Of a stretch of DNA of 64,000 nt, positions 1-64,000 are shown in pieces. The notes beneath the pieces are model-generated. The model was not told where the DNA came from, did not search any database, and was given only the letters and a program-made list of their open reading frames with translations. Both the position numbers and the translations under genes were made by a program. Numbering within the stretch: the first letter of the stretch is position 1; each line of letters opens with the position of its first letter. This stretch comes from Nitrospiraceae bacterium (GTDB lineage: Bacteria > Nitrospirota > Nitrospiria > Nitrospirales > Nitrospiraceae): positions 1 to 64,000 of the forward strand of contig JBFWWG010000004.1 in the NCBI GenBank assembly GCA_050246315.1. The letters are read 5' to 3'.

Positions 1-346
1 GTGCCGTGCCACGCATAGCAGCCAGTCTCTCTTTGGCCTGAAAGGACACGCAGCTGACAACCGAAAGAGGATTCTTGTGTCCATCCACTTGACATCCACA
101 TAGCAGCCTGTCGAAGCACACAAATCGAGTTTTTCCGCAACCTGCTAGAATCGGCTTTACGTCCGCCAGTAGTCCACCGTCGCCACGCCCTCGGCCATCC
201 CCATGTGAACGGAACCGACGCGACCGTCAGCCGATGTGCCGGACCAAGGCCGTTCCGGCTGCGAGCAGCCGGGCGAGATGAGAATCAACAGCAGAAGGCC
301 GATCAATCTGCAGCCACTCCGAATGAACGGCATGATCCTCATCCTA

Positions 347-988
347 CTATTGGTCTCCCGCTGACGCAGTTGTACCGAACTCATCACTCACATGAACTTG
401 CCACAGCTTGGTATACACCGGCCCTTCCGGACGCAACTCACTCTTCATCAAGGAGAGGCCGTTCAAAACCAATTTCCCCATCTCACGAGGCCGATCCAGT
501 AGGCCGCTGTTCGCCAAGGTCTGCCCTACCTGGCGTTCTCCTTCTTTGATTCGCGCGATGGTCAGGTGCGGACTGAACGGCTTGGGCTCCGGAGCAAACC
601 CGAACGGCCGGCACCCTTCATCGACGGAACGCTGCCAGGCAAGCGCCTCCGCACAGTCCTCGCTCAGTTCCCAGCCTTCTCCTGGCCCGACCCAAAGGAC
701 GCGTGGGCTCTGCATCCGCGGGAATCCGCCGACCCGCATGAGCGGCACAGACAAGGCGCGCCGCCCTCCGATGGCCTGCAGTACGGCTGCTCGTAAGGGC
801 TCCACCATCTGTTCGTCCGTCTCTCCGAGAAACTTGATCGTCAGATGCAGCGCGGCAGGCTTCACCCAGGTGATGCGCGAACCCCGAGCCTCGGCTCCCT
901 CGATCCGCCGTCTGACCTCCTGTTGCACCAGCGCCACCGCGCGACGGAGGTCGTCCGTCAGCTCGACGGCCAGAAACGCGCGGATCAT
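347..988 (-). CDS. thpR: RNA 2',3'-cyclic phosphodiesterase (2H phosphoesterase)
   Basis: MIRAFLAV start and two HxT motifs (LHLTIKFLGE, PHLTIARIK). ATG at 988 overlaps the cinA stop (ATGA). Confidence 0.9.
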   Translation of the reverse strand: MIRAFLAVELTDDLRRAVALVQQEVRRRIEGAEARGSRITWVKPAALHLTIKFLGETDEQMVEPLRAAVLQAIGGRRALSVPLMRVGGFPRMQSPRVLWVGPGEGWELSEDCAEALAWQRSVDEGCRPFGFAPEPKPFSPHLTIARIKEGERQVGQTLANSGLLDRPREMGKLVLNGLSLMKSELRPEGPVYTKLWQVHVSDEFGTTASAGDQ

Positions 989-2316
989 GCCGGCCTTCGT
1001 TCCAGCAGCCATCGTCGCACACAATCCAGGGCGGCTTGTGAGGAACGGAGTTTAATCACGTCCCGAGGCCCATGGAAGCGAAACTCCTTGCTCCGAGCTT
1101 CCCCATCCGGCGTGGCAAGCCCGACGTACACCAGTCCCACCGGCTTACCGGGTGTCGCTCCGCCCGGCCCGGCGATCCCCGTGACGCTCAGCCCAAGGGA
1201 AGAACCGCTATGCTCACGGACACCGCGGGCCATCGCCTCCGCAGTCTCTGCACTGACCGCGCCGTGCTGCCGGAGCAGCGGTCCCGGAACGGCGAGCCAC
1301 TCCTGTTTCATCCGATTGCTGTAGCAAATCACGCCGCCTTCGAAATAATCGGAAGAACCGGGAACCTGTGTCAGGCGATGCCCGATCAATCCACCGGTAC
1401 AGGATTCCGCCACGGACAAGGTGAACGATTGTCGAGTGAGCAGCCTCCCAACGACCGATTCCATCGTCCCCGACTCATCAGCATAGACAAACGGCGCAAG
1501 CTGATCGCGCATGGCGTCAAGGGTCCGCTCGACCGCTTCCGCTCCAATGAGCGGCCTTCTGCTTATGGGAGAGGCGGCGGACGGACGGCTCCGTTCCTCG
1601 TCGATCAACGTCAGCGACACGCTCACTCCCAGGGGCGAGGCATAGAGTCCCAAGCGAATCGGGCTCTCAGGAGCGAGCAGGTGGGCGATCTTGGCCTGCA
1701 CGTCGGATTCCGGGAGACCGAAGGTATGGAACATCCGCCGGACAATGTGGGCTGGCAACCGAGCCACCCTTCCGGCCATCAACTTTGATCGGATCGAGGG
1801 AACCACCGCCGCTTCGAACATCTGCTGCGCCTCGGCCGGGACTCCCGGAAGTGCCGCGATGAGCGCCCGCCCGTAACGGACCGCAAACCCGGGAGCGGAG
1901 CCGACCGGATTGGCTAAGACCGACGCGCCGCGCGGTATCAGAGCTTGGCGGAGCTGGGCATCGTTCGGAACCCGGTTCCATCCGGCCAAGCGCTCCGTCA
2001 TTTGGCGAAGCGCCTCCGTTCGGACTTGCAGGGGACGTTTGGTCACCGATGAGACCGCTTCCCTCGTACAATCGTCGATGGTGGGTCCGAGTCCTCCGGT
2101 CAGGACGATCCAGCGCGCCCGACGCGCGGCCGTCTCGATCGCGCGGGCGATGTCGCGCACCGAATCGCCGACCACGGACTTGTACCGGACTTCGATGCCT
2201 TCCCGCGCCAACGCGTCGGTCAGAAACAAGGAATTGCTGTCCAGACGTCCGCCGAGTAGGAGTTCCGATCCGATAGCGATGATTTCCGCGAACGGAGCCT
2301 GAGGCCTACGGATCAT
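985..2316 (-). CDS. cinA: Competence/damage-inducible protein CinA (MoCF-like domain + NMN deamidase PncC domain)
   Basis: IAIGSELLLG, TGGLGPTIDD and LPGVP in the N-terminal part. AESCTGG and TGIAGPGG in the C-terminal part. Usual cinA-thpR order. Confidence 0.93.
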   Translation of the reverse strand: MIRRPQAPFAEIIAIGSELLLGGRLDSNSLFLTDALAREGIEVRYKSVVGDSVRDIARAIETAARRARWIVLTGGLGPTIDDCTREAVSSVTKRPLQVRTEALRQMTERLAGWNRVPNDAQLRQALIPRGASVLANPVGSAPGFAVRYGRALIAALPGVPAEAQQMFEAAVVPSIRSKLMAGRVARLPAHIVRRMFHTFGLPESDVQAKIAHLLAPESPIRLGLYASPLGVSVSLTLIDEERSRPSAASPISRRPLIGAEAVERTLDAMRDQLAPFVYADESGTMESVVGRLLTRQSFTLSVAESCTGGLIGHRLTQVPGSSDYFEGGVICYSNRMKQEWLAVPGPLLRQHGAVSAETAEAMARGVREHSGSSLGLSVTGIAGPGGATPGKPVGLVYVGLATPDGEARSKEFRFHGPRDVIKLRSSQAALDCVRRWLLERRPA

Positions 2317-2367
2317 CTGGACCTCCGCAGGCGATTCGTCATCCGATTTGGCTCTCGACGCGCTGGC

Positions 2368-3039
2368 TCAATCGATGAGGGAGAAATCCAAATCAAACGT
2401 CACCTCTCCACCGCGGGCCGGGTAGACGAGAAGTCGCGTCTGGGCGAGCGGATCGAGATCGGCATAGTTGAAGGAGGCCACGACCTTGGCGCGGTAGGCC
2501 GGCGCCTTCGGCCAAACGGACGTGCGGGCCGCCTGGCCGTCGAAACGGACATGCTGGGGCTTTACGATCTTCCCTCCCTGGTCCATGACGAGATAGGTGT
2601 CGCGAGCGAAATCGGGACGCTCTCCGAAGAGATGCACCGTGACAAGGCACGTCTGTTCAGCCAAGATCTGATCGATGTCCGACCGGCTGGGAGTCTGTCC
2701 GCGCAGCGCGAAGTGAGAGGTCATCACGGTGATACCGACCAGTTTGCTCAGCAGAAAACCACGAGGTTCAAGTTCCTGCTCGCTGCCGAACCAGGCATAG
2801 AGGCGGTCCGGCGGCACCCGCGCCTCGGCTGCTTCTTTGCCGCGCTGCATCGCCGCCGCAACAGCGGCCGGGCTTGGCTCGATTTGGATCGCAAGACCGG
2901 GCTCGGCGAAGATCCCGGAGAAACCAAGTACGACCAGAGTAAGGCCCGTCTCCAATGGGAGGATCCGGCGCAGAATCCATCGGGTGCAGCGAGTGACCGG
3001 GAGCGACCCCTCGGAACGGGCCAGGAGCCTGTCTGACAT
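2368..3039 (-). CDS. Hypothetical exported protein (start uncertain; a MITE overlaps the 5' end)
   Basis: Long ORF with a hydrophobic signal-like stretch (LTLVVLGFSGIFAEPGLA) followed by a globular-looking domain. Confidence 0.6.
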   Translation of the reverse strand: MSDRLLARSEGSLPVTRCTRWILRRILPLETGLTLVVLGFSGIFAEPGLAIQIEPSPAAVAAAMQRGKEAAEARVPPDRLYAWFGSEQELEPRGFLLSKLVGITVMTSHFALRGQTPSRSDIDQILAEQTCLVTVHLFGERPDFARDTYLVMDQGGKIVKPQHVRFDGQAARTSVWPKAPAYRAKVVASFNYADLDPLAQTRLLVYPARGGEVTFDLDFSLID

Positions 3040-3215
3040 TGCCATTCGTGACGAGGCGAGGGAGGTGCGGTCAGATGCAAGGCCGCAGGCCCGGAAAAAC
3101 CGGAGGTGTATTCGCCGGAGTACCCGGAGTACATGGAGGATTTTTTCGGGCTGAGAACGACGCAGATGGCCGCACATCGTTCGCCGCAGTAGAAAGGTCA
3201 ATATCAGGCAGGCTC
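3025..3215. mobile_element. MITE, end type C (GAGCCTGTCTGACATTG ... CAATATCAGGCAGGCTC)
   Basis: 17-19 bp terminal inverted repeat with 2 mismatches. Flanks CCAG/CTTG resemble a decayed CTAG. Internal 9-bp duplication CCGGAGTAC. No transposase. Confidence 0.75.
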
Positions 3216-3418
3216 CTTGACCCAGCCAATCATGCGAATCCAGCCTCTGCGCCCACTGGTGGTCTTGCGCGATCACGGCTCGCAGTATCAAATGGGCGCG
3301 ACCGGCTGTCAACGGCCACCCCACCCGGCCGACACGGTTGACAATATCGCGATAGAAGTGCTACACGTGCCCACTTGCAGGCACACGAGTCAAGTATGCG
3401 ATTCGACGGAGGAATGTA

Positions 3419-4144
3419 ATGGCAGGTCCTGAACAGCAACAGCCATCCCAGCAGCCCCAGCGGCGGCAGTACTGTAATTTCATCTTTTACAAGGTTGATC
3501 CTGCCTGGCGCCGCTTGCCCGAAGATGAGCGGACCCGCGGCAAGCAAGAATTCATCAGGGCCATCGAAGAATACCAGGGAAAAGTCATCGTCATCGCCTA
3601 CAGCACCGTCGGCATCAGGCCGGAAACGGACATCATGCTCTGGCGCATTTCCTACGAACTGGAATTGTTCCAGGAAATGTCGACCAAGATCATGGCCAGC
3701 GGGCTTGGAAAATACCTGTCCACGCCCTATTCCTATCTCTCCATGACCAAACGATCCGTGTATGTGGACAACCATTCGCACGAAGGCCAGGAAAGCAAGC
3801 GGCTGACGATCATCCCGGGCCGGAGCAAGTACATCTTTGTGTATCCGTTCCTGAAGACGCGTGAGTGGTTCCTGCTCACCAAGGCCGCACGCCAGGGCAT
3901 GATGGATGAGCATATTGAAGTGGGGCATCGGTTCCCCTCCGTGAAACTGAACACCACCTATAGCTTCGGTCTCGACGATCAGGAGTGGGTGGTGGCCTTC
4001 GAATCGGACAAACCTGAAGATTTTTTGGATCTCGTCATGGCGCTCAGGGAAACCGAGGGCAGCCGGTACACGCTTCGAGACACACCGATCTTCACCTGCC
4101 TCCGCAAGAGTCTCAAGGAAACGCTCGATACCTTGGGCGGTTGA
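3419..4144 (+). CDS. Chlorite dismutase-family heme protein, probably coproheme decarboxylase (ChdC/HemQ-like)
   Basis: Cld-family signature (MMDEHIEVG...TTYSFGLDDQEWVVAFE). Y-P-F-x-K motif typical of ChdC. SD GGAGG upstream. Confidence 0.8.
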   Translation: MAGPEQQQPSQQPQRRQYCNFIFYKVDPAWRRLPEDERTRGKQEFIRAIEEYQGKVIVIAYSTVGIRPETDIMLWRISYELELFQEMSTKIMASGLGKYLSTPYSYLSMTKRSVYVDNHSHEGQESKRLTIIPGRSKYIFVYPFLKTREWFLLTKAARQGMMDEHIEVGHRFPSVKLNTTYSFGLDDQEWVVAFESDKPEDFLDLVMALRETEGSRYTLRDTPIFTCLRKSLKETLDTLGG

Positions 4145-4252
4145 ATGAGGGTGCGAGTATCGGGTCCCCCTGCGGCCTTCGGAAGTATTTCCGAAGGCCG
4201 TTTGTGCTTTCGGAGCCGTTGATTCGCACGCCGGGTGGCCAGATCTGCACCT

Positions 4253-4927
4253 ATGACCGAGTCACCGTCCGTCTCGCCGCCTACTCCGTCCCGGCTGCCC
4301 GTCCTCCTGTCCGGTTTCCTTCCCGGACTCGGCCAACTCACCCAGGGACGGCCCCGCCAGGCATTCTGGATCATCGCCATCACCGTACTGTTGTACTTGA
4401 TCGGCCGTGGGCTCGGGCGCGTGACCGATGTGAGCGCCGAGATATTCTACTTCATGTTGGTCGTGCTGCCCTGGTGGACCGTCCAAGCCTATGATGCCTC
4501 CTTCGCCCAAGGCCGCTTGTCCGCCGGAGGTCGCCATACCCTCATCCATTCGCTCAAACAGGCCTGGACCGAGGGGCACGACCTTCGCTACCTCGGCGCG
4601 CTCTTCTTTCTTTCCGCTTTCATGGACCTCTATATCATTCTGATGAATCCGGATTACGCGTTGCCGGTCTTCTGCTCGAAACCGACCGGGTGGCTTGGCT
4701 TGGCGGTCAAGGCCCAGTCCCCTCCCGCCCATCTGTTGATCGGATACGGCTTCGTACGGCTGCGCCGGTGGGCCCTCGTTTTGTACCTGGTCTACGCCGC
4801 CTACCAAGTCATTAGCGCCATGGTGAATTATGTGTGCTTCGGTTATGGGAGGATTCGGACGGTCATGTTCGTGACGCTGCTGATATTCACCGCATACATC
4901 CTCTGGAGACGGGAGCGATTCGCCTGA
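4253..4927 (+). CDS. Hypothetical integral membrane protein
   Basis: Several hydrophobic segments; LPGLGQL motif near the N-terminus. Confidence 0.7.
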   Translation: MTESPSVSPPTPSRLPVLLSGFLPGLGQLTQGRPRQAFWIIAITVLLYLIGRGLGRVTDVSAEIFYFMLVVLPWWTVQAYDASFAQGRLSAGGRHTLIHSLKQAWTEGHDLRYLGALFFLSAFMDLYIILMNPDYALPVFCSKPTGWLGLAVKAQSPPAHLLIGYGFVRLRRWALVLYLVYAAYQVISAMVNYVCFGYGRIRTVMFVTLLIFTAYILWRRERFA

Positions 4928-5011
4928 TCAGCCCATCGGCTCCCGCTTTGACAGCGTTTTGAAGGCTATGTTATTGGTGAAGAGTCCGGTCCGTCGTCAG
5001 GCGATCTCGGG

Positions 5012-5260
5012 ATGAACAACAGCGAGCCCATCTACGCGGTCCGATATCCGGACGGCTCCGTCAGTCTGTATGTGGACGAGGAGTATGCCCTGGATCAGGG
5101 CATCGACCCCTCCAAGCTGGTACGGGTCGATGTGCCGCGCGAATTGTACAGCACCGGAACCGTTCAGGATATCCGGGAATATGTCGCCAACCACATCGAA
5201 TCACTGACGACCGGTTCCGCCGATCACAAGGGGAAGCATGAGTTCCGCCATGACCATTGA
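5012..5260 (+). CDS. Small hypothetical protein
   Basis: ATG-start ORF with protein-like composition, overlapping the start of the next gene. Confidence 0.6.
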   Translation: MNNSEPIYAVRYPDGSVSLYVDEEYALDQGIDPSKLVRVDVPRELYSTGTVQDIREYVANHIESLTTGSADHKGKHEFRHDH

Positions 5261-6413
5261 CCTGATCGAATCGACGATCGCCACGCTCCCAGTCCAAGGA
5301 CGCATCATGCTGCGACTCCTGCTGCTGTCCTACTTCGATGTGACGAAGGAAGACTGCGACTTCATGGCCGCCGACCAGCCTGACTCCCGGATGTTATCGG
5401 GCAAGCGGTTACCGACCCCGGTTGTCCCCATCGACAGGATCAAGGCGGTCGTTGAGCGAGTCGCCCAATATCGGCGGTACGTCCGCATCAAACGCGAGCG
5501 GGCCTGGCTTCAGGTGGAAGGGCTTCAGAAGCTCATCCAACTGAACAGCGCCAGAGCGGCGGTGGCAGCCGACCTCTTGCGCACCCGTTTCGGAGTTCCC
5601 ACGGAGGGAGTGGAGGAGCTGAAGCGCGAGGCCAGAACCATGGTGCCCAAACCGGCGCAGCGTTCGCTCGACCAGCAGTGGGACCGGGATGAAATCGAGG
5701 AGGAAGCCTACCGAAAGTCACGGCTTTGCCTGGAATTCCAGTTCCTCATGCGCCGAATCGAGCGGGAACGCCGGCTACTGGACATTGCAGAACGAGAACT
5801 GCAGACCACTTCCCATGCTCCCCTGCAAGATCACGAGATCGGCCATATTTGGGGGATTCCCGCCGGCACGCTAATGGCGAGGAAGGTCAAATTTCTGAGC
5901 GCCTACGTCCAGGCCTTGCAACGTCGTCTGTCCGCGCCGGATGCGTTGCCGCTAACCCAGGCGCAAACGCCTATCGACCTCTGGAAGGAAACCTTCACGG
6001 TCTTGTCCAAGCAACCAGTCGAGCGATCCTTAGCCCAATACGACGGGTTGGAACAGACGGAAGACGCCTTTATGGTCAAGCTTCAGGCCTTCGTCGCCAG
6101 CCGTCTGCCCGAAGATGCTCAGACCAAGTTCTGGCTCTCGCTGGGGAAAGGGGGCAGTTCCAACGCAGTCCATGCCGAGGAAGGATGGTCCGTCTTCGGG
6201 TTGCAAAAGCTTTGCGCCGTTCTGACGGAAACCGATCAAAGCCCGGAGATGCTGGAGGAAGAATTGCTCGCCCTCGTCTCGCCGCAACGGAAGCTGGCGC
6301 CGGGCGAACTCCCTCCGCCGGCGACAGAAAAGGTCGAGATCAACGAGATGGCGCAACACGTCTTAAATAGCATGTTCGGCGAGGTTCGATCCTCGAGCGA
6401 ACCGACGCGTTGA
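5238..6413 (+). CDS. Hypothetical protein (helical/coiled-coil rich)
   Basis: 391-aa ORF with normal composition and no recognised motif. Confidence 0.7.
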   Translation: MSSAMTIDLIESTIATLPVQGRIMLRLLLLSYFDVTKEDCDFMAADQPDSRMLSGKRLPTPVVPIDRIKAVVERVAQYRRYVRIKRERAWLQVEGLQKLIQLNSARAAVAADLLRTRFGVPTEGVEELKREARTMVPKPAQRSLDQQWDRDEIEEEAYRKSRLCLEFQFLMRRIERERRLLDIAERELQTTSHAPLQDHEIGHIWGIPAGTLMARKVKFLSAYVQALQRRLSAPDALPLTQAQTPIDLWKETFTVLSKQPVERSLAQYDGLEQTEDAFMVKLQAFVASRLPEDAQTKFWLSLGKGGSSNAVHAEEGWSVFGLQKLCAVLTETDQSPEMLEEELLALVSPQRKLAPGELPPPATEKVEINEMAQHVLNSMFGEVRSSSEPTR

Positions 6414-6548
6414 GTTCCGGCAGATCCGCGAGATCTGCGCCGGCCGGTTCCCCACCGATCAGATCCGTTTCAGGGCCAACATTTTCTTTTTCACCAACCG
6501 TTTTCCTGGAGGAAGGTTCTGCGGTATAATCCCAACAAAGGATCAATC

Positions 6549-6962
6549 GTGACGCAACGATCGCCTTTGACGACCACCTCAATCCACGCGTGGGCAATCT
6601 GGTTTTTCCTCAGCCTATTCCTTCCGTTCTCGATCGCCGCCAACGTGCTCGAGATCGCGGAACTCGTCAGCCATCCCGAACAATACGACCACCAAACGGT
6701 AATCATCGCGGGCCAAGTCAGCAACTTCCAACTGGCCACCACCCGCGACGGCAAGGCCGCCTACGGCTTTCTGATCAAGGATCAAGCCGGGACAGTCAAG
6801 GTGGTGGCGCTGGGACAAGCGGAAATTCGAGAGGGCGATCTGGTCATCGTTGAAGGCATTTTCAGTCGCATGCGCCAGTCGGGCCGTGCAATCGTGTACA
6901 ACGAGATCAAGGCCATCGGCGTCCGCTCCATGAGTCGCCTGAATCCCGACTTGGTCGGCTGA
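6549..6962 (+). CDS. Exported OB-fold-like protein
   Basis: Signal/TM segment followed by a beta-rich VIIAGQV...FLIKD...GDLVIVEGIF pattern. Confidence 0.6.
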   Translation: MTQRSPLTTTSIHAWAIWFFLSLFLPFSIAANVLEIAELVSHPEQYDHQTVIIAGQVSNFQLATTRDGKAAYGFLIKDQAGTVKVVALGQAEIREGDLVIVEGIFSRMRQSGRAIVYNEIKAIGVRSMSRLNPDLVG

Positions 6963-7111
6963 CCGTCCTTCTCGTTCCGCTCCGTTCCCTTCAATTCTCA
7001 CGTCGTCACGACTCCCCAACCACCAACCGATTCGGTTTGAAATCCACCGCGTGGATCGGGCAAGCTGGATCTTGCTCAACTTCGGGACAATGACGCTCCC
7101 TGCAGGATTTC

Positions 7112-8938
7112 ATGGCCTCGCGAATTGAAGACTATGCGCTGATCGGCGACACCCATACCGCGGCCCTCGTTGGACGGGACGGCTCCATCGACTGGTATTG
7201 CGCACCCCGTTTTGATTCCGCTGCCTGTTTTGCCGCGCTGCTCGGCACCAAGGACAACGGGCGCTGGCTGCTTGCGCCCAAGGATGAGGTGCAGGTGGTC
7301 CGCCGCCGTTATCGCGAAGGGACGCTGATCCTGGAAACGGAGTACCGGACCGAGGGCGGGACGGCCACCGTCATCGATTGGATGCCGCCACATGACACAA
7401 CCATCGACCTGATCCGGTCGGTAGTCGGCATCAAGGGGCAGGTCCGTATGACCATGGAACTGATCATCCGCTTCGACTACGGATGGGTGGTCCCCTGGGT
7501 CAGAAGGCGGGATGGGCTTCTCGAAGCGCTTGCCGGTCCCGATGCGCTCGATTTGCGGACCGAGGTGAAACTCGAAGGGAAAGGATTTGCCACCGTCGCA
7601 GAGTTCACGGTGACGGAGGGGCAGGAGGTCCCGTTCGTGTTGACCTGGCGGCCCTCGCATGGCAGTCCGCCTGAGCCGATCGATGTCCGCCGGGCCTTGG
7701 CCGAAACCGAAATCTGGTGGCGCAACTGGTCGGACCGATGCACCTACCAAGGCCCCTGGCGAGAGGCCGTCCTCCGATCCTTGATCACGCTCAAAGCGTT
7801 GACCTATGCGCCGACCGGCGGGATCGTGGCCGCCGTGACCACCTCGCTGCCGGAACATATCGGCGGAGTTCGCAATTGGGATTACCGGTACTGCTGGGTG
7901 CGGGATGCGACGTTCACGCTCTATGCCCTGTTGTTGGCCGGCTATCACGAGGAAGCGCTTGCCTGGCGGGAATGGCTCCTGCGGGCGACAGCCGGCAATC
8001 CGTCCGAATTGCAGATCATGTACGGATTATCGGGCGAGCGCCGGCTTCTCGAATACAGTCTGGATTGGCTTCCAGGGTACGAGGGTTCGGTTCCCGTCAG
8101 GGTCGGTAATGCCGCGTCGCATCAGTTTCAGCTCGACGTCTACGGCGAGATCCTGGACACCGCGCACATCGCGAGGCGCGCCGGCATCGAACCGAATGAG
8201 ATGGCCTGGGAGTTTCAGCAGCACCTGCTGGAATTTCTCGAATCGGCCTGGGAGCGGCCCGATGAAGGCATCTGGGAAGTACGCGGGCCGCGGCGGCATT
8301 TTACACATTCCAAGATCATGGCCTGGGTCGGCGTCGACCGCGGGATCAAGGCCATCGAGCGATTCGGACGGTCCGGTCCGCTGGAGCGATGGAAAGCCCT
8401 GCGCCAGGCCATTCACGAGCAAGTCTGCCGCGAAGGCTATGATCCGCAGCGCGGTGCCTTCATGCAGTATTATGGCGCGAAGCAAGTGGATGCCAGCGCG
8501 CTGATGATTCCCTTGGTCGGCTTCCTTCCCGCCACCGACCCGCGCGTCGTCGGCACGGTGAAGAAAATCGAGCAGGACCTCGTAGAACATGGATTCGTCA
8601 AACGCTACGAGCCCCAGCCCTCGGTCGACGGCTTGCCGCCCGGAGAAGGCGCATTTCTGACCTGCACGTTTTGGCTGGCAGACAACCTGGCTCTGATGGG
8701 TCAACAAGAACGTGCTTGCGAGCTCTTCACCCGCCTCTTGGACATTCGGAACGACGTCGGCCTCCTGGCCGAAGAATACGATCTCGTCTCCCGCCGCCAA
8801 CTGGGAAACTTTCCGCAGGCTCTTTCTCATATCTCGCTCATCAATACCGCCTACAACCTGACGCGTTGCGCCGAGAAACCAGCCGAAGATCGACCGGCGG
8901 CGGACAGACCCGCCCAACAACATCTGAGAGCGGAGTAA
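7112..8938 (+). CDS. Glycoside hydrolase family 15 (trehalase/glucoamylase-like)
   Basis: IEDYALIGD, RNWDYRYCWVRD, QLDVYGE, GIWEVRG, LLAEEYD and GNFPQALSH motifs. Confidence 0.93.
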   Translation: MASRIEDYALIGDTHTAALVGRDGSIDWYCAPRFDSAACFAALLGTKDNGRWLLAPKDEVQVVRRRYREGTLILETEYRTEGGTATVIDWMPPHDTTIDLIRSVVGIKGQVRMTMELIIRFDYGWVVPWVRRRDGLLEALAGPDALDLRTEVKLEGKGFATVAEFTVTEGQEVPFVLTWRPSHGSPPEPIDVRRALAETEIWWRNWSDRCTYQGPWREAVLRSLITLKALTYAPTGGIVAAVTTSLPEHIGGVRNWDYRYCWVRDATFTLYALLLAGYHEEALAWREWLLRATAGNPSELQIMYGLSGERRLLEYSLDWLPGYEGSVPVRVGNAASHQFQLDVYGEILDTAHIARRAGIEPNEMAWEFQQHLLEFLESAWERPDEGIWEVRGPRRHFTHSKIMAWVGVDRGIKAIERFGRSGPLERWKALRQAIHEQVCREGYDPQRGAFMQYYGAKQVDASALMIPLVGFLPATDPRVVGTVKKIEQDLVEHGFVKRYEPQPSVDGLPPGEGAFLTCTFWLADNLALMGQQERACELFTRLLDIRNDVGLLAEEYDLVSRRQLGNFPQALSHISLINTAYNLTRCAEKPAEDRPAADRPAQQHLRAE

Positions 8939-9164
8939 CCCGTCACACTTCCAATCGGTCCGGTCGGCGAGCCGCCGGCTCCATATCGTAGAATCGGCGA
9001 GTCGAGCGGAGGAGGCGTTGGGTCCGGCGAGCCGCGATCGGGCGTCGGGGAGGAACCGGCTCCGAGCTAGAGTCGGGCGAGATGGGCGATGGATCAGGTT
9101 GGACAGGGCCGCCGGCCGACGGCTCCCCACCTCCTCGGACCGGAATGAGACGAAGTCGGGACGC

Positions 9165-9848
9165 TCAGCGGGAAGGAGTCGCGTCTTCCAGTGACCGGCC
9201 TGTCAGGGCTTCGTAGGCATCCGACACCGACCGTACCGGCGAGACCTGCATCAAGAACGGCGTTTGCCAATCGGCGTCGGACACGTCGATTTCATCGGGC
9301 ACGAGGACTCGACGGAGGTGTTTTTCTCCTGCGGCCTTGACCTTCAACGGGACTTGACCGACAGAACCAATGGAGCCATCCTCGGTGACGGTGCCGGTCA
9401 TGACGGCATCGCGCGGGATGTCGTCACCCTTGGCCAGCGCCGCAACCGCGAGTCCCGCCATGGCGGAGAGACTGTCGCCGTAAACGACAACCCCGGGGTC
9501 GATAACCGAAAACGAGACCGACCAAGAATCCGTATCGAGATGCGCCTGCCTCGCGACCCGATCGATCGCCGCCAGCACCGCACTCTGGGCGTAGGCGGAA
9601 AACTGGCCCGGGGTGCTGCGAAAGGTCACCATGATCCCCTGGCGGTCCGGACGCCTTTCAAGTCCGACCGCAACCTCTCCAACCGTCCCGACCAGTTCGT
9701 TGCGCTGATTGACGGTCGTCCCCAAAATGCGAATGGCTTGTACGCGACGCCAGACCACGTCCTCCCCTTTTGCCCAAACCAGGGCTGGAAGCGCCGCCCA
9801 GGCCGCAAGCAGAAGCAGGAACCCGACGCTTCGGAATCCCAGCCGCAT
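9165..9848 (-). CDS. Exported S16 (Lon-type) protease domain protein without ATPase
   Basis: Signal peptide; GDSLSA (catalytic Ser region); MTGTV..DGSIGSVG..PLKVKAA (catalytic Lys). Confidence 0.8.
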   Translation of the reverse strand: MRLGFRSVGFLLLLAAWAALPALVWAKGEDVVWRRVQAIRILGTTVNQRNELVGTVGEVAVGLERRPDRQGIMVTFRSTPGQFSAYAQSAVLAAIDRVARQAHLDTDSWSVSFSVIDPGVVVYGDSLSAMAGLAVAALAKGDDIPRDAVMTGTVTEDGSIGSVGQVPLKVKAAGEKHLRRVLVPDEIDVSDADWQTPFLMQVSPVRSVSDAYEALTGRSLEDATPSR

Positions 9849-10010
9849 CGCTATCCAGCCCCCGTGCAAACTGAAGTGGTGACTGACCGACGGTTCGCGT
9901 CGATTGCCTTCAGTCTCGCGCAACAACGTTCACTGACAGGCATTTCGTGATTTCTGCCCAGCCGAAGTGAATCGGTGCGAATTGGTGGACGCGCCCTTCG
10001 AAGCTGTCCG

Positions 10011-10541
10011 TCACTTGGCGGGGTGCTCACCTTGGCCGGCCTCCGCCTTTTCCACATTGAGGACCTTCACATCGAAGGTTAGGTTCTTCCCGGCCAGGGG
10101 ATGATTCAAATCGAGCAGTGCCTGCGCATCCTCGATTTTCAACACCGTGACCAACTGCCCGTCCGGGGATTGCAATACGTCTCCGACTTTGAGACCATTC
10201 GGTAATTTGGTCGCCTCCACGGAGACGCGCTTCTTCATATCGTACGCGCCGTACCCGTCGACGGCCGCGACCTCGACGTGTTTGCTCTGACCCTTTTTCA
10301 TGCCTGCCAACGCCCGCTCCAACCCCGGCACGATCTGACCAGCTCCATGGAGATAGGAGAACGGGGCCTTGCCGACATTGGTGTCGGCCACCGTCTTATC
10401 CGGCAACGTCAGTGTATATTCCAGCGTGACGGTCATCCCTTCTCCGACGACCGGATCCTGCACGACCGCCATGGCGGCTCCGACTCCGCAGAACCCCATC
10501 CCCAACACGAACAACATGATACTCAGCGCGCGGAACTTCAT
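10011..10541 (-). CDS. FKBP-type peptidyl-prolyl isomerase (SlyD-like) with signal peptide
   Basis: VTLEYTL, YLHGAGQIVPGLE and LDLNHPLAGKNLTFDVKV motifs. Confidence 0.9.
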   Translation of the reverse strand: MKFRALSIMLFVLGMGFCGVGAAMAVVQDPVVGEGMTVTLEYTLTLPDKTVADTNVGKAPFSYLHGAGQIVPGLERALAGMKKGQSKHVEVAAVDGYGAYDMKKRVSVEATKLPNGLKVGDVLQSPDGQLVTVLKIEDAQALLDLNHPLAGKNLTFDVKVLNVEKAEAGQGEHPAK

Positions 10542-10821
10542 AGCAACTCCTTTGGCGATTCCGATTGCCGCCGCTAATGGTCTGGCGCCCGGACGGTCCG
10601 ATGGAAACGGGAGCCAGTGACAGGAAGATGAAGAGACAATGAGACGAAGAGGGAGGACTCACCGGACCAGACGCCGCCGAGAGGATGACGCACGAGAGGA
10701 CCCTCCAGCCAGAGGCCGTTCCCTGACTCAGCGCCTGCCTCTTGGAGCTTCACATTGGTCCGGCGGGGCGGCAACCCCTGTCCCCGCCGGCAGGTACTTT
10801 TCTGCTGCGAGACCGAAATGG

Positions 10822-11100
10822 TTAGTGGGGGCCACGACCTCCTGAACGAGGTTCCTGCGGCCTGGCTTCATTCACCGTCAGAGTCCGGCCGCCAAACTGT
10901 GTCCCATTCAGCGCCGTGATGGCGTTCTTCGCCTCGTCGTCCGTCGCCATCTCGACGAATCCGAACCCACGCGATTGGCCGGTGAACTTATCTGTAATGA
11001 TCCGCGCGGACGTGACGCTGCCGTGCTGAGCAAACAGATCGTTCAGTTGCTGATCAGTGGTCGAATAGGGTAACCCGCCGACATAGACTTTGGAACCCAT
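10822..11100 (-). CDS. RRM RNA-binding protein
   Basis: RNP2 KVYVGGL and RNP1 RGFGFVEM; SD AAGGAGG. Confidence 0.95.
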   Translation of the reverse strand: MGSKVYVGGLPYSTTDQQLNDLFAQHGSVTSARIITDKFTGQSRGFGFVEMATDDEAKNAITALNGTQFGGRTLTVNEARPQEPRSGGRGPH

Positions 11101-11300
11101 AGGGGTCCACCTCCTTCAAGAAAACCCTCATGTTGTCTTGAACTCGAGAATGGCACACTGGCAGGGAGGAGCGGCCCGAAGGCGCAAGTAGAACCGCGAC
11201 TTGGTCGGACTTCCGAGCTGATTCCCGGCAAAACAACATCTACTTCAGGCCCTGCGGCTTCACACTCCGCTCGGTGGCCTCTTCTGGGCGGAGCGGCTTC

Positions 11301-11329
11301 ATGCTAGCTCAGGCCACCGGGAATTGCAA
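11301..11329 (-). promoter_or_regulatory. Sigma70-like promoter of the RRM gene
   Basis: TTGCAA-17 nt-TAGCAT on the minus strand, implying a leader of about 195 nt. Confidence 0.5.
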
Positions 11330-11364
11330 GCAAGCGCCGCCGCTGCCAGCCCTCCGGCGCTTGC

Positions 11365-12165
11365 TCAATAGGCGGCCGGGTCCGACAGCGGCCGCTGCGA
11401 AAACAACGGGGCCGCATGAAAATTATCGAACCGGATATCCGCGCGCCCCCTGACGACCAGACCGACTTCTCCCAACCCAAAGGCTTGGTCTCGCACGCTC
11501 AGGACCAGCTTCCGGTCGAACGAGATCTCGAAGAAGTCTTGGCTGACGATCGTGTTGCGCTGAACGCGGAGCGTGTGCCAGGGAGCGGGTGTGACCTTGA
11601 GCTGAGTCTGGCCGATCAGGCTCTCCTGACCATCGAGCACCTTGATGACCTCCAATCTCAAACTGCGCAGATCCACCAAGGCGGCGAAAAAATTCCTGGA
11701 ATCTTGCCACCCGAACACCACCCCGCCGATCGAGCCACCATCCGGCGACCCTTTCTGCAAACGCACGGAAACATCGGGGTATTCGTAGATCAGCCCTTCG
11801 GCCACCAGCAGGTGCAGACACTGGCCGTTGCACCCGTCGGTGACTGTCAGGACATTGGGCAGCGACAGGGCATCTTTGCCGGATTGGACGGCCCACTGAG
11901 CTGGCTCTTCGCCATCCTTCGCATGGACAGCGAACCCTGCCGGCGCTCTGCCAGGAGGATCGGTGTCAAAACTCCACTGGCGAAACAAGTCGGCATGAGT
12001 CTGCTGTTTCAGCCGTTCCTCTTTTTGCTGTGTCGTCTCGAAATCCACCGCCGGGGAGAAACCCGGCGTTCCCCAAAGCAGCACGGCCAGTATCACAGCC
12101 CATAGCCGAACTGGTCCGCTGAGGCCCGGCAATCCTCCGTACAACTGCATCCATCTCGTCGGCAT
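11365..12165 (-). CDS. Exported hypothetical protein, beta-sandwich (ConA/lectin-like) type
   Basis: Signal/TM segment, then GGVVFGWQD..NFF, WHTLRV and GEVGLV...IRFDNF pattern. Confidence 0.65.
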   Translation of the reverse strand: MPTRWMQLYGGLPGLSGPVRLWAVILAVLLWGTPGFSPAVDFETTQQKEERLKQQTHADLFRQWSFDTDPPGRAPAGFAVHAKDGEEPAQWAVQSGKDALSLPNVLTVTDGCNGQCLHLLVAEGLIYEYPDVSVRLQKGSPDGGSIGGVVFGWQDSRNFFAALVDLRSLRLEVIKVLDGQESLIGQTQLKVTPAPWHTLRVQRNTIVSQDFFEISFDRKLVLSVRDQAFGLGEVGLVVRGRADIRFDNFHAAPLFSQRPLSDPAAY

Positions 12166-12430
12166 ATTCGTCGTAACCTCATCCAACACGGGCGAAGGTT
12201 TTCCTCATTTCATGGTCGAAACGGTGAGAGGCCTCCCAGACGTCCGGACCATTTTTTCGCTGTTTGCGAGAGACGCCCGCTACGCGTCTAGTCTATTCGA
12301 GGACTGCGAACAGCACCGACCTCCAGGCCCGAGGCCTTCATGTCCCTCGATCCTCAACCCATACAATACGATCCGAACAGGCCGAACAATCATGAGTCGT
12401 GGCCGTCGAACACATCTTCAATCCCAGGAG

Positions 12431-12694
12431 TCATTGAGAGGAGGGCGTGAGCGACGGAGGCTTCCGCCTGATCTGAACAATATCTTGAAGCCGGCGGTCT
12501 CGATCCTGACGAATCCGTTGCCGCCGCTTCCAACGATCCAGGGTCCACCATCGTACCTTCTCCGAAAAGGTGACGACGGGCGGCGGAAGGTTGCCGACCG
12601 GTGCCTGTTGAAAATCGTATCCCTTCACGTTGTCGCGGTTCTTGATGAACCGTTCGTAGAGATGATCGTACAAGCCCTTGTTTGAGTCCGCCAT
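12431..12694 (-). CDS. Small hypothetical protein
   Basis: ATG with GGAG upstream; basic 87-aa ORF. Confidence 0.45.
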   Translation of the reverse strand: MADSNKGLYDHLYERFIKNRDNVKGYDFQQAPVGNLPPPVVTFSEKVRWWTLDRWKRRQRIRQDRDRRLQDIVQIRRKPPSLTPSSQ

Positions 12695-12857
12695 GATTGC
12701 CAGCTCCGATGTCTTGTCGCCGGTGGAAAGCTGGCGAGGACTATAGCCTTCTTATGTCCGGTACGGCAAGATGGCGGTCTGTCCCGGCAGAGGGGCGCGT
12801 GATCATGTGCGTGAGGGATCGTTTCCATCGTGACACAACGACCGATCAGGTCTTGAG

Positions 12858-12964
12858 CCCGCATGATTCATGACGGTTCCTCGCGTTCCTCCCGTTGCCG
12901 TGAAAGCGCAACGGGTGCCCCGCGGCGAATCCGCGCTTGCAGCAGCGTTCATGCATAACGCCGG
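12858..12964. mobile_element. MITE, end type B, short internally deleted copy
   Basis: Starts CCCGCATGATTCATGACGGTTC; the first ~60 bp are nearly identical to the copy at 28967. Right end degenerate (TCATGCATAACGCCGG). Confidence 0.7.
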
Positions 12965-13094
12965 TTCGCTCCGGATCGACGGCTCGAGTGGGAGTCCCTC
13001 GGCACAGTCGCCCCATCCTCCGGCTTGACATGGCAGCCGGCCGACAGCCGTGATAGGCTTCGGGGCTGAGTCGTCCAAAGCTGAGTCCATCCCT

Positions 13095-14693
13095 ATGCCC
13101 CTTCGTGCGCGCACGGTGATTCAGTTCCGATCTCTGCCGGCCAGCCTGCTGCTTGCGATGGCGCTAGCCGCTGCCTCCCTTTCCTTCGCACAGGAGACGA
13201 TCGAACCAGACTCGTTGCAGCAAGCCCTGCGCCGGATCTCCGTCGATCGCCTGATCGCGGACGTGCACCGCCTCAGCAGCGAGGAATTTCAGGGTCGCCA
13301 GACCGGCACCGCCGAAGACCTGAGTTCGGCCTGGTGGGTGGCGGAGCGCTGGCGTGCCCTTGGACTGTTGCCCTCCGTCCCAACGCCGCTGCAAGCCGAG
13401 ACGGATACCATGGGGACTCGTGGGCAAGACCCATCCCCAACCGGCTCGCTTGCGTCCCTGACCCAACCCTGGATGATGGGAAACTCCGTCCCGGTCGTTC
13501 GCATACCCACCCCTTCGACCTTGCAGATCATCGCAGGCAGTCTGGTCATAACGGCCATCGCCGGACCCGACTATCTCCCGGTGTTGGACTCCCCGACTGT
13601 GGACATTCAGGCACCGGTGTCCTTTGTGGGGTACGGGATTTCCGATCCGGCACAGGGGTATGACGAGTATCAGGGGCTGGAGGTGAAGGGACGCATCGTC
13701 GTCTTTCTCCGGGGCAAGCCGGCCTGGTATGAGCGGATGGTTTCGCATGCGGACAAGGTCCGCACCGCACAATCCAAAGGCGCCGTGGGCTACCTCACGG
13801 TGACCGGGCCGGTCATGAGCGCCTATGAAGCCAGGCGAGGCGTCGGGACCGCTCCGTTGGCCTACTACGGCCGTCCGGACTCCAGAAAGGATCGACCTTT
13901 GCCGGGGGCTTGGGTCAGCCCGACTCTTGTGGAATCGATGTTGTACCGATCCGGCAACGAACAGTCGTTTTCCTTACAGATCGCGCAGGAACAGATCCAG
14001 CAGAAGAAAGCGCCGCAGAGCCGCCAGACTGACGCAGAGATACGGCTGCGTTGGGAGAGCGTCACCGACACCGGCACGCTCTGTAATGTGGTCGGCATGG
14101 TCGAAGGCCGAGACCTGAACATACGCAACGAATCAATCGTCATCGGTGCGCATCGCGATCACTTCGGGCGTCAGGGTGGGCTCCTGTTTCCGGGTGCGGA
14201 CGACAATGCGTCCGGCACGGCCGTGATCCTGGAAGTCGCAAGACTGTTCATGGAATCGGACACCAAGCCCGCCAGATCCATCATTTTTGTCTCTTTCAGC
14301 GGGGAGGAACAGGGGTTGTGGGGGTCAAAACTCTATGTCGCGCAGGCACCCCGACCGCTGGCGCAGATCAGGGCCATGATCAACATCGACCACGCGGGGA
14401 TCGGGAACGGACGTCTCACGGTGGGTGTGACCGGCCTGGATCAATCCGTCGCGGCCCGAGCCGCGGAGCCGGCTGAACTGACCGACAGGCTGGACCTCTT
14501 TGGATTTTTCCCGGGAGGCGACCATGTGCCGTTCAAAGAAGCCGGCGTGCCAACCGTCACCGTGGTCAGCGGCGGCCCCCATCCGCACTATCATCAGCCG
14601 GCCGATCGGGTGGAGACGATCAACCCGGACGTGTTGCAGACAGCAACCCGCTATGTGCTCGCCCTAGCCTGGCGCCTGGCGAACCAACCGTAA
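13095..14693 (+). CDS. M28 family aminopeptidase with PA domain, exported
   Basis: GAHRDH, GADDNASG, FSGEEQGLWGS, GDH and YHQPAD motifs; FVGYGI PA insert. Confidence 0.92.
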   Translation: MPLRARTVIQFRSLPASLLLAMALAAASLSFAQETIEPDSLQQALRRISVDRLIADVHRLSSEEFQGRQTGTAEDLSSAWWVAERWRALGLLPSVPTPLQAETDTMGTRGQDPSPTGSLASLTQPWMMGNSVPVVRIPTPSTLQIIAGSLVITAIAGPDYLPVLDSPTVDIQAPVSFVGYGISDPAQGYDEYQGLEVKGRIVVFLRGKPAWYERMVSHADKVRTAQSKGAVGYLTVTGPVMSAYEARRGVGTAPLAYYGRPDSRKDRPLPGAWVSPTLVESMLYRSGNEQSFSLQIAQEQIQQKKAPQSRQTDAEIRLRWESVTDTGTLCNVVGMVEGRDLNIRNESIVIGAHRDHFGRQGGLLFPGADDNASGTAVILEVARLFMESDTKPARSIIFVSFSGEEQGLWGSKLYVAQAPRPLAQIRAMINIDHAGIGNGRLTVGVTGLDQSVAARAAEPAELTDRLDLFGFFPGGDHVPFKEAGVPTVTVVSGGPHPHYHQPADRVETINPDVLQTATRYVLALAWRLANQP

Positions 14694-14790
14694 AGAAAGG
14701 ATCGCCACTGATCTGTTGGAGTCCCGGGACGATACGGCGCCGATATCCAACACGACGACGGGAAAGGACGGACTCGACAGAGAGGATCGA

Positions 14791-15438
14791 TTAGGAGCCG
14801 GTCTTCAGCCACGCGGACCAGTTGGCCGTTTGGGCTTCGTCATGAGCCGCTCGGTGTTCGGCACAATCGACACGCAAAAGGTGATCGCCGAATGCCGCAT
14901 CGACATAGTCGCAATGGTGTGGATTGGCCCCATCCTGGTGCGCGTGGGGGCGGAAGTACTGACAGGTGATACACATCCGGGCGGTAGAGATCTCGCCCTG
15001 CTCCTGAAGTGCTCGAATTACTTTGATCGTCGCCCGCAGCAGACCGACCTGCTCGGCCTGCGACAGGTCTCGCGTGGCGGCCAGCAAGTACGGCCACTCC
15101 GACAATCGGGCGGCCTCACGCCGACCCTTCGCCGTTAGCTCAATGTTGAACACCCGGTGGTCGTCCTTGGACTGAACCCGCTTGATCATCCCCTTGCTCA
15201 TGAGCACCCGCAGCATCTCGGAGACCGTCGGCATCGTCACCGCTAAATCCTGTGCAATCAGGGAGACCGGGGTATCGTGGCCGACCCGTTTCAATAGGAG
15301 CCGCAACGTCTGGGCTTGTAAGGGAGGGAGCCACTGGTTGCCGCCTTCGCGCCATGCGCGGCTCTTGATCGCGAGGGCGATCTTGGCCAACCCGTTCGCG
15401 ATCCGATTCTGTAGCGGCTCGTGTGTCACATCCGCCAT
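14791..15438 (-). CDS. MarR-family regulator with C-terminal Cys/His cluster
   Basis: Winged HTH (PTVSEMLRVL..KGMI...DHR..LTAKG); CxxC...HHC...DC.EH tail. Confidence 0.85.
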   Translation of the reverse strand: MADVTHEPLQNRIANGLAKIALAIKSRAWREGGNQWLPPLQAQTLRLLLKRVGHDTPVSLIAQDLAVTMPTVSEMLRVLMSKGMIKRVQSKDDHRVFNIELTAKGRREAARLSEWPYLLAATRDLSQAEQVGLLRATIKVIRALQEQGEISTARMCITCQYFRPHAHQDGANPHHCDYVDAAFGDHLLRVDCAEHRAAHDEAQTANWSAWLKTGS

Positions 15439-15448
15439 CACAGCCTCT

Positions 15449-15925
15449 CTACGGAAAGTCCTCGATATCGAGCACGGTCGATTGCACCGCCGACGGGGGC
15501 ACGACCAATCGAGGTGGTGGCGGCAACTGCACGGCCCCGCCGACCTGCTGATTGGCTCCTTGGATCAGACCGATGGACAATTGAGGGCCGAGCAGTCCCT
15601 GGGCACCGGACCAGGCTTGGCCTCCGGGTGTGCGAAAACTGTAGGTTTGGAACAACCCAAAACTATAGATGTAGCCCTGGGTCCCGGATCCATCCAGGTA
15701 CAGGTTTCCCGGTCCGACGAGGCCGAACAACGGCCCAACACCGCCGTCGAACGAGCGGACTCCGGACACACTGCTGCCTCCCGAGGGCGCGGTTTGCGCC
15801 CAGACATCACTCGAAAAAAACGCGCTGAGCAGAAACATGGTGCTGCAAAACGCCAACAAGAGATGGAGGCTGCTTATGCCCTGAGCTATGCGAAGGGTCG
15901 GTTGTTTCTGATTGAGCTGCATCAT
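15449..15925 (-). CDS. Hypothetical exported Gly-rich protein
   Basis: Signal peptide ending VWA-Q; co-oriented with and 10 nt from the MarR gene. Confidence 0.55.
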   Translation of the reverse strand: MMQLNQKQPTLRIAQGISSLHLLLAFCSTMFLLSAFFSSDVWAQTAPSGGSSVSGVRSFDGGVGPLFGLVGPGNLYLDGSGTQGYIYSFGLFQTYSFRTPGGQAWSGAQGLLGPQLSIGLIQGANQQVGGAVQLPPPPRLVVPPSAVQSTVLDIEDFP

Positions 15926-16040
15926 GATCGATCGGCTGTTCCGTATCATACACGAGATACACCGTGACAGCCAGTCAGCTGTTGGTTAGTATACGTGCTG
16001 TTCCTTTCCTACCACCTTGTCGCTCATCAAGGAGTCGGAC

Positions 16041-17609
16041 ATGCAAGAGCGTCGCACTCACTTCCGATTCGGAATACTTCTGGCAGTTGGAATGGCTGCC
16101 TTCGGGCTGGCTGTTCCCCACCTCGGTCGGGCGGCCGAACTTTCCCCGGCCTCGGCACCGAAGGAACAACGGGAGCCGATTAAGTTGGATGATGCCGTCT
16201 ACCGAGCCCTGAAAAACAACCTCGACATCACCATCAGCCGTCAAACGAAGGAGAGCCGGTTAGCGGACATCGTCATCGAGCAGGCCAAGTTCGATCCAAC
16301 GCTCAGTTTGAACGGCACCTACACCCGGACGGTCAATCCCTTGAATCGACCGGTGTTCGGCGGAACAGTCGGGCAGTTGACCGATATTCAGATCTTCGAT
16401 CAGCGCAACGGGGCTGTAACGGTCGATGTGACGTCCAACCTGATGACGGGCGGCAATCTGGATCTGAACTACAGCCCGCAACGCACCAATGTCAACGCAG
16501 ACGTGGCCTCGGGCTTCTTGTTCAATCCTTCCTATACCGGTGGGTTGGCGCTGACCTTCACTCAACCCTTGTTGCGCAATGCCGGCATTGAGCTGAATCA
16601 GACCTTCATCAAGGTGGCACAAAACAACGCGAAGGTTGAGGAACATGTCTTCCGCGACCGAGTGCTCGGCGTGCTGGCCTCCGTCGAACAATCTTACTGG
16701 GAAGTCGTGTTCTCGATCGAAAACCTAAAAGTCGCGCAGGCCGCCCTCAAGGCGGCTGAGGAACTGCTCGCATCGAATCGCGCCAAGGCGAAGGCCGGGG
16801 TCATGTCGGTCGTGGATGTGCTCCAGGCTGAGGCGGCAGTGGCCTCACGCGTCGAGCAAGTCCTGGTGGCGGATAAATCCATTTTGGACCAGGGTGATCA
16901 GTTGCGGCGGCTGATGAACCCGTCTGAGGAACTCTTGCGGCAGGAAGTCCGGCTCATTCCGATCGATCAACCGAAGAACACGCTGGAACCGTTGAGCGCC
17001 CAGGAGGCGATCGATGTCGCGCTGGAACGGCGGCCGGAGGTTCATCAGGCCTCGAAGAACGTCGAGACCAGCGAACTGAACGTCAAATTCGCCAAGAACC
17101 AACTGTTGCCGACGCTCTCGTTTCAGGGCACGACCGGCCTCGCGGGATTGGGAGCCGATTACCCGGATAGCGTGAAGCGCAATTTCAGCGGCGACTATTA
17201 TAACTACGGCGCCGGCCTGGTCCTGAGCTATCCGCTGGGCAACCGATCCGCCTGGAGTTCGTACAACAAACGGCAACTGGAGCAACGCAACGCCGAGACC
17301 TCGCTGCAGAGTGTGCGGCAACAGATCATCCTGGGGGTCCGCGAAGGCATCCGCCGCGTACAGACGGACTTCAAGCGGATTGAAACCACTCGTTCGGCGA
17401 GGATCATGGCGGAGAAGCAGTTACAGGCCGAGCAGGAGCGATTGAAGGTCGGGCTGAGCACGACGCGCTTTGTGTTGGATTTCCAGCGCGACCTGGCCAC
17501 CGCACAGGGGAACGAGCTGCGGGCGATCGTCGATTACAACAAGTCCCTCTCGAACTTGAACCGTCAGAAGGCCACCGCGCTCGACATCTATAAGATCGAG
17601 TTGCAGTAG
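16041..17609 (+). CDS. TolC-family outer membrane protein
   Basis: Signal peptide, ALKNNLDI, duplicated OEP repeats (EQSYWEVV, GLST..VLDFQRDL); SD AGGAG. Confidence 0.9.
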   Translation: MQERRTHFRFGILLAVGMAAFGLAVPHLGRAAELSPASAPKEQREPIKLDDAVYRALKNNLDITISRQTKESRLADIVIEQAKFDPTLSLNGTYTRTVNPLNRPVFGGTVGQLTDIQIFDQRNGAVTVDVTSNLMTGGNLDLNYSPQRTNVNADVASGFLFNPSYTGGLALTFTQPLLRNAGIELNQTFIKVAQNNAKVEEHVFRDRVLGVLASVEQSYWEVVFSIENLKVAQAALKAAEELLASNRAKAKAGVMSVVDVLQAEAAVASRVEQVLVADKSILDQGDQLRRLMNPSEELLRQEVRLIPIDQPKNTLEPLSAQEAIDVALERRPEVHQASKNVETSELNVKFAKNQLLPTLSFQGTTGLAGLGADYPDSVKRNFSGDYYNYGAGLVLSYPLGNRSAWSSYNKRQLEQRNAETSLQSVRQQIILGVREGIRRVQTDFKRIETTRSARIMAEKQLQAEQERLKVGLSTTRFVLDFQRDLATAQGNELRAIVDYNKSLSNLNRQKATALDIYKIELQ

Positions 17610-17672
17610 CCCATGGTCGCATCACGGCCGTGATGCCGTTTCCGCCGCGCGATCGTAGGTCGATGGCAAACC

Positions 17673-18422
17673 ATGCCCGCTCCTGAGCCCGGCCTGAGAC
17701 CGACCGAGCGGACCGGCGCGGAACCGATCCGTGACGATGAACGGGCGGCCGCCTTCTCGCTGCTTCCGCTCCTCGTCACATTCGCCTTCTATCTGCTCCC
17801 TCACTCAATCCAGGCGTCCCTTGTCGTTCAGTTCCTTCCACAGGTTGTCGCCTACCTCTGCCTGGCTTCATGGGCGCTCTTGAACGGACAACCGGTCGAG
17901 CGGCTGGGGCTGAGCCGGGAGCGCTTTCTCGATGGACTCAGACTGGGCGCTGCCGTCGGCTTCGCGCTCGGACTGGTCAACAGCCTCGTCATCCTCTGGT
18001 TGGTCCCGACGCTCGGCAAAGACATCGGGTTCCTCCGAGAGACGCCGCACGCCGCGCTGCCGCTGCTTGTCATGGTCCCCTGGTTCATCATCGGCATCGC
18101 GTTCCTCGTCGAAATCAACTACCGCGGGTTTCTCCTGGGCCGGCTTCACCATCTGTTGACGGCACGATGTCCTCTCCAAGGTCGAGAGGTGGCCGCGCTG
18201 TTGGCCTTACTGCTGTCCGCCCTGGCATTTGCCTTCGATCCCTTCATGGTGGCAACCTTTAAGCACCTGCATTGGATCGCGGTCTGGGATGGCCTCATCT
18301 GGGGGGCCATGTGGTTGTGGCGTCGCAATCTGTACGCCACGATCGTCGCCCATGCGATCGAGGTGATGATCCTGTATCTCACCGTTCGCTGGTGGCTCGA
18401 CCACCAACCCGGCATGTCATGA
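17673..18422 (+). CDS. CPBP (Abi/CAAX-like) intramembrane protease family protein
   Basis: Multi-TM; VEINYRGFL and NLYATIVAHA motifs. Confidence 0.75.
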   Translation: MPAPEPGLRPTERTGAEPIRDDERAAAFSLLPLLVTFAFYLLPHSIQASLVVQFLPQVVAYLCLASWALLNGQPVERLGLSRERFLDGLRLGAAVGFALGLVNSLVILWLVPTLGKDIGFLRETPHAALPLLVMVPWFIIGIAFLVEINYRGFLLGRLHHLLTARCPLQGREVAALLALLLSALAFAFDPFMVATFKHLHWIAVWDGLIWGAMWLWRRNLYATIVAHAIEVMILYLTVRWWLDHQPGMS

Positions 18423-19444
18423 GGCCGTCCTTTTCCTGTTTTCTGGTCAACGATAGCTTCGGCGATCCCGGGCTGTACGTGGATATCGCCTGGGCCAGAC
18501 GCGCCTTCCTGTTCGACCTCGGCCAGAATGTTGCGCTCGGCTCCACACGGCTGCTGCGCGCCCAGGATATTTTCATCTCGCACACGCACATGGATCATTT
18601 CATCGGCTTCGACCAGGTGTTGCGGGTAGCCTTGGGACGCGGCAAGACCCTGCGCCTGTACGGTCCACCCGGCCTATCCGCGAACGTGGACGGGAAGCTG
18701 CGCGGCTATACCTGGAACCTGGTGGACGGCTATCCGTTGACGATCGAAGTCCGCGAGTTTGACAAGGACCGGATGCAGGTGACGACGTTTCATGCCGCCG
18801 AAGCCTTTACGATGCGACGCGCGCCCACACAGTCGCCAGTCCCGCTGACCGGTGATGGCGCCTTCCCTGTGTTGGAAGATCCCATGTTCACCGTCAAGGC
18901 CGTAGCTTTGAACCATCGCATTCCCTCCTTCGCCTATGCCCTCGAAGAGCAGTTCCACGTCAACATTTTAAGGGAGCGGTTACACGCGGCCGGCCTGCCG
19001 GTCGGGTCCTGGCTCAAGGATGTGAAACAGTACCTCTGGCAGGGAAAACCGGATGGGTTCCGCTTCACCGCCACGCTGTATTTCGAACACCGCCGAGAAG
19101 AGCGGGAATTTGTGCTCGGCGAAATCCGAGAGCGGTTCGTACAGATTTCCCGCGGCCAAAAGATCGCCTATGTCGTAGACACTCGTTACGACGAGGAGAA
19201 CGAAACCAAAATTGTCGCGCTCGCCCGCGGAGCGGATGCCTTCTACTGCGAGGCTCCCTATCTTGAGACCGATGCAAACAAGGCGCGGGACCGTTATCAT
19301 CTGACGGCACGACAGGCCGGACTGATGGCGCGAAAGGCGCAGGTGCAGAAGCTGGTGGTCTTTCACTTTTCTCCGCGTTACATGGGGCAAGGGGAATTCA
19401 TCGAGCGAGAAGCGATGGGTGCATTTCGGAACGAGGAGGGTTGA
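18419..19444 (+). CDS. Ribonuclease Z-like metallo-beta-lactamase fold protein
   Basis: SHTHMDH, KIAYVVDT, HLTARQAG and FHFSPRY motifs; ATGA overlap with the upstream gene. Confidence 0.85.
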   Translation: MRPSFSCFLVNDSFGDPGLYVDIAWARRAFLFDLGQNVALGSTRLLRAQDIFISHTHMDHFIGFDQVLRVALGRGKTLRLYGPPGLSANVDGKLRGYTWNLVDGYPLTIEVREFDKDRMQVTTFHAAEAFTMRRAPTQSPVPLTGDGAFPVLEDPMFTVKAVALNHRIPSFAYALEEQFHVNILRERLHAAGLPVGSWLKDVKQYLWQGKPDGFRFTATLYFEHRREEREFVLGEIRERFVQISRGQKIAYVVDTRYDEENETKIVALARGADAFYCEAPYLETDANKARDRYHLTARQAGLMARKAQVQKLVVFHFSPRYMGQGEFIEREAMGAFRNEEG

Positions 19445-19783
19445 ATGAGTGAGGTTGCGAAGTATGCGTTGTATTTTCTGATCGGGGGCTTGGTGGTGAG
19501 TGTGTCGAGTTACCTCGGTGCCAAGGGAGAAGGGTTTCTCGCCGCCTTCGCCAGCACCTTCCCGGCGATGACCGGTGTGACCTTCATGCTGATTCACCTC
19601 AACGGAAGTGCGGGTTCGACCTTAATCTATGCCAAGCACCTTCTCTGGTTCGTCCCCCCCTGGCTGGCCTATGTCGGCTTCATGATCTTCGGCCTCAATC
19701 GGTTCGGATTCTGGCCGACCATGATCGGCTCGCTCACCCTCTACATGAGCTGCGTGGGGCTCTTACGGCTGGCGCTGCGGTGA
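19445..19783 (+). CDS. Small 4-TM membrane protein (DUF3147/GlpM-like)
   Basis: YFLIGGLVV...GFLAAFASTFP pattern; abuts the upstream stop. Confidence 0.65.
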   Translation: MSEVAKYALYFLIGGLVVSVSSYLGAKGEGFLAAFASTFPAMTGVTFMLIHLNGSAGSTLIYAKHLLWFVPPWLAYVGFMIFGLNRFGFWPTMIGSLTLYMSCVGLLRLALR

Positions 19784-19808
19784 GAGCCGATGCATCGGCT
19801 CCCATGCT

Positions 19809-19830
19809 TTGACAGCATTCTGTACAATAT
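19809..19830 (+). promoter_or_regulatory. Probable TA promoter/operator
   Basis: TTGACA at 19809 and palindrome TGTACA at 19821-19826, the core seen in Phd/YefM operators, just upstream of the antitoxin gene. Confidence 0.35.
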
Positions 19831-19866
19831 TGAGACTGGCTCCATCGGAACCGTGAGGAGTAAGCC

Positions 19867-20148
19867 ATGGCCATCACATCCAAAGACATCATCTCACTGA
19901 GCCACGCCAGAGCGAAGCTAACGGAGCTGTGCGAGGAAGTTCGCGCCAAGGGCACTGAGAAGATCATCACCAAGAACGGGGGAAGTTGCGCCGCGCTCAT
20001 TGATGCGGAGCGGCTCGACTACTACCACCGCCTGGAGCGCGAACGAATCCATGTGGGGTTGTTGCAGGAAGCCATCAAGGGCATGACCGACCTGAAAACC
20101 AGGAAGAGACTCAGCCTGGCCCAACTCAAGAAGCGGCATGGCCGGTAA
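19867..20148 (+). CDS. Phd/YefM-family antitoxin
   Basis: IISLSHARAKLTELCEEV...KIITKNG..AALI; SD GAGGAG. Confidence 0.9.
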   Translation: MAITSKDIISLSHARAKLTELCEEVRAKGTEKIITKNGGSCAALIDAERLDYYHRLERERIHVGLLQEAIKGMTDLKTRKRLSLAQLKKRHGR

Positions 20149-20309
20149 GCGTCCGGTCTTCACCGAACACTTCTCTGCGAATATCACGGTCATCGAGGTT
20201 TTTCTCGGTCCCAGCGGCCGCCGCCGCTTCGCTCGCCTGTTGGATCACCTGTTCGACGACGTCATTCCGACTCTCTGCCGCTTCCCTCGATCGGGCCGTT
20301 CGTTCCTAG

Positions 20310-20433
20310 TGTTGCGTCCCAGAAGTTCGTTCGTGGTGAGCCTGTCGAACCATGAACGGAACTCCTTGAAAGTGGGCGCCCTTCGACACGCTCAGTGCGA
20401 ACGGATAATTACCGGAACTTACGGGACACAACA
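20310..20433. mobile_element. MITE, end type D, with internal REP-like palindromes
   Basis: TIR TGTTGCGTCCCAGAAGTTC / GAACTTACGGGACACAACA; CTAG on both sides (20306-9 and 20434-7). Confidence 0.8.
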
Positions 20434-20437
20434 CTAG

Positions 20438-20783
20438 CAGGATGTTGAAAAAGTCCGCCAGCTTTGTTGGGGCACCCAATGCTGAATTTTCATGCTGCAG
20501 TGGGTCTGACGCGAAGAGGCCAACCCTGTAGGATTTTCTCCAGCGGCGTCAATGGGGAAAGGCTACGCCTGGTGAGCCGCTGGTACACACGAAGTGTGGT
20601 ATGTACCTCTTCGCCTCTTCACGTGCTGCGGCCGTGCCCGTGGAGAGGCGCGCTTCGGCGCGCCGGGGTTGGACGGGTGAGAAAGCCGGCCTTTTTGACC
20701 ATCCTGTACGTGGTTCTGAAATCATCCGTGATCCCTCGCTGTGCCGGCTCTCACGGGTACTCGAAGTGTTTTTCAACAGCCTG
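20438..20783. mobile_element. MITE, end type A (CAGGATGTTGAAAAA ... TTTTTCAACAGCCTG)
   Basis: 15-bp TIR with 1 mismatch and CTAG duplication. Extra internal right end TTTTTGACCATCCTG at ~20692-20706. Related to the copy at 51917. Confidence 0.88.
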
Positions 20784-21044
20784 CTAGACAGGGCGATACA
20801 TTCCACGAAAGCCCAGGCCATGGCTCACGATCTGAGCCGGCTGCTCCAACCAGGCGACAATCTGCGGGAATACATCATGGACGACTATCTGATTCTGTAT
20901 CTCGTCCGCCGCCACGAACTGGTCTTCCTATCAATGAAGCACCATCGGCAACTCTCATTCGACCTCGCGCAATTCTGGCTGGAGGAATAGGCGGATCAAC
21001 CTATCGCGCCGGTCCTCCAACCGATCATGATAGGGTCGCTCATC

Positions 21045-21308
21045 ATGAACCGCACGATCGCTCTCACAAAAGCTCGAATGAAGTTTTCCACGCTGGTGGA
21101 CGGAGCCGATCGCTTGTCTGAACGGTTCGTCGTCACCAAGCACGGTCTGCCCAAAGCCGTCATTATGAGTGTTGAGGAATTCGAGAGCCGGCTAGAAACC
21201 TTGAAACTCCTGTCCAATCCAACGGCGGTCAAGGCGCTGGAGCGAGGGCTCAAGCAAGCCAAGGCGGGCAAGGTTCGCTCGTTTGAGCGTGTCTTTGGCG
21301 AGCCTTAG
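21045..21308 (+). CDS. Phd/YefM-family antitoxin (second)
   Basis: IALTKARMKFSTLVD...FVVTKHGLPKAVIMSVEEFE..LETL.LLSNP. Confidence 0.9.
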   Translation: MNRTIALTKARMKFSTLVDGADRLSERFVVTKHGLPKAVIMSVEEFESRLETLKLLSNPTAVKALERGLKQAKAGKVRSFERVFGEP

Positions 21309-21370
21309 TGAGGCAAGTTCGGCTAACGCCGCAGGGCGTCAAGGACGTGGCCCTATTTGATGAGGTACTC
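21308..21370 (+). pseudogene. N-terminal remnant of a RelE-like toxin
   Basis: GTG overlaps the antitoxin stop; MRQVRLTPQGVKDV resembles a RelE start, then toxin character is lost. Confidence 0.5.
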
Positions 21371-21624
21371 CACGGAGAATCAAGAACGCCCTCCGCCAAC
21401 TTAGGGCCTGCCCTCTCAAAGCCTGATCGCCAGCATCCTACACAAATACGTCAGCCGCTCTGCTCCACACACGAACTAACCAGTCCTACTTTTGAGACGT
21501 ACCGATAGGTCTGCGCCCAGGCTTGATAGCGGTCGGCCGCGGCATGGACCCCCTTGCCGCGGCGGGAGGCATCGGAAGGCTCATGACGGATTGTGTGAAC
21601 CACCGTGTTTGTATTCAAGCCTAA

Positions 21625-21661
21625 CTCCCCTCTCCTTGAAAAGGAGAGGGCGCGGGTGAGG
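21625..21661. repeat. REP-like palindrome CCCCTCTCC...GGAGAGGG..GGGTGAGG
   Basis: Hairpin; inverted partner at 21835 and relatives at 51560-51633. Confidence 0.75.
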
Positions 21662-21830
21662 ATTCTGCAACAGCACCTCACGATCCGAAAAACGAATGAC
21701 GCTCAGTCCCAAAGACTGAAGATAGGCGTCCCGCCGTTCATCCCTTTTCCGGCCTACAAGGGCATAGTGCTGCCCGCCGTCAAGCTCGATCACCAGTTTC
21801 GCTTGGACCCTCCTTCCAAGGCTGCATGGA
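21662..21830 (-). pseudogene. DUF559 (Vsr-like endonuclease) C-terminal fragment
   Basis: KLVIELDGGQH...RDERRDAYLQSLGLSVIRFSDREVL; the N-terminal half is missing. Confidence 0.8.
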
Positions 21831-21834
21831 ACAA

Positions 21835-21867
21835 CCCTCACCCTTCCCTCTCCCTGTTAGGGAGAGG
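21835..21867. repeat. REP-like palindrome (inverted copy)
   Basis: CCCTCACCCTTCCCTCTCCCTGTTAGGGAGAGG. Confidence 0.75.
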
Positions 21868-21914
21868 ATCTTCCAACGTGGTGTGAGCCATCCGTTGGTT
21901 CAGCATTCCCCCGG

Positions 21915-21951
21915 ACGGCCCTCGCCCGATTCGAGATCGGGCGAGGGCCGT
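21915..21951. terminator. Perfect 16-bp-stem hairpin downstream of the TIR-STAND-FGE gene (terminator and/or DGR cis hairpin)
   Basis: ACGGCCCTCGCCCGAT-TCGAG-ATCGGGCGAGGGCCGT. Confidence 0.65.
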
Positions 21952-21974
21952 GCTTTTCGGAAGAGGTATTTCGG

Positions 21975-22008
21975 AAGGGTAAAGGGTAAAAGGACAAAGG
22001 ATAAAGGG
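21975..22008 (-). repeat. Five degenerate CC(C)TTT(A/G) pyrimidine units directly after the stop codon
   Basis: Minus strand reads TAA-CCCTTTA-TCCTTTG-TCCTTTTA-CCCTTTA-CCCTT. Confidence 0.6.
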
Positions 22009-24618
22009 TTATTCGTTCATGTCCTGGACGAGACGGAAACCAATGTCGTTGAACCGGTTATCCGGGTTGAGCCCGTTCCGGTCCGAAGCACGCAGGTACC
22101 CCGGTCCGTTGCCCCAGGCCCCGCCCCGGATCACACGTGTTCTGCATTCGGCGCTATCCGCTTCTGGCCAGGCCGATCCATCGGTCGGCGCTCCTGTGTA
22201 GTTCTCATGCCAGCAATCTTCCACCCATTCTACGACATTCCCGCTCATGTCGTAGAGGCCGAGACCATTCGGCTTTTTACTTCCAACCGGCTCCGTACTC
22301 CGTGCCTCGTATACCGCATAATCTTCTAGATCCTTCTCATCGGATGTGCCGGCCCAGACTTCTTCCTTCCCTCCACTCCGCGCCGCATATTCCCATTTCG
22401 ATTCTGTTGGAAGGCCGTAGTGCTTACCGGTCGCTTGGGACAGCCACTTGGCATAACCCTTCCCATCGTCCCATGAGACGTTGATCACGGGTCGTTGACC
22501 ACGCCCCCACCCATTATCATCTGGCCGTTTCGCGCTCGTCAGGTCCACATACCGATCATACTCCTCGAACGTGACCTCATATCTTGCCATCGCAAAGGGC
22601 TTGATCGTGACCATACGGACCGGCTGCTCACTTTCATCCGAACGACTACCTTGTTCATAGGTTCCACCATGAATCTTGACCATTGCTGGCTCAGGCACCT
22701 GGATAAGGTGCAACCGCGCCAGCACGATCGATCCGGCATATTGAACGGTCACGCCTTCCTTCGCCAACCAGGCGACCGGCCCACCAAGCAGCACAAGGAC
22801 GAGGCTGGCGGCTATGGCGAAGGACCAGCGCCGGAGATGCTTCTGGCGTTTGCTCGCTATCACGAACTGACGTTCACGAGACGAGAGATCGTCCGGCTTT
22901 TTCTTCAGCCAATCCAACGCCTCGGTCAACGGCAGCCCACGGAGCAAGAGATCGGAGCCCCGCTTGCTCTCTTCATACTGCTCGATCGAGGCGCGCAAGC
23001 GCTGCTGCCAGGCAAGAAATCGGCGGTCCGCGTCCACCCACCCTTTGAGCCGTTCCCAGTGACGGATCAACGCCTCGTGCGACACCTCGATGGTTTCCTC
23101 CGTACTGCCGGCCAGCCGGGAGGTCACCAACAGCCGTTCGTCGGCGAGCGCCCTCGCGACCCCTTGCCCCTCCTCTCCCACTTCACCGAATGTTGCGCGA
23201 CGTCTGGTATCTGCCTCACCTTCTCCAGGTCGCACGAGACGGAGGAAGATCTGCCGTGCTCTCCGTTGATCCCCTTCGCTGAGGTTCGTGTACAGAGCTT
23301 CTGCTTTCTTGGCGATCGCTCCCTCCAATTGTCCCATGGCCTTGTAGGCCTCATGATGGAGTTGTCCGCCACGGCAGTCCTCCCACAAGCGCCGCAACAC
23401 GAATTCCAGCAGGGGCAAATGCCCCGGTTCATCGCCGGCTTGCTCGACAATCAGATCAACGAGGCCTGCTTCGAACCTCAACCCCACTTGCCGCGCCGGC
23501 TCTTCGATGGCCAGACGCAATTCTTCCGGCGTCATCGGCCCGAGATTCACCTGGGCGCCCTGCACACGGTCGGACAGCGGCCGATAGGCGGTAATGGCGC
23601 GACCGAAGAAGTCTCCTCGCAAGGTGAGCACGACGCTGAACTGTACCTTCGCCGTGGCCTCCAGGATGTTGTCGATGAAGCAACGTCTGACGCCTTCCTC
23701 TTTACAGAGCGTGAACAGTTCCTCCCACTGATCGGCAATCAGTAGTAGCCGATCCGTCCCTGGTTGCTTGGCGAGCACTCGGGCGACGAGATCGCGGAGG
23801 GCGAGCGTCCGACTCAGCAGCGCCTCGGCCAGCTTGTTGATTTCGATCAAGCGGCTGGTCTCGCTCATCTCCGGTTCGAGAAACGGCATGAACACCGCCG
23901 CGAGGGCATGGACTGGGCGATCGGTCGGCACGATCGTGGCGAACTCCCATGGGCGATCACGATCCCTGCGCAGCGCCGGCACCAAGCCCGCCCGCACGAC
24001 CGACGACTTCCCACTGCCCGAGGCCCCGACCACCGCCACGAGGCTGTGCTGCTGCACCGCTCGAACGAGCTGGCTGATGGTCGTCTCCCGCCCGAAAAAG
24101 AAGGGCGCGTCTTCCTCTCGGAAATACAGGAGGCCTCGATAGGGACAAATGGCGGCGAGCGTCTCCCGAACCGTGTCTTGCGCGTCGGGGCCAGGCGGCT
24201 CCCCGTGGATGGCCCTGACGAGGGTGTTGAGCAGGATCGGGTCATCGCCACGGGTGCGGAAATCGACCCAGGTGTTTTGGCTCAGAAACCCGAGCGGCGG
24301 TTCTGACCCAGGCAGCAAGACGGGAATGACGGGAAAGAGCAGTCCTCCGCGCTCAGCCGCCGCCTGACGCTCCAGCGCGAGATACTGCTCCCGCTGCTGC
24401 CACGGCCCCATTTCTCCTTGACCGATGCAGACCGCGACCGCTCGACAGTGGCCAAGGGTCGCCTCCAATGCCTTCGGCCAAGATTGCCCCGGCGTGAGAT
24501 ACCACCGGTCGAGAAAGACCGTGAGGTTCCGCTCGCACAACGACCGTGCGAGTGCTTCCACCTGCGCATGGTCGCGCCAGTGGTAACTCAGGAACACATC
24601 GAAACGATCGGGAGGCAT
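22009..24618 (-). CDS. TIR + STAND (nSTAND1-like) NTPase + TM + FGE-sulfatase/C-type lectin domain protein
   Basis: TIR: FDVFLSYH...GPWQQRE. NTPase: CPYRGLLYF, GASGSGKSS, LLIADQWEELF, HEALIRHW. One TM segment. CLec: RPVINVSW, LPTE..WEYAAR, GLYDMSGNV.EW, RGGAW, IGFRL. Confidence 0.92.
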   Translation of the reverse strand: MPPDRFDVFLSYHWRDHAQVEALARSLCERNLTVFLDRWYLTPGQSWPKALEATLGHCRAVAVCIGQGEMGPWQQREQYLALERQAAAERGGLLFPVIPVLLPGSEPPLGFLSQNTWVDFRTRGDDPILLNTLVRAIHGEPPGPDAQDTVRETLAAICPYRGLLYFREEDAPFFFGRETTISQLVRAVQQHSLVAVVGASGSGKSSVVRAGLVPALRRDRDRPWEFATIVPTDRPVHALAAVFMPFLEPEMSETSRLIEINKLAEALLSRTLALRDLVARVLAKQPGTDRLLLIADQWEELFTLCKEEGVRRCFIDNILEATAKVQFSVVLTLRGDFFGRAITAYRPLSDRVQGAQVNLGPMTPEELRLAIEEPARQVGLRFEAGLVDLIVEQAGDEPGHLPLLEFVLRRLWEDCRGGQLHHEAYKAMGQLEGAIAKKAEALYTNLSEGDQRRARQIFLRLVRPGEGEADTRRRATFGEVGEEGQGVARALADERLLVTSRLAGSTEETIEVSHEALIRHWERLKGWVDADRRFLAWQQRLRASIEQYEESKRGSDLLLRGLPLTEALDWLKKKPDDLSSRERQFVIASKRQKHLRRWSFAIAASLVLVLLGGPVAWLAKEGVTVQYAGSIVLARLHLIQVPEPAMVKIHGGTYEQGSRSDESEQPVRMVTIKPFAMARYEVTFEEYDRYVDLTSAKRPDDNGWGRGQRPVINVSWDDGKGYAKWLSQATGKHYGLPTESKWEYAARSGGKEEVWAGTSDEKDLEDYAVYEARSTEPVGSKKPNGLGLYDMSGNVVEWVEDCWHENYTGAPTDGSAWPEADSAECRTRVIRGGAWGNGPGYLRASDRNGLNPDNRFNDIGFRLVQDMNE

Positions 24619-24805
24619 GTGGGCTCTTCTCGACCCGAGAGGCTGAACGTCGCAGCCGACTCACCCCGTGGGCGGTACCATACGGGGCGTCGCCCGGATG
24701 GCGTGGATTGTACGCTTTCGTCCGATTAAGACAAGGTGGGGAGGGTGTTTGAGCCCAAGCCGCGATCCAAGAAATGGTCCTATTTTCGTGTGAAAGGTAT
24801 GAGGG

Positions 24806-25972
24806 CTAGCGCAGCGAATTGAGGTACGCGATGAGGTCGGAGATCTCGCGGTCGGAGAGGTGGCGGGTGCCGGTCATGGTCGAGCCCCCGATGCCGTCCT
24901 TGATCGCACGGGCGAGTTCCAGATCGGTTCTGATTTTGAGCGCAAACCAATCGCGCAAATTCGGCGGCACGCGGCGTGGGGAGGGTCCGGCAAAGGGCGT
25001 GATGATGGGTGGGATGTAGCCCGGTGCGACACCGAATAATATCTCTTGCCTCACATCCGTAAACATGTCGGCATCGCGACCGTGGCAGGTGTTGCAAGCG
25101 CCCTTGCCGTTGAACAGGGCCCGTCCTTCTGCAACTGAGTCTCTGATCAATGGAATCACGGGAAACGCCAGCGCCTGCTGCACCGGCTCGGACGGTGAAG
25201 ATACGGACCCTGCCGGCACTGCTGCTCTTGGTTCACCTGGGGACTTCGCCGGGTCTGCCGGCTTCGGCGGCTCAGCGAGCTTGGCCAATCCGCTCGATTC
25301 AGCCGGCTCGGACGGTCGTGGCTGCTGTTCCTGATCGGGCTTGCCGGTCACAGTCCAACTGATCAAGGTCTCGTCCGGGCTGAACGTGATCGTCAGTCCC
25401 GTGTCCGCATAGCTCCAGATCTCTTCGCTCCCGCGTTTCTTGATCGTCTTAGGCTTGCCGAATCGCTGCGCTATCTCATCGCGGCTCATGCCGGCGTGCG
25501 GCGTCAAATCCTGAACGACGGGCGGAGGGGCTGCCGGCAGGGCATCCGAGGGCCGCGCTTCTTCATTTCCCTTGGCAGACTTGTCGCTCGGGCGCTCCGG
25601 AATCGGCGCACGTTTCGGCAGGCTTGCCACCTGGGCTTGATTGACCCGCAGCAAGCGCCAGGCCGAGATCGTGTCTTTGGGACAACCGGACGCCTCCGGC
25701 TCCTCGTAAATCATTGCGGTCTCGATCAACAGACGGGACGTGTCTCGCCCCTGGGCATAGGCGTTCAGTTCCTTCTTGCCGGCGTCGAACGCCCGGAGCC
25801 TGGCATCTTCGGCTGTCCGCGCGCAGGACGCCACTCCGACAAAGTACACCTCGTCCCCGAACCGGAACATCGCCTGTTCGGTCCAAAATGGTCGAAGAAG
25901 AGAGCTGTCGGCCCAGGCAGGCTGGTCCGTGATTGGCAACAGGATCAACAGGAACAGAATGGAAGCCGGCAT
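24806..25972 (-). CDS. Exported multidomain protein with C-terminal monoheme cytochrome c
   Basis: Signal peptide, GMSRDEIAQRFGKP (SmpA/OmlA-like), Pro-rich linkers, CNTCH and a distal Met (GSTM). Confidence 0.8.
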   Translation of the reverse strand: MPASILFLLILLPITDQPAWADSSLLRPFWTEQAMFRFGDEVYFVGVASCARTAEDARLRAFDAGKKELNAYAQGRDTSRLLIETAMIYEEPEASGCPKDTISAWRLLRVNQAQVASLPKRAPIPERPSDKSAKGNEEARPSDALPAAPPPVVQDLTPHAGMSRDEIAQRFGKPKTIKKRGSEEIWSYADTGLTITFSPDETLISWTVTGKPDQEQQPRPSEPAESSGLAKLAEPPKPADPAKSPGEPRAAVPAGSVSSPSEPVQQALAFPVIPLIRDSVAEGRALFNGKGACNTCHGRDADMFTDVRQEILFGVAPGYIPPIITPFAGPSPRRVPPNLRDWFALKIRTDLELARAIKDGIGGSTMTGTRHLSDREISDLIAYLNSLR

Positions 25973-26141
25973 GAGCGAGCCTCCCCACCAACTCACAGGT
26001 GAGAGAAGGAAGGTACCAAGTTCATTCTACTCGGGTCCGACCCGCAGCTCCTAGGCCTCGCAGTCTGGACGAAGCCCGATTGCTCTGGCCCAAGCCCCTT
26101 GCTACGATACTGAGGTTTTGCCCTGTTTCAAGAAGGACCCG

Positions 26142-28982
26142 ATGGCCGGTACTGCTCATCCATCTCACGAGGTCTCCCACCACGCCGATGATCTCATCAT
26201 CGAGGGCGCGCGCCAGAACAACCTCAAGAACATCTCGCTTCGGATTCCCCACAATCAAGTGACCGCCGTCACCGGCGTCTCCGGATCTGGCAAGTCGTCC
26301 CTCGCCTTCGACACCCTGTTCGCCGAAGGGCAATGGCGCTATGTCGAATCCCTCTCGACCTATGCGCGCATGTTTCTGGAAAAGGTCGATCGTCCCGATG
26401 TCGATCGTCTGATCAATATCCGCCCGGCCATCGCCATTGAACAAAAGAACCCGGTACGGACCTCTCGCTCGACGGTCGGAACAGCCACCGAGATCGCGGA
26501 CTTGTTGCGGCTCTTGTTCGCCAAAGTCGGCAAACCCATCTGTCCTGATTGCCACGTCCAAGCCCGCAGCTACGCCCCATCCTCGGTCGCGGACGAACTC
26601 TTGCAACAATTTCCCGAGGGCCGGGCGATGATCTGTTTTCCATTGCGTGATCAAGGCCCCAAACACGACCGCTCGCTCATCGAGTCCCTGCTGACCAGAG
26701 GGTTCGTCCGCCTGAAGTGTGGGGACACGTTGGTCGACCTTGAGCCCGATACCACACTACCTGCGACCAACCGTGACCCTCTGCTGGTCGTCTTGGACCG
26801 GCTGATCCTTCGTCACGACAGCCGTGCGAGGCTGACGGAAGCCATTGAAATGGCCTTCCAGGAAGGCGACGGGACCTGTCGGGTCGAGGTGATCGGACTG
26901 GGCACGCGGACGTTCAGCACCAGCTTTCGTTGCCAATCCTGCAGCCGGTCCTTCGAACCGATTCGGCCGCTCTTGTTTTCGTTCAACCATCCGCTCGGCG
27001 CTTGCCCGGACTGCAAGGGCTTCGGCAACATCCTGAAGTATGATGAAGACCTGGTCGTGCCGGACCGCACCCGCTCGCTCGGCGACGGCGCGATCGAGCC
27101 CTGGGCCAAGCCAGGCACGGACTGGTGGCAGCAGCAAATGCTGCTCGCCATGAAACGACGCGGCGTAGACCTCACTCTCCCCTACAAGGACTTGTCCGAG
27201 GAGACGCGCCGGATCGTGTGGCAAGGTGACGGGAAGAAAATGGAGGGGGTCAACGACTTTTTCGAGTATCTGGAAGGCAAGCGGTACAAATTGCACGTGC
27301 GCGTGTTCTTGAGTCGCTACCGCAGCCCCTTTCCCTGCCCGACCTGCGAGAGCACCAGGCTGAGACCGGAAGCCCGCTACGTCAAAATCGACGGACGCGA
27401 TATTGCTGAGTTGTTGCAGCTCACAGTCCAGGATTTGACCGCCTGGGTCGATCGACTGACCCTCTCCGAGTTCGACGCCAAGATTGCCGCAGAGCTCCTC
27501 GCTCAGATCAAGGCCAAGCTGAGCTTTTTGCTCCGCGTCGGTCTGAACTACCTGACGCTGTCTCGGCAAACCAGAACCCTCTCCGGCGGCGAGGCCCAGC
27601 GCATCACGCTGGCCAATCAGTTGGGGTCGAAGTTGGTGGGCACGCTCTATGTGCTGGATGAGCCGACCATCGGCCTCCACGCGCGCGACACGGCGACCTT
27701 AGCGGGAATTCTGCGGGACCTCGCCGGCTCCGGCAACACCGTCGTGGTGGTCGAGCATGACCCTCAAATGATTCGGGCAGCGGACTTTATCGTGGAATTG
27801 GGTCCTTGGTCGGGTGAGAAGGGCGGGGAAGTGGTCTGCGCGGCTCCGCGAGTAACGTTCACACAGGATCGTCGCGCCCTGACGGCCCGGTACCTTCGCG
27901 GCGACGAGTCGATCTCGGTTCCCTCACGGCGCCGCACCGGCAACGGCAAGGCCCTCATGATCGCCGGCGCCCGCGCCAACAATCTCAAGAATCTCAGCGT
28001 GAAGATTCCGCTGCGCACGCTCACCTGCGTGACGGGCGTGTCTGGATCTGGAAAGAGCACGCTCGTGGAGGACACGCTCTATCGGGCGGTGGCCCGCGCC
28101 TTCCGGGTCGAGTCTCTGCCGATCGGACGATTCGCGGCGATCAAAGGATTGGAACATCTCAGGGGCGTGCGGCTGATCGATCAGGAACCGATCGGACGGA
28201 CGCCTCGTTCCAACCCCGTCACCTACATGAAAGTGTTCGACGACGTTCGGCAACTATTCGCCGGCACGTACGAAGCGAAGAAGCAGGGGCTCAAGCCGGC
28301 GCATTTTTCGTTCAACACCACAGGCGGTCGCTGTGAACGGTGCCAGGGCAACGGCTACGAGAAGCTGGAGATGTATTTCTTCGAAGACATCTACGCGACT
28401 TGCGAGGAGTGCGGAGGCCGCCGATTCAAGCCGCAGGTGCTTGGGATCACCCTGCGAGGCAAGACCATCCACGAGGTGCTCAGCATGACGGTCGATGAGG
28501 CCCTGGCGTTTTTTACCGGCTCGCCGACACTTCAAGAAAAACTTCATCTTCTCTCATCGATCGGCTTGGGATATCTAAAACTCGGCCAGCCGGCGACGAC
28601 CCTTTCAGGAGGCGAGGCGCAACGGCTGAAGATCGCGGCGGAGCTCAAAGACTCTTCCGCCCGCGACCTCCTGTATATCATGGATGAGCCGACCACCGGA
28701 CTGCATCTTGCAGATGTGAAAAAGCTGATCACCGTTCTGCATAAGCTCGTCGACGCCGGCAACACGATCGTCCTGGTCGAGCACCATTTGGATCTCATCA
28801 AGACGGCCGATTGGGTAATCGATTTGGGTCCGGAAGGCGGAGCGGCCGGAGGACAGATCGTTGCGGAAGGACGGCCGGAACAGGTGGCGCAGAACAGTCA
28901 ATCGCATACCGGCCGATTTCTCGCCGCGGCGCTGGCGAACGCGACGCAGCAAGTCGGGGTGGCTACCCCGCATGATTCATGA
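26142..28982 (+). CDS. uvrA: Excinuclease ABC subunit A (UvrA family)
   Basis: Two TGVSGSGKS Walker A motifs, two LSGGEAQR signatures, DEPT Walker B and zinc fingers. Confidence 0.93.
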   Translation: MAGTAHPSHEVSHHADDLIIEGARQNNLKNISLRIPHNQVTAVTGVSGSGKSSLAFDTLFAEGQWRYVESLSTYARMFLEKVDRPDVDRLINIRPAIAIEQKNPVRTSRSTVGTATEIADLLRLLFAKVGKPICPDCHVQARSYAPSSVADELLQQFPEGRAMICFPLRDQGPKHDRSLIESLLTRGFVRLKCGDTLVDLEPDTTLPATNRDPLLVVLDRLILRHDSRARLTEAIEMAFQEGDGTCRVEVIGLGTRTFSTSFRCQSCSRSFEPIRPLLFSFNHPLGACPDCKGFGNILKYDEDLVVPDRTRSLGDGAIEPWAKPGTDWWQQQMLLAMKRRGVDLTLPYKDLSEETRRIVWQGDGKKMEGVNDFFEYLEGKRYKLHVRVFLSRYRSPFPCPTCESTRLRPEARYVKIDGRDIAELLQLTVQDLTAWVDRLTLSEFDAKIAAELLAQIKAKLSFLLRVGLNYLTLSRQTRTLSGGEAQRITLANQLGSKLVGTLYVLDEPTIGLHARDTATLAGILRDLAGSGNTVVVVEHDPQMIRAADFIVELGPWSGEKGGEVVCAAPRVTFTQDRRALTARYLRGDESISVPSRRRTGNGKALMIAGARANNLKNLSVKIPLRTLTCVTGVSGSGKSTLVEDTLYRAVARAFRVESLPIGRFAAIKGLEHLRGVRLIDQEPIGRTPRSNPVTYMKVFDDVRQLFAGTYEAKKQGLKPAHFSFNTTGGRCERCQGNGYEKLEMYFFEDIYATCEECGGRRFKPQVLGITLRGKTIHEVLSMTVDEALAFFTGSPTLQEKLHLLSSIGLGYLKLGQPATTLSGGEAQRLKIAAELKDSSARDLLYIMDEPTTGLHLADVKKLITVLHKLVDAGNTIVLVEHHLDLIKTADWVIDLGPEGGAAGGQIVAEGRPEQVAQNSQSHTGRFLAAALANATQQVGVATPHDS

Positions 28983-29214
28983 CGGTTCGTCGCGTTCCAC
29001 CCGTTGCAGTGAAAGCGCAACGGGTACCCGGGAGTCGCCAAGCGAGACAGGCAAGCACAGCCGCGAGGAACCGAGTCGTGCTTAAAACAGTACGTCGAGG
29101 GACTCAGCGGCGGGCACGCCCGCCGAAAGACTTGTCGCAGCGGCGAATCGGGGTGCCCATTGCTTCTCTATCGCAATGGGCCTAGGCAGCAGAAGCGTTC
29201 ATGAATCATGCGGG
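28967..29214. mobile_element. MITE, end type B (CCCGCATGATTCATGA ... TCATGAATCATGCGGG)
   Basis: Perfect 16-bp TIR; lies between convergent uvrA and yqgE-like genes; several internal hairpins. Confidence 0.85.
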
Positions 29215-29817
29215 TTAATTGAGGTTGGGATCGAACGGCATCTCGGCATAGCTCCTGAACGGCTCGCCCAGGGAGCGGAGAATTTCGGCCCACACCTTCG
29301 CCGGATCGATCTCGAACACCAGTGCCGGATCGGCCGGCAGCGTAATCCACGAGCCGGCCTGCATTTCATTCTCCAATTGCCCGGGCCCCCAGCCGGAGTA
29401 CCCCGCATAGGCCCGAAACCGTTCGGTCGTGTGTTCGCTCGTCAGGATCTGATCGAGCAGTTTGAAGTCGCCGCCGAGAAAGACCCCGTCGAAGACATGG
29501 TGGCTGCCGTCCGGCAACTCTTGTAACCGATAGAGCACCATGACCTGATTGGTCTGCACCGGCCCGCCGGAAAACAGCACATGCCGCTGACCCTCTAAGA
29601 TGGGGATCTGGGGTAACACTTCAGAAAGACCCATGGCCGTCGGGCGATTCACCACAAACCCGAGCGCCCCTTCGTCGCTGTGTTCGCAAAGCAGCACGAC
29701 GGCCTGGCGAAAATTAGGGTCGCGCAGCGCCGGTGAGGCGACCAGAAAGATCCCCTTCCCGAGCGGAGCTTTTTGAAATAATTCCTTCATGTCCGCCTCA
29801 CGCGTCGGCTCTGCCAT
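29215..29817 (-). CDS. YqgE/AlgH family protein
   Basis: DPNFRQAVVLLCEH..GALGFVVNRP, GGPV and GYSGWGPGQLENE motifs. Confidence 0.93.
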   Translation of the reverse strand: MAEPTREADMKELFQKAPLGKGIFLVASPALRDPNFRQAVVLLCEHSDEGALGFVVNRPTAMGLSEVLPQIPILEGQRHVLFSGGPVQTNQVMVLYRLQELPDGSHHVFDGVFLGGDFKLLDQILTSEHTTERFRAYAGYSGWGPGQLENEMQAGSWITLPADPALVFEIDPAKVWAEILRSLGEPFRSYAEMPFDPNLN

Positions 29818-29840
29818 CTTTCACATCTCGCCTTTGGCCT

Positions 29841-30635
29841 TCAGCCAGGATTGTACAGTTCTATTCGACGATCTCTGAACAGATCATTGTACGAGTTCAA
29901 CGTTTTGTCGGCGGCGTCCGACGGATCAACCTCCACCACCGTCACCTCTTCCAGATCACGCGACGCACGTTGAAGAATTTTGCCTCGCGGCGTCACGACC
30001 TCGCTGTTCCCAATGAAGGTCAACGGGGGCTTCTCTCCCCTGGCTTCCGTGCCGATGCGGTTGGCGGTAATCGCAAACACTCGGTTCTCCAGGCAGCGCG
30101 TCACCATAGCGTCCGGGCAGTGCGGGAGCACAAGGTTCGAGGGGTGACAGATAATCTCAGCCCCCTTGAGCGCCAGCGTCCGTGCAGACTCCGGATAGTA
30201 CCAGTCGAAACAAATCATCAAGCCAACCTTGGCCCTCCCGAGATCCCACACCTGAAACCCCGTGTCACCCGGACGAAACCAGAGGGTTTCCTCAAAGAAG
30301 AGATGGCTTTTCCGATACAGGCCGATGAACCCCCGAGGGCCTACCAGCACGGCCGAATTGTAACAGCCGTTCCCTCCTCGTTCCGGAAGGCCCGCCGCGA
30401 GGTACATATTCCGCTCACGGGCGAGCTCCATCAGGCGTTGCGTGGTGGGACCGTCTGGAATCGATTCGGCCAGCGACCGCACCTCGGTCTCCGAGATAAA
30501 CTGATAACCGGAAGCGAACAGCTCGGGCAACACCATGAGGTCGCAGTTCTCACGGCTCAGCCGTTCCGAGACCCGGTCGAGGTTCCGCTTCACCTCGCCG
30601 AACATGGGGTCGAACTGAAGAAACCCGACGCGCAT
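29841..30635 (-). CDS. Carbon-nitrogen hydrolase (nitrilase family)
   Basis: Glu-Lys-Cys triad motifs VLPEL, YRKSHL and ICFDW. Confidence 0.92.
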   Translation of the reverse strand: MRVGFLQFDPMFGEVKRNLDRVSERLSRENCDLMVLPELFASGYQFISETEVRSLAESIPDGPTTQRLMELARERNMYLAAGLPERGGNGCYNSAVLVGPRGFIGLYRKSHLFFEETLWFRPGDTGFQVWDLGRAKVGLMICFDWYYPESARTLALKGAEIICHPSNLVLPHCPDAMVTRCLENRVFAITANRIGTEARGEKPPLTFIGNSEVVTPRGKILQRASRDLEEVTVVEVDPSDAADKTLNSYNDLFRDRRIELYNPG

Positions 30636-30701
30636 GTGACCCTTCCATGCAAAAACGGGCAGGAAAATTCCTGCCCGTTTCAACGCATGCTTGACCTGTG
30701 A

Positions 30702-31046
30702 TTACTTGACTTCGGACAGGTGGGTCACCGCTCCCTCGGCATGCTTGGTCGCCACGTCGGCATGCCCGGCCTTACCGTGCTCGACGGCTTCCTTCAAATG
30801 CTTCACACCCTCATCCAAGTGAGGGTTTTTCATGTCCTTCTGGGCCGCTTGCGCATGTTTGAGGCCTTCCTCTGCATGTTTGACGAGTTCCCCGGCATGG
30901 CCTTCTTGTCCATGCATGACCGCGCCTTTGGCATGCTCGATCGCCTCCGCCACATGCGGGTTCGCGGCCGCCATCGCCAGGTTCGATGCCACCGGTGCCG
31001 CCAGTAGCGCGAAGACGCCCAGAGTCATGACCATGAGCTTATTCAT
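30702..31046 (-). CDS. smbP: Small metal-binding protein SmbP-like, periplasmic
   Basis: Signal peptide followed by heptad-spaced His repeats (HVAEAIEHA...HAEEGLKHA...HLKEAVEHG). Confidence 0.85.
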   Translation of the reverse strand: MNKLMVMTLGVFALLAAPVASNLAMAAANPHVAEAIEHAKGAVMHGQEGHAGELVKHAEEGLKHAQAAQKDMKNPHLDEGVKHLKEAVEHGKAGHADVATKHAEGAVTHLSEVK

Positions 31047-31146
31047 CGTTCTCCTCCTTGGTAGATACGTGAGTGAATGTGCTCCACCGACCGCGGTCGA
31101 AGGAACCGCCCTTGTGGTTTCACATTACTGAGGCGGGCGCGCTGAG

Positions 31147-32031
31147 TCAAGACGGCCTGATGGACTCGTCTTGTCCCAGCACATGCTGCAGCCCCCTAGC
31201 GTCCTTCTCCACCGGAGCGGCAAAGTCGCGGCTCCATTCCCACCAGGAACCCGCATAGTTTCTCACCTTGGGGTACCCCAACACCTTCAGTACAAACCAC
31301 AGCCATCCCGACCGTACACCTCCCGTGCAGTAGCAGACGATGTCCGCCGCACCAGCCAGGCCCTTCTCGTCCAGCGCGGCCTTGATCTTGTTGGGGTCCT
31401 TGAGCGTGGCATCGGGATTGAGGAAAGCGTTCCAGGGCACGCTCAGCGCGCCGGGGATATGTCCGGGTCTCGGTATCCCCATCATTTCCTTGCCCAAATA
31501 TTCCTCCAGGCTCCGCGCATCGAGGATTGTGACCTGTGTCGCCTCCGGGCCCTTGACGATGCGTTTGAGATCGTCCTTGAGAATACTCACGTGGTGATCG
31601 ACCGTGGCCCGGAAATTTCCCGGAGTGACCGACGGGCGCCCGTACTCATAGGGACGACGCTCCTCCACCCACTTCACCCATCCCCCGTCCAGGATGCGAA
31701 GATTGGTATGGCCAAGGTGGGCGAGCATCCAGAACATCCTCCCTTCGTCTCCCCAGTTGTCGAAAGGATTCGAGTAGATGACGATGTCGCTCTCATTGTT
31801 GATGCCGAGCGCCCGGATCTTCTGCTCAAGCATCGAGACGTCCGGGTCCAGCACGCCCTTCGCGACCGCCTTCGGATCGCTGTACTCGTGCCACGTCGAA
31901 TGGACGGCGCCGGGGATATGCCCGCCGAATTCGTAGGCGGCCTTTCCGCGGACATCCACAACAACCAGCCCGGGGCGGCCCAAATTCTGCTGCAAGGTCT
32001 CGGTGTCGATCAGGTAGGGATGATTCATCAC
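31147..32031 (-). CDS. Tandem-domain rhodanese/sulfurtransferase
   Basis: Two GHIPGA motifs, active site YCTGGVRS and YAGSWWEW. Confidence 0.93.
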   Translation of the reverse strand: MMNHPYLIDTETLQQNLGRPGLVVVDVRGKAAYEFGGHIPGAVHSTWHEYSDPKAVAKGVLDPDVSMLEQKIRALGINNESDIVIYSNPFDNWGDEGRMFWMLAHLGHTNLRILDGGWVKWVEERRPYEYGRPSVTPGNFRATVDHHVSILKDDLKRIVKGPEATQVTILDARSLEEYLGKEMMGIPRPGHIPGALSVPWNAFLNPDATLKDPNKIKAALDEKGLAGAADIVCYCTGGVRSGWLWFVLKVLGYPKVRNYAGSWWEWSRDFAAPVEKDARGLQHVLGQDESIRPS

Positions 32032-32557
32032 GATGCCTCGTCTGTCGATTCACCCTAGGGTCTAGGCAGCGGCGCACCAGGCTTGCGTGTCAGCACCCGA
32101 TACCGCGCGGAGCAGACAGGGCAAATCGTCGGTTAAGGATAATGCCTGCTCCTCGATCACGAATGAAACGAGGTCGGCGGCGGCCAACCCATGCATGCGC
32201 GAAAATAACTGATACTCCTCGTCAGTACGACTAGGGCATCGTATGTGATGCTTCTCCGTCGGCCGCTCCCGCCCGCCAGAGCATGGCTGCCAGGGAAGGT
32301 CAATCCGTCTCACTGGCAGCGATGACGGTATCGTACAACTCTACGCCGGTCGGTTGCCACAAGATCATGCGCGCCATCGTGTTGCCTGACCTTGAGGGTC
32401 CAGCCCGGCCGGCACCGTTCAGTAGGCCATGGGGTCGGCATCCTCCTCGCGAAGACCATTGCTCATGAGCGGCTTGATTTCCGGATCGTCCAGGTTCGTC
32501 AGACCGGCAACGTCCGGCTCCGGCAGTCGTCCGGCCGTCTGATTTCCATCCAGCGAG

Positions 32558-33502
32558 TCAGGCGGCCAGCAGCGCAAGAAGATGCGCTTCGACGGAGGCC
32601 GCCAGGGCCGCGAGATGATAGCCACCTTCCAAGCAGGACAGAATTCGTTTCCGCGCATGTCGTGCGCCGATCTCGGCCACAATGCCGGTCAATGAGGCAT
32701 ACCCTTGTTCCGTCAGCCCCATGCCGGCCAGCGGATCGTCGCGATGCGCATCAAACCCCGCGGAGATGATGACGAACTCCGGCCTGAACCGATCGGCCGC
32801 GGGGACCAACACCTCTCGAAACACCGCTTCGTATTCCTCATCTCCCTCTCCCGCCGAGAGGGGCACATTGATCGTGTAGCCGGTCCCCGCTCCGGCTCCG
32901 GACTCGCTTGCGCGGCCGGTCCCCGGGTAATGCGGATACTGGTGTGTGCTGAAAAACAAGATCGACTCGTCCTCATAAAAACTATGCTGCGTGCCGTTTC
33001 CATGATGCACGTCCCAGTCCACAATCAAGACCCGTCTGATGCCGTGCCGTTGCTGAAGATATCGGGCGGCCACCGCAACATTGTTGAACAGGCAGAACCC
33101 CATGGCACGGTTGTGCTCCGCATGGTGGCCGGGAGGTCGGACAGCGCAAAACGCGTGCTCGATCCGGCTGTCCATAATGGCATCACAGGCGGCCAAGGCC
33201 CCGCCCGCCGCCAGGTAGGCGGCCTGGAGCGACCCGGACGAAATGGATGTATCAGGATCGAGCTGCACACGGCCGGAGGAGGGCGACTTTTTCTTGAGTC
33301 CCGCTACATAGGCTGGGGAGTGGATCTGTGTGATCCACTGATCCTCCGCCGACCTCGGCTGAATGGAGATCAGCCGGCCCATGATCCCGGTCGCTTCCAG
33401 TTGCCGCGTGATGGCGCGAAGTCTTTCGGGAGATTCCGGATGACCGTACCCCATGTCGTGTTCGAGGTATTGTGGATCGGACACGAAACCGGTTCGCGCC
33501 AT
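32558..33502 (-). CDS. Histone deacetylase-family amidohydrolase
   Basis: HPESPERL, RPPGHH, DWDVHHGNG, SAGFD and LEGGY motifs. Confidence 0.95.
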   Translation of the reverse strand: MARTGFVSDPQYLEHDMGYGHPESPERLRAITRQLEATGIMGRLISIQPRSAEDQWITQIHSPAYVAGLKKKSPSSGRVQLDPDTSISSGSLQAAYLAAGGALAACDAIMDSRIEHAFCAVRPPGHHAEHNRAMGFCLFNNVAVAARYLQQRHGIRRVLIVDWDVHHGNGTQHSFYEDESILFFSTHQYPHYPGTGRASESGAGAGTGYTINVPLSAGEGDEEYEAVFREVLVPAADRFRPEFVIISAGFDAHRDDPLAGMGLTEQGYASLTGIVAEIGARHARKRILSCLEGGYHLAALAASVEAHLLALLAA

Positions 33503-33653
33503 GCTTACCCTACATGAGGATGGACTCGATCAAGGAATGGACGATCGATCGTAGCATGTGCCGCAAGCGGTAGACAATGTGGGGCGTGCGTGCTACGGTC
33601 ACCCTCTGTTCAAGAGAGCGGTGTCGGGAGAGATATGATCGTTACAGCGGAAG

Positions 33654-33980
33654 ATGGAGGACTGCGTGCCCAATCCCCGGATTGAACCTTTGAGAAAAGT
33701 GCTGTCGATCGATCCCAATGACGAGGTAGCCTGGTTCGGGCTTGGAAAGGCTTATATGGACGACGGCAACTGGGACGCAGCGGTCGAGGCGCTGGAGAAT
33801 TGTGTCCGCGTCAAACCGGTTTATTCTGCGGCCTACCTCGCGTTGGCCCAATCGCTTCAGAAACTCGCACGACTGGATCACTGCCGTGAAGTCTGCCGGG
33901 CAGGTATCGACGTGTCCACCAAAAACGGCGATGCCATGGTAACGAAGAACCTCGAGGCGTTGGTGCAGACGATCGGATAA
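33654..33980 (+). CDS. Small TPR protein
   Basis: DPND..AWFGLG and YSAAYLALA TPR helices. Confidence 0.8.
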   Translation: MEDCVPNPRIEPLRKVLSIDPNDEVAWFGLGKAYMDDGNWDAAVEALENCVRVKPVYSAAYLALAQSLQKLARLDHCREVCRAGIDVSTKNGDAMVTKNLEALVQTIG

Positions 33981-33981
33981 G

Positions 33982-34863
33982 CTACCCAGACTGCGACAGC
34001 AAGGCGCGGAGGGTGTGCCGTCCCCACTCACCCGGCTGAAACCGGCTCTCCGGATTGAGCACACAGACCCGATGAATCGGATGCCGGGCATCGCCGCCGG
34101 CTCGCTCGACGATCTCGACATTGGCCAGCCGCACACTCGATCGCGCCGGCAGGGCTTCCACATCCCACAGAGCCAGCAGCACACCGCTCAAATGGCGTAA
34201 GGGCAGCAACAGGCTGGTCATCGCCCCGGCTAATCGTCTCAGATCCAAGGGGACCGGACGAGGGCTCCGATTTCCCCGCTCCAAACCTCCCGGCCGACCT
34301 GGCTCGCGGTCGTGCAGACCCTGTCGAACATGGACGGCTAGGAACACTGGCTCGCAGTAATCGGACAACTGGCGAGCCTTCTGCCCGATCCGGGCTAAAA
34401 TCCGGTTGATCAGCAGATCACCGACGGTGAAATCACCCTCCGGCTCATGCTGAAACGCCGCGCGGTGACGAGCCACACCGTGCGGCCGCTTGGAACCGCC
34501 GATCATGGTGGTGACTTCGATGAAGAGCCGCTCGCTGCCGAACCGACATTCCAAATCAGCCGTCCGCGCGACGGATTCCGGAAGGAACCGCACCGAGCCT
34601 CCGGTCCGGTGAATCTTAGCGGCCACCTCGAGCTCGGCGATCGCCGACTCGCGCGCACCGGCATGCGATCCAGCCAATCGCCTTTGGAGATGTTGCAAGC
34701 GTCGCTGACTGGCCCGATCATGGCAGGCCATGTAGAGATACTCCCAATCGCTCGCGACTTGCCGCCAGAACCCCTTGCTTCGCGAGAACCAGTCCCGCCC
34801 GCACAGGCTTGACTCCAGCACGCCAGGCCCGACGACCTCATGGAGTTCGCTCAACCGCACCAT
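33982..34863 (-). CDS. Hypothetical protein with a possible PD-(D/E)xK-like core
   Basis: ELEVA...TADLEC.....LFIEVT pattern; SD GAGGGAG before ATG 34863. Confidence 0.55.
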   Translation of the reverse strand: MVRLSELHEVVGPGVLESSLCGRDWFSRSKGFWRQVASDWEYLYMACHDRASQRRLQHLQRRLAGSHAGARESAIAELEVAAKIHRTGGSVRFLPESVARTADLECRFGSERLFIEVTTMIGGSKRPHGVARHRAAFQHEPEGDFTVGDLLINRILARIGQKARQLSDYCEPVFLAVHVRQGLHDREPGRPGGLERGNRSPRPVPLDLRRLAGAMTSLLLPLRHLSGVLLALWDVEALPARSSVRLANVEIVERAGGDARHPIHRVCVLNPESRFQPGEWGRHTLRALLSQSG

Positions 34864-34886
34864 CACTCCCTCGCACGATCCGCTAG

Positions 34887-35076
34887 CCCACATCCTTCAT
34901 GACGGTTCGTCGCGACATCGTGGAGTCGCGTGGCAAGACGGGCAAGCGCAGCGGCGAGGATGGGAGACGTACTGGATCCAGTACGCTGACCGACTGAGCG
35001 GCGAGCACGCACGCCGACAGGCTTGTCGCAGCAGGACATCCGAGATTGCACCAGAAGCGCTCAAGAATCATGCGGG
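34887..35076. mobile_element. MITE, end type B
   Basis: CCCACATCCTTCATGA ... TCAAGAATCATGCGGG with CTAG duplication (34883-6 and 35077-80). Perfect palindrome CGTACTGGATCCAGTACG at 34968-34985. Confidence 0.85.
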
Positions 35077-35406
35077 CTAGACCTGCGTCAATCCGCTTCC
35101 TTCTTCACCCGACGGCCTGACCGGTTCCGGATGTCGCTTGACCATCTCATCATATACTTCGTCCAGCCAGCGCCCCGCACACCCCAAGACTTCCCGCACC
35201 AGCGGTTCGTCCTGACCCGTCCGTGTTATCGTCCAACGACAAACGTATTCGAGGAGCGAATCTCGACCGCACGACAGGGTCTCGCTGGTCGTCAGGGACA
35301 CCAGCTCCTGCAACCCCGTCCGGACGATTCCCTCGACGATCGCGCGGTCATAGGAGGTTGCCGCGGTTACATATTGCACGGCTCGGTTGATTTCCTGCTC
35401 GGTCAC
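35077..35406 (-). CDS. Hypothetical protein
   Basis: 109-aa ORF with normal composition; its TAG stop lies in the MITE target site. Confidence 0.6.
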   Translation of the reverse strand: MTEQEINRAVQYVTAATSYDRAIVEGIVRTGLQELVSLTTSETLSCGRDSLLEYVCRWTITRTGQDEPLVREVLGCAGRWLDEVYDEMVKRHPEPVRPSGEEGSGLTQV

Positions 35407-35510
35407 GGATGGATTCTAACATCCGTGCAATCTCAGTCAACGCTCCAGAAACTGGTCCGATTGTGATACAAGTAGCCCCCGGTCTTTTTCCGAGAGAGGA
35501 GAACCGACTG

Positions 35511-37319
35511 ATGCCCACACGTTCCTCGTCGCAACCCCCAGTCAGATCCCGAGCATCGCTTCCCTATCAAGATCAATGGAATCTCGCCCACCTGTTTCCC
35601 CAGGGAGAACAGGATGTCGGCCGGTCGCTGCGCAGGCTGGAAGAGCTGGTGGGGCAATTCGAATCCTTCCGAGACACCTTGTCTCCCGACCTATCCACGA
35701 CCTCGTTTCGCAAAGTCCTCGACCTGAGCGAGCAGATCGTTACAATCTCGACGACAATCGGAGCCCATGCGTACCTGTGGTATTCCGAGAACACCAAGGA
35801 TGCCAAGGCCCGCTCCCATAAAGCCACAGTCGAACAACGCCTCGCCTCGCTGAGAAACCGCCTCCTGTTCTTCGACCTCTGGTGGCAAGGTCTGGACGAA
35901 ACTAATGCCGCGCGCCTCCGCGAGACGGCGGGCGATCTTCGGTATCACCTCGACACGATTCGTCGCTTTAGCCCTCACACGTTGTCGGAGCGCGAGGAAC
36001 AGGTGATCAACCTGAAGAACACGACCGGTCGCACAGCCTTGACCACGCTCTACGAGATCGTGACGAACGGGTTTTCATTCACGCTGAGCGTGAAGGGAAC
36101 ACGACGCACGCTCAACCGGGAGCACCTCTCGGCCTTTGTACGCAATCCGCACGCTCGCCTTCGCGAGGCGGCCTACCGTGAGTTGTACAGGGTGTTCGAG
36201 TCTCAACGCGATCTCCTGGGCGAAACCTACAAGATGCTGGTCAACGATTGGAAATCCGAGCAGTTGGATCTTCGAAAGTTCGTTACGCCGCTGAGCGTCC
36301 GCAATCTTCAGAACGACGTCCCCGATGAGGCGGTGACGGCCCTGCTCGCCGTATGCGCCAAGAACGCACCAGTGTTTCAGCACTATTTCAAACTCAAGGC
36401 CCGCCTCTGCGGGCTACCGCGGCTGAATCGCTACCACATCTACGCGCCCGCGCGCACCACGCAGAAACGGTTCCGTTACCGCGACGCGGCCCGGTTGGTC
36501 CTGGACTCTTACCGTTCGTTCTCACCGCATCTGGCCGACCTGGCACAACAGGTCTTCCAGGAAGGTCATGTCCATGCCCGTACACAGCCCGGCAAGATGG
36601 GCGGCGCCTATTGCTACAGCATCGCGCCCGGCATGACGCCCTACGTCCTCCTGAACTTCACCGGGGAAGCCCGTGAGATCGCAACCATGGCCCATGAGCT
36701 CGGACACGCGGTCCACGGAATGATGGCGGCCAAGCATTCCATCTTTACGTTTCACTCCACGTTGCCGCTGGCAGAGACGGCGTCCGTATTCGGCGAGCGC
36801 ATCCTTTCCGATGCGCTCCTCCAGCAGGAACAGAATCGGTCAGTGAAACAAGGGCTGCTGATGACCCAACTCGACGACGCTTACGCCACCATCATGCGAC
36901 AGGCCTACTTCGTACAGTTCGAGCGTTCGGCACACGATCTGATCGCCAATGGAGCGACCGTTCAAGAAGTGGCAGCCGAATATCTACGACTCTTACGGGA
37001 ACAATTGGGGACGGGCGTCCCGGTTTCCAAAGAATTCCAGTGGGAATGGCTGACGATTCCCCACATCTACGCCAGCCCCTTTTATTGCTATGCGTACAGC
37101 TTTGGGAACCTGCTCGTGCTGGCGCTCTATCGGATGTACAAGCAGGAGGGGCAAGCCTTTGTCCCGCGCTATCTTACCTTGCTCGCCACGGGAGGCTCTG
37201 AATCGCCGGAACACATCCTTCGCTCTGTTGGAGTCGATATGTGCTCAGAAGCCTTTTGGCAGTCTGGATTCGACGCTCTCAAGGAAATGGTGAGAGACCT
37301 CGAAAAGACGATCTCGTAA
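35511..37319 (+). CDS. pepF: Oligoendopeptidase F (M3B)
   Basis: WNLAHLF, GKMGGAYC, HELGH, AETAS and PHIYASPFYCYAYSFG motifs. Confidence 0.92.
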   Translation: MPTRSSSQPPVRSRASLPYQDQWNLAHLFPQGEQDVGRSLRRLEELVGQFESFRDTLSPDLSTTSFRKVLDLSEQIVTISTTIGAHAYLWYSENTKDAKARSHKATVEQRLASLRNRLLFFDLWWQGLDETNAARLRETAGDLRYHLDTIRRFSPHTLSEREEQVINLKNTTGRTALTTLYEIVTNGFSFTLSVKGTRRTLNREHLSAFVRNPHARLREAAYRELYRVFESQRDLLGETYKMLVNDWKSEQLDLRKFVTPLSVRNLQNDVPDEAVTALLAVCAKNAPVFQHYFKLKARLCGLPRLNRYHIYAPARTTQKRFRYRDAARLVLDSYRSFSPHLADLAQQVFQEGHVHARTQPGKMGGAYCYSIAPGMTPYVLLNFTGEAREIATMAHELGHAVHGMMAAKHSIFTFHSTLPLAETASVFGERILSDALLQQEQNRSVKQGLLMTQLDDAYATIMRQAYFVQFERSAHDLIANGATVQEVAAEYLRLLREQLGTGVPVSKEFQWEWLTIPHIYASPFYCYAYSFGNLLVLALYRMYKQEGQAFVPRYLTLLATGGSESPEHILRSVGVDMCSEAFWQSGFDALKEMVRDLEKTIS

Positions 37320-37379
37320 CCTATGGATATCAATCTTCTTTTCCTGGCCTAGCCAGAAAACAAAATTTTCGTCCGGCAC

Positions 37380-37425
37380 TTGACTCAAATGGTCTGCGGC
37401 GGTACCATATTGATAACGGTTCTCA
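37380..37425 (+). promoter_or_regulatory. Sigma70 promoter with overlapping Fur-box-like 7-1-7 palindrome
   Basis: TTGACT-17-TACCAT, then TGATAAC-G-GTTCTCA (37411-37425), upstream of bfd. Confidence 0.65.
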
Positions 37426-37474
37426 TAGTCGGAGCTTGAGAAGACCACGTCGCATCAGAGAAAGGACGAGCATC

Positions 37475-37666
37475 ATGTATGTCTGTCTCTGTAAAGGTCT
37501 AACCGAGGGTGATGTGCAGCAGGCCGGACGGTGCGGCCAGATCACCGGCGCGAGGTTGATCGCCTCATTCGGATTGAATGACGAAGGCTGCTGCGGCCGC
37601 TGCGCTGAAAACATCGACGACTTGGTTCAGTTAGCTGCGGGACAGTGCTCTCCTTCCCCTCATTGA
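37475..37666 (+). CDS. bfd: Bacterioferritin-associated ferredoxin (Bfd-like, 2Fe-2S)
   Basis: MYVCLCKG...CCGRC pattern; SD AAGGA. Confidence 0.85.
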   Translation: MYVCLCKGLTEGDVQQAGRCGQITGARLIASFGLNDEGCCGRCAENIDDLVQLAAGQCSPSPH

Positions 37667-37909
37667 TTTCCCCACTGGATTCTCCCCGCTGGACACCTCA
37701 ATACTCCCCTCCGGTTCGTCCGTTACCCTTTTCCGGCTCGTCTTCTCCATGATTGAGTGAAACTACATTCCCACCTAACGAGATAGGGGGTGACGCCTGT
37801 CGCAAGAGAGACGCCCCAGGGGATACGTGGTGCCCCATACGACGATAGAGACGAGGCTGGCTGCTGCAGGGAAAATACCGGAATAGAGAGAGATGGAGGG
37901 TTTTGACGG

Positions 37910-38566
37910 TTATGGTTCGGATCGCCCGCGGACGACGAGGTGCGTCACCTCCGCGACTCGCCGCCCCAGTTCCTTGGCGGCAGCCAGTTCGTTTTCGTCG
38001 ATTCCCGGACTCTCACCCTCGGTCGTGGCCGACGCACCGAAGGCCCCGCCTCCGCTGACGACGATCATTTGATTCCCCAGCATGGCAGCGAGAATAGCGA
38101 GCATCGTTAATTCTTTTCCACTCGACACCTGTCCACCGGTGGCGAAGGCCGCTCCGACTTTGTTCTTCAGTTTGAGATCGGGCCAAACGCCGAACTTGAA
38201 CTGCCAATTGTCGATGAAGGTCTTGACGGGGCCGGCCATATTGGACCAATAGACCGGCGATCCCACGACGAGCGCGTCCGCAGAGAAAAGATCGTCAGCC
38301 GTCACCCTCTCGACCTGTTGCACAATCACCATCGTGTCGGCCACGCTCTTGGCCCCCTCCACGACGCCTCGGGCCATTTTCTCGGTGTGCCCGGTTCCAG
38401 AATGGTAAGTCACGAGAATGGTGACGGGAGGTCCGCCCTCATCGGCTCGGGCGGCGAGCGGCAAGAGAATGGCCTCGATTAGGAAACAAGCGGCCAGGCT
38501 GGATATCAACAAACCGGCAGCGCGGGCGGACCTCCCCAACGAATCATTGGTGAGGTTTCGAATCAA
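37910..38566 (-). CDS. Flavodoxin-fold WrbA-like NAD(P)H oxidoreductase with N-terminal signal-like segment (start uncertain)
   Basis: YHSGTGHTEKMA, GSPVYWSN and KVGAAFATGG motifs. Confidence 0.85.
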   Translation of the reverse strand: MIRNLTNDSLGRSARAAGLLISSLAACFLIEAILLPLAARADEGGPPVTILVTYHSGTGHTEKMARGVVEGAKSVADTMVIVQQVERVTADDLFSADALVVGSPVYWSNMAGPVKTFIDNWQFKFGVWPDLKLKNKVGAAFATGGQVSSGKELTMLAILAAMLGNQMIVVSGGGAFGASATTEGESPGIDENELAAAKELGRRVAEVTHLVVRGRSEP

Positions 38567-38571
38567 ACGGC

Positions 38572-38757
38572 TTAGCGGCGGATGGTTTCTTCGTCGAGAT
38601 GTTCCTCGACGGAAACCTCCGTGAGAGTGCCCCGGTAATCGCATTTGTGGCACCGGATCCGCCATTCTTCCATCCACTTGTCCTGCACGTAGGATTGACG
38701 GCACTTGGGACAAACAAAGACGCCTTTCTTATAGAGAACCCGACGCTTTTCTTTCAT
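38572..38757 (-). CDS. Small zinc-ribbon protein
   Basis: CPKC...CHKC; SD AGGAGG. Confidence 0.7.
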   Translation of the reverse strand: MKEKRRVLYKKGVFVCPKCRQSYVQDKWMEEWRIRCHKCDYRGTLTEVSVEEHLDEETIRR

Positions 38758-38829
38758 CGACCCGCCTCCTGGAAGACAGCCGAGAATCGCACATCCAACG
38801 GCGGCATTGCAAGGAGGCGCGGGTCAGAC

Positions 38830-38858
38830 TTGACAGGCTGGCCGCCACCCCCTAGGCT
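38830..38858 (+). promoter_or_regulatory. Sigma70-like promoter of the DUF192 gene
   Basis: TTGACA-17-TAGGCT. Confidence 0.4.
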
Positions 38859-38869
38859 CCCATCAGGCC

Positions 38870-39349
38870 ATGCTGCCATTCCCCCGAGGTCGATTCGCCC
38901 GTCTGGTTTCTACGCTTGCGCTCTCCTTGGTCGTTTCGCCGTTCCTCGACATGGGCAAGACCGCGGCCGGCGCAGAGTTCCTCCTGCCTATTCGGACGCC
39001 TTCGGGAACGACCATTCATGCCGAACTGGCCGACACGCCGCAGAAGCGGGCCATGGGCTTGATGTACCGAGAGTCGCTTCCCGAAAACCACGGCATGTTG
39101 TTTATTTTCGGAGAGGCGCAACCCTGGACATTTTGGATGAAAAACACCCGGATGCCGCTTGACATCATTTGGCTGAATGAACAAAAAACCATTGTGCACA
39201 TCGAGGCCAACACGCCGATCTGCACAAGGACCGACAACGGCTGTCCCCAGTACCAGTCCAACGAACCGGCGATGTACGTCTTAGAACTCGCAGGAGGGCG
39301 CGCACAGACGCTGAAGCTGAGAAAGGGGATGAAGCTCCAGTTTCCCTGA
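38870..39349 (+). CDS. DUF192 family protein
   Basis: ELADT...GLMYRESL...GMLF, FWMKNTRMPLDII and YVLELAGG motifs. Confidence 0.92.
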   Translation: MLPFPRGRFARLVSTLALSLVVSPFLDMGKTAAGAEFLLPIRTPSGTTIHAELADTPQKRAMGLMYRESLPENHGMLFIFGEAQPWTFWMKNTRMPLDIIWLNEQKTIVHIEANTPICTRTDNGCPQYQSNEPAMYVLELAGGRAQTLKLRKGMKLQFP

Positions 39350-39367
39350 GAGACCACACCGGCGGTT

Positions 39368-41560
39368 CTATGTCGATGATCGGTGATCTTGCCAAGCGCG
39401 TAGCCGCTTGGCGGAAATCACGCCTTCCACCCGCTCGACCGCCTGTAGTACCTTGCCCAGATGGTCCGTGTCCGTCACCTCGACGACGAAATTCAACACG
39501 GCCTTTCGATCTTCCCTGGTCGTAATCTCCGCTCGACTGATGTTGGCGTTGCACCCGGCAATGGAGGAGGAGACGTTCGCCAATACTCCCGGCCGGTCCA
39601 CCGCCATGACGGACATCTTGACATCGTGGGTGCTCGGCACCGACGTGTCCCAATCCACCTCGACGAGCCGGTCGCGGTCATAATCCAATGCATCCAGATT
39701 CGGGCAGCCGACGGCGTGGATGGTTAAGCCGCGCCCCCTGGTGATGTATCCAAGAATCCGGTCGCCCGGCACAGGATTGCAGCAACGCGACAACTGCATG
39801 AGCAGATCTCTGGCGCCCTTGACCTTGACACCCTTTTCGTCGGTTCTCGGATCGCCGGCCCTCTGAAGGGCAACCGGCTCTTGCGCCACCCGCTGCGGCT
39901 CGTCCGTACCCACAGAAAGCAGGCGACTGACGATTTGCGAACTCGCGACACGTCCGTAACCGATTGCCGCCACCAGATCGTCGGCCGAATCGTACCCGGA
40001 TGCCCGTGCAACCTCGAAGAATTGCTCGGACTTGAGCATCTGCGCCGGCGTCACGTTGTGCTTCTTCAGCTCCACTTCCAGCAACCGCCGGCCAATTTCC
40101 GCGCTGCGCCGATCCTCCTCGACCTTGATCCAGTGCTTGATCTTGGCCTTCGCCCGAGAGGTCCGCACAAACTTGAGCCAGTCCTTGTGCGGCACCTGCG
40201 TCGACGAAGTCAGAATTTCCACTGCATCGCCGCTTTGCAATTGATACTTGAGCGGCACAATCTTGCCGTTCACTTTGGCGCCGATACAGTGATTGCCGAC
40301 CTCGGTATGGATCGCGTACGCAAAATCCACCGGCGTGGACCCACGGGGCAATTCCTTGACCATGCCTTTGGGCGTGAACACATAGACCACGTCGTGAAAG
40401 AGGTCGAGTTTGACGGAATCCATGAACTGCCGGTTGTCTGGCAGGTCTCGATGCCACTCAACGAACTGGCGCAGCCAACTGAATACCTTTCCGTCCTTCT
40501 CATCGACCTGTCCCTGCTCCTTGTACTTCCAATGGGCGGCGATGCCCTGTTCCGCAACCCGATGCATTTCTTCCGTACGGATCTGGAATTCGACGTGCTC
40601 CCCCTTCGGCCCGACGACGGTCGTGTGAAGCGATTGGTACAGGTTCGATTTCGGAATGGCGATGTAATCCTTGAAGCGGCCCGGCACGGGGCGCCAGAGG
40701 GAATGAATCATCCCCAGGATGCCGTAGCAATTCATCTTGGTATCGGTCAGGATCCGAATGCCGGTCAGATCGTAGACTTCCTCGAACGAAATACTCTGCT
40801 TCTGCATCTTCTGGTAGATGCCGTAAAGATGCTTGGGCCGTCCGTGCACCTCGCCCGGAAGCGCGGCCTCGTCCAGAGCCTGCTTCACCACCTGGACCAC
40901 TTCCCGAGTGTACTGCTGGCGGTCTTCGTCCCGCTTGGCCACCTTCTGCACGAGCATTTCGAAGACATCGGGTTTCAGATAGCGGAGGCAGAGATCTTCC
41001 AACTCGTTCTTCAGCCATCCAATCCCCAGGCGATTCGCGAGCGGCGCATAAATTTCAAGTGTTTCCTGCGCGATTTCCTGCTGTTTGGTTGTCCGGTGAT
41101 GCTGGAGGGTCCGCATGTTGTGCAGGCGATCGGCGAGCTTCACGAGAACGACTCGGATGTCGTCCGCCATGGAGAGCACCATTTTGCGGAAATTCTCCGC
41201 CTGCTTCTCCTCATAATTCTTGAACGGGATCTTCCCGATCTTGGTCACCCCTTCGACCAAACGCACGATGTCCTTGCCGAACTGGCGTTCCAGTTCCTGA
41301 TGCGTCGCGAGGGTGTCTTCAAGCGTATCGTGCAGCAGACCGGCGATGATGGCATGCTCGTCGCTCTTCAAGGCGGTGAGAATGCCCGCCACGGCGAGCG
41401 GATGATGCAGATAGGGTTCTCCGGACTTGCGCGTCTGGCCTTCGTGTGCCTTGGCCGAGTAGTCGTAGGCCTTGCGAATCAACGCCACGTCCGCATCGGC
41501 ATAGTAGCTCTGCAGCCGGGCGATCAGCGCGTCGATGTTCGTGATGGTCTCGTTCGGCAT
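39368..41560 (-). CDS. spoT: Bifunctional (p)ppGpp synthetase/hydrolase (long RSH)
   Basis: HEGQTRKSGEPY, LLHD (HD domain), KLADRLHNMRT, RFKDY, YQSLHT, TGS and ACT domains. Confidence 0.95.
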   Translation of the reverse strand: MPNETITNIDALIARLQSYYADADVALIRKAYDYSAKAHEGQTRKSGEPYLHHPLAVAGILTALKSDEHAIIAGLLHDTLEDTLATHQELERQFGKDIVRLVEGVTKIGKIPFKNYEEKQAENFRKMVLSMADDIRVVLVKLADRLHNMRTLQHHRTTKQQEIAQETLEIYAPLANRLGIGWLKNELEDLCLRYLKPDVFEMLVQKVAKRDEDRQQYTREVVQVVKQALDEAALPGEVHGRPKHLYGIYQKMQKQSISFEEVYDLTGIRILTDTKMNCYGILGMIHSLWRPVPGRFKDYIAIPKSNLYQSLHTTVVGPKGEHVEFQIRTEEMHRVAEQGIAAHWKYKEQGQVDEKDGKVFSWLRQFVEWHRDLPDNRQFMDSVKLDLFHDVVYVFTPKGMVKELPRGSTPVDFAYAIHTEVGNHCIGAKVNGKIVPLKYQLQSGDAVEILTSSTQVPHKDWLKFVRTSRAKAKIKHWIKVEEDRRSAEIGRRLLEVELKKHNVTPAQMLKSEQFFEVARASGYDSADDLVAAIGYGRVASSQIVSRLLSVGTDEPQRVAQEPVALQRAGDPRTDEKGVKVKGARDLLMQLSRCCNPVPGDRILGYITRGRGLTIHAVGCPNLDALDYDRDRLVEVDWDTSVPSTHDVKMSVMAVDRPGVLANVSSSIAGCNANISRAEITTREDRKAVLNFVVEVTDTDHLGKVLQAVERVEGVISAKRLRAWQDHRSST

Positions 41561-41570
41561 GACCTGTCCC

Positions 41571-43271
41571 CTACGACGGAGGTGTCGGCCGTATATCCCG
41601 GATTCGTAGTTGAACCTGCTCCAATCCTCCCCACCGATTGACTTCGGGCACGAAAGCCAGGTCCACTGGTTGATGGGCAGGAATTCCCCTCTCCGCCAGC
41701 GATCCCATGCGAAAGCCAATGCTGGAAAACGGAAACGAATGCCCCTGTCTGACCGTCAGTTTCAAATGGTTCTCTCCGACGACTCTCGCGTCCAGCACTT
41801 TCAGACTCCGCACGGCGAGAAGCGGCTCCGGATTTCCTTCGCCGAAGGGATTCAGGCCGTCAAGCTCCCGGATCAACTTGAGGGTGACGTCGGCTAATTG
41901 TACCTCAGCATCAAGACGCAACGTAGGGATCTGCCTCACCGCCTCATGCCGGCCGGCCAGGCCCTGAAACCGCTCGCGGAACGCCGGCAACCGTGCCTCT
42001 TGGATCGTCAGGCCGGCGGCCCCAGGATGGCCGCCGAATCCGTCAAGCAGATCACGGCAGGCGTCCAGCGCATCATAGGCGTCGAACCCCGGCACACTGC
42101 GTACGGAGCCCTTGCCGATCCCCTGATCGTTGACCGTCAGAACGACGGCGGGCCGATGGTAGCGTTCGACCAGACGCGCGGCCGCGATGCCGACCACGCC
42201 CAGGTGCCACTCCCGAGACCATTCGACAATCGCCGACAGATCCGCAGTGGACGCCAGCCTCGCCGCCAACTCAGCCACCACTCCTTCCTCGATCTGCTGG
42301 CGCTCCCGGTTGAGCCCATCGAGGCGTTGTGCCAGAGCGCGCGCCTGTTGCTCAGAATCTGTCGTCAGGAGTTCGACCCCCAGCTTCGCGTGGTCCAAAC
42401 GTCCGGAGGCATTGAGACGAGGGACGAGCTTAAAGGCCAGCGCTCCGGTATTACAGGGTCGTGTCAGCCCTGCCACCTCCTTGAGCGCGCGGATCCCCGG
42501 TCGGGTCCCCTTGTTGATCTGCGCCAGACCGCGCCGCACAAACAAGCGGTTCTCGTCCACCAGCGGAACGACATCCGCCACCGTCGAAAGCGCGACCAGA
42601 TCGTCCTGGTAAGCCAAGATATCCGGCGCCCCTCGATATTTCATCGAGTGGGCCTGTGAAACTTTGTAGGCCAAGGCGCCCGAACAAAGCGCGGGAAACG
42701 GGTACCGGGCATCTCGGCGGTGGGGATTCACAACCCCCAGGGCCGGCGGCATGGCCTGGTCCGTTCGGTGATGGTCCGTCACAATCACATCCATACCCAG
42801 CGCGTTCGCGACCGCGATTTCGCGGTGCGAAGTGGTCCCGCAATCGGACGTCACGAGCACCCTCACGCCCTGTGCATGGAGCCGCCGCACCGCGGCCTCA
42901 TTAAGCCCATAGCCTTCCTCGATTCGATGCGGGATGTAGACGCAGGGCCGAAGCCCGCAGGCCGTGAAGTAGGTCACATAGAGGCTCGTCGCCGACATCC
43001 CGTCCACGTCATAGTCGCCGTAGAAACAGACCAGCTCGCGGGCGATACGAGCCTGTTCCAGTCGGTCGATCACCGGTTCCATATCCGGCAGGAGAAACGG
43101 GTCGTGCGGAGAGACCGCATCGGCGCCCAGCCATCGAGAAGCTTCGATCTGGTTCGTGATTCCGCGCGCGAGCAGCACCGACGCGGTCACGGGCGAAATG
43201 GTCAGGGTCTGCGAAAGCCCTCTCTGACGATCCTGATCGATGGTCGGAAAAATCCAAAGTCGAGAACGCAT
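41571..43271 (-). CDS. recJ: ssDNA-specific exonuclease RecJ
   Basis: YGDYDVDG, EGYG, TDHH, ADVVPL, PRLNA.GR and GGHPGAAG motifs. Confidence 0.95.
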   Translation of the reverse strand: MRSRLWIFPTIDQDRQRGLSQTLTISPVTASVLLARGITNQIEASRWLGADAVSPHDPFLLPDMEPVIDRLEQARIARELVCFYGDYDVDGMSATSLYVTYFTACGLRPCVYIPHRIEEGYGLNEAAVRRLHAQGVRVLVTSDCGTTSHREIAVANALGMDVIVTDHHRTDQAMPPALGVVNPHRRDARYPFPALCSGALAYKVSQAHSMKYRGAPDILAYQDDLVALSTVADVVPLVDENRLFVRRGLAQINKGTRPGIRALKEVAGLTRPCNTGALAFKLVPRLNASGRLDHAKLGVELLTTDSEQQARALAQRLDGLNRERQQIEEGVVAELAARLASTADLSAIVEWSREWHLGVVGIAAARLVERYHRPAVVLTVNDQGIGKGSVRSVPGFDAYDALDACRDLLDGFGGHPGAAGLTIQEARLPAFRERFQGLAGRHEAVRQIPTLRLDAEVQLADVTLKLIRELDGLNPFGEGNPEPLLAVRSLKVLDARVVGENHLKLTVRQGHSFPFSSIGFRMGSLAERGIPAHQPVDLAFVPEVNRWGGLEQVQLRIRDIRPTPPS

Positions 43272-43499
43272 GGCCACATGAAGAGGAACGGTGCGAGGAC
43301 GATTGCGTAGGTCGTTGAACGATTGGTGCGCGAGTCTAGCGGTCCAGCCAGCCCATGTCAAATGACTCGGCGGCCGATGCGATCGACGGGTCGGCAAGCA
43401 GGCCGCTGGTTTCGAACGACAAGGTCGGAGACTGATGGGCGATGGAGAGACGAGAAGCGCGATCGGGAGTGCGGCAACGTGCGTGACTCGGGTCTCGAG

Positions 43500-43703
43500 T
43501 CACTCACCACCTTTTTGCACGTAGTTTTTCACGAACTCTTCGGCATTCTTTTCGAGCACGTCGTCGATCTCATCGACGAGCTTATCGATGTCTTCTTTCA
43601 GCTTCTTCCCGGTCTCCACGACCTTGGGATTGGCTTTGACCTCATCTTTGTCCTTCCCTTGCGGCTCTTTCCTGGTTTCCGGCCTCCGTTCCTGTTTTTC
43701 CAT
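43500..43703 (-). CDS. pup: Prokaryotic ubiquitin-like protein Pup (Glu-terminated)
   Basis: DEIDDVLEKNAEEFVKNYVQKGGE C-terminus with a disordered charged N-terminus; SD GGAGG. Confidence 0.9.
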   Translation of the reverse strand: MEKQERRPETRKEPQGKDKDEVKANPKVVETGKKLKEDIDKLVDEIDDVLEKNAEEFVKNYVQKGGE

Positions 43704-43865
43704 GGAGCACCTCCCAGCCACAGCCAGGGACCGGCTCTGTCCCCGTGTTGAATCGTCTACCGGTCACCTTACTCTAGGGAGATTCTGCCCGTCAAGCCGC
43801 CGAAGATTCGCGGCCATTACCGTTGCCGATTCTGTCGATTCATTCGATCCGAGTGCTCCAACGCC

Positions 43866-45899
<2,034 letters not shown>

Positions 45900-46060
45900 T
45901 GTCCTGTCCTCCTGCCATGGGTGAGACGCTCCGTCTGTTCATGCCGCTCCCTATGCCTCCAGCCCATCGACAGAACGTTGCAACAGGAGTCTGCGAAGGG
46001 ACAACCACGGATGGAGCGGGTTGGATCTGCGCGGATAACTACGTGAGAAATCGAGCCATT

Positions 46061-49000
46061 TTATATGGACGGCTTTCGGGGATCAAGCCGAAAGGTGGGG
46101 GGCCGAAGGCCCCTCGGAGCCGTGGATTCTGTAAGGATACGCGCAATATCGCTCACGCGTTTTGCGCAGGAATATGCCCACCAGCCATAGGTCCCGTCTG
46201 CATTCAGCGCCGCGACCCACCGCTCTGCCGCAGCCCGTTTCACCTCTTCGAGCGGGTCGAATCCCTTGGTTTCCAGAATGAGGTGGCATGGAGACTCGGC
46301 GCTCAGTCGAATGATGAAATCCGGCACATAGTCGTGCATCTGGCCGTTGTGCAGGTAGGGAACTGCGAAGCCGAGCCCGGCATTCTTGACGAACGCCAAA
46401 ACCGCGGGATGCCGGTCGATAAAATAGGCCGACGACTGTTCCCACTGTTTGGTGTCCGCCACGACATAGTTGAGATGGCTTTTCACGACTTCCCGCACGT
46501 CGCGACTCGTCCAGAAATCCACCTCAGCCGTCGAGCCCGGACCACGTGTTGCTTCGTAGCGAGGCACTTCCGGCGCTTCCCCTTGAGACGTGTCGGGACG
46601 GATCGCCTCCAACAGCCGTTCAACGACCCAGCCGTAGTACGGGGCAAGAAAGAGATCTTTCTTATCGGCTGGGGGTCGCGCTTCTACCTTCTTATCCAGA
46701 TATAGCTGAATGATGCCGGCGAGTTGCGGAAACAATTTGTGTGTTGGAATCGTGCATTGTTTCTGAGCCACATAGTCCTGCGCCAACGTCTTCGCGAGAT
46801 CGAAGACCAGTTCCTGCATCCGCCGCTTCGCGCGAAACTCTTCAAGGTTAACTTCATCCACTCGACCAGGCCCGCCGAGTGTGAGTTTACCTTTCGTGGT
46901 GACATGAAGACCCTTGACCTCGACCTCTGGCGGGATTCGACCAGGCTCCAACACGAGCGAGGGAACACTTCGCCAATCCACCGACACCTTGTTGCGAATC
47001 GCTTGGGTGTAGCCTTCAACGCGAGGAAATCTGATCTCGAATTCCGATTTCGCCGGGATCGCATGGACATGGTACCGCTTCACGCGAGGCTGCGGCTGCC
47101 CCTGAGGATTCGCCTTGAACGGGATCACTTCAAACGGCACGCCGAACACCTTCGCGACTTCCTCCGTCAGCTTGCCATCGGCGCCGACTTCATAATTGGC
47201 CCTCCGCAATCCTCGCCCGACCACCTGCTCGCAGAGCAGCTGTGACATGAACGGTCTCAGGCCGATGATGTGCGTTACGGTGTTGCAGTCCCAGCCTTCG
47301 GTCAGCATGCCCACGCTGACGATGCAACGGACGTCGCGACCAGGCGGATGGTCCGGACGTGTAAGTTTATCGGCCAATTCCTTGAAGCCTTCCGGATAGA
47401 GAGGCCGGCCGACCCGATCGGTCGGCCAGGCCGTCTTCCCAACCGTATCGAGTGTGAATCGCATCCAGCGGACTTCGTCGTTCTTCGCCTCGCCGGAATC
47501 CGACTCGTGGACCACCTTGGAATCCACTCGGATCGTGTTCTGCCGGCCGCTATTTTTGAACCCTTCGATCTTCACCGGCGGAATCCCGGTCGGCGCCTTG
47601 TCTTCCGCCAGCCACTCGTAGAGCACCTTGGCAATCTGCGTATTCTTGCAGACCAAGATAAAAACAGGCGGCCGCGGATCATCGCGATGCGTGGCCCATT
47701 CTTCGCGATCCTTCTCCCACAGACCGCCCAGCATCGCGATGGGATGATGCGCGTACTTCAAAATGGCCTCGGGTTTGGGGTTCGCCTTCTTGCCCCCACG
47801 CTCAGCCGGAGTGAGTTGAGGAAGAATCCAGTGCCAGATGTTGAAGTAGCCGGGAATGTCACGGCCCGTCGTGTCCCGCACGGCGAGTTGGGGAATTTTC
47901 ACCAGACCGGACTCGATCGCATCGATCAACCCGAAGTCGCTCACGACCCAGGGAAACGGCCGATTGGTATCCTGGCCGACTCGACCGAGAAAGTAGGGCG
48001 TGGCAGACAGATCAAGGCAGAAGTTGATACCACGCAGTTTCTGAATCCGATCCAGGCCGTCGACCCAGACCGTCGCTTCTTTGAAGAAGTCCTCGGCCTC
48101 TTCGTCCTCGCCGAAGAGATCGCCTTCCTCCTCGTCGCTGTCTTCACGCACGATGCGATAGGCATGGTGTGCCTCGTCGTTCATGACGAGAATGTTCTGC
48201 TTCCCTCCCACTTCGCGCCCAAGAATGCGGTTGGCCAGCGCGGTATCGCTTTCCACATAACGCTTTGATTCCACCGTGACCTTCTTCAGCGTGCCGTCTT
48301 TCTCGCGCTCCTCGCCCAGTATGGTCAACAGGCCGGCGGCAACCTGTCGTTCAAGATCTTCGAGCGTGAGGTACCGAGTACCGCGCGCTGTCGTCGTCTT
48401 CGATCTGATCGTAATGGTATCCTTCGCGCGGACTTCGACCCCGGCCCTGGTCACTTTCGCCCCGACCCCGCCGGTTTGCATGGCTTGCGGCTCGAAGACA
48501 TGCCAGTTCGTCACCAGCACTCGTCCTTGCGTCAACGACGGCATCAAGTGAGAGGGAACGAGATCTCGCGTTCTGTACAGACTCGCTTCTCCAGCTTCAG
48601 GGTCCAGTTCACGGAGCCGGTTCTTGATCGTCACGTTGGGACAGACGATCAGCACCACATCGGAGAATCTGGCGTCGCTCCGGTCGTTGACCTTGTTAAG
48701 AATGCTCCAGGCGGCCAGCATCCCCATCACCGTGGTCTTGCCGGAACCGGTCGCCATCTTGCTCGCATACCGCCGAAATCCGGCAAAGCCGTCTTTCCGC
48801 TTGTCTTCGCTGAGTTCCTCTTGAGGAATCTCAATGCCCTGCCGGAAGTCGGTACGGGCCTCGGTCAGAAAAATAATTGTCTCCGCCGCATCGAGCTGGG
48901 CGAAAAAGAGCTGCTGTGCCCGTCCATCCCGCCGCCACCAGTGCAGGAGTTCGAGGGTCGTGCGCGTCACGCCGGGATAGCCCTCCAGCCGCCACTTCCT

Positions 49001-49228
49001 CACCTGCGCGCGAATGCGGTTGACCAGCTTCAGTTCGATCGCCGTGCCGACGACGCGACCGGCTTCGGTGTCCGGCTTGGCTTTCGGATCGCGATAGAAA
49101 TACATCGCCGGACGGCGACCAGGCCGCCGCTCCGGCAGCGCTCCTTCCACGATATGCCAATATTTGGTGGGTTCGTCGAACGGGGAATTGAGAATGGGTT
49201 CCGGGACTTCGTAGCCGCTCATGGTCAA
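46061..49228 (-). CDS. Type III restriction-like Res subunit (SF2 helicase + PD-(D/E)xK nuclease; BPTD_3080-like)
   Basis: MATGSGKT, DEAHH, SAT, MLTEGWD, QVVGRGLR and PDFII...ILETKG motifs. Confidence 0.9.
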   Translation of the reverse strand: MTMSGYEVPEPILNSPFDEPTKYWHIVEGALPERRPGRRPAMYFYRDPKAKPDTEAGRVVGTAIELKLVNRIRAQVRKWRLEGYPGVTRTTLELLHWWRRDGRAQQLFFAQLDAAETIIFLTEARTDFRQGIEIPQEELSEDKRKDGFAGFRRYASKMATGSGKTTVMGMLAAWSILNKVNDRSDARFSDVVLIVCPNVTIKNRLRELDPEAGEASLYRTRDLVPSHLMPSLTQGRVLVTNWHVFEPQAMQTGGVGAKVTRAGVEVRAKDTITIRSKTTTARGTRYLTLEDLERQVAAGLLTILGEEREKDGTLKKVTVESKRYVESDTALANRILGREVGGKQNILVMNDEAHHAYRIVREDSDEEEGDLFGEDEEAEDFFKEATVWVDGLDRIQKLRGINFCLDLSATPYFLGRVGQDTNRPFPWVVSDFGLIDAIESGLVKIPQLAVRDTTGRDIPGYFNIWHWILPQLTPAERGGKKANPKPEAILKYAHHPIAMLGGLWEKDREEWATHRDDPRPPVFILVCKNTQIAKVLYEWLAEDKAPTGIPPVKIEGFKNSGRQNTIRVDSKVVHESDSGEAKNDEVRWMRFTLDTVGKTAWPTDRVGRPLYPEGFKELADKLTRPDHPPGRDVRCIVSVGMLTEGWDCNTVTHIIGLRPFMSQLLCEQVVGRGLRRANYEVGADGKLTEEVAKVFGVPFEVIPFKANPQGQPQPRVKRYHVHAIPAKSEFEIRFPRVEGYTQAIRNKVSVDWRSVPSLVLEPGRIPPEVEVKGLHVTTKGKLTLGGPGRVDEVNLEEFRAKRRMQELVFDLAKTLAQDYVAQKQCTIPTHKLFPQLAGIIQLYLDKKVEARPPADKKDLFLAPYYGWVVERLLEAIRPDTSQGEAPEVPRYEATRGPGSTAEVDFWTSRDVREVVKSHLNYVVADTKQWEQSSAYFIDRHPAVLAFVKNAGLGFAVPYLHNGQMHDYVPDFIIRLSAESPCHLILETKGFDPLEEVKRAAAERWVAALNADGTYGWWAYSCAKRVSDIARILTESTAPRGLRPPTFRLDPRKPSI

Positions 49229-49246
49229 AAAGAGACGGCCTCTTGC

Positions 49247-49468
49247 TTAGGCAGCATATTTGACCACGCTCAACTCAGCAGCGTCATCCGCCGCATCGAG
49301 AATCTGCTCGACGGTCGCCATGACAGCATCCTCGATGGAATATTCCGTGCAGTTTTCACAGAGCAGGACGGGAAGGTTCTTGATCACGACAATCGACTGA
49401 TCGCTCAGCTTAAACGGCAAGTCCGTCGTCGCCCGGTTCATGGACCCACCGCAGACTCGGCATCTCAT
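49247..49468 (-). CDS. YgiT/MqsA-type zinc finger protein
   Basis: MRCRVCG...IKNLPVLLCENC.E. Confidence 0.85.
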   Translation of the reverse strand: MRCRVCGGSMNRATTDLPFKLSDQSIVVIKNLPVLLCENCTEYSIEDAVMATVEQILDAADDAAELSVVKYAA

Positions 49469-49809
49469 AGGTTCTTCCTCCTGGTTCTACAATCCTGTTC
49501 CCACTCGCGAGGACTCGGACGATACACAGTCACGATCCGTACATTGTCTCCCGATACATCGGTCGCAATGTGTATGTGCGCAACCCCTTCGTCCGACCGA
49601 CACAGAACCAAATAGCTCGGCAAATATTTATCATCCGGATACGGCTCGATAATCTCGTAGGTGCCGACCGCTCGCAAAAGCGTCTCGCGGGACAGCGTAC
49701 GTCCCTTCAACCGCATCTGCACATGATAGGTCCAAAAAATCTTTCTCTCACGGACGCACCGTTGAATAAACGCGAGCGGATTGTCTGGAATGATACGCTC
49801 GCTGACCAT
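49465..49809 (-). CDS. DUF4258-like protein (putative toxin partner of the YgiT finger)
   Basis: TYHVQMRL..R, IIEPYPDDKYLPSYLV and IVTVYRP..W motifs; ATGA overlap with the zinc finger gene. Confidence 0.8.
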   Translation of the reverse strand: MVSERIIPDNPLAFIQRCVRERKIFWTYHVQMRLKGRTLSRETLLRAVGTYEIIEPYPDDKYLPSYLVLCRSDEGVAHIHIATDVSGDNVRIVTVYRPSPREWEQDCRTRRKNL

Positions 49810-49835
49810 TTAGAAACCAGGCCTTACTGGGCGCA

Positions 49836-49896
49836 TCATGCCAGTTTCTTCACCACCAGCAATTCGTTGCCCCGGTCGTCGATCACCTTCACGGCG
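49836..49896 (-). pseudogene. Extreme C-terminus of the type III-like DNA methyltransferase (mod)
   Basis: Minus strand reads AVKVIDDRGNELLVVKKLA*, the C-terminal motif I recognise for Mod proteins paired with this Res family. Not in the ORF track. Confidence 0.75.
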
Positions 49897-49993
49897 CTGA
49901 GAGGAGAGGAAGACTATCCTCTCGAAAGTCTCCGGAGTTCAAACTCCAAGCGAGTGTGTTTCCTATTGGTCTCGCAGCTATCTGGCTCCACGA

Positions 49994-50341
49994 TTAGTAT
50001 TCGTCATACTTTCTCGAGTTTCCGTAGGCCTTGTCCACGGGATATTTGGTCTCATTCTTTTCAAGCTTTGACCGGACGGCGGAATCTAAGTCTATACCGA
50101 GATCATGGATTAGATACGAAAGCACGATCGCAACGTCTGCGACCTCATCTTGGATCCGATCCTTCAACTTGCTCGCGATCATGGTTGCAACTTCCTCGTT
50201 GGTCTTCCACTGAAAAACCTCGAGCAATTCCCCCGCTTCTATTGAAAGAGAGATAGCCAGCTCCTTAGGCCTGTGAAACTGTTCCCAGTCTCGCTTCTGC
50301 CTAAACGCAAGAAGCTCTGTGAGCAAGTCGTTGCTGATCAT
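49994..50341 (-). CDS. MazG-like nucleotide pyrophosphohydrolase (dCTPase-like)
   Basis: RDWEQFH.PKELAISLSIEAGELLEVFQW...DEVADV...KNETKYP. Confidence 0.9.
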   Translation of the reverse strand: MISNDLLTELLAFRQKRDWEQFHRPKELAISLSIEAGELLEVFQWKTNEEVATMIASKLKDRIQDEVADVAIVLSYLIHDLGIDLDSAVRSKLEKNETKYPVDKAYGNSRKYDEY

Positions 50342-50360
50342 CAGCCTCGTCTCCTTGTGA

Positions 50361-51305
50361 CTAGCCGAGATACACGTTCTGATTGTGCCACTTGAGAAAC
50401 TGGTCTGAAGGTCGATCTCTTGGAGCCGCGGGGATCACGGCCAGTTGTCTGCCGTGCAAGGCATAATAGTCTCGACCGTTCTCATATTCTTCTTTAATTT
50501 TCCGACTAACCTCGACGTGCAGTTGCGGAGTGACAGAGATATAGCCAAGGTCGAACAGCTTGTGAAGATCAGATCTCATCAACAAGCCGTTTACTGTCAG
50601 ATTGGGGCCTGACTTCGAGAATGGCTTGATATGAGCCGCCTCCAGTGCTGGCAGAGTTCGTTCTCCTGTAACCGCACAGCGACGAACATAGGCTTCCGTG
50701 ACTAGAACTCGAAAGGCACCTTGCCCTAACCTTGCTCTGGTCAAAAATTGAGCTCCATACATTGCTTCATCTTCAGCCACCAATGGTGTTGTGTCCATCC
50801 TGACACTCTGCTGCTGAACATGAGTGACCTGAATCCGCTCCTGAATCCTAATCCATACATCTCTCCCGACCTCTTGATCGGTGTCATAAGTCTTACCTTG
50901 GACAATGCTTGACGCCCAATCCGAGGGAGCGGGAATCCAGTCTTTCCTCTCAAAGAAAAACGGATTTCCCAGGATGGTGCAACCAATCACCGGATCGTGG
51001 GTTTTTGATTTACTAGCTCTGAATCTCTCAATCCGTAAACGTAACTCCTCTAGCGACGCTGCCCCATTTTTCTCTCCAAATGCCTCCCAGGCCAACGAAA
51101 GAGGCAGGTTCGAATGCCTGATGAAGAAACCTCCTCCAGCAATGAAATTATAGGGACTGTGGAGTTTGAATAAGAATGGTGAGTCGGTCGGTATCGCTTG
51201 AAATGATCCGAATCCGCTTGGACGCCAGAAATTCACCTCTTCCGGCGATCGTGAGGATAGAAATTCAAACCATTTGTTGTCTGTTACGCCGATCCAAAAC
51301 TTCAT
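50361..51305 (-). CDS. HNH endonuclease with N-terminal PUA/EVE-like domain (putative type IV restriction enzyme)
   Basis: MKFWIGVTD..WF...VNFWRP; RLGQGAFR..V..AY..RCAVTG...LEAAHIKP...NGLLMRSDLHKLFD. AT-richer than the flanks. Confidence 0.88.
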   Translation of the reverse strand: MKFWIGVTDNKWFEFLSSRSPEEVNFWRPSGFGSFQAIPTDSPFLFKLHSPYNFIAGGGFFIRHSNLPLSLAWEAFGEKNGAASLEELRLRIERFRASKSKTHDPVIGCTILGNPFFFERKDWIPAPSDWASSIVQGKTYDTDQEVGRDVWIRIQERIQVTHVQQQSVRMDTTPLVAEDEAMYGAQFLTRARLGQGAFRVLVTEAYVRRCAVTGERTLPALEAAHIKPFSKSGPNLTVNGLLMRSDLHKLFDLGYISVTPQLHVEVSRKIKEEYENGRDYYALHGRQLAVIPAAPRDRPSDQFLKWHNQNVYLG

Positions 51306-51898
51306 GGCTTCAGCACCTGATCCGTGATCGAATGCTGGGGATCGCCGAAGAGGGCGAACATATCCTCTTGCTTGTCGGTCTTGTGCCCGGCCAGCGTTTC
51401 GATGATGGCTTTGGTGGAGAGCCGTTCGTGGATGAACAGCGGCAAGGTCGGGACATCGAACGAGAGCCGTTCGGCCTTGCCTGCCCAATTGAGAAACGGC
51501 TTACTGAGGGCTTTCAGCTTGCGTAACGTCTCGTCCGCTTCGCGGAGAAGTTTGGCTGACTCACCCTCACCCTCGCCCTCTCCCTTGAAGGGAGAGGGGA
51601 CAGGTGGGACACTCTCTCCCGCAGAGGGAGAGGAGGCCATCGAGGCTCGCAGATCGGCAATCTTGGTTTCCAGGCTGGCGATCAGTGCCTCACCCTGCTC
51701 GCGGGCGGGATTCGTGGCGTCCCAATCGAGCGCGGGCGAGAGCGACGAATCATAGCGGTAGGTCTTCGGCGGTTTCTTCTTTTTGAACTGCGCCTGCGTG
51801 CCGACCTCCGGCCGCATGAGGCTCTTGGCGTCGGGGTGCTGATAGGGCGCCGTCGCTTTGTTCTTAACAGCAGGCTTGCGTGGGGAACGTTTCGCCAC
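51302..51898 (-). pseudogene. N-terminal fragment of the type III-like DNA methyltransferase (mod)
   Basis: RPEVGTQAQF, YRYDSSLSPALDWD and PFLNWAGKAER.SFDVPTLPLFIHERLST. Stops before any DPPY/FxGxG motif. Confidence 0.8.
51560..51633. repeat. Pair of CCCTCTCCC...GGGAGAGG REP-like palindromes inserted in frame in the mod fragment
   Basis: Same family as the repeats at 21625/21835; translated as SSPSAGESVPPVPSPFKGEGEGEGES. Confidence 0.75.
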
Positions 51899-51916
51899 CG
51901 AATCGCTCCAGCTTAG

Positions 51917-52117
51917 CAGGGTGTTGAAAACGTCCGCCAGCTTTGTTCTCGCATCGCTCAGAGGCTCAACGTACCGAAAAGCGTACGCTTCGCCTCCTCA
52001 CTCGCTGCGGCCGCGCTGGACGGCCTTTTTGAACACCCTGGGTGGTATTCCGACATCATCCGAGATCGCGTTGCATGGTCCTTTTCGAGAGCGCTCACCA
52101 TGTTTTTCAACAGCCTG
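51917..52117. mobile_element. MITE, end type A
   Basis: CAGGGTGTTGAAAA ... TTTTTCAACAGCCTG with TTAG duplication (51913-6 and 52118-21). Internal second right end TTTTTGAACACCCTG ending 52040. Confidence 0.88.
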
Positions 52118-52280
52118 TTAGAGGAAACACGTGTCGGCGGCAAAGTAAAGCAGAACCGGTTCAAAAGGTCCAGCGCTACTGCCGATCCCGGGCTTGCGGA
52201 GTGGGGAACCGGATCGAGAGTCCGGTTTGCGCCGATGAAACCGGTTTGTTATAGTCCGCGGATCACGGAGGGAGGACTCG

Positions 52281-52535
52281 ATGGGAATGGCCCCGGAGTA
52301 TATCGTGGTAGAAGGGCAGGAGTTCAGCAAGGCCAAGCTGACCTTGGACAGCCACGTCTATAAGAACTGCACGCTCGACGATTGCGACATCTACTACTGC
52401 GGCGGCGCCTATGAGTTGATCGACACGCGCGTGACCAATTGCCGCCTGATCCTGAATCACCCCGCCAAAGGCATGTACGCGGCTATTCAGATTTTCAAGA
52501 TGAAGTCCCCCGGTTCGACGATCGTCTCCGATTGA
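52281..52535 (+). CDS. Small hypothetical protein
   Basis: SD GGAGG; 84-aa beta-rich ORF (YKNCTLDDCDIYYCGG). Confidence 0.6.
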   Translation: MGMAPEYIVVEGQEFSKAKLTLDSHVYKNCTLDDCDIYYCGGAYELIDTRVTNCRLILNHPAKGMYAAIQIFKMKSPGSTIVSD

Positions 52536-52586
52536 CCACGCCTGTCCGTCCCTATCTTACCGCTGCTTCAACCACGGCGACCGTGG

Positions 52587-53828
52587 TTATTTGTTGATCG
52601 GGACGTTCTCGGCATATTTGGTGATGGGAACGGCTTCAAACGCAGGGTCTTGCGCTCCCTTCGGGGATTCCGCCTCAATGCGCTGAAGAAATGTGCTCGG
52701 CCCGGCCACAGGGGCGTAGTTGAGCGACAGCTCCACGTCGAAGCTCTTGGTATCTTTCGGGGTCGGGAACTCGAAGGTTTCGACCCGCGTTTCCTCCGGC
52801 TTGAGCACGGTATCTTCCGCGACCTTGACCGCTTCGAAATCGAACACCGTGGGCTGGCCCTTGGCATCCAGGTACTTTCTGCCGTACACCCGCCTGTCGC
52901 TGTGAACCGTCCGGAGGTTCTTGCCCTTGATCGCCAAGTCCAGCGCCACGCTCGCCCAGCCCGGGTGGGTGGTCGGCAGGCTGTGAGGCACCAGGCTGTG
53001 GACCTTGACCGTGACCTTGGTCTTGTCTCCCTGCACCTCGCTCGTCACCTCCAGCTTCGCAGCCTCCTGCCGCAGTTTCCCAACTCGTCCGGGGAAGGTG
53101 TGGTTCGCGACCTTCCGCTTGTTCTCTCCGTTGGCGGATTCGCCGAGTTGCTCCGGCATGTGACAGGTCTGGCATTCCTTGCCGGACTTCACCGCCTTGC
53201 TGGTCTCCCACGATCCCAACAGGTCGTTGCTCGTCCCCAAGTTGCCCGCGGTCGGCACGGTCACGTGGCAATTCAAGCAGAGGGCCGACTTGCGGAACAG
53301 GTCCAGGTCCGCGGATTGGTGAGCCAGGTTCGCAGCCGCGTCCTTATACGGCCCATAGAGCGTCTTGCTGCCGAAATCGTACTTCGGCATCGGGGGATGC
53401 GCCGTGCGATCCACCTCTTTAATCAAGTGGCATTGCGCGCAGGCAACCCCATCGATCGAGGGCTCGCCCGATTGCACCTGCTTGATGAAGGATTCGGCGA
53501 GTTCCGGATACTCCTTGATGTGCGGCGCATGGCAGCGCAGGCAGAGGGCCTTGTCCTTTCCGCCCGAGAAGGTCAGATATTGATCGATGGCGGCACGAAA
53601 CGCCGGCGAATGCAGCGAACGGGACATGGGCGAGGTTTCCCATTCTTCATAGACCCGCTCGTGACACCGCTTGCATTTGGCGGCGAGGGGAAAGGCCTTC
53701 TCCAACGGCAATTTGGCCTTGGCCGCCTCCTCCGCCCGGCTTGATTCCAGCGCCAGGCCGAGGAGCAGGACCACGAGTCCAACCGCTCCGACGATCACGC
53801 CCCGTCTCCACATCGTGTTTGCATTCAC
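52587..53828 (-). CDS. Periplasmic pentaheme cytochrome c (c554-like N-terminus)
   Basis: Five CxxCH: CKRCH, CLRCH, CAQCH, CLNCH, CQTCH; signal peptide. Confidence 0.9.
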   Translation of the reverse strand: MNANTMWRRGVIVGAVGLVVLLLGLALESSRAEEAAKAKLPLEKAFPLAAKCKRCHERVYEEWETSPMSRSLHSPAFRAAIDQYLTFSGGKDKALCLRCHAPHIKEYPELAESFIKQVQSGEPSIDGVACAQCHLIKEVDRTAHPPMPKYDFGSKTLYGPYKDAAANLAHQSADLDLFRKSALCLNCHVTVPTAGNLGTSNDLLGSWETSKAVKSGKECQTCHMPEQLGESANGENKRKVANHTFPGRVGKLRQEAAKLEVTSEVQGDKTKVTVKVHSLVPHSLPTTHPGWASVALDLAIKGKNLRTVHSDRRVYGRKYLDAKGQPTVFDFEAVKVAEDTVLKPEETRVETFEFPTPKDTKSFDVELSLNYAPVAGPSTFLQRIEAESPKGAQDPAFEAVPITKYAENVPINK

Positions 53829-53881
53829 AGCAGACCCCCTTCAACCAGCCAGCCGAGGTGCGCGTTCCTGGCAGGACGACG

Positions 53882-55234
53882 CTACAGGGTTTTCACTCGA
53901 TAGGTCAGGACCCGCGGCTGAATGTACTCGTCGATGATGGTCCCGGCTCGCTTCCGCTCCTCATCATTCGGCAGCGTTGCCAGGTACTGATCGCGGAGCG
54001 CCGGCGAGGGTTCGGGGATGAGTTGATAGCTCAGGACAGCTTCGATGGATGCCGGGACCGCCGCGCCTTGCCAGGTGTGTGAGAACGGGACTTTTCTGGT
54101 CGTCCCTCCCTTGATGAAGGGGTCAGGGATCGGCCCCCTGAGAATCTGCTCGTAGGGCAGGCCGAAGCGCTTCTCTTCTGTGGCCAGGACATTCCCTTTC
54201 GCATCCTTGACGGTGATCGTCAGCAGGAACTGCTTGAGAACCGGGTCTCCGTCCGGGAAGCTGTGAGGCAGGCTGCCGACCCTGACGAGCGCCGTGCCGA
54301 CGACGGAGTCGGCTGATTTCGTCGCCTCGATATCGACCCGCGGCATCCATTCCGCTTGCAGGTTTCGGTTCTTGAGCAGCGTCCCCGGAATGACCACCCC
54401 GCGAAACCAGTGACGTCCGATCTGCCGCGTGAGCGAACCGCGTTTGGAGGTGGAACTGCCGGTGGAGGGCTCCATATGGCAATCCTGACAGATGGTCCCC
54501 TGCAGGATCTCGCCCGGAAGGTCCCGCTTCGTGACGTCCTTCACCTTGTCGAAGTGGCAGGACGCGCAGAAATTGGCGCCGCGATACAAGTCGGACTGTT
54601 CGGCCGTATGGACCAGGTTCTCCTCCGGATCACTGTAGGGTCCATAGAGCGTGGCTCCGGGTTTGAGCCTGAAGGTCGGCGGGGATCCGCCATTGGGCTC
54701 GATGGCATGGATCAGGTGACAGGAGGCGCATCCGATGCCCTCCACCGTCACCTTTCCGTTCAGCACCTGGTCGGCGATTTTTCCCGCATATTGCGGATAG
54801 ACGGTCGCGGCCGGCACGTGACAGGAGAGACACTTGGCCTGCTGTTCCGCGGTTGGTTTCGTCTGCATCCACAGGCCGAGGACGGTCTTGAAAACCGGCG
54901 ACTCCAGCGCGGTCCCGTGGAGCAGCGCCGCGTCCACCCGCCCGAAGGTCTTGAGGTCGGGCGTCTGCTCGCGCATGCCTTTCCATTCTTCGTAATGGCG
55001 GTCATGGCACTGCTTGCAATCCTCCGACCGAATGAAGGTCTTCTCGATTTCAGCGACCCATCCTTCCACTCCATCGGAGGATGCCTGGCCGCCCGGCTTG
55101 TCCGCACCGGCTCCGGTTGGCTCGTCCGCTTTCTGCGCACCCGCCCCATCGTAGAGTGCAACTGCCGCGACGAGACTCGCGACCAGGCACAGGCTGCCTG
55201 CCTTGATCCATCGCCACCTCCGCAACGTCGTCAT
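53882..55234 (-). CDS. Periplasmic pentaheme cytochrome c (paralogue of the neighbour)
   Basis: Five CxxCH: CKQCH, CLSCH, CASCH, CASCH, CQDCH; shares LYGPY and PHS.P with the adjacent gene. Confidence 0.9.
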   Translation of the reverse strand: MTTLRRWRWIKAGSLCLVASLVAAVALYDGAGAQKADEPTGAGADKPGGQASSDGVEGWVAEIEKTFIRSEDCKQCHDRHYEEWKGMREQTPDLKTFGRVDAALLHGTALESPVFKTVLGLWMQTKPTAEQQAKCLSCHVPAATVYPQYAGKIADQVLNGKVTVEGIGCASCHLIHAIEPNGGSPPTFRLKPGATLYGPYSDPEENLVHTAEQSDLYRGANFCASCHFDKVKDVTKRDLPGEILQGTICQDCHMEPSTGSSTSKRGSLTRQIGRHWFRGVVIPGTLLKNRNLQAEWMPRVDIEATKSADSVVGTALVRVGSLPHSFPDGDPVLKQFLLTITVKDAKGNVLATEEKRFGLPYEQILRGPIPDPFIKGGTTRKVPFSHTWQGAAVPASIEAVLSYQLIPEPSPALRDQYLATLPNDEERKRAGTIIDEYIQPRVLTYRVKTL

Positions 55235-55252
55235 GCCGCCCTCATGGTCGGA

Positions 55253-55744
55253 TCAATCCTTCAGAATGCGCACGAAATGAAAATTCACGCCCCAGCCCAC
55301 CGGATCTCCCGGATCGGCGGTCTCGTAGGTGCCGACCGTGAAATTCTCTGTCTTCATGGCCCGCTGGAGCGCACAGCCGAAATCACTCATGGTTTTGATG
55401 TCGATCTTGTCGATTTCTTTGACGACCCCGCCGACCTTGATCCCAGCCAGATCCGCAGGGGTGCCGCCGATCACCTCGAACACCACCACCCCTTCGGGCC
55501 GCTGCAACTTGAGCTGTTTTTGAATCTCCTCGTCCACGGGCCCGACAGCGATCCCGAACTGTTCGCCCAAGGCGGCCGCTTCCTCTTCCTTCATCTCGCA
55601 GCCCTTGATGGAGGCTTGAGCGAAGGCATCGGGTCGGACCCCCAATACCGTCCAGAGCAAGACTCCGGCAACAAAAAAAGCCCGACCGGACGGCAGGGCT
55701 TCTTGACTGGCAGCCTTACCAGGAACGCTCGGCACTAGTTCCAT
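55253..55744 (-). CDS. Exported PDZ-domain protein
   Basis: FGIAV...EGVVVFEVIGGTPADLAGIKVG..V.EID. Confidence 0.8.
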   Translation of the reverse strand: MELVPSVPGKAASQEALPSGRAFFVAGVLLWTVLGVRPDAFAQASIKGCEMKEEEAAALGEQFGIAVGPVDEEIQKQLKLQRPEGVVVFEVIGGTPADLAGIKVGGVVKEIDKIDIKTMSDFGCALQRAMKTENFTVGTYETADPGDPVGWGVNFHFVRILKD

Positions 55745-55821
55745 CCTTTTCTTCGTCGTCTCGCCCTCTCACTCACTCTCCCGGCAGGCCGCATCAACTC
55801 ACTCCGTCCGGTCGAACCGGC

Positions 55822-56646
55822 TCAGACGGTCGGATCGATCGAGAGCAGAAACCAGGGCGCCACGGCCTTCTGACCGTTTCGTTCCTTGTTCTCTCCGTTC
55901 CAGACCGCAAACGAGATCGTCTGGACCCGTCCCGGCACCAGCTTGGCTTCGTTTTCCTGATCGGTGGAAACCAGCGGACGCCTCATCACCACGCGCCACA
56001 CGCCGTCCTTCCAGATCGCCTTGCCTTGAATGCGCCCCTGGCTCTGTTTGCTGGTCAAGGTGCTAAATCCTCCTCCGACCAAATCCTCCACCGAAGAGGC
56101 GCGCCGGGGAATCACCTCGAACGTCCGCACGCCGCCTTTCTGTCGCTCGCCGGCCTTGGCCGCCCGACGATCGACGTCGCTCTGCCAATCCGCTTTCCAG
56201 TGCCAGATATTGATGTAGTGATCAAGCTGACCCATGCAGAAAAAGGCCGGGGCATCTCCCAGCGGTAAGCCGATCGCCACCCCGTCTCGGAATGTCCCCG
56301 GTGTGAGGCGATCATTTTTCGTGTTGTCCTGCCATTCCAGCAGAAAGGCAATATCGCTGCCGTTGTGCACGGACCGAACCGCCAGCGCGCGCGCCGTGGG
56401 CTCCGGCCACACGGGCCTGGTTACCACCTGCCCGCTCAGCGGAAGCGTCATGACCGGGATGGCTTCCCAGGCCGCATCATCGGGACTGCTGGGGACCTCG
56501 CCCGTGACCAACTTGGCGCGGATGACCATGCCTTCCGAGCCGACCAACGGGACACCCAACCACCCAAGGACTATCGCGCAGAGAAGACACGAGAGGAGGA
56601 TCGAGGCAGGAACACGGAGCGATCGACGAGATGGAGGTAATGGCAC
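55822..56646 (-). CDS. EbdC/NxrC-like heme b subunit (ethylbenzene dehydrogenase gamma family); start approximate
   Basis: SVHNGSDIAFLLEWQD, FRDGVAI, CMGQ (Met ligand), INIWHWKA and FAVWNG..KERNGQK (Lys ligand). Confidence 0.85.
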   Translation of the reverse strand: MPLPPSRRSLRVPASILLSCLLCAIVLGWLGVPLVGSEGMVIRAKLVTGEVPSSPDDAAWEAIPVMTLPLSGQVVTRPVWPEPTARALAVRSVHNGSDIAFLLEWQDNTKNDRLTPGTFRDGVAIGLPLGDAPAFFCMGQLDHYINIWHWKADWQSDVDRRAAKAGERQKGGVRTFEVIPRRASSVEDLVGGGFSTLTSKQSQGRIQGKAIWKDGVWRVVMRRPLVSTDQENEAKLVPGRVQTISFAVWNGENKERNGQKAVAPWFLLSIDPTV

Positions 56647-56733
56647 CGGATCTGACCTTTCACGATGGTACGCCCCACACATTCGCTCACAATCGCGTAC
56701 CAAACTGGTGCGCTGTCATCTGTCTGAGGCCGG

Positions 56734-58029
56734 TTACCAGAGCCGGACTCGCCGGACCCGATTCTCTCCCCGCTCGCACACATAGAGATGACCATGGCGA
56801 TCCAATGCCAGGCCGACGGGGGAATTGACCACCGCCTCGGTCGCGACCGGAGCTTCGCCGATCTTGGCCTGAAGCACATCGTCTTTGGCCACGAAGCGGG
56901 CCGCGCCGCAGCCGCCCATGTGCTTGTCCTCGTAGCCGCTGTCCCCATTTCCCGCGATCGTGGCGATCATCCCTGTTTGGGCATCGACCTTGCGGACGCG
57001 GTGATTCATGGTGTCGGAGATATAGAGATGGCCCTGCTGATCGAACGTGACCGCTTCCGGTGCATGGAGCATGGCCTTGACGGCCGGTTTTCCGTCTCCG
57101 TCAAAACCGTAAAAGCACTTGCCGGCCGCCGTCGAGATGGTCCCCGTATGGCGATCGATCTTCCGGACACGGTTGCTGCCCTTGTCCACGACGTAGACAT
57201 GGCCATCCGGCCCCACCGCGATGCCGACCAGATCGTATAGCCGAGACTCCAGGGCCGGCTTCCCGTCGTCCAGGTACAAGGACAGGTCAACGCCCTCGGC
57301 GCACCCGGGGCGTAGCCATTCATCATCACCCGTAAAGTCGATACCGATCGCGTCGCCGGATAGCACGACCAGATTCTTGGCCACCAACGGCTGCTCGCGC
57401 TCATCGTCATCGCTCGTCCAGAAACCGGCGATGGTCTCAATGAGCCCGCGTTTCATATCGAACCGCCGCACGCGATGGGCTTGGGTGTCGGCGATGTACA
57501 TGACGTCGTCTCGGTCGATCGCGATGGCGGCGGGGTAGGTCAAATTGACTTCGAGGGCGGGACCGTCTCCGTTGAAGCCGAACTGCCCGGTGCCGGCCAC
57601 CGTGGTGATGACGCCGGTTTCCGCATCGATCCTCCGAATCCGATTGCTGCCGCTGTCGCAGACGTACAGATTGTTTTGTGAATCGACAGCCACATCCAGC
57701 GGAAGGTACAGACCCGCCTCACCGCAGGGTCCCTCGTCGCCGCTGTAGCAGGTTTCGCCGATCCCGGCAAAGTTGTGCAACGTCCCTTCGCGGAGATTGA
57801 CCCGGCGGATTCGATCCGACCCGGACTCGGCAATGTAGAGCCACGTCTCGTCACGATCAAGCGTGACATGATGCGGCAGCGGAATACCGGCCTTGACGGC
57901 TAATTTGCCGTCGCCCGTGCTCCGCGCCTTACCGTTACCTGCAAACCGCTCGATGCATCCGACCGGCAACTGGACCTGGGTTTCCATGACGAAGGGTTCC
58001 TTCTCGCGCGTCGGCTCAACCTGTGACAA
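56734..58029 (-). CDS. NHL-repeat beta-propeller protein
   Basis: Repeated LYIA(D/E)..xNRIR.ID..G.I.T.AG.G units. Confidence 0.9.
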   Translation of the reverse strand: MSQVEPTREKEPFVMETQVQLPVGCIERFAGNGKARSTGDGKLAVKAGIPLPHHVTLDRDETWLYIAESGSDRIRRVNLREGTLHNFAGIGETCYSGDEGPCGEAGLYLPLDVAVDSQNNLYVCDSGSNRIRRIDAETGVITTVAGTGQFGFNGDGPALEVNLTYPAAIAIDRDDVMYIADTQAHRVRRFDMKRGLIETIAGFWTSDDDEREQPLVAKNLVVLSGDAIGIDFTGDDEWLRPGCAEGVDLSLYLDDGKPALESRLYDLVGIAVGPDGHVYVVDKGSNRVRKIDRHTGTISTAAGKCFYGFDGDGKPAVKAMLHAPEAVTFDQQGHLYISDTMNHRVRKVDAQTGMIATIAGNGDSGYEDKHMGGCGAARFVAKDDVLQAKIGEAPVATEAVVNSPVGLALDRHGHLYVCERGENRVRRVRLW

Positions 58030-58032
58030 TCG

Positions 58033-58320
58033 TTACGCCCGCGGGGCCTGTGGTGCCGGGGTCCCCTGGACCTCCGCCACCGTCGCACCGGCCGGTTGGG
58101 CAGGCGCCTGTTGCGGCACTGACGTCGCCTGTGTCTGTTGGGCCGCCGCGATTTGCTGAGCCTCGGCCTCAATGGCCTCCGCCTCATGCACCGACTTCTT
58201 GAACCCCTTGATGGCTTTGCCCAACCCTTCGCCGAGCTGCGGCAATTTGCCTGCCCCGAAGATGATGAGCACGATCACCAGGATGAGAATGAGCTCTGTG
58301 AATCCCAGACTTCCAAACAT
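58033..58320 (-). CDS. tatA: Twin-arginine translocase subunit TatA
   Basis: [43 protein letters not shown]. Confidence 0.95.
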
Positions 58321-58351
58321 GGTCGGGGTACTCCTTCGCTAGGGTGTATCG

Positions 58352-59164
58352 TTACGGTGCGCTCGCTTCCCGGGCTCGTTTCGAGAACCGCTCCTTCAGA
58401 CGCTTCCTGGCTTCCTCGGCTTGTTCGAACATCTTACACTTATCATAGACGTTGATCAGATTGTAGTGGGCCAGCGGCTCATCGGGATTGTGCTCGACCG
58501 CGCTCTCCATCACCCGGATCGCCAGATCGACTTTGTTGTGCACCAGTGCGACTTCCATGAGCTTGAAGCTTGATTCCAAATGCTTCGGATCGAGCTCGAG
58601 TGTCCGCATGTAGCACTGCATCGCCATGTCGATCGTGTTGTAATCCGACACCTGAGGATTGTCGAGCTCGACATACACCCCCGCCAGGTTGTACCAGGCG
58701 ATCGGGTCTTCCGGCGTGATCTCCACCAACCGCTCGAAATGCTCCTTGGCCTGGAGGAAGTTCTTCCGATCGGCGAACAGCCGCCCGAGGTTGAACAAAC
58801 TCAACACATCGCCCGAGTACACGGTCAAGGCCTGCTTGAACTGCGCCTCCGCTTCATCCACCATGCCTTTGGTGGCATAGATCGTCCCTAAATTGGAATA
58901 GTACATCGCCAGCGACCGGTTCATTTCCGACCGTAGGCCCTCGGCCATATCGATCGCTTTCTTGACTTCGGTCAGGGCGTCATCCAATCGACCTTTGCTG
59001 AAATACAACTCCCCCAGCCGGCAGCGGGCCTGAAAGTCTTCCGGCTCCTCCGCCAGCAATTTCTCAAGTTCGGCGATTTCCTCGTCCGGCGAGAGCGGGT
59101 GTTCTTCGGACGCCACGCCGGCACCGCCTGACTCTGGAGATGGTGATGTGGTCTGCTGTTCCAT
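58352..59164 (-). CDS. TPR-repeat protein
   Basis: Multiple YSNLG/FNLG/WYNLA TPR motifs. Confidence 0.9.
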   Translation of the reverse strand: MEQQTTSPSPESGGAGVASEEHPLSPDEEIAELEKLLAEEPEDFQARCRLGELYFSKGRLDDALTEVKKAIDMAEGLRSEMNRSLAMYYSNLGTIYATKGMVDEAEAQFKQALTVYSGDVLSLFNLGRLFADRKNFLQAKEHFERLVEITPEDPIAWYNLAGVYVELDNPQVSDYNTIDMAMQCYMRTLELDPKHLESSFKLMEVALVHNKVDLAIRVMESAVEHNPDEPLAHYNLINVYDKCKMFEQAEEARKRLKERFSKRAREASAP

Positions 59165-59181
59165 AGTGCTCCTGTTCCTCT

Positions 59182-60312
59182 CTATGAATGACTCCCAACC
59201 AACGGGGTCGATGACGGTACAAGCGACTCCTGCGTCGCGGCTTTCGGATCGGCCGTCGCCAACTTCAACCGGTCCAAGCCCAGAAGGATGAGGCCGAGCA
59301 CCACCATGAGGGTCAAATGTGACAACTGCAAGGCATAGCCAGCGGTAAACATCAATCCGATCCCATAGCCGGCCAACCGACCCATGCGGACGAGTTTAAT
59401 CACGGTATAGGACCAGCACAACAGACCGACCAGATACAACGCAAACGGCAGGTAGAAGGTATAGCCCATCCCCATTTGGAAAATCCAACTGATCCCTTCC
59501 CCGGCTTTCCGCATCCGAAAGGCCGCCTCCGGATCATAAGCGCCGAGCAGGAAATCGATGAAAAAGAGTGCGAGGAAGATGCTGCCGCCCACGACACTGA
59601 ACCAGAGCACTCGGCGACGCTGCCGGCGATTTCGGCTCCAGAACCCCTCCGCACCGAATGCGACGAAGCTCAACATGCTGGCCAGCACCATCAAGGCTTC
59701 CCCCGCCCGGCTGATCTCATGCACGAATGGAACGGGAGTGGCGATCCCCAGGAGGCCATAGGTCGTGGACATGACTTGGAAATAGAGCCAGCCGGAAATT
59801 CCAAGGAAAAAGGTCAGTGCGAACATCCGCTGGCTCCACGTCGGATGAGTCCGGAGATAATGGATCACCAGCAGCGCGATCGCCAGAAACGCGATCGCAT
59901 TGTAGGCCACGGACGCCAGCATGCCCATCTCGACCTGGGCGATCACCAAGACCACGTAGGCCAGCGTCAACAGCAACAGCAGCGCCACAGGCGGCCAGAT
60001 GATCCGCTCGGACCAGGCGGCGGTGGCGGCGTGGGCGGCGCGCATCAACAGGAGCCCCAACGCGAGGAAGACCAGAAGCGCCACCACGTTCAAGAGGACG
60101 AAGCCGACCGAAGCCAGTCCCTTAAAGAGCCATCGCACCGCCTCGTGTTCCTGGGCGACTTTGCTGAAATGCATGCCGAGACGGGACGTGAGCCGATAGA
60201 GAATCAGCTCCAAAAGGCCGGCGACCAGGGTGAGCTTGATCGTGTACTCGAACAGCAGCCCCTGCTCGGCGACCCGACCGATCGTCCTCTCGGCGGCCAT
60301 CGGGGTCGTCAT
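59182..60312 (-). CDS. Polytopic membrane protein of unknown function
   Basis: About ten hydrophobic segments; within the co-oriented cluster. Confidence 0.75.
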   Translation of the reverse strand: MTTPMAAERTIGRVAEQGLLFEYTIKLTLVAGLLELILYRLTSRLGMHFSKVAQEHEAVRWLFKGLASVGFVLLNVVALLVFLALGLLLMRAAHAATAAWSERIIWPPVALLLLLTLAYVVLVIAQVEMGMLASVAYNAIAFLAIALLVIHYLRTHPTWSQRMFALTFFLGISGWLYFQVMSTTYGLLGIATPVPFVHEISRAGEALMVLASMLSFVAFGAEGFWSRNRRQRRRVLWFSVVGGSIFLALFFIDFLLGAYDPEAAFRMRKAGEGISWIFQMGMGYTFYLPFALYLVGLLCWSYTVIKLVRMGRLAGYGIGLMFTAGYALQLSHLTLMVVLGLILLGLDRLKLATADPKAATQESLVPSSTPLVGSHS

Positions 60313-60336
60313 GAATTCACCCTCGCTCCGCACCCG

Positions 60337-62103
60337 CTATGGCGCCGACGGCACGGTCGCCTTGGCCCGAGCGATATATAACAGGCCGTCGGCCATGGAA
60401 TAGTTAAATGGCAGCTCGCACACCACCTCGCTGATCTTCTCGTAGACGTGTTGATAGACTCGCTCCGCCTCATCCGGAGTCATGCCTTCCTGGACTTCGT
60501 AAAAATATCCGAGACTGAGATCCTCCGAGGATGGCCGCATGATCCGCCGGATGCCGTACCCGCCCGGATCACTCATGATCGGGGCTTCCTTTTCCAGATC
60601 GAACAGACAGGGTTGACAGGAAAACCCGTAGGAGTCATGAAGTCTGGAATTCTGCACGACGAAGTTCATGGTCTCCAGGGCTTCTTCCTCCTTTTCCGTC
60701 GGGAAGCCCACGATCACATAACAATGCACGGCGATGCCCAGGTCGATGCAATCGTTCGTGATCCGCCGCACGCTGTCCTGTTTGATCCCCTTCTTCATGA
60801 AATCCATCATGCGCTGGTTGAACGTCTCCAGCCCGAAGACGATCTTGAGACAGCCCGCGTCCCGCATCTGTTCCAGCAACTCGCGGCTGAGATTCTTTTC
60901 GAAGCGCATTTCGGCCGTCCACTGAAGGTTCAAGCGGCGCTCGTTCAACATTTGGCAGAGCCGTTTGGTTGGGGACAGGGCCAGGCATTCGTCGGTAAAA
61001 AAGAAATACGGCGTGTCGTATTTTTCCTGCATCATCGCCAGTTCGTCCACCGTCTTGGCCGGATCCTTTTGCCGGAAGTTCTGATGGTCGAGCGTCAAGG
61101 CGCAAAACGCGCAATCCTTGTAATAACAGCCGCGCGAGAACTGCACCGGCAAGACGGTTTCCGGAGCCAGATAGAGATCCAGCGGGAAGCCGTCATAGTC
61201 CGGGGCCGGAAGCTGCCCGATATTTTCGGAATAAAACGGTTGATTGACCGTGATCTTGCCGTGCTGGCGATAAATCAGGTTGGGGACCTTGCTGTAATCC
61301 CGCTTTCCGCTGAGCTGATTCACCAGCTCCAGGAGCGCGGTCTCACCCTCGAACACGATGAAATCGTCCGTCAGGTCAAACAGGCTTGGGCAGCGCCTGA
61401 GATTGTCCACCAAACGCGTAAAAATGCTGCCACCGATCGTCACATGAAGGTCAGGAGCGGTTTCCTTGATCAACCGGCAGAGGGTCAGGCCGGGAACGAT
61501 CTGGGAGGTGGCGGTAATCGAGACACCGACCAGGTCCGGTGATTCGGCCAGAATGGAGGGAAGAAACCGCTGCCGGAAGAAATCGATATAGGGATTCTGG
61601 GCCTCATCGCGAATGACTTTCATCAAGTCTTTGGATGAGTAGAGGGAATAACTGTTGAATTGATTGTCCACCACCGTCAACCGAGTTGGAAAGTAGAGAG
61701 TCGAGATCAGCTCCAACCACTTGTCGACGAGAAAAAGGCTCTCTCGGTACCGTTCCAGATCGTAAAATCCCTCCCCACGCAATGTCTCTTTGGCCGTTTC
61801 AATTCGATCGATCAGGTACGGAAACCGATCCAACGACTCCACCACACGAGCATAGTGCTCGGCGCTGCCCGGACCCGACTCCCCCTGCGCCTGCCGCTCC
61901 AGATGCTTGGCCTTGTCATTCAAACGCTCGTACACCTCGACACCGTAATCGCGCGTGAGCAGCCAATCGAGCAATTCGATACCGATGTCCCGCTGTCCCA
62001 CCTGCTGCACCCCGTGATGCCGCAAAAATCCGGTCAAGGACGGCAGGCTGAGGTACGGTTGGGAGGGATGCCAGGTTGGAGGAAAAACCAGAGATATCTT
62101 CAT
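60337..62103 (-). CDS. B12-binding domain radical SAM enzyme
   Basis: PYLSLPSL, DLVGVSI, TIGG, FEGE, SRGCYYKDCAFC (CX4CX2C), FTDE and IVGFPTE. Confidence 0.9.
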   Translation of the reverse strand: MKISLVFPPTWHPSQPYLSLPSLTGFLRHHGVQQVGQRDIGIELLDWLLTRDYGVEVYERLNDKAKHLERQAQGESGPGSAEHYARVVESLDRFPYLIDRIETAKETLRGEGFYDLERYRESLFLVDKWLELISTLYFPTRLTVVDNQFNSYSLYSSKDLMKVIRDEAQNPYIDFFRQRFLPSILAESPDLVGVSITATSQIVPGLTLCRLIKETAPDLHVTIGGSIFTRLVDNLRRCPSLFDLTDDFIVFEGETALLELVNQLSGKRDYSKVPNLIYRQHGKITVNQPFYSENIGQLPAPDYDGFPLDLYLAPETVLPVQFSRGCYYKDCAFCALTLDHQNFRQKDPAKTVDELAMMQEKYDTPYFFFTDECLALSPTKRLCQMLNERRLNLQWTAEMRFEKNLSRELLEQMRDAGCLKIVFGLETFNQRMMDFMKKGIKQDSVRRITNDCIDLGIAVHCYVIVGFPTEKEEEALETMNFVVQNSRLHDSYGFSCQPCLFDLEKEAPIMSDPGGYGIRRIMRPSSEDLSLGYFYEVQEGMTPDEAERVYQHVYEKISEVVCELPFNYSMADGLLYIARAKATVPSAP

Positions 62104-62281
62104 GTGCCTCAATTGATCACGTTTGGACCCAAGGCCCCTGAATTGTGGAAGAATCTCGAATTTTTATACACCCCGCCTTCACGCAATTGCAACCCTGGTG
62201 GAGCACCGCCCCCAGAGTCAGCCTTCCGACTCAGCCGGAGCCCTGCGCCGCCAGATTCCTCGGCGTCGAATCTCCTCGCCT

Positions 62282-62328
62282 AAAAAGGAAAAGCCCCGAC
62301 AGGTCTTTCAACCCTCGGGGCCTTTCTC
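62282..62328 (-). terminator. Intrinsic terminator after the NxrC-like gene
   Basis: Minus strand GAAAGGCCCCGAG...TCGGGGCTTTTCCTTTTT. Confidence 0.75.
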
Positions 62329-62389
62329 GACTCATGGAACGACCGATGTCGCTAGCGTGGACTTCGACCGCTCCGTTACCTAGCCTTCC

Positions 62390-63343
62390 TCACTGAAGCT
62401 TGAGGGTATACCAGGTGGAAATACCCTTCATGCCGTTACGTTCAACGTTGCTGCCGTCCCAGGCCGCAAACGCGATCGGCACAGAGGCGCCCGCCTTGAA
62501 CTGCACATCGTTCGGGTCGCCGTTTTCCATGGTCCGCTTGATGACCACGCGCCAGGTCGGACCGGTGAATCCACCGCCCTTGACGGAACCAGCCGGTTCC
62601 CACACGCCGTTACCGATCACATCCTGATGGGCCTGCGTCGTCAGGGTGCTGAAGCCGTTGGCATTGAGGTCCTCAACCGAACTCACCCGAAGGGTCGGAT
62701 CGGACATGATGTTGCCCGACCAAATGCCAGGGTTGAACGGACCTAGGCTTCGGCCGATCCGATCCGGATAGGTCACACCGCCAGCCGGCTCTTCAAAGTA
62801 GTAATCCCAGAAAATCCCAGGATACTGGTCGTCCACATCCCAGAGACCGGCACTGTCCTTTCCAATGTCCTTCTGCCACTCGGCGTTCCACCGCCAGATG
62901 TTCACGGTTCCGCCGGATTGCCCCATACACTGAAATGGAGGCGCACCGGACGTATTCACCGGGAACTGGAGGGCCGCCTGATCACGGAAGTCCTGTGGTC
63001 CGATCGTCGTATCGTTCTTCGTCTGATCGTTCCACTCCACCCGGAAACCGATATCCTTCCCGTTCGACACGGCCTTGACGAAGACCGTCTTGACGGCGAA
63101 GTTCGGGTGCATCGGCGTCGTAATGGTTTGCCCGCTGAGCGGGATCATCACGCCCGGCACCCCTTCCCACTGAGGATTCGCTCCATCCATCGGGATGGGC
63201 CCCTTGATCGCCTTGACCGGAATTGTCACCGGTTGGCTGACCGCCAGAGGGATCTGCCCGATCGTCAACATGACGCCGACGACCAGAGCAGAGACGAGAA
63301 TGCCAAACACTAGGCTTTTGCTGCGTGTCTGCACGAGCCTCAT
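62390..63343 (-). CDS. EbdC/NxrC-like heme b subunit, candidate nitrite oxidoreductase gamma subunit
   Basis: N-terminal TM/signal; FRDQAALQFP, CMGQ, VNIWRWNA and FAAWDG..ERNGMK; SD GAGGAG; next to a TorD-family chaperone. Confidence 0.85.
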   Translation of the reverse strand: MRLVQTRSKSLVFGILVSALVVGVMLTIGQIPLAVSQPVTIPVKAIKGPIPMDGANPQWEGVPGVMIPLSGQTITTPMHPNFAVKTVFVKAVSNGKDIGFRVEWNDQTKNDTTIGPQDFRDQAALQFPVNTSGAPPFQCMGQSGGTVNIWRWNAEWQKDIGKDSAGLWDVDDQYPGIFWDYYFEEPAGGVTYPDRIGRSLGPFNPGIWSGNIMSDPTLRVSSVEDLNANGFSTLTTQAHQDVIGNGVWEPAGSVKGGGFTGPTWRVVIKRTMENGDPNDVQFKAGASVPIAFAAWDGSNVERNGMKGISTWYTLKLQ

Positions 63344-63457
63344 GAATATGCCCTCCTCTCGATAAGTAGGATTAAGAACTCAAAAACCGTTCACCCAAAC
63401 TCCGCAATAAGTGCAAGGAACGCCCCACATGAAAAAGCACGACGGCGATCGTGAGTC

Positions 63458-64000
63458 TTACGCCGTCCCAAACGGCCCCTTCTCCTCCTTTTCCTCTTGC
63501 TTGTCCATAAAGGACTGCGCCCCGACCTCGCTCAAGAGCATGCTCAACTCGTTACCACGATCCTGAGCCCCGCATTCATAGGACTGCCCCTCCGGGGCAT
63601 TGAAGGTGGCGGGACGATAGTCGGTCTCAGAATAGGGTTGCGGACTGACTCCGAGATACAGGGATTCGAGATCCATCCAGGCCCCGCAGATATCGGCAAT
63701 AAACCGGAAGAGGCCCGAGTCTGACTTCTTGGAGAGCATTCGGGAAAAGAGGGGAACCCATCGCCCAATATGATTCTTGACGAACTTCTTTTGCGCATCC
63801 ACCACGATTTGCGTTTTCTCAGGCCCGTCATGGCACAGTGCGTACGATTCCTTGTAGGCGAGAAAATGCATGAACTCGAGCTCGACGCTCAGGTGGTCGA
63901 GACGCTCATGGATATCCTTGGACAGCTCCACTCCGAATGCCTTGTAGAATCCAGCGATGTCCCCCATCACGTGCGATTGGGCAAACACGTGGTCGTTGCC
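63458..64000 (-). CDS. TorD/DmsD-family molybdoenzyme chaperone (5' end outside the window)
   Basis: DIAGFYKAFG...ERLDHLSVELEFMHFL...F...HIGRW. Confidence 0.88.
   Translation of the reverse strand, partial: GNDHVFAQSHVMGDIAGFYKAFGVELSKDIHERLDHLSVELEFMHFLAYKESYALCHDGPEKTQIVVDAQKKFVKNHIGRWVPLFSRMLSKKSDSGLFRFIADICGAWMDLESLYLGVSPQPYSETDYRPATFNAPEGQSYECGAQDRGNELSMLLSEVGAQSFMDKQEEKEEKGPFGTA

Follow-up and report, generated by a model that had tools for sequence, protein, structure and literature searches.

A gene for a TIR-STAND-lectin protein in Nitrospira is, judging from the sequences compared here, very probably a remote target of a diversity-generating retroelement (DGR), served in trans from another contig. 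The genome contains complete DGR cassettes, a template repeat (TR) on contig C5 matches the variable repeat (VR) of the gene at all non-adenine positions, and alleles from natural populations differ at template adenines only; together these argue that the earlier note, which had proposed a remote target from the DNA alone, was right. Coordinates refer to the window, that is, the whole stretch of 64,000 nucleotides that was analysed. The features concerned are the following:

22009..24618, minus strand: target gene, 869 aa, TIR / nSTAND1 STAND NTPase / one TM helix / FGE-type C-lectin (ORF; Pfam; hydropathy)
24250..24597, minus strand: TIR domain, residues 8-123, with Glu77 in WQQRE (TIR_2 PF13676, E = 1.5e-20; aligned to 3h16)
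22957..24144, minus strand: nSTAND1 NTPase, residues 159-554, P-loop GASGSGKS (PF20703, E = 1.7e-120)
22759..22830, minus strand: single predicted TM helix, residues ~597-620, with basic residues N-terminal to the helix (Kyte-Doolittle maximum 2.21)
22027..22692, minus strand: FGE-sulfatase / C-lectin-fold domain, residues 643-864 (PF03781, E = 8e-49; AF2; Foldseek)
22024..22137, minus strand: VR, 114 nt, codons 828-865, cognate TR at C5:68725-68838, plus strand (mismatches at template A alone)
21975..22008, minus strand: CTTT-rich tract (CCTTT/CCCTTT repeats) directly after the stop codon, 3' limit approximate (repeat pattern; conservation)
21915..21951, no strand assigned: perfect 16-bp inverted repeat with 5-nt loop, hairpin/cruciform candidate (DNA fold)
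21581..21890, minus strand: inserted fragment of the DUF559 type that contains a small palindrome (21847-21867), at the place of avd in intact cassettes (PF04480, E = 5.4e-11)
21481..21576, minus strand: remnant of a DGR reverse transcriptase (RT), 32 aa, residues 105-136 of the C5 RT, 75% identity (tblastn E = 1e-7)

The variable repeat and its template on another contig

The VR makes up the last 114 coding nucleotides (22137-22024) and lies at the C-terminal end of the C-lectin/FGE fold, as placed by Pfam, AF2 and Foldseek. Compared with the C5 template (TR_C5), it shows 14 mismatches, every one on a template adenine (14 of 32 adenines versus 0 of 82 other positions, Fisher P = 1.5e-9), and most of them at the first or second position of an AAC codon. 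AAC accounts for 11 of the 19 adenine-bearing codons of TR_C5, and the repeat is non-coding past the RT stop. In a genome-wide, adenine-tolerant scan, the window VR was the sole partner of TR_C5 with 0 non-A mismatches, the paralogues having 8 to 24. The conserved scaffold filled with NNC codons, which the earlier note had placed at 22020-22137, is real, its exact extent being 22024-22137, and its supposed origin from an AAC-rich template is accounted for codon by codon by the C5 repeat. A non-coding copy differing at adenines and lying beside a DGR-type RT, which the note had proposed to look for, is found at C5:68725-68838.

TR_C5 lies directly behind an intact avd gene and a DGR-type RT gene, and begins within the last codons of the latter. 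By the geometry of the contigs, it is no less than ~90 kb away from the target gene. This RT (C5:67649-68731; RVT_1, E = 2.3e-20) has the motifs VGNLTSQ and YVDD, and its closest solved relative is PDB 8ub7 (E = 3.3e-48), which we take to be the bRT of Bordetella phage; the Avd scores 95.4 bits with NF033474 (cut-off 80) and also matches PF22296. The genome has two complete cassettes (target-Avd-RT-TR), the second one on contig C3, where the RT is 79% identical to that of C5 and the TR differs from TR_C5 at 11-12 non-A positions. The target adjacent to the C5 cassette has drifted, with 8 non-A mismatches to TR_C5, whereas the remote window VR is a perfect match outside adenines. A target on contig C14 is a perfect match to TR_C3. 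DGRs write at least three gene tips in this genome, two of them from a distance. Seven FGE-ended paralogues are present, with TIR, SIR2, trypsin, DUF4062 and STAND modules, and Avd fragments, the traces of decayed cassettes, occur at C14 and C18.

At least three VR alleles exist in natural populations, in a gene that is otherwise identical, and the differences between them are confined to template-adenine positions. In metagenome contigs from four studies, the gene is unchanged outside the VR and two further alleles are found within it; all 19 places that vary coincide with template adenines (hypergeometric test, 1.7e-13), and 18 of them lie at codon positions 1-2. One contig (X3 record 9) spans 21850-23400 with 17 differences, every one in the VR; two others (X4 record 23 and X8 record 31) span 22114-23400 with 0 differences; X4 and X8 further provided a pair of 122-nt VR contigs apiece, with 17 and 16 differences. 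Over ~1.3 kb, the genes that carry the alleles show 0 differences. Both non-window alleles recur, one in all four studies and one in two, a pattern that attests to two or more replacement events but does not document continuous hypermutation; the data are assembled contigs, which lose rare variants, so that neither frequencies nor a diversification rate can be derived from them. The earlier note held that its proposal should be dropped if the genome lacked an RT and a TR and populations lacked adenine-specific variation; the genome has the former, and the latter was seen in metagenome contigs of four studies.

X4 and X8 contain a further contig each, of 191 nt in X4, that aligns to 22078-22137 with 7 differences and skips 22009-22077. 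It may represent a fourth allele or a paralogue.

Protein architecture and possible function

Pfam and hydropathy divide the protein into a TIR domain, an nSTAND1 NTPase, a single TM helix and an FGE-type C-lectin domain, the architecture already read in the earlier note. In an alignment with the solved bacterial TIR protein 3h16, Glu77 of WQQRE (residues 73-77) falls on the Glu of WPQKE, and the W-x-x-x-E pattern is conserved. This Glu would be the catalytic residue of a TIR NADase. The P-loop NTPase between the N-terminal TIR and the C-terminal lectin gives a STAND core of the NLR-like type. A Kyte-Doolittle window scan found one hydrophobic segment, with KRQKHLRR just before it, and a TM feature with a basic N-terminal side is also present in the C5 and C3 paralogues. 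The AF2 model of the lectin domain has a pLDDT of 91.5, and Foldseek matches its fold to PvdO (5hha), FGE (2q17) and the DGR variable protein TvpA (2y3c, E = 1.2e-18, TMq 0.78), the last of which is also matched by sequence (E = 9.7e-24). A catalytic FGE was considered and rejected, as NCBIfam enzyme models score far under their cut-offs (PvdO 156 versus 500, EgtB 59 versus 360). The VR segment RVIRGG...IGFRLVQ, which is presumably where the catalytic Cys pair of FGE is located, was inspected for that pair and holds no Cys.

By the established DGR mechanism, the RT and Avd of C5 would make error-prone cDNA from the TR RNA, the errors being specific to adenines, and this cDNA would then replace the VR. 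In this way the ligand-binding face of the C-lectin domain could be recoded at 18 amino-acid positions, giving ~10^17.7 possible proteins. Domain order and hydropathy would place the lectin domain in the periplasm, and the TIR and STAND NTPase in the cytoplasm. The protein may thus be a transmembrane NLR-like receptor, in which ligand binding outside would lead to STAND oligomerisation and then to TIR activation inside; the TIR output could be NAD+ cleavage or nucleotide signalling, probably in a defence or conflict response. The reading as a hypervariable periplasmic sensor coupled to an NLR-like TIR response fits the order of the domains, the topology predicted for them and the view of related systems given in the available text of PMC10907252.

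Alternatively, the gene may be a true DGR target with a non-immune role, encoding a periplasmic receptor with diversified ligand binding that would serve, in Nitrospira aggregates, cell-cell or kin recognition or else environmental signalling, the TIR being a signalling or scaffold domain. Cyanobacterial multidomain C-lectin targets are interpreted as regulatory or signalling proteins in the available part of PMC7517822, PADLOC gives no model or system-level match to the protein, with weak TIR hits at most, and the neighbourhood of the gene revealed toxin-antitoxin fragments but no phage or defence genes. However, the paralogues swap N-terminal modules of the conflict type (TIR, ThsA-like SIR2 with E = 2e-23, trypsin-like peptidase, DUF4062), the Glu aligned with W-x-x-x-E is retained in the TIR, and STAND-C-lectin targets have been published as antigen sensors, as far as the accessible text of PMC10907252 goes. 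We consider a non-immune role rather unlikely.

Downstream decay and the CTTT-rich tract

The earlier note had found no RT in the window, which has to be corrected: a 32-aa remnant of a DGR RT lies downstream of the gene, at 21481-21576 (minus strand). The gene's own cassette has thus decayed, and the gene is now very probably served in trans. The DUF559-type element is also found 3' of the orphan target on C18. The VR could be a relic, diversified formerly by its own cassette, with the C5 DGR inactive on it today and the alleles being old strain differences. The RT remnant does adjoin the gene, cassette decay is common (C14, C18 and the relatives L011, L021, L024, L042 and G003), and the same alleles turn up in different studies. 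However, the remnant is just 75% identical to the C5 RT, and C3, with an RT that is 79% identical, already has a TR 11-12 non-A positions away from TR_C5; from a local cassette so diverged, a template is not expected to yield a VR that agrees with TR_C5 at all 82 non-A positions. Moreover, the alleles occur in genes that are identical over ~1.3 kb and share the same decayed downstream DNA, and the presence of this DNA, to 21850, on the X3 allele contig argues for change after the loss of the local cassette. We find the relic scenario highly improbable, and service in trans by C5 is the reading that we retain. The last scenario, in which a conserved FGE scaffold owes its NNC codons only to the codon bias of a GC-rich genome (the caveat on C-ending codons raised in the earlier note) and the similarity to C5 is plain paralogy among the seven FGE-ended genes, has next to no probability, being refuted by the VR/TR mismatches, which would be expected at all bases, by the genome-wide scan (8-24 non-A mismatches to TR_C5 in paralogues, 0 in the window VR), by the AAC-rich, non-coding nature of the C5 repeat beyond the RT stop and by population variation confined to template adenines.

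The CCTTT repeats and the perfect 16-bp hairpin that had been noticed after the stop codon are both real. The hairpin (loop CTCGA, 72 nt from the VR end) has a DNA fold z of -4.5, and 0 of 200 shuffles were equally good. Its stem also lies 3' of the C5 and C3 targets, the sequence being common to the paralogues of this genome only, and it is missing after the C14 target, although the latter matches TR_C3 perfectly. The strict tract pattern has 4 occurrences in the genome, each after a DGR-type target. More widely, at least two CTTT within 40 nt were found at 37 of 73 gene ends versus 0 of 73 controls, and the tract is conserved in several phyla, after FGE/C-lectin targets of Nitrospira, Nitrosomonas, Burkholderiales, Methylococcaceae, deltaproteobacteria, Thiosymbion, Thiohalocapsa and Acidobacteria-like genomes. 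An inverted repeat is also located downstream of the VR in the DGR of Bordetella phage BPP-1 (available text of PMC3240598), and the idea of a DGR-type downstream hairpin holds for its presence but not for its type: published phage hairpins, in the same text, have a 7-10 bp stem and a 4-nt GRNA loop and lie 4-34 bp from the VR, whereas here the stem is of 16 bp, the loop of 5 nt and the distance of 72 nt, with the CTTT-rich tract between stop and hairpin.

Two roles were tried and rejected. As an intrinsic terminator, the hairpin receives no call from a consensus scan and has no T-run after it on the gene strand; pairing of the CTTT tract with the conserved, structured ~190 nt downstream of the TRs comes down to matches of 4-5 nt only. 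Rfam gave no family in window positions 19000-26000 at E <= 0.1, nor in the two cassette loci at gathering score. The C14 target has the tract but no hairpin and is nevertheless a perfect match to its template, a hint that the requirement which is conserved lies in the tract rather than in the hairpin. The post-stop tract is possibly new. It might be an undescribed cis element of a cellular DGR lineage, marking the gene end as a substrate for RT and Avd and so keeping orphans diversifiable in trans, or it might control avd-RT expression; we put this forward tentatively, and with more doubt than conviction. If functional, such a conserved tract would be relevant to engineering DGRs onto chosen genes.

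Relatives and known systems

Other Nitrospira orthologues (L009, L015, L023 and L038) have target, Avd, RT and TR in cis with 0-1 non-A mismatches, in a TR search that was ungapped, in one register and over 6-kb flanks, such that loci without a match may still have a template. Avd fragments, and with them decayed cassettes, are common, being also present in L011, L021, L024, L042 and G003. L012, whose reading frame has 3 stops, was left out of the protein alignment. In G003, a closed genome of the same genus, the orthologue (58% identity) is read in two frames and lies 1.54 Mb from the only RT. Its TR is degenerate (25 and 36 non-A mismatches) and matches neither VR, so that G003 gives no active example; the single DGR of this genome looks dead.

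The TIR-STAND-lectin gene adds to an already described kind of DGR target, and the kind itself is not new: the available text of PMC10907252 covers trans targets as well as STAND-lectin "antigen sensors" diversified by DGRs, among them some that have a TIR. As described there (Dore et al. 2024), the clade 5D STAND-NTPase/C-lectin targets of Thiohalocapsa PB-PSB1 and other multicellular bacteria likewise have nSTAND1 or NACHT followed by a C-terminal FGE-type C-lectin VR; as here, a TIR or peptidase domain is present at the N-terminus of some of them, individual genomes hold several cassettes along with incomplete loci, diversification takes place in natural populations and some lectin domains are predicted to be periplasmic. 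The lectin domain has a relative, at 45% identity, on the Thiohalocapsa PB-PSB1 chromosome itself (L071). In contrast to clade 5D, the host here is Nitrospira, TIR and STAND are predicted to be separated from the lectin by a TM helix within one chain, and the cassette-adjacent target has drifted where the remote one has not. Our literature search found no paper naming DGR targets in Nitrospira. From the template, enzyme and population evidence, a Nitrospira of sludge, wastewater and landfill-type habitats keeps a small receptor-like repertoire. The idea of a "hypermutated antigen sensor", known from pink-berry sulfur bacteria and cyanobacteria, would thereby be extended to key nitrifiers, and the single-chain receptor, predicted to span the membrane, offers a test case for outside-in signalling.

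TvpA of Treponema denticola (2y3c) has the same FGE-type C-lectin fold with a C-terminal VR. TvpA is a surface protein of the lipoprotein type and is not known to have TIR or STAND modules. The sensors of the antiphage STAND proteins Avs and bNACHT are TPR-type repeats, whereas here the sensor is a DGR-diversified C-lectin predicted beyond a membrane helix, and no PADLOC system model matches. The tripartite logic of N-terminal effector (TIR), STAND NTPase and C-terminal sensor is the same, as summarised in the available part of PMC10907252.

Remote targets are known for the T. denticola DGR, according to the available text of PMC5758913, and many are described for cyanobacteria in that of Vallota-Eastman et al. 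2020 (PMC7517822). The cyanobacterial proteins form C-lectin paralogue families with grafted N-terminal kinase, peptidase and TIR-like domains, and some have TM or signal peptides, as here; unlike here, most are of the kinase type and predicted to be cytosolic, and remote targets were called at >=50% TR identity, which is looser than the 0 non-A mismatches found in the window. With the DGR of phage BPP-1 (Mtd, bAvd, bRT), the C5 cassette shares the RT type (8ub7), the Avd family and the adenine-specific transfer from TR to VR; the order is here target-avd-RT-TR, and the element is cellular, not phage.

Template match and probable service in trans

The earlier note read the window gene as a remote target of a diversity-generating retroelement (DGR), and expected a non-coding copy of its 3' end, differing at adenines, beside a DGR reverse transcriptase (RT) elsewhere in the genome. 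A BLASTN search of this 3' end against the 30-contig assembly, in which the window is contig C4:1-64000, returned paralogous gene ends and a 114-nt match of 87.7% at C5:68725-68838. When the C5 repeat is aligned in register with window 22137-22024, the variable repeat (VR), all 14 differences are adenine in the C5 copy: 14 of 32 template adenines differ, against 0 of 82 other bases (Fisher P = 1.5e-9). The C5 repeat, hereafter the template repeat TR_C5, stands beside Avd (accessory protein) and RT genes. The observation is confirmed, and the interpretation as a DGR target is supported.

In a genome-wide scan ignoring template adenines, TR_C5 had no other partner with 0 non-adenine mismatches, the next best being a C18 gene end (4) and the cassette-adjacent C5 gene end (8). 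Given that the window gene lies 22 kb from the end of C4 and TR_C5 68.7 kb from the nearer end of C5, the two are at least ~90 kb apart, a lower bound set by the contigs, or on different molecules. A second template, TR_C3 (C3:244937-244824), shows only adenine mismatches to its adjacent target (16 adenine, 0 other) and to a remote TIR-FGE gene on C14 (17 and 0). TR_C3 and TR_C5 differ at 11-12 non-adenine positions, and an RT remnant in the window has diverged from the C5 RT to the same extent as the C3 RT has. For this reason overwriting from C5 is, on sequence comparison, the best explanation for a window VR that fits TR_C5 perfectly.

The target beside the intact C5 cassette (C5:64279-67167; locus L003, 4279-7167) carries its eight non-adenine mismatches to its own template, three of them at the VR 3' end, against none in the remote window gene. 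The distant gene seems to be better served by the C5 cassette than the one next to it.

Variation in populations and repertoire

At least half of the words of 21850-23400 were present in 20 of the 24 listed public metagenome runs, from eight studies, most at 0.86-0.92. Contigs were aligned from four runs of four studies (sludge bioreactor, aquatic, activated sludge and wastewater). In run X3, a 3016-nt contig spans the whole of 21850-23400 with 17 differences, and in X16 a 1998-nt contig spans 21971-23400, also with 17. In X4 and X8, 1615-nt contigs span 22114-23400 with 0 differences, and the VR comes apart from these, on two contigs of 122 nt each (22022-22143) that show 17 and 16 differences; each of these runs has one more short contig beyond those assigned to alleles. 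All 19 variable VR places fall on template adenines (hypergeometric, 1.7e-13), and 18 of the 19 are at codon positions 1-2, as had been anticipated for the NNC codons; these are assembled contigs, which hide rare variants. Several places are back to A in population alleles, as expected from wholesale replacement of the VR by fresh cDNA. The identical two alleles were seen again in different studies. Short contigs that lie only partly on the stretch, mostly less than 95% alike, account for the differences outside the VR; they represent paralogues or other organisms.

The adenines of TR_C5 are spread over 19 codons, 11 of them AAC, and AAA is the sole codon able to turn into a stop; diversification could yield ~10^17.7 proteins. 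Seven FGE-ended paralogues with differing heads are present in the genome:

C4 and C5: TIR-nSTAND1 head
C3: nSTAND1 head, behind a SIR2 gene that resembles ThsA (E 2e-23)
C14, two genes: TIR-only head
C18: DUF4062-nSTAND1 head
C1: trypsin-like peptidase head

The putative receptor and its decayed cassette

The open frame at 22009-24618 (-) encodes 869 aa, with the following Pfam domains:

residues 8-123: TIR_2 (E 1.5e-20)
residues 159-554: nSTAND1 (E 1.7e-120)
residues 643-864: FGE-sulfatase (E 8e-49)

All NCBIfam enzyme models of the FGE superfamily score far under cut-off (PvdO, 156 against 500 bits), and the last domain is therefore an FGE-fold module rather than a recognised enzyme. An AlphaFold model of residues 637-869 (input alignment of 25 sequences) reached pLDDT 91.5, and Foldseek placed it with PvdO 5hha (TMq 0.87), FGEs and the DGR variable protein TvpA 2y3c (E 1.2e-18); TvpA is also the second-best solved relative by sequence (E 9.7e-24). 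A hydropathy scan found a single hydrophobic segment, at residues ~597-620 and preceded by KRQKHLRR, a feature also present in the C5 and C3 paralogues. Basic residues flanking a transmembrane helix indicate its cytoplasmic side (positive-inside rule), which would put TIR and STAND in the cytoplasm and the lectin domain in the periplasm. The TIR domain aligns (E 4.5e-5) with 3h16, a bacterial TIR protein of solved structure, WQQRE sitting on WPQKE; the Glu of this motif is the putative catalytic residue. For the window protein PADLOC gave only weak TIR-level matches. We infer NLR-like outside-in signalling through the receptor, which would end in TIR activity.

Two RVT_1 genes were found in the assembly, on C5 and C3. 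The C5 cassette reads, in order:

target: 962 aa, TIR-nSTAND1-TM-FGE
Avd: 118 aa, NF033474 at 95.4 bits (cut-off 80)
RT: 360 aa, motifs VGNLTSQ and YVDD
TR_C5: starting inside the last RT codons

The best solved relative of the C5 RT is 8ub7 (E 3.3e-48), group II intron RTs ranking lower. The C3 cassette has the same order, with a SIR2_2 gene and an nSTAND1-TM-FGE target in front. About 190 nt behind each template are conserved, with strong predicted folding and no Rfam family.

Downstream of the window gene come a CTTT-rich tract, a hairpin, a DUF559-type fragment at the avd place and an RT remnant (21481-21576; 32 aa, 75% identity to the C5 RT). The statement that the window holds no RT, Avd or template thus needs correction for the RT. 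Since a DUF559-type fragment stands where avd is expected and the RT is reduced to this remnant, the locus is, as read from its gene content, a decayed cassette. Avd fragments also lie behind the C14b and C18 gene ends.

The DUF559-type fragment, found at the avd place behind two orphan targets (window 21581-21890 (-) and C18:~30690), has a small palindrome and a G-rich stretch in front; the palindrome occurs a third time at window ~51577-51597. The fragment resembles a small mobile insertion that would have contributed to the destruction of the cassettes. What appear to be decayed toxin-antitoxin modules separate the RT remnant from the next genes: two Phd/YefM antitoxin genes at 19867-21508 (+) (E 3.5e-8 and 1.2e-16), with short frames lacking a Pfam match behind each. 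C14:40478-40591 holds another template-like repeat, the third, which is degenerate and followed by the conserved spacer; no RT was detected next to it, and it represents one more decayed DGR cassette. The upstream same-strand gene, 24806-25996 (-), encodes 396 aa, including a long linker rich in Pro and Ala and, at the C-terminus, a cytochrome c domain (E ~3e-6); nothing was seen to connect it with the receptor gene.

Published targets, the post-stop tract and relatives

In Dore et al. (2024, PMC10907252), DGRs of 'clade 5D' diversify nSTAND1/NACHT-C-lectin proteins, some with TIR or peptidase heads; their targets are diverse in nature, some sensors are predicted periplasmic, and incomplete loci are served in trans by templates matching at all non-adenine sites. 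The window gene shares with these targets nSTAND1, C-lectin, TIR and, probably, service in trans. DGRs have also been tied to conflict systems (Kaur et al. 2020, PMC7159879), and lists exist of remote targets >100 kb away (Wu et al. 2018, PMC5758913) and of cyanobacterial remote multidomain targets (Vallota-Eastman et al. 2020, PMC7517822). Nitrospirae appear in DiGReF (2012) in a table only, the published text of Roux et al. (2021) does not name Nitrospira, and our literature search on DGR and Nitrospira found no paper on such targets there. The window gene is a clear, well-evidenced further case of already published DGR-diversified STAND-lectin targets.

One feature may be new, the CTTT-rich (CCTTT/CCCTTT) tract behind the stop (21975-22008 (-)). 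Its strict pattern occurs four times in the assembly, only after the C3, C4, C5 and C14a targets, so that paralogues do share it, as the earlier note had suggested looking for. It also follows the stop of FGE/C-lectin DGR targets in L003, L004, L005 and loci among L009-L071, in Nitrospira orthologues and in distant phyla. At least two CTTT lie in the 40 nt behind the stop at 37 of 73 gene ends, and at least three at 27; control windows 200 nt further on gave 0 of 73. We know of no described role for it; a literature search on pyrimidine tracts at DGR variable repeats found no paper, and the tract may already have been described.

The tract is conserved more than the hairpin (21915-21951; 16 bp stem, 5-nt loop, z -4.5), whose stem recurs unchanged behind the targets on C5 and C3; C14b and C18 are followed by degenerate versions, and C14a by none. 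In other lineages the GC hairpin is a different one, or no hairpin of at least eight perfect pairs is seen. The hairpin falls outside the tested phage DGR type (7-10 bp stem, 4-nt GRNA loop, 4-34 bp from the VR; PMC3240598). It was not called as a terminator.

Many Nitrospira MAGs encode full-length relatives at 65-82% identity; Methylococcaceae and deltaproteobacteria have more distant ones, and the lectin domain alone has matches in many phyla, including Thiohalocapsa PB-PSB1. The protein alignment has the familiar pattern of hypervariable positions set into a conserved scaffold. In an ungapped search of fetched flanks, in which misses are uninformative, a template-like copy with at most five non-adenine mismatches was found for 12 of 82 gene-end segments (11 of 71 loci, including L009, L015, L023 and L038 of Nitrospirota), eight of the 12 with at most one. 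An RT match of at least 340 aa follows Avd at 13 of 75 loci, and L011, L021, L024 and L042 have Avd fragments only. A related RT (E <= 1e-30) is present in 4/4 genomes of the genus and, at family level, in 16 of 201 sampled genomes (9 of 39 genera), a count that takes in this assembly and the unpublished G009.

In the closed same-genus genome G003, the window-gene orthologue is in two frames (L084/L085), with the break near residue 590. Still present there are the CTTT tract, a hairpin of shorter length and 39 aa of Avd. The sole RT of G003 lies 1.54 Mb from it, beside a template whose second half resembles a VR.
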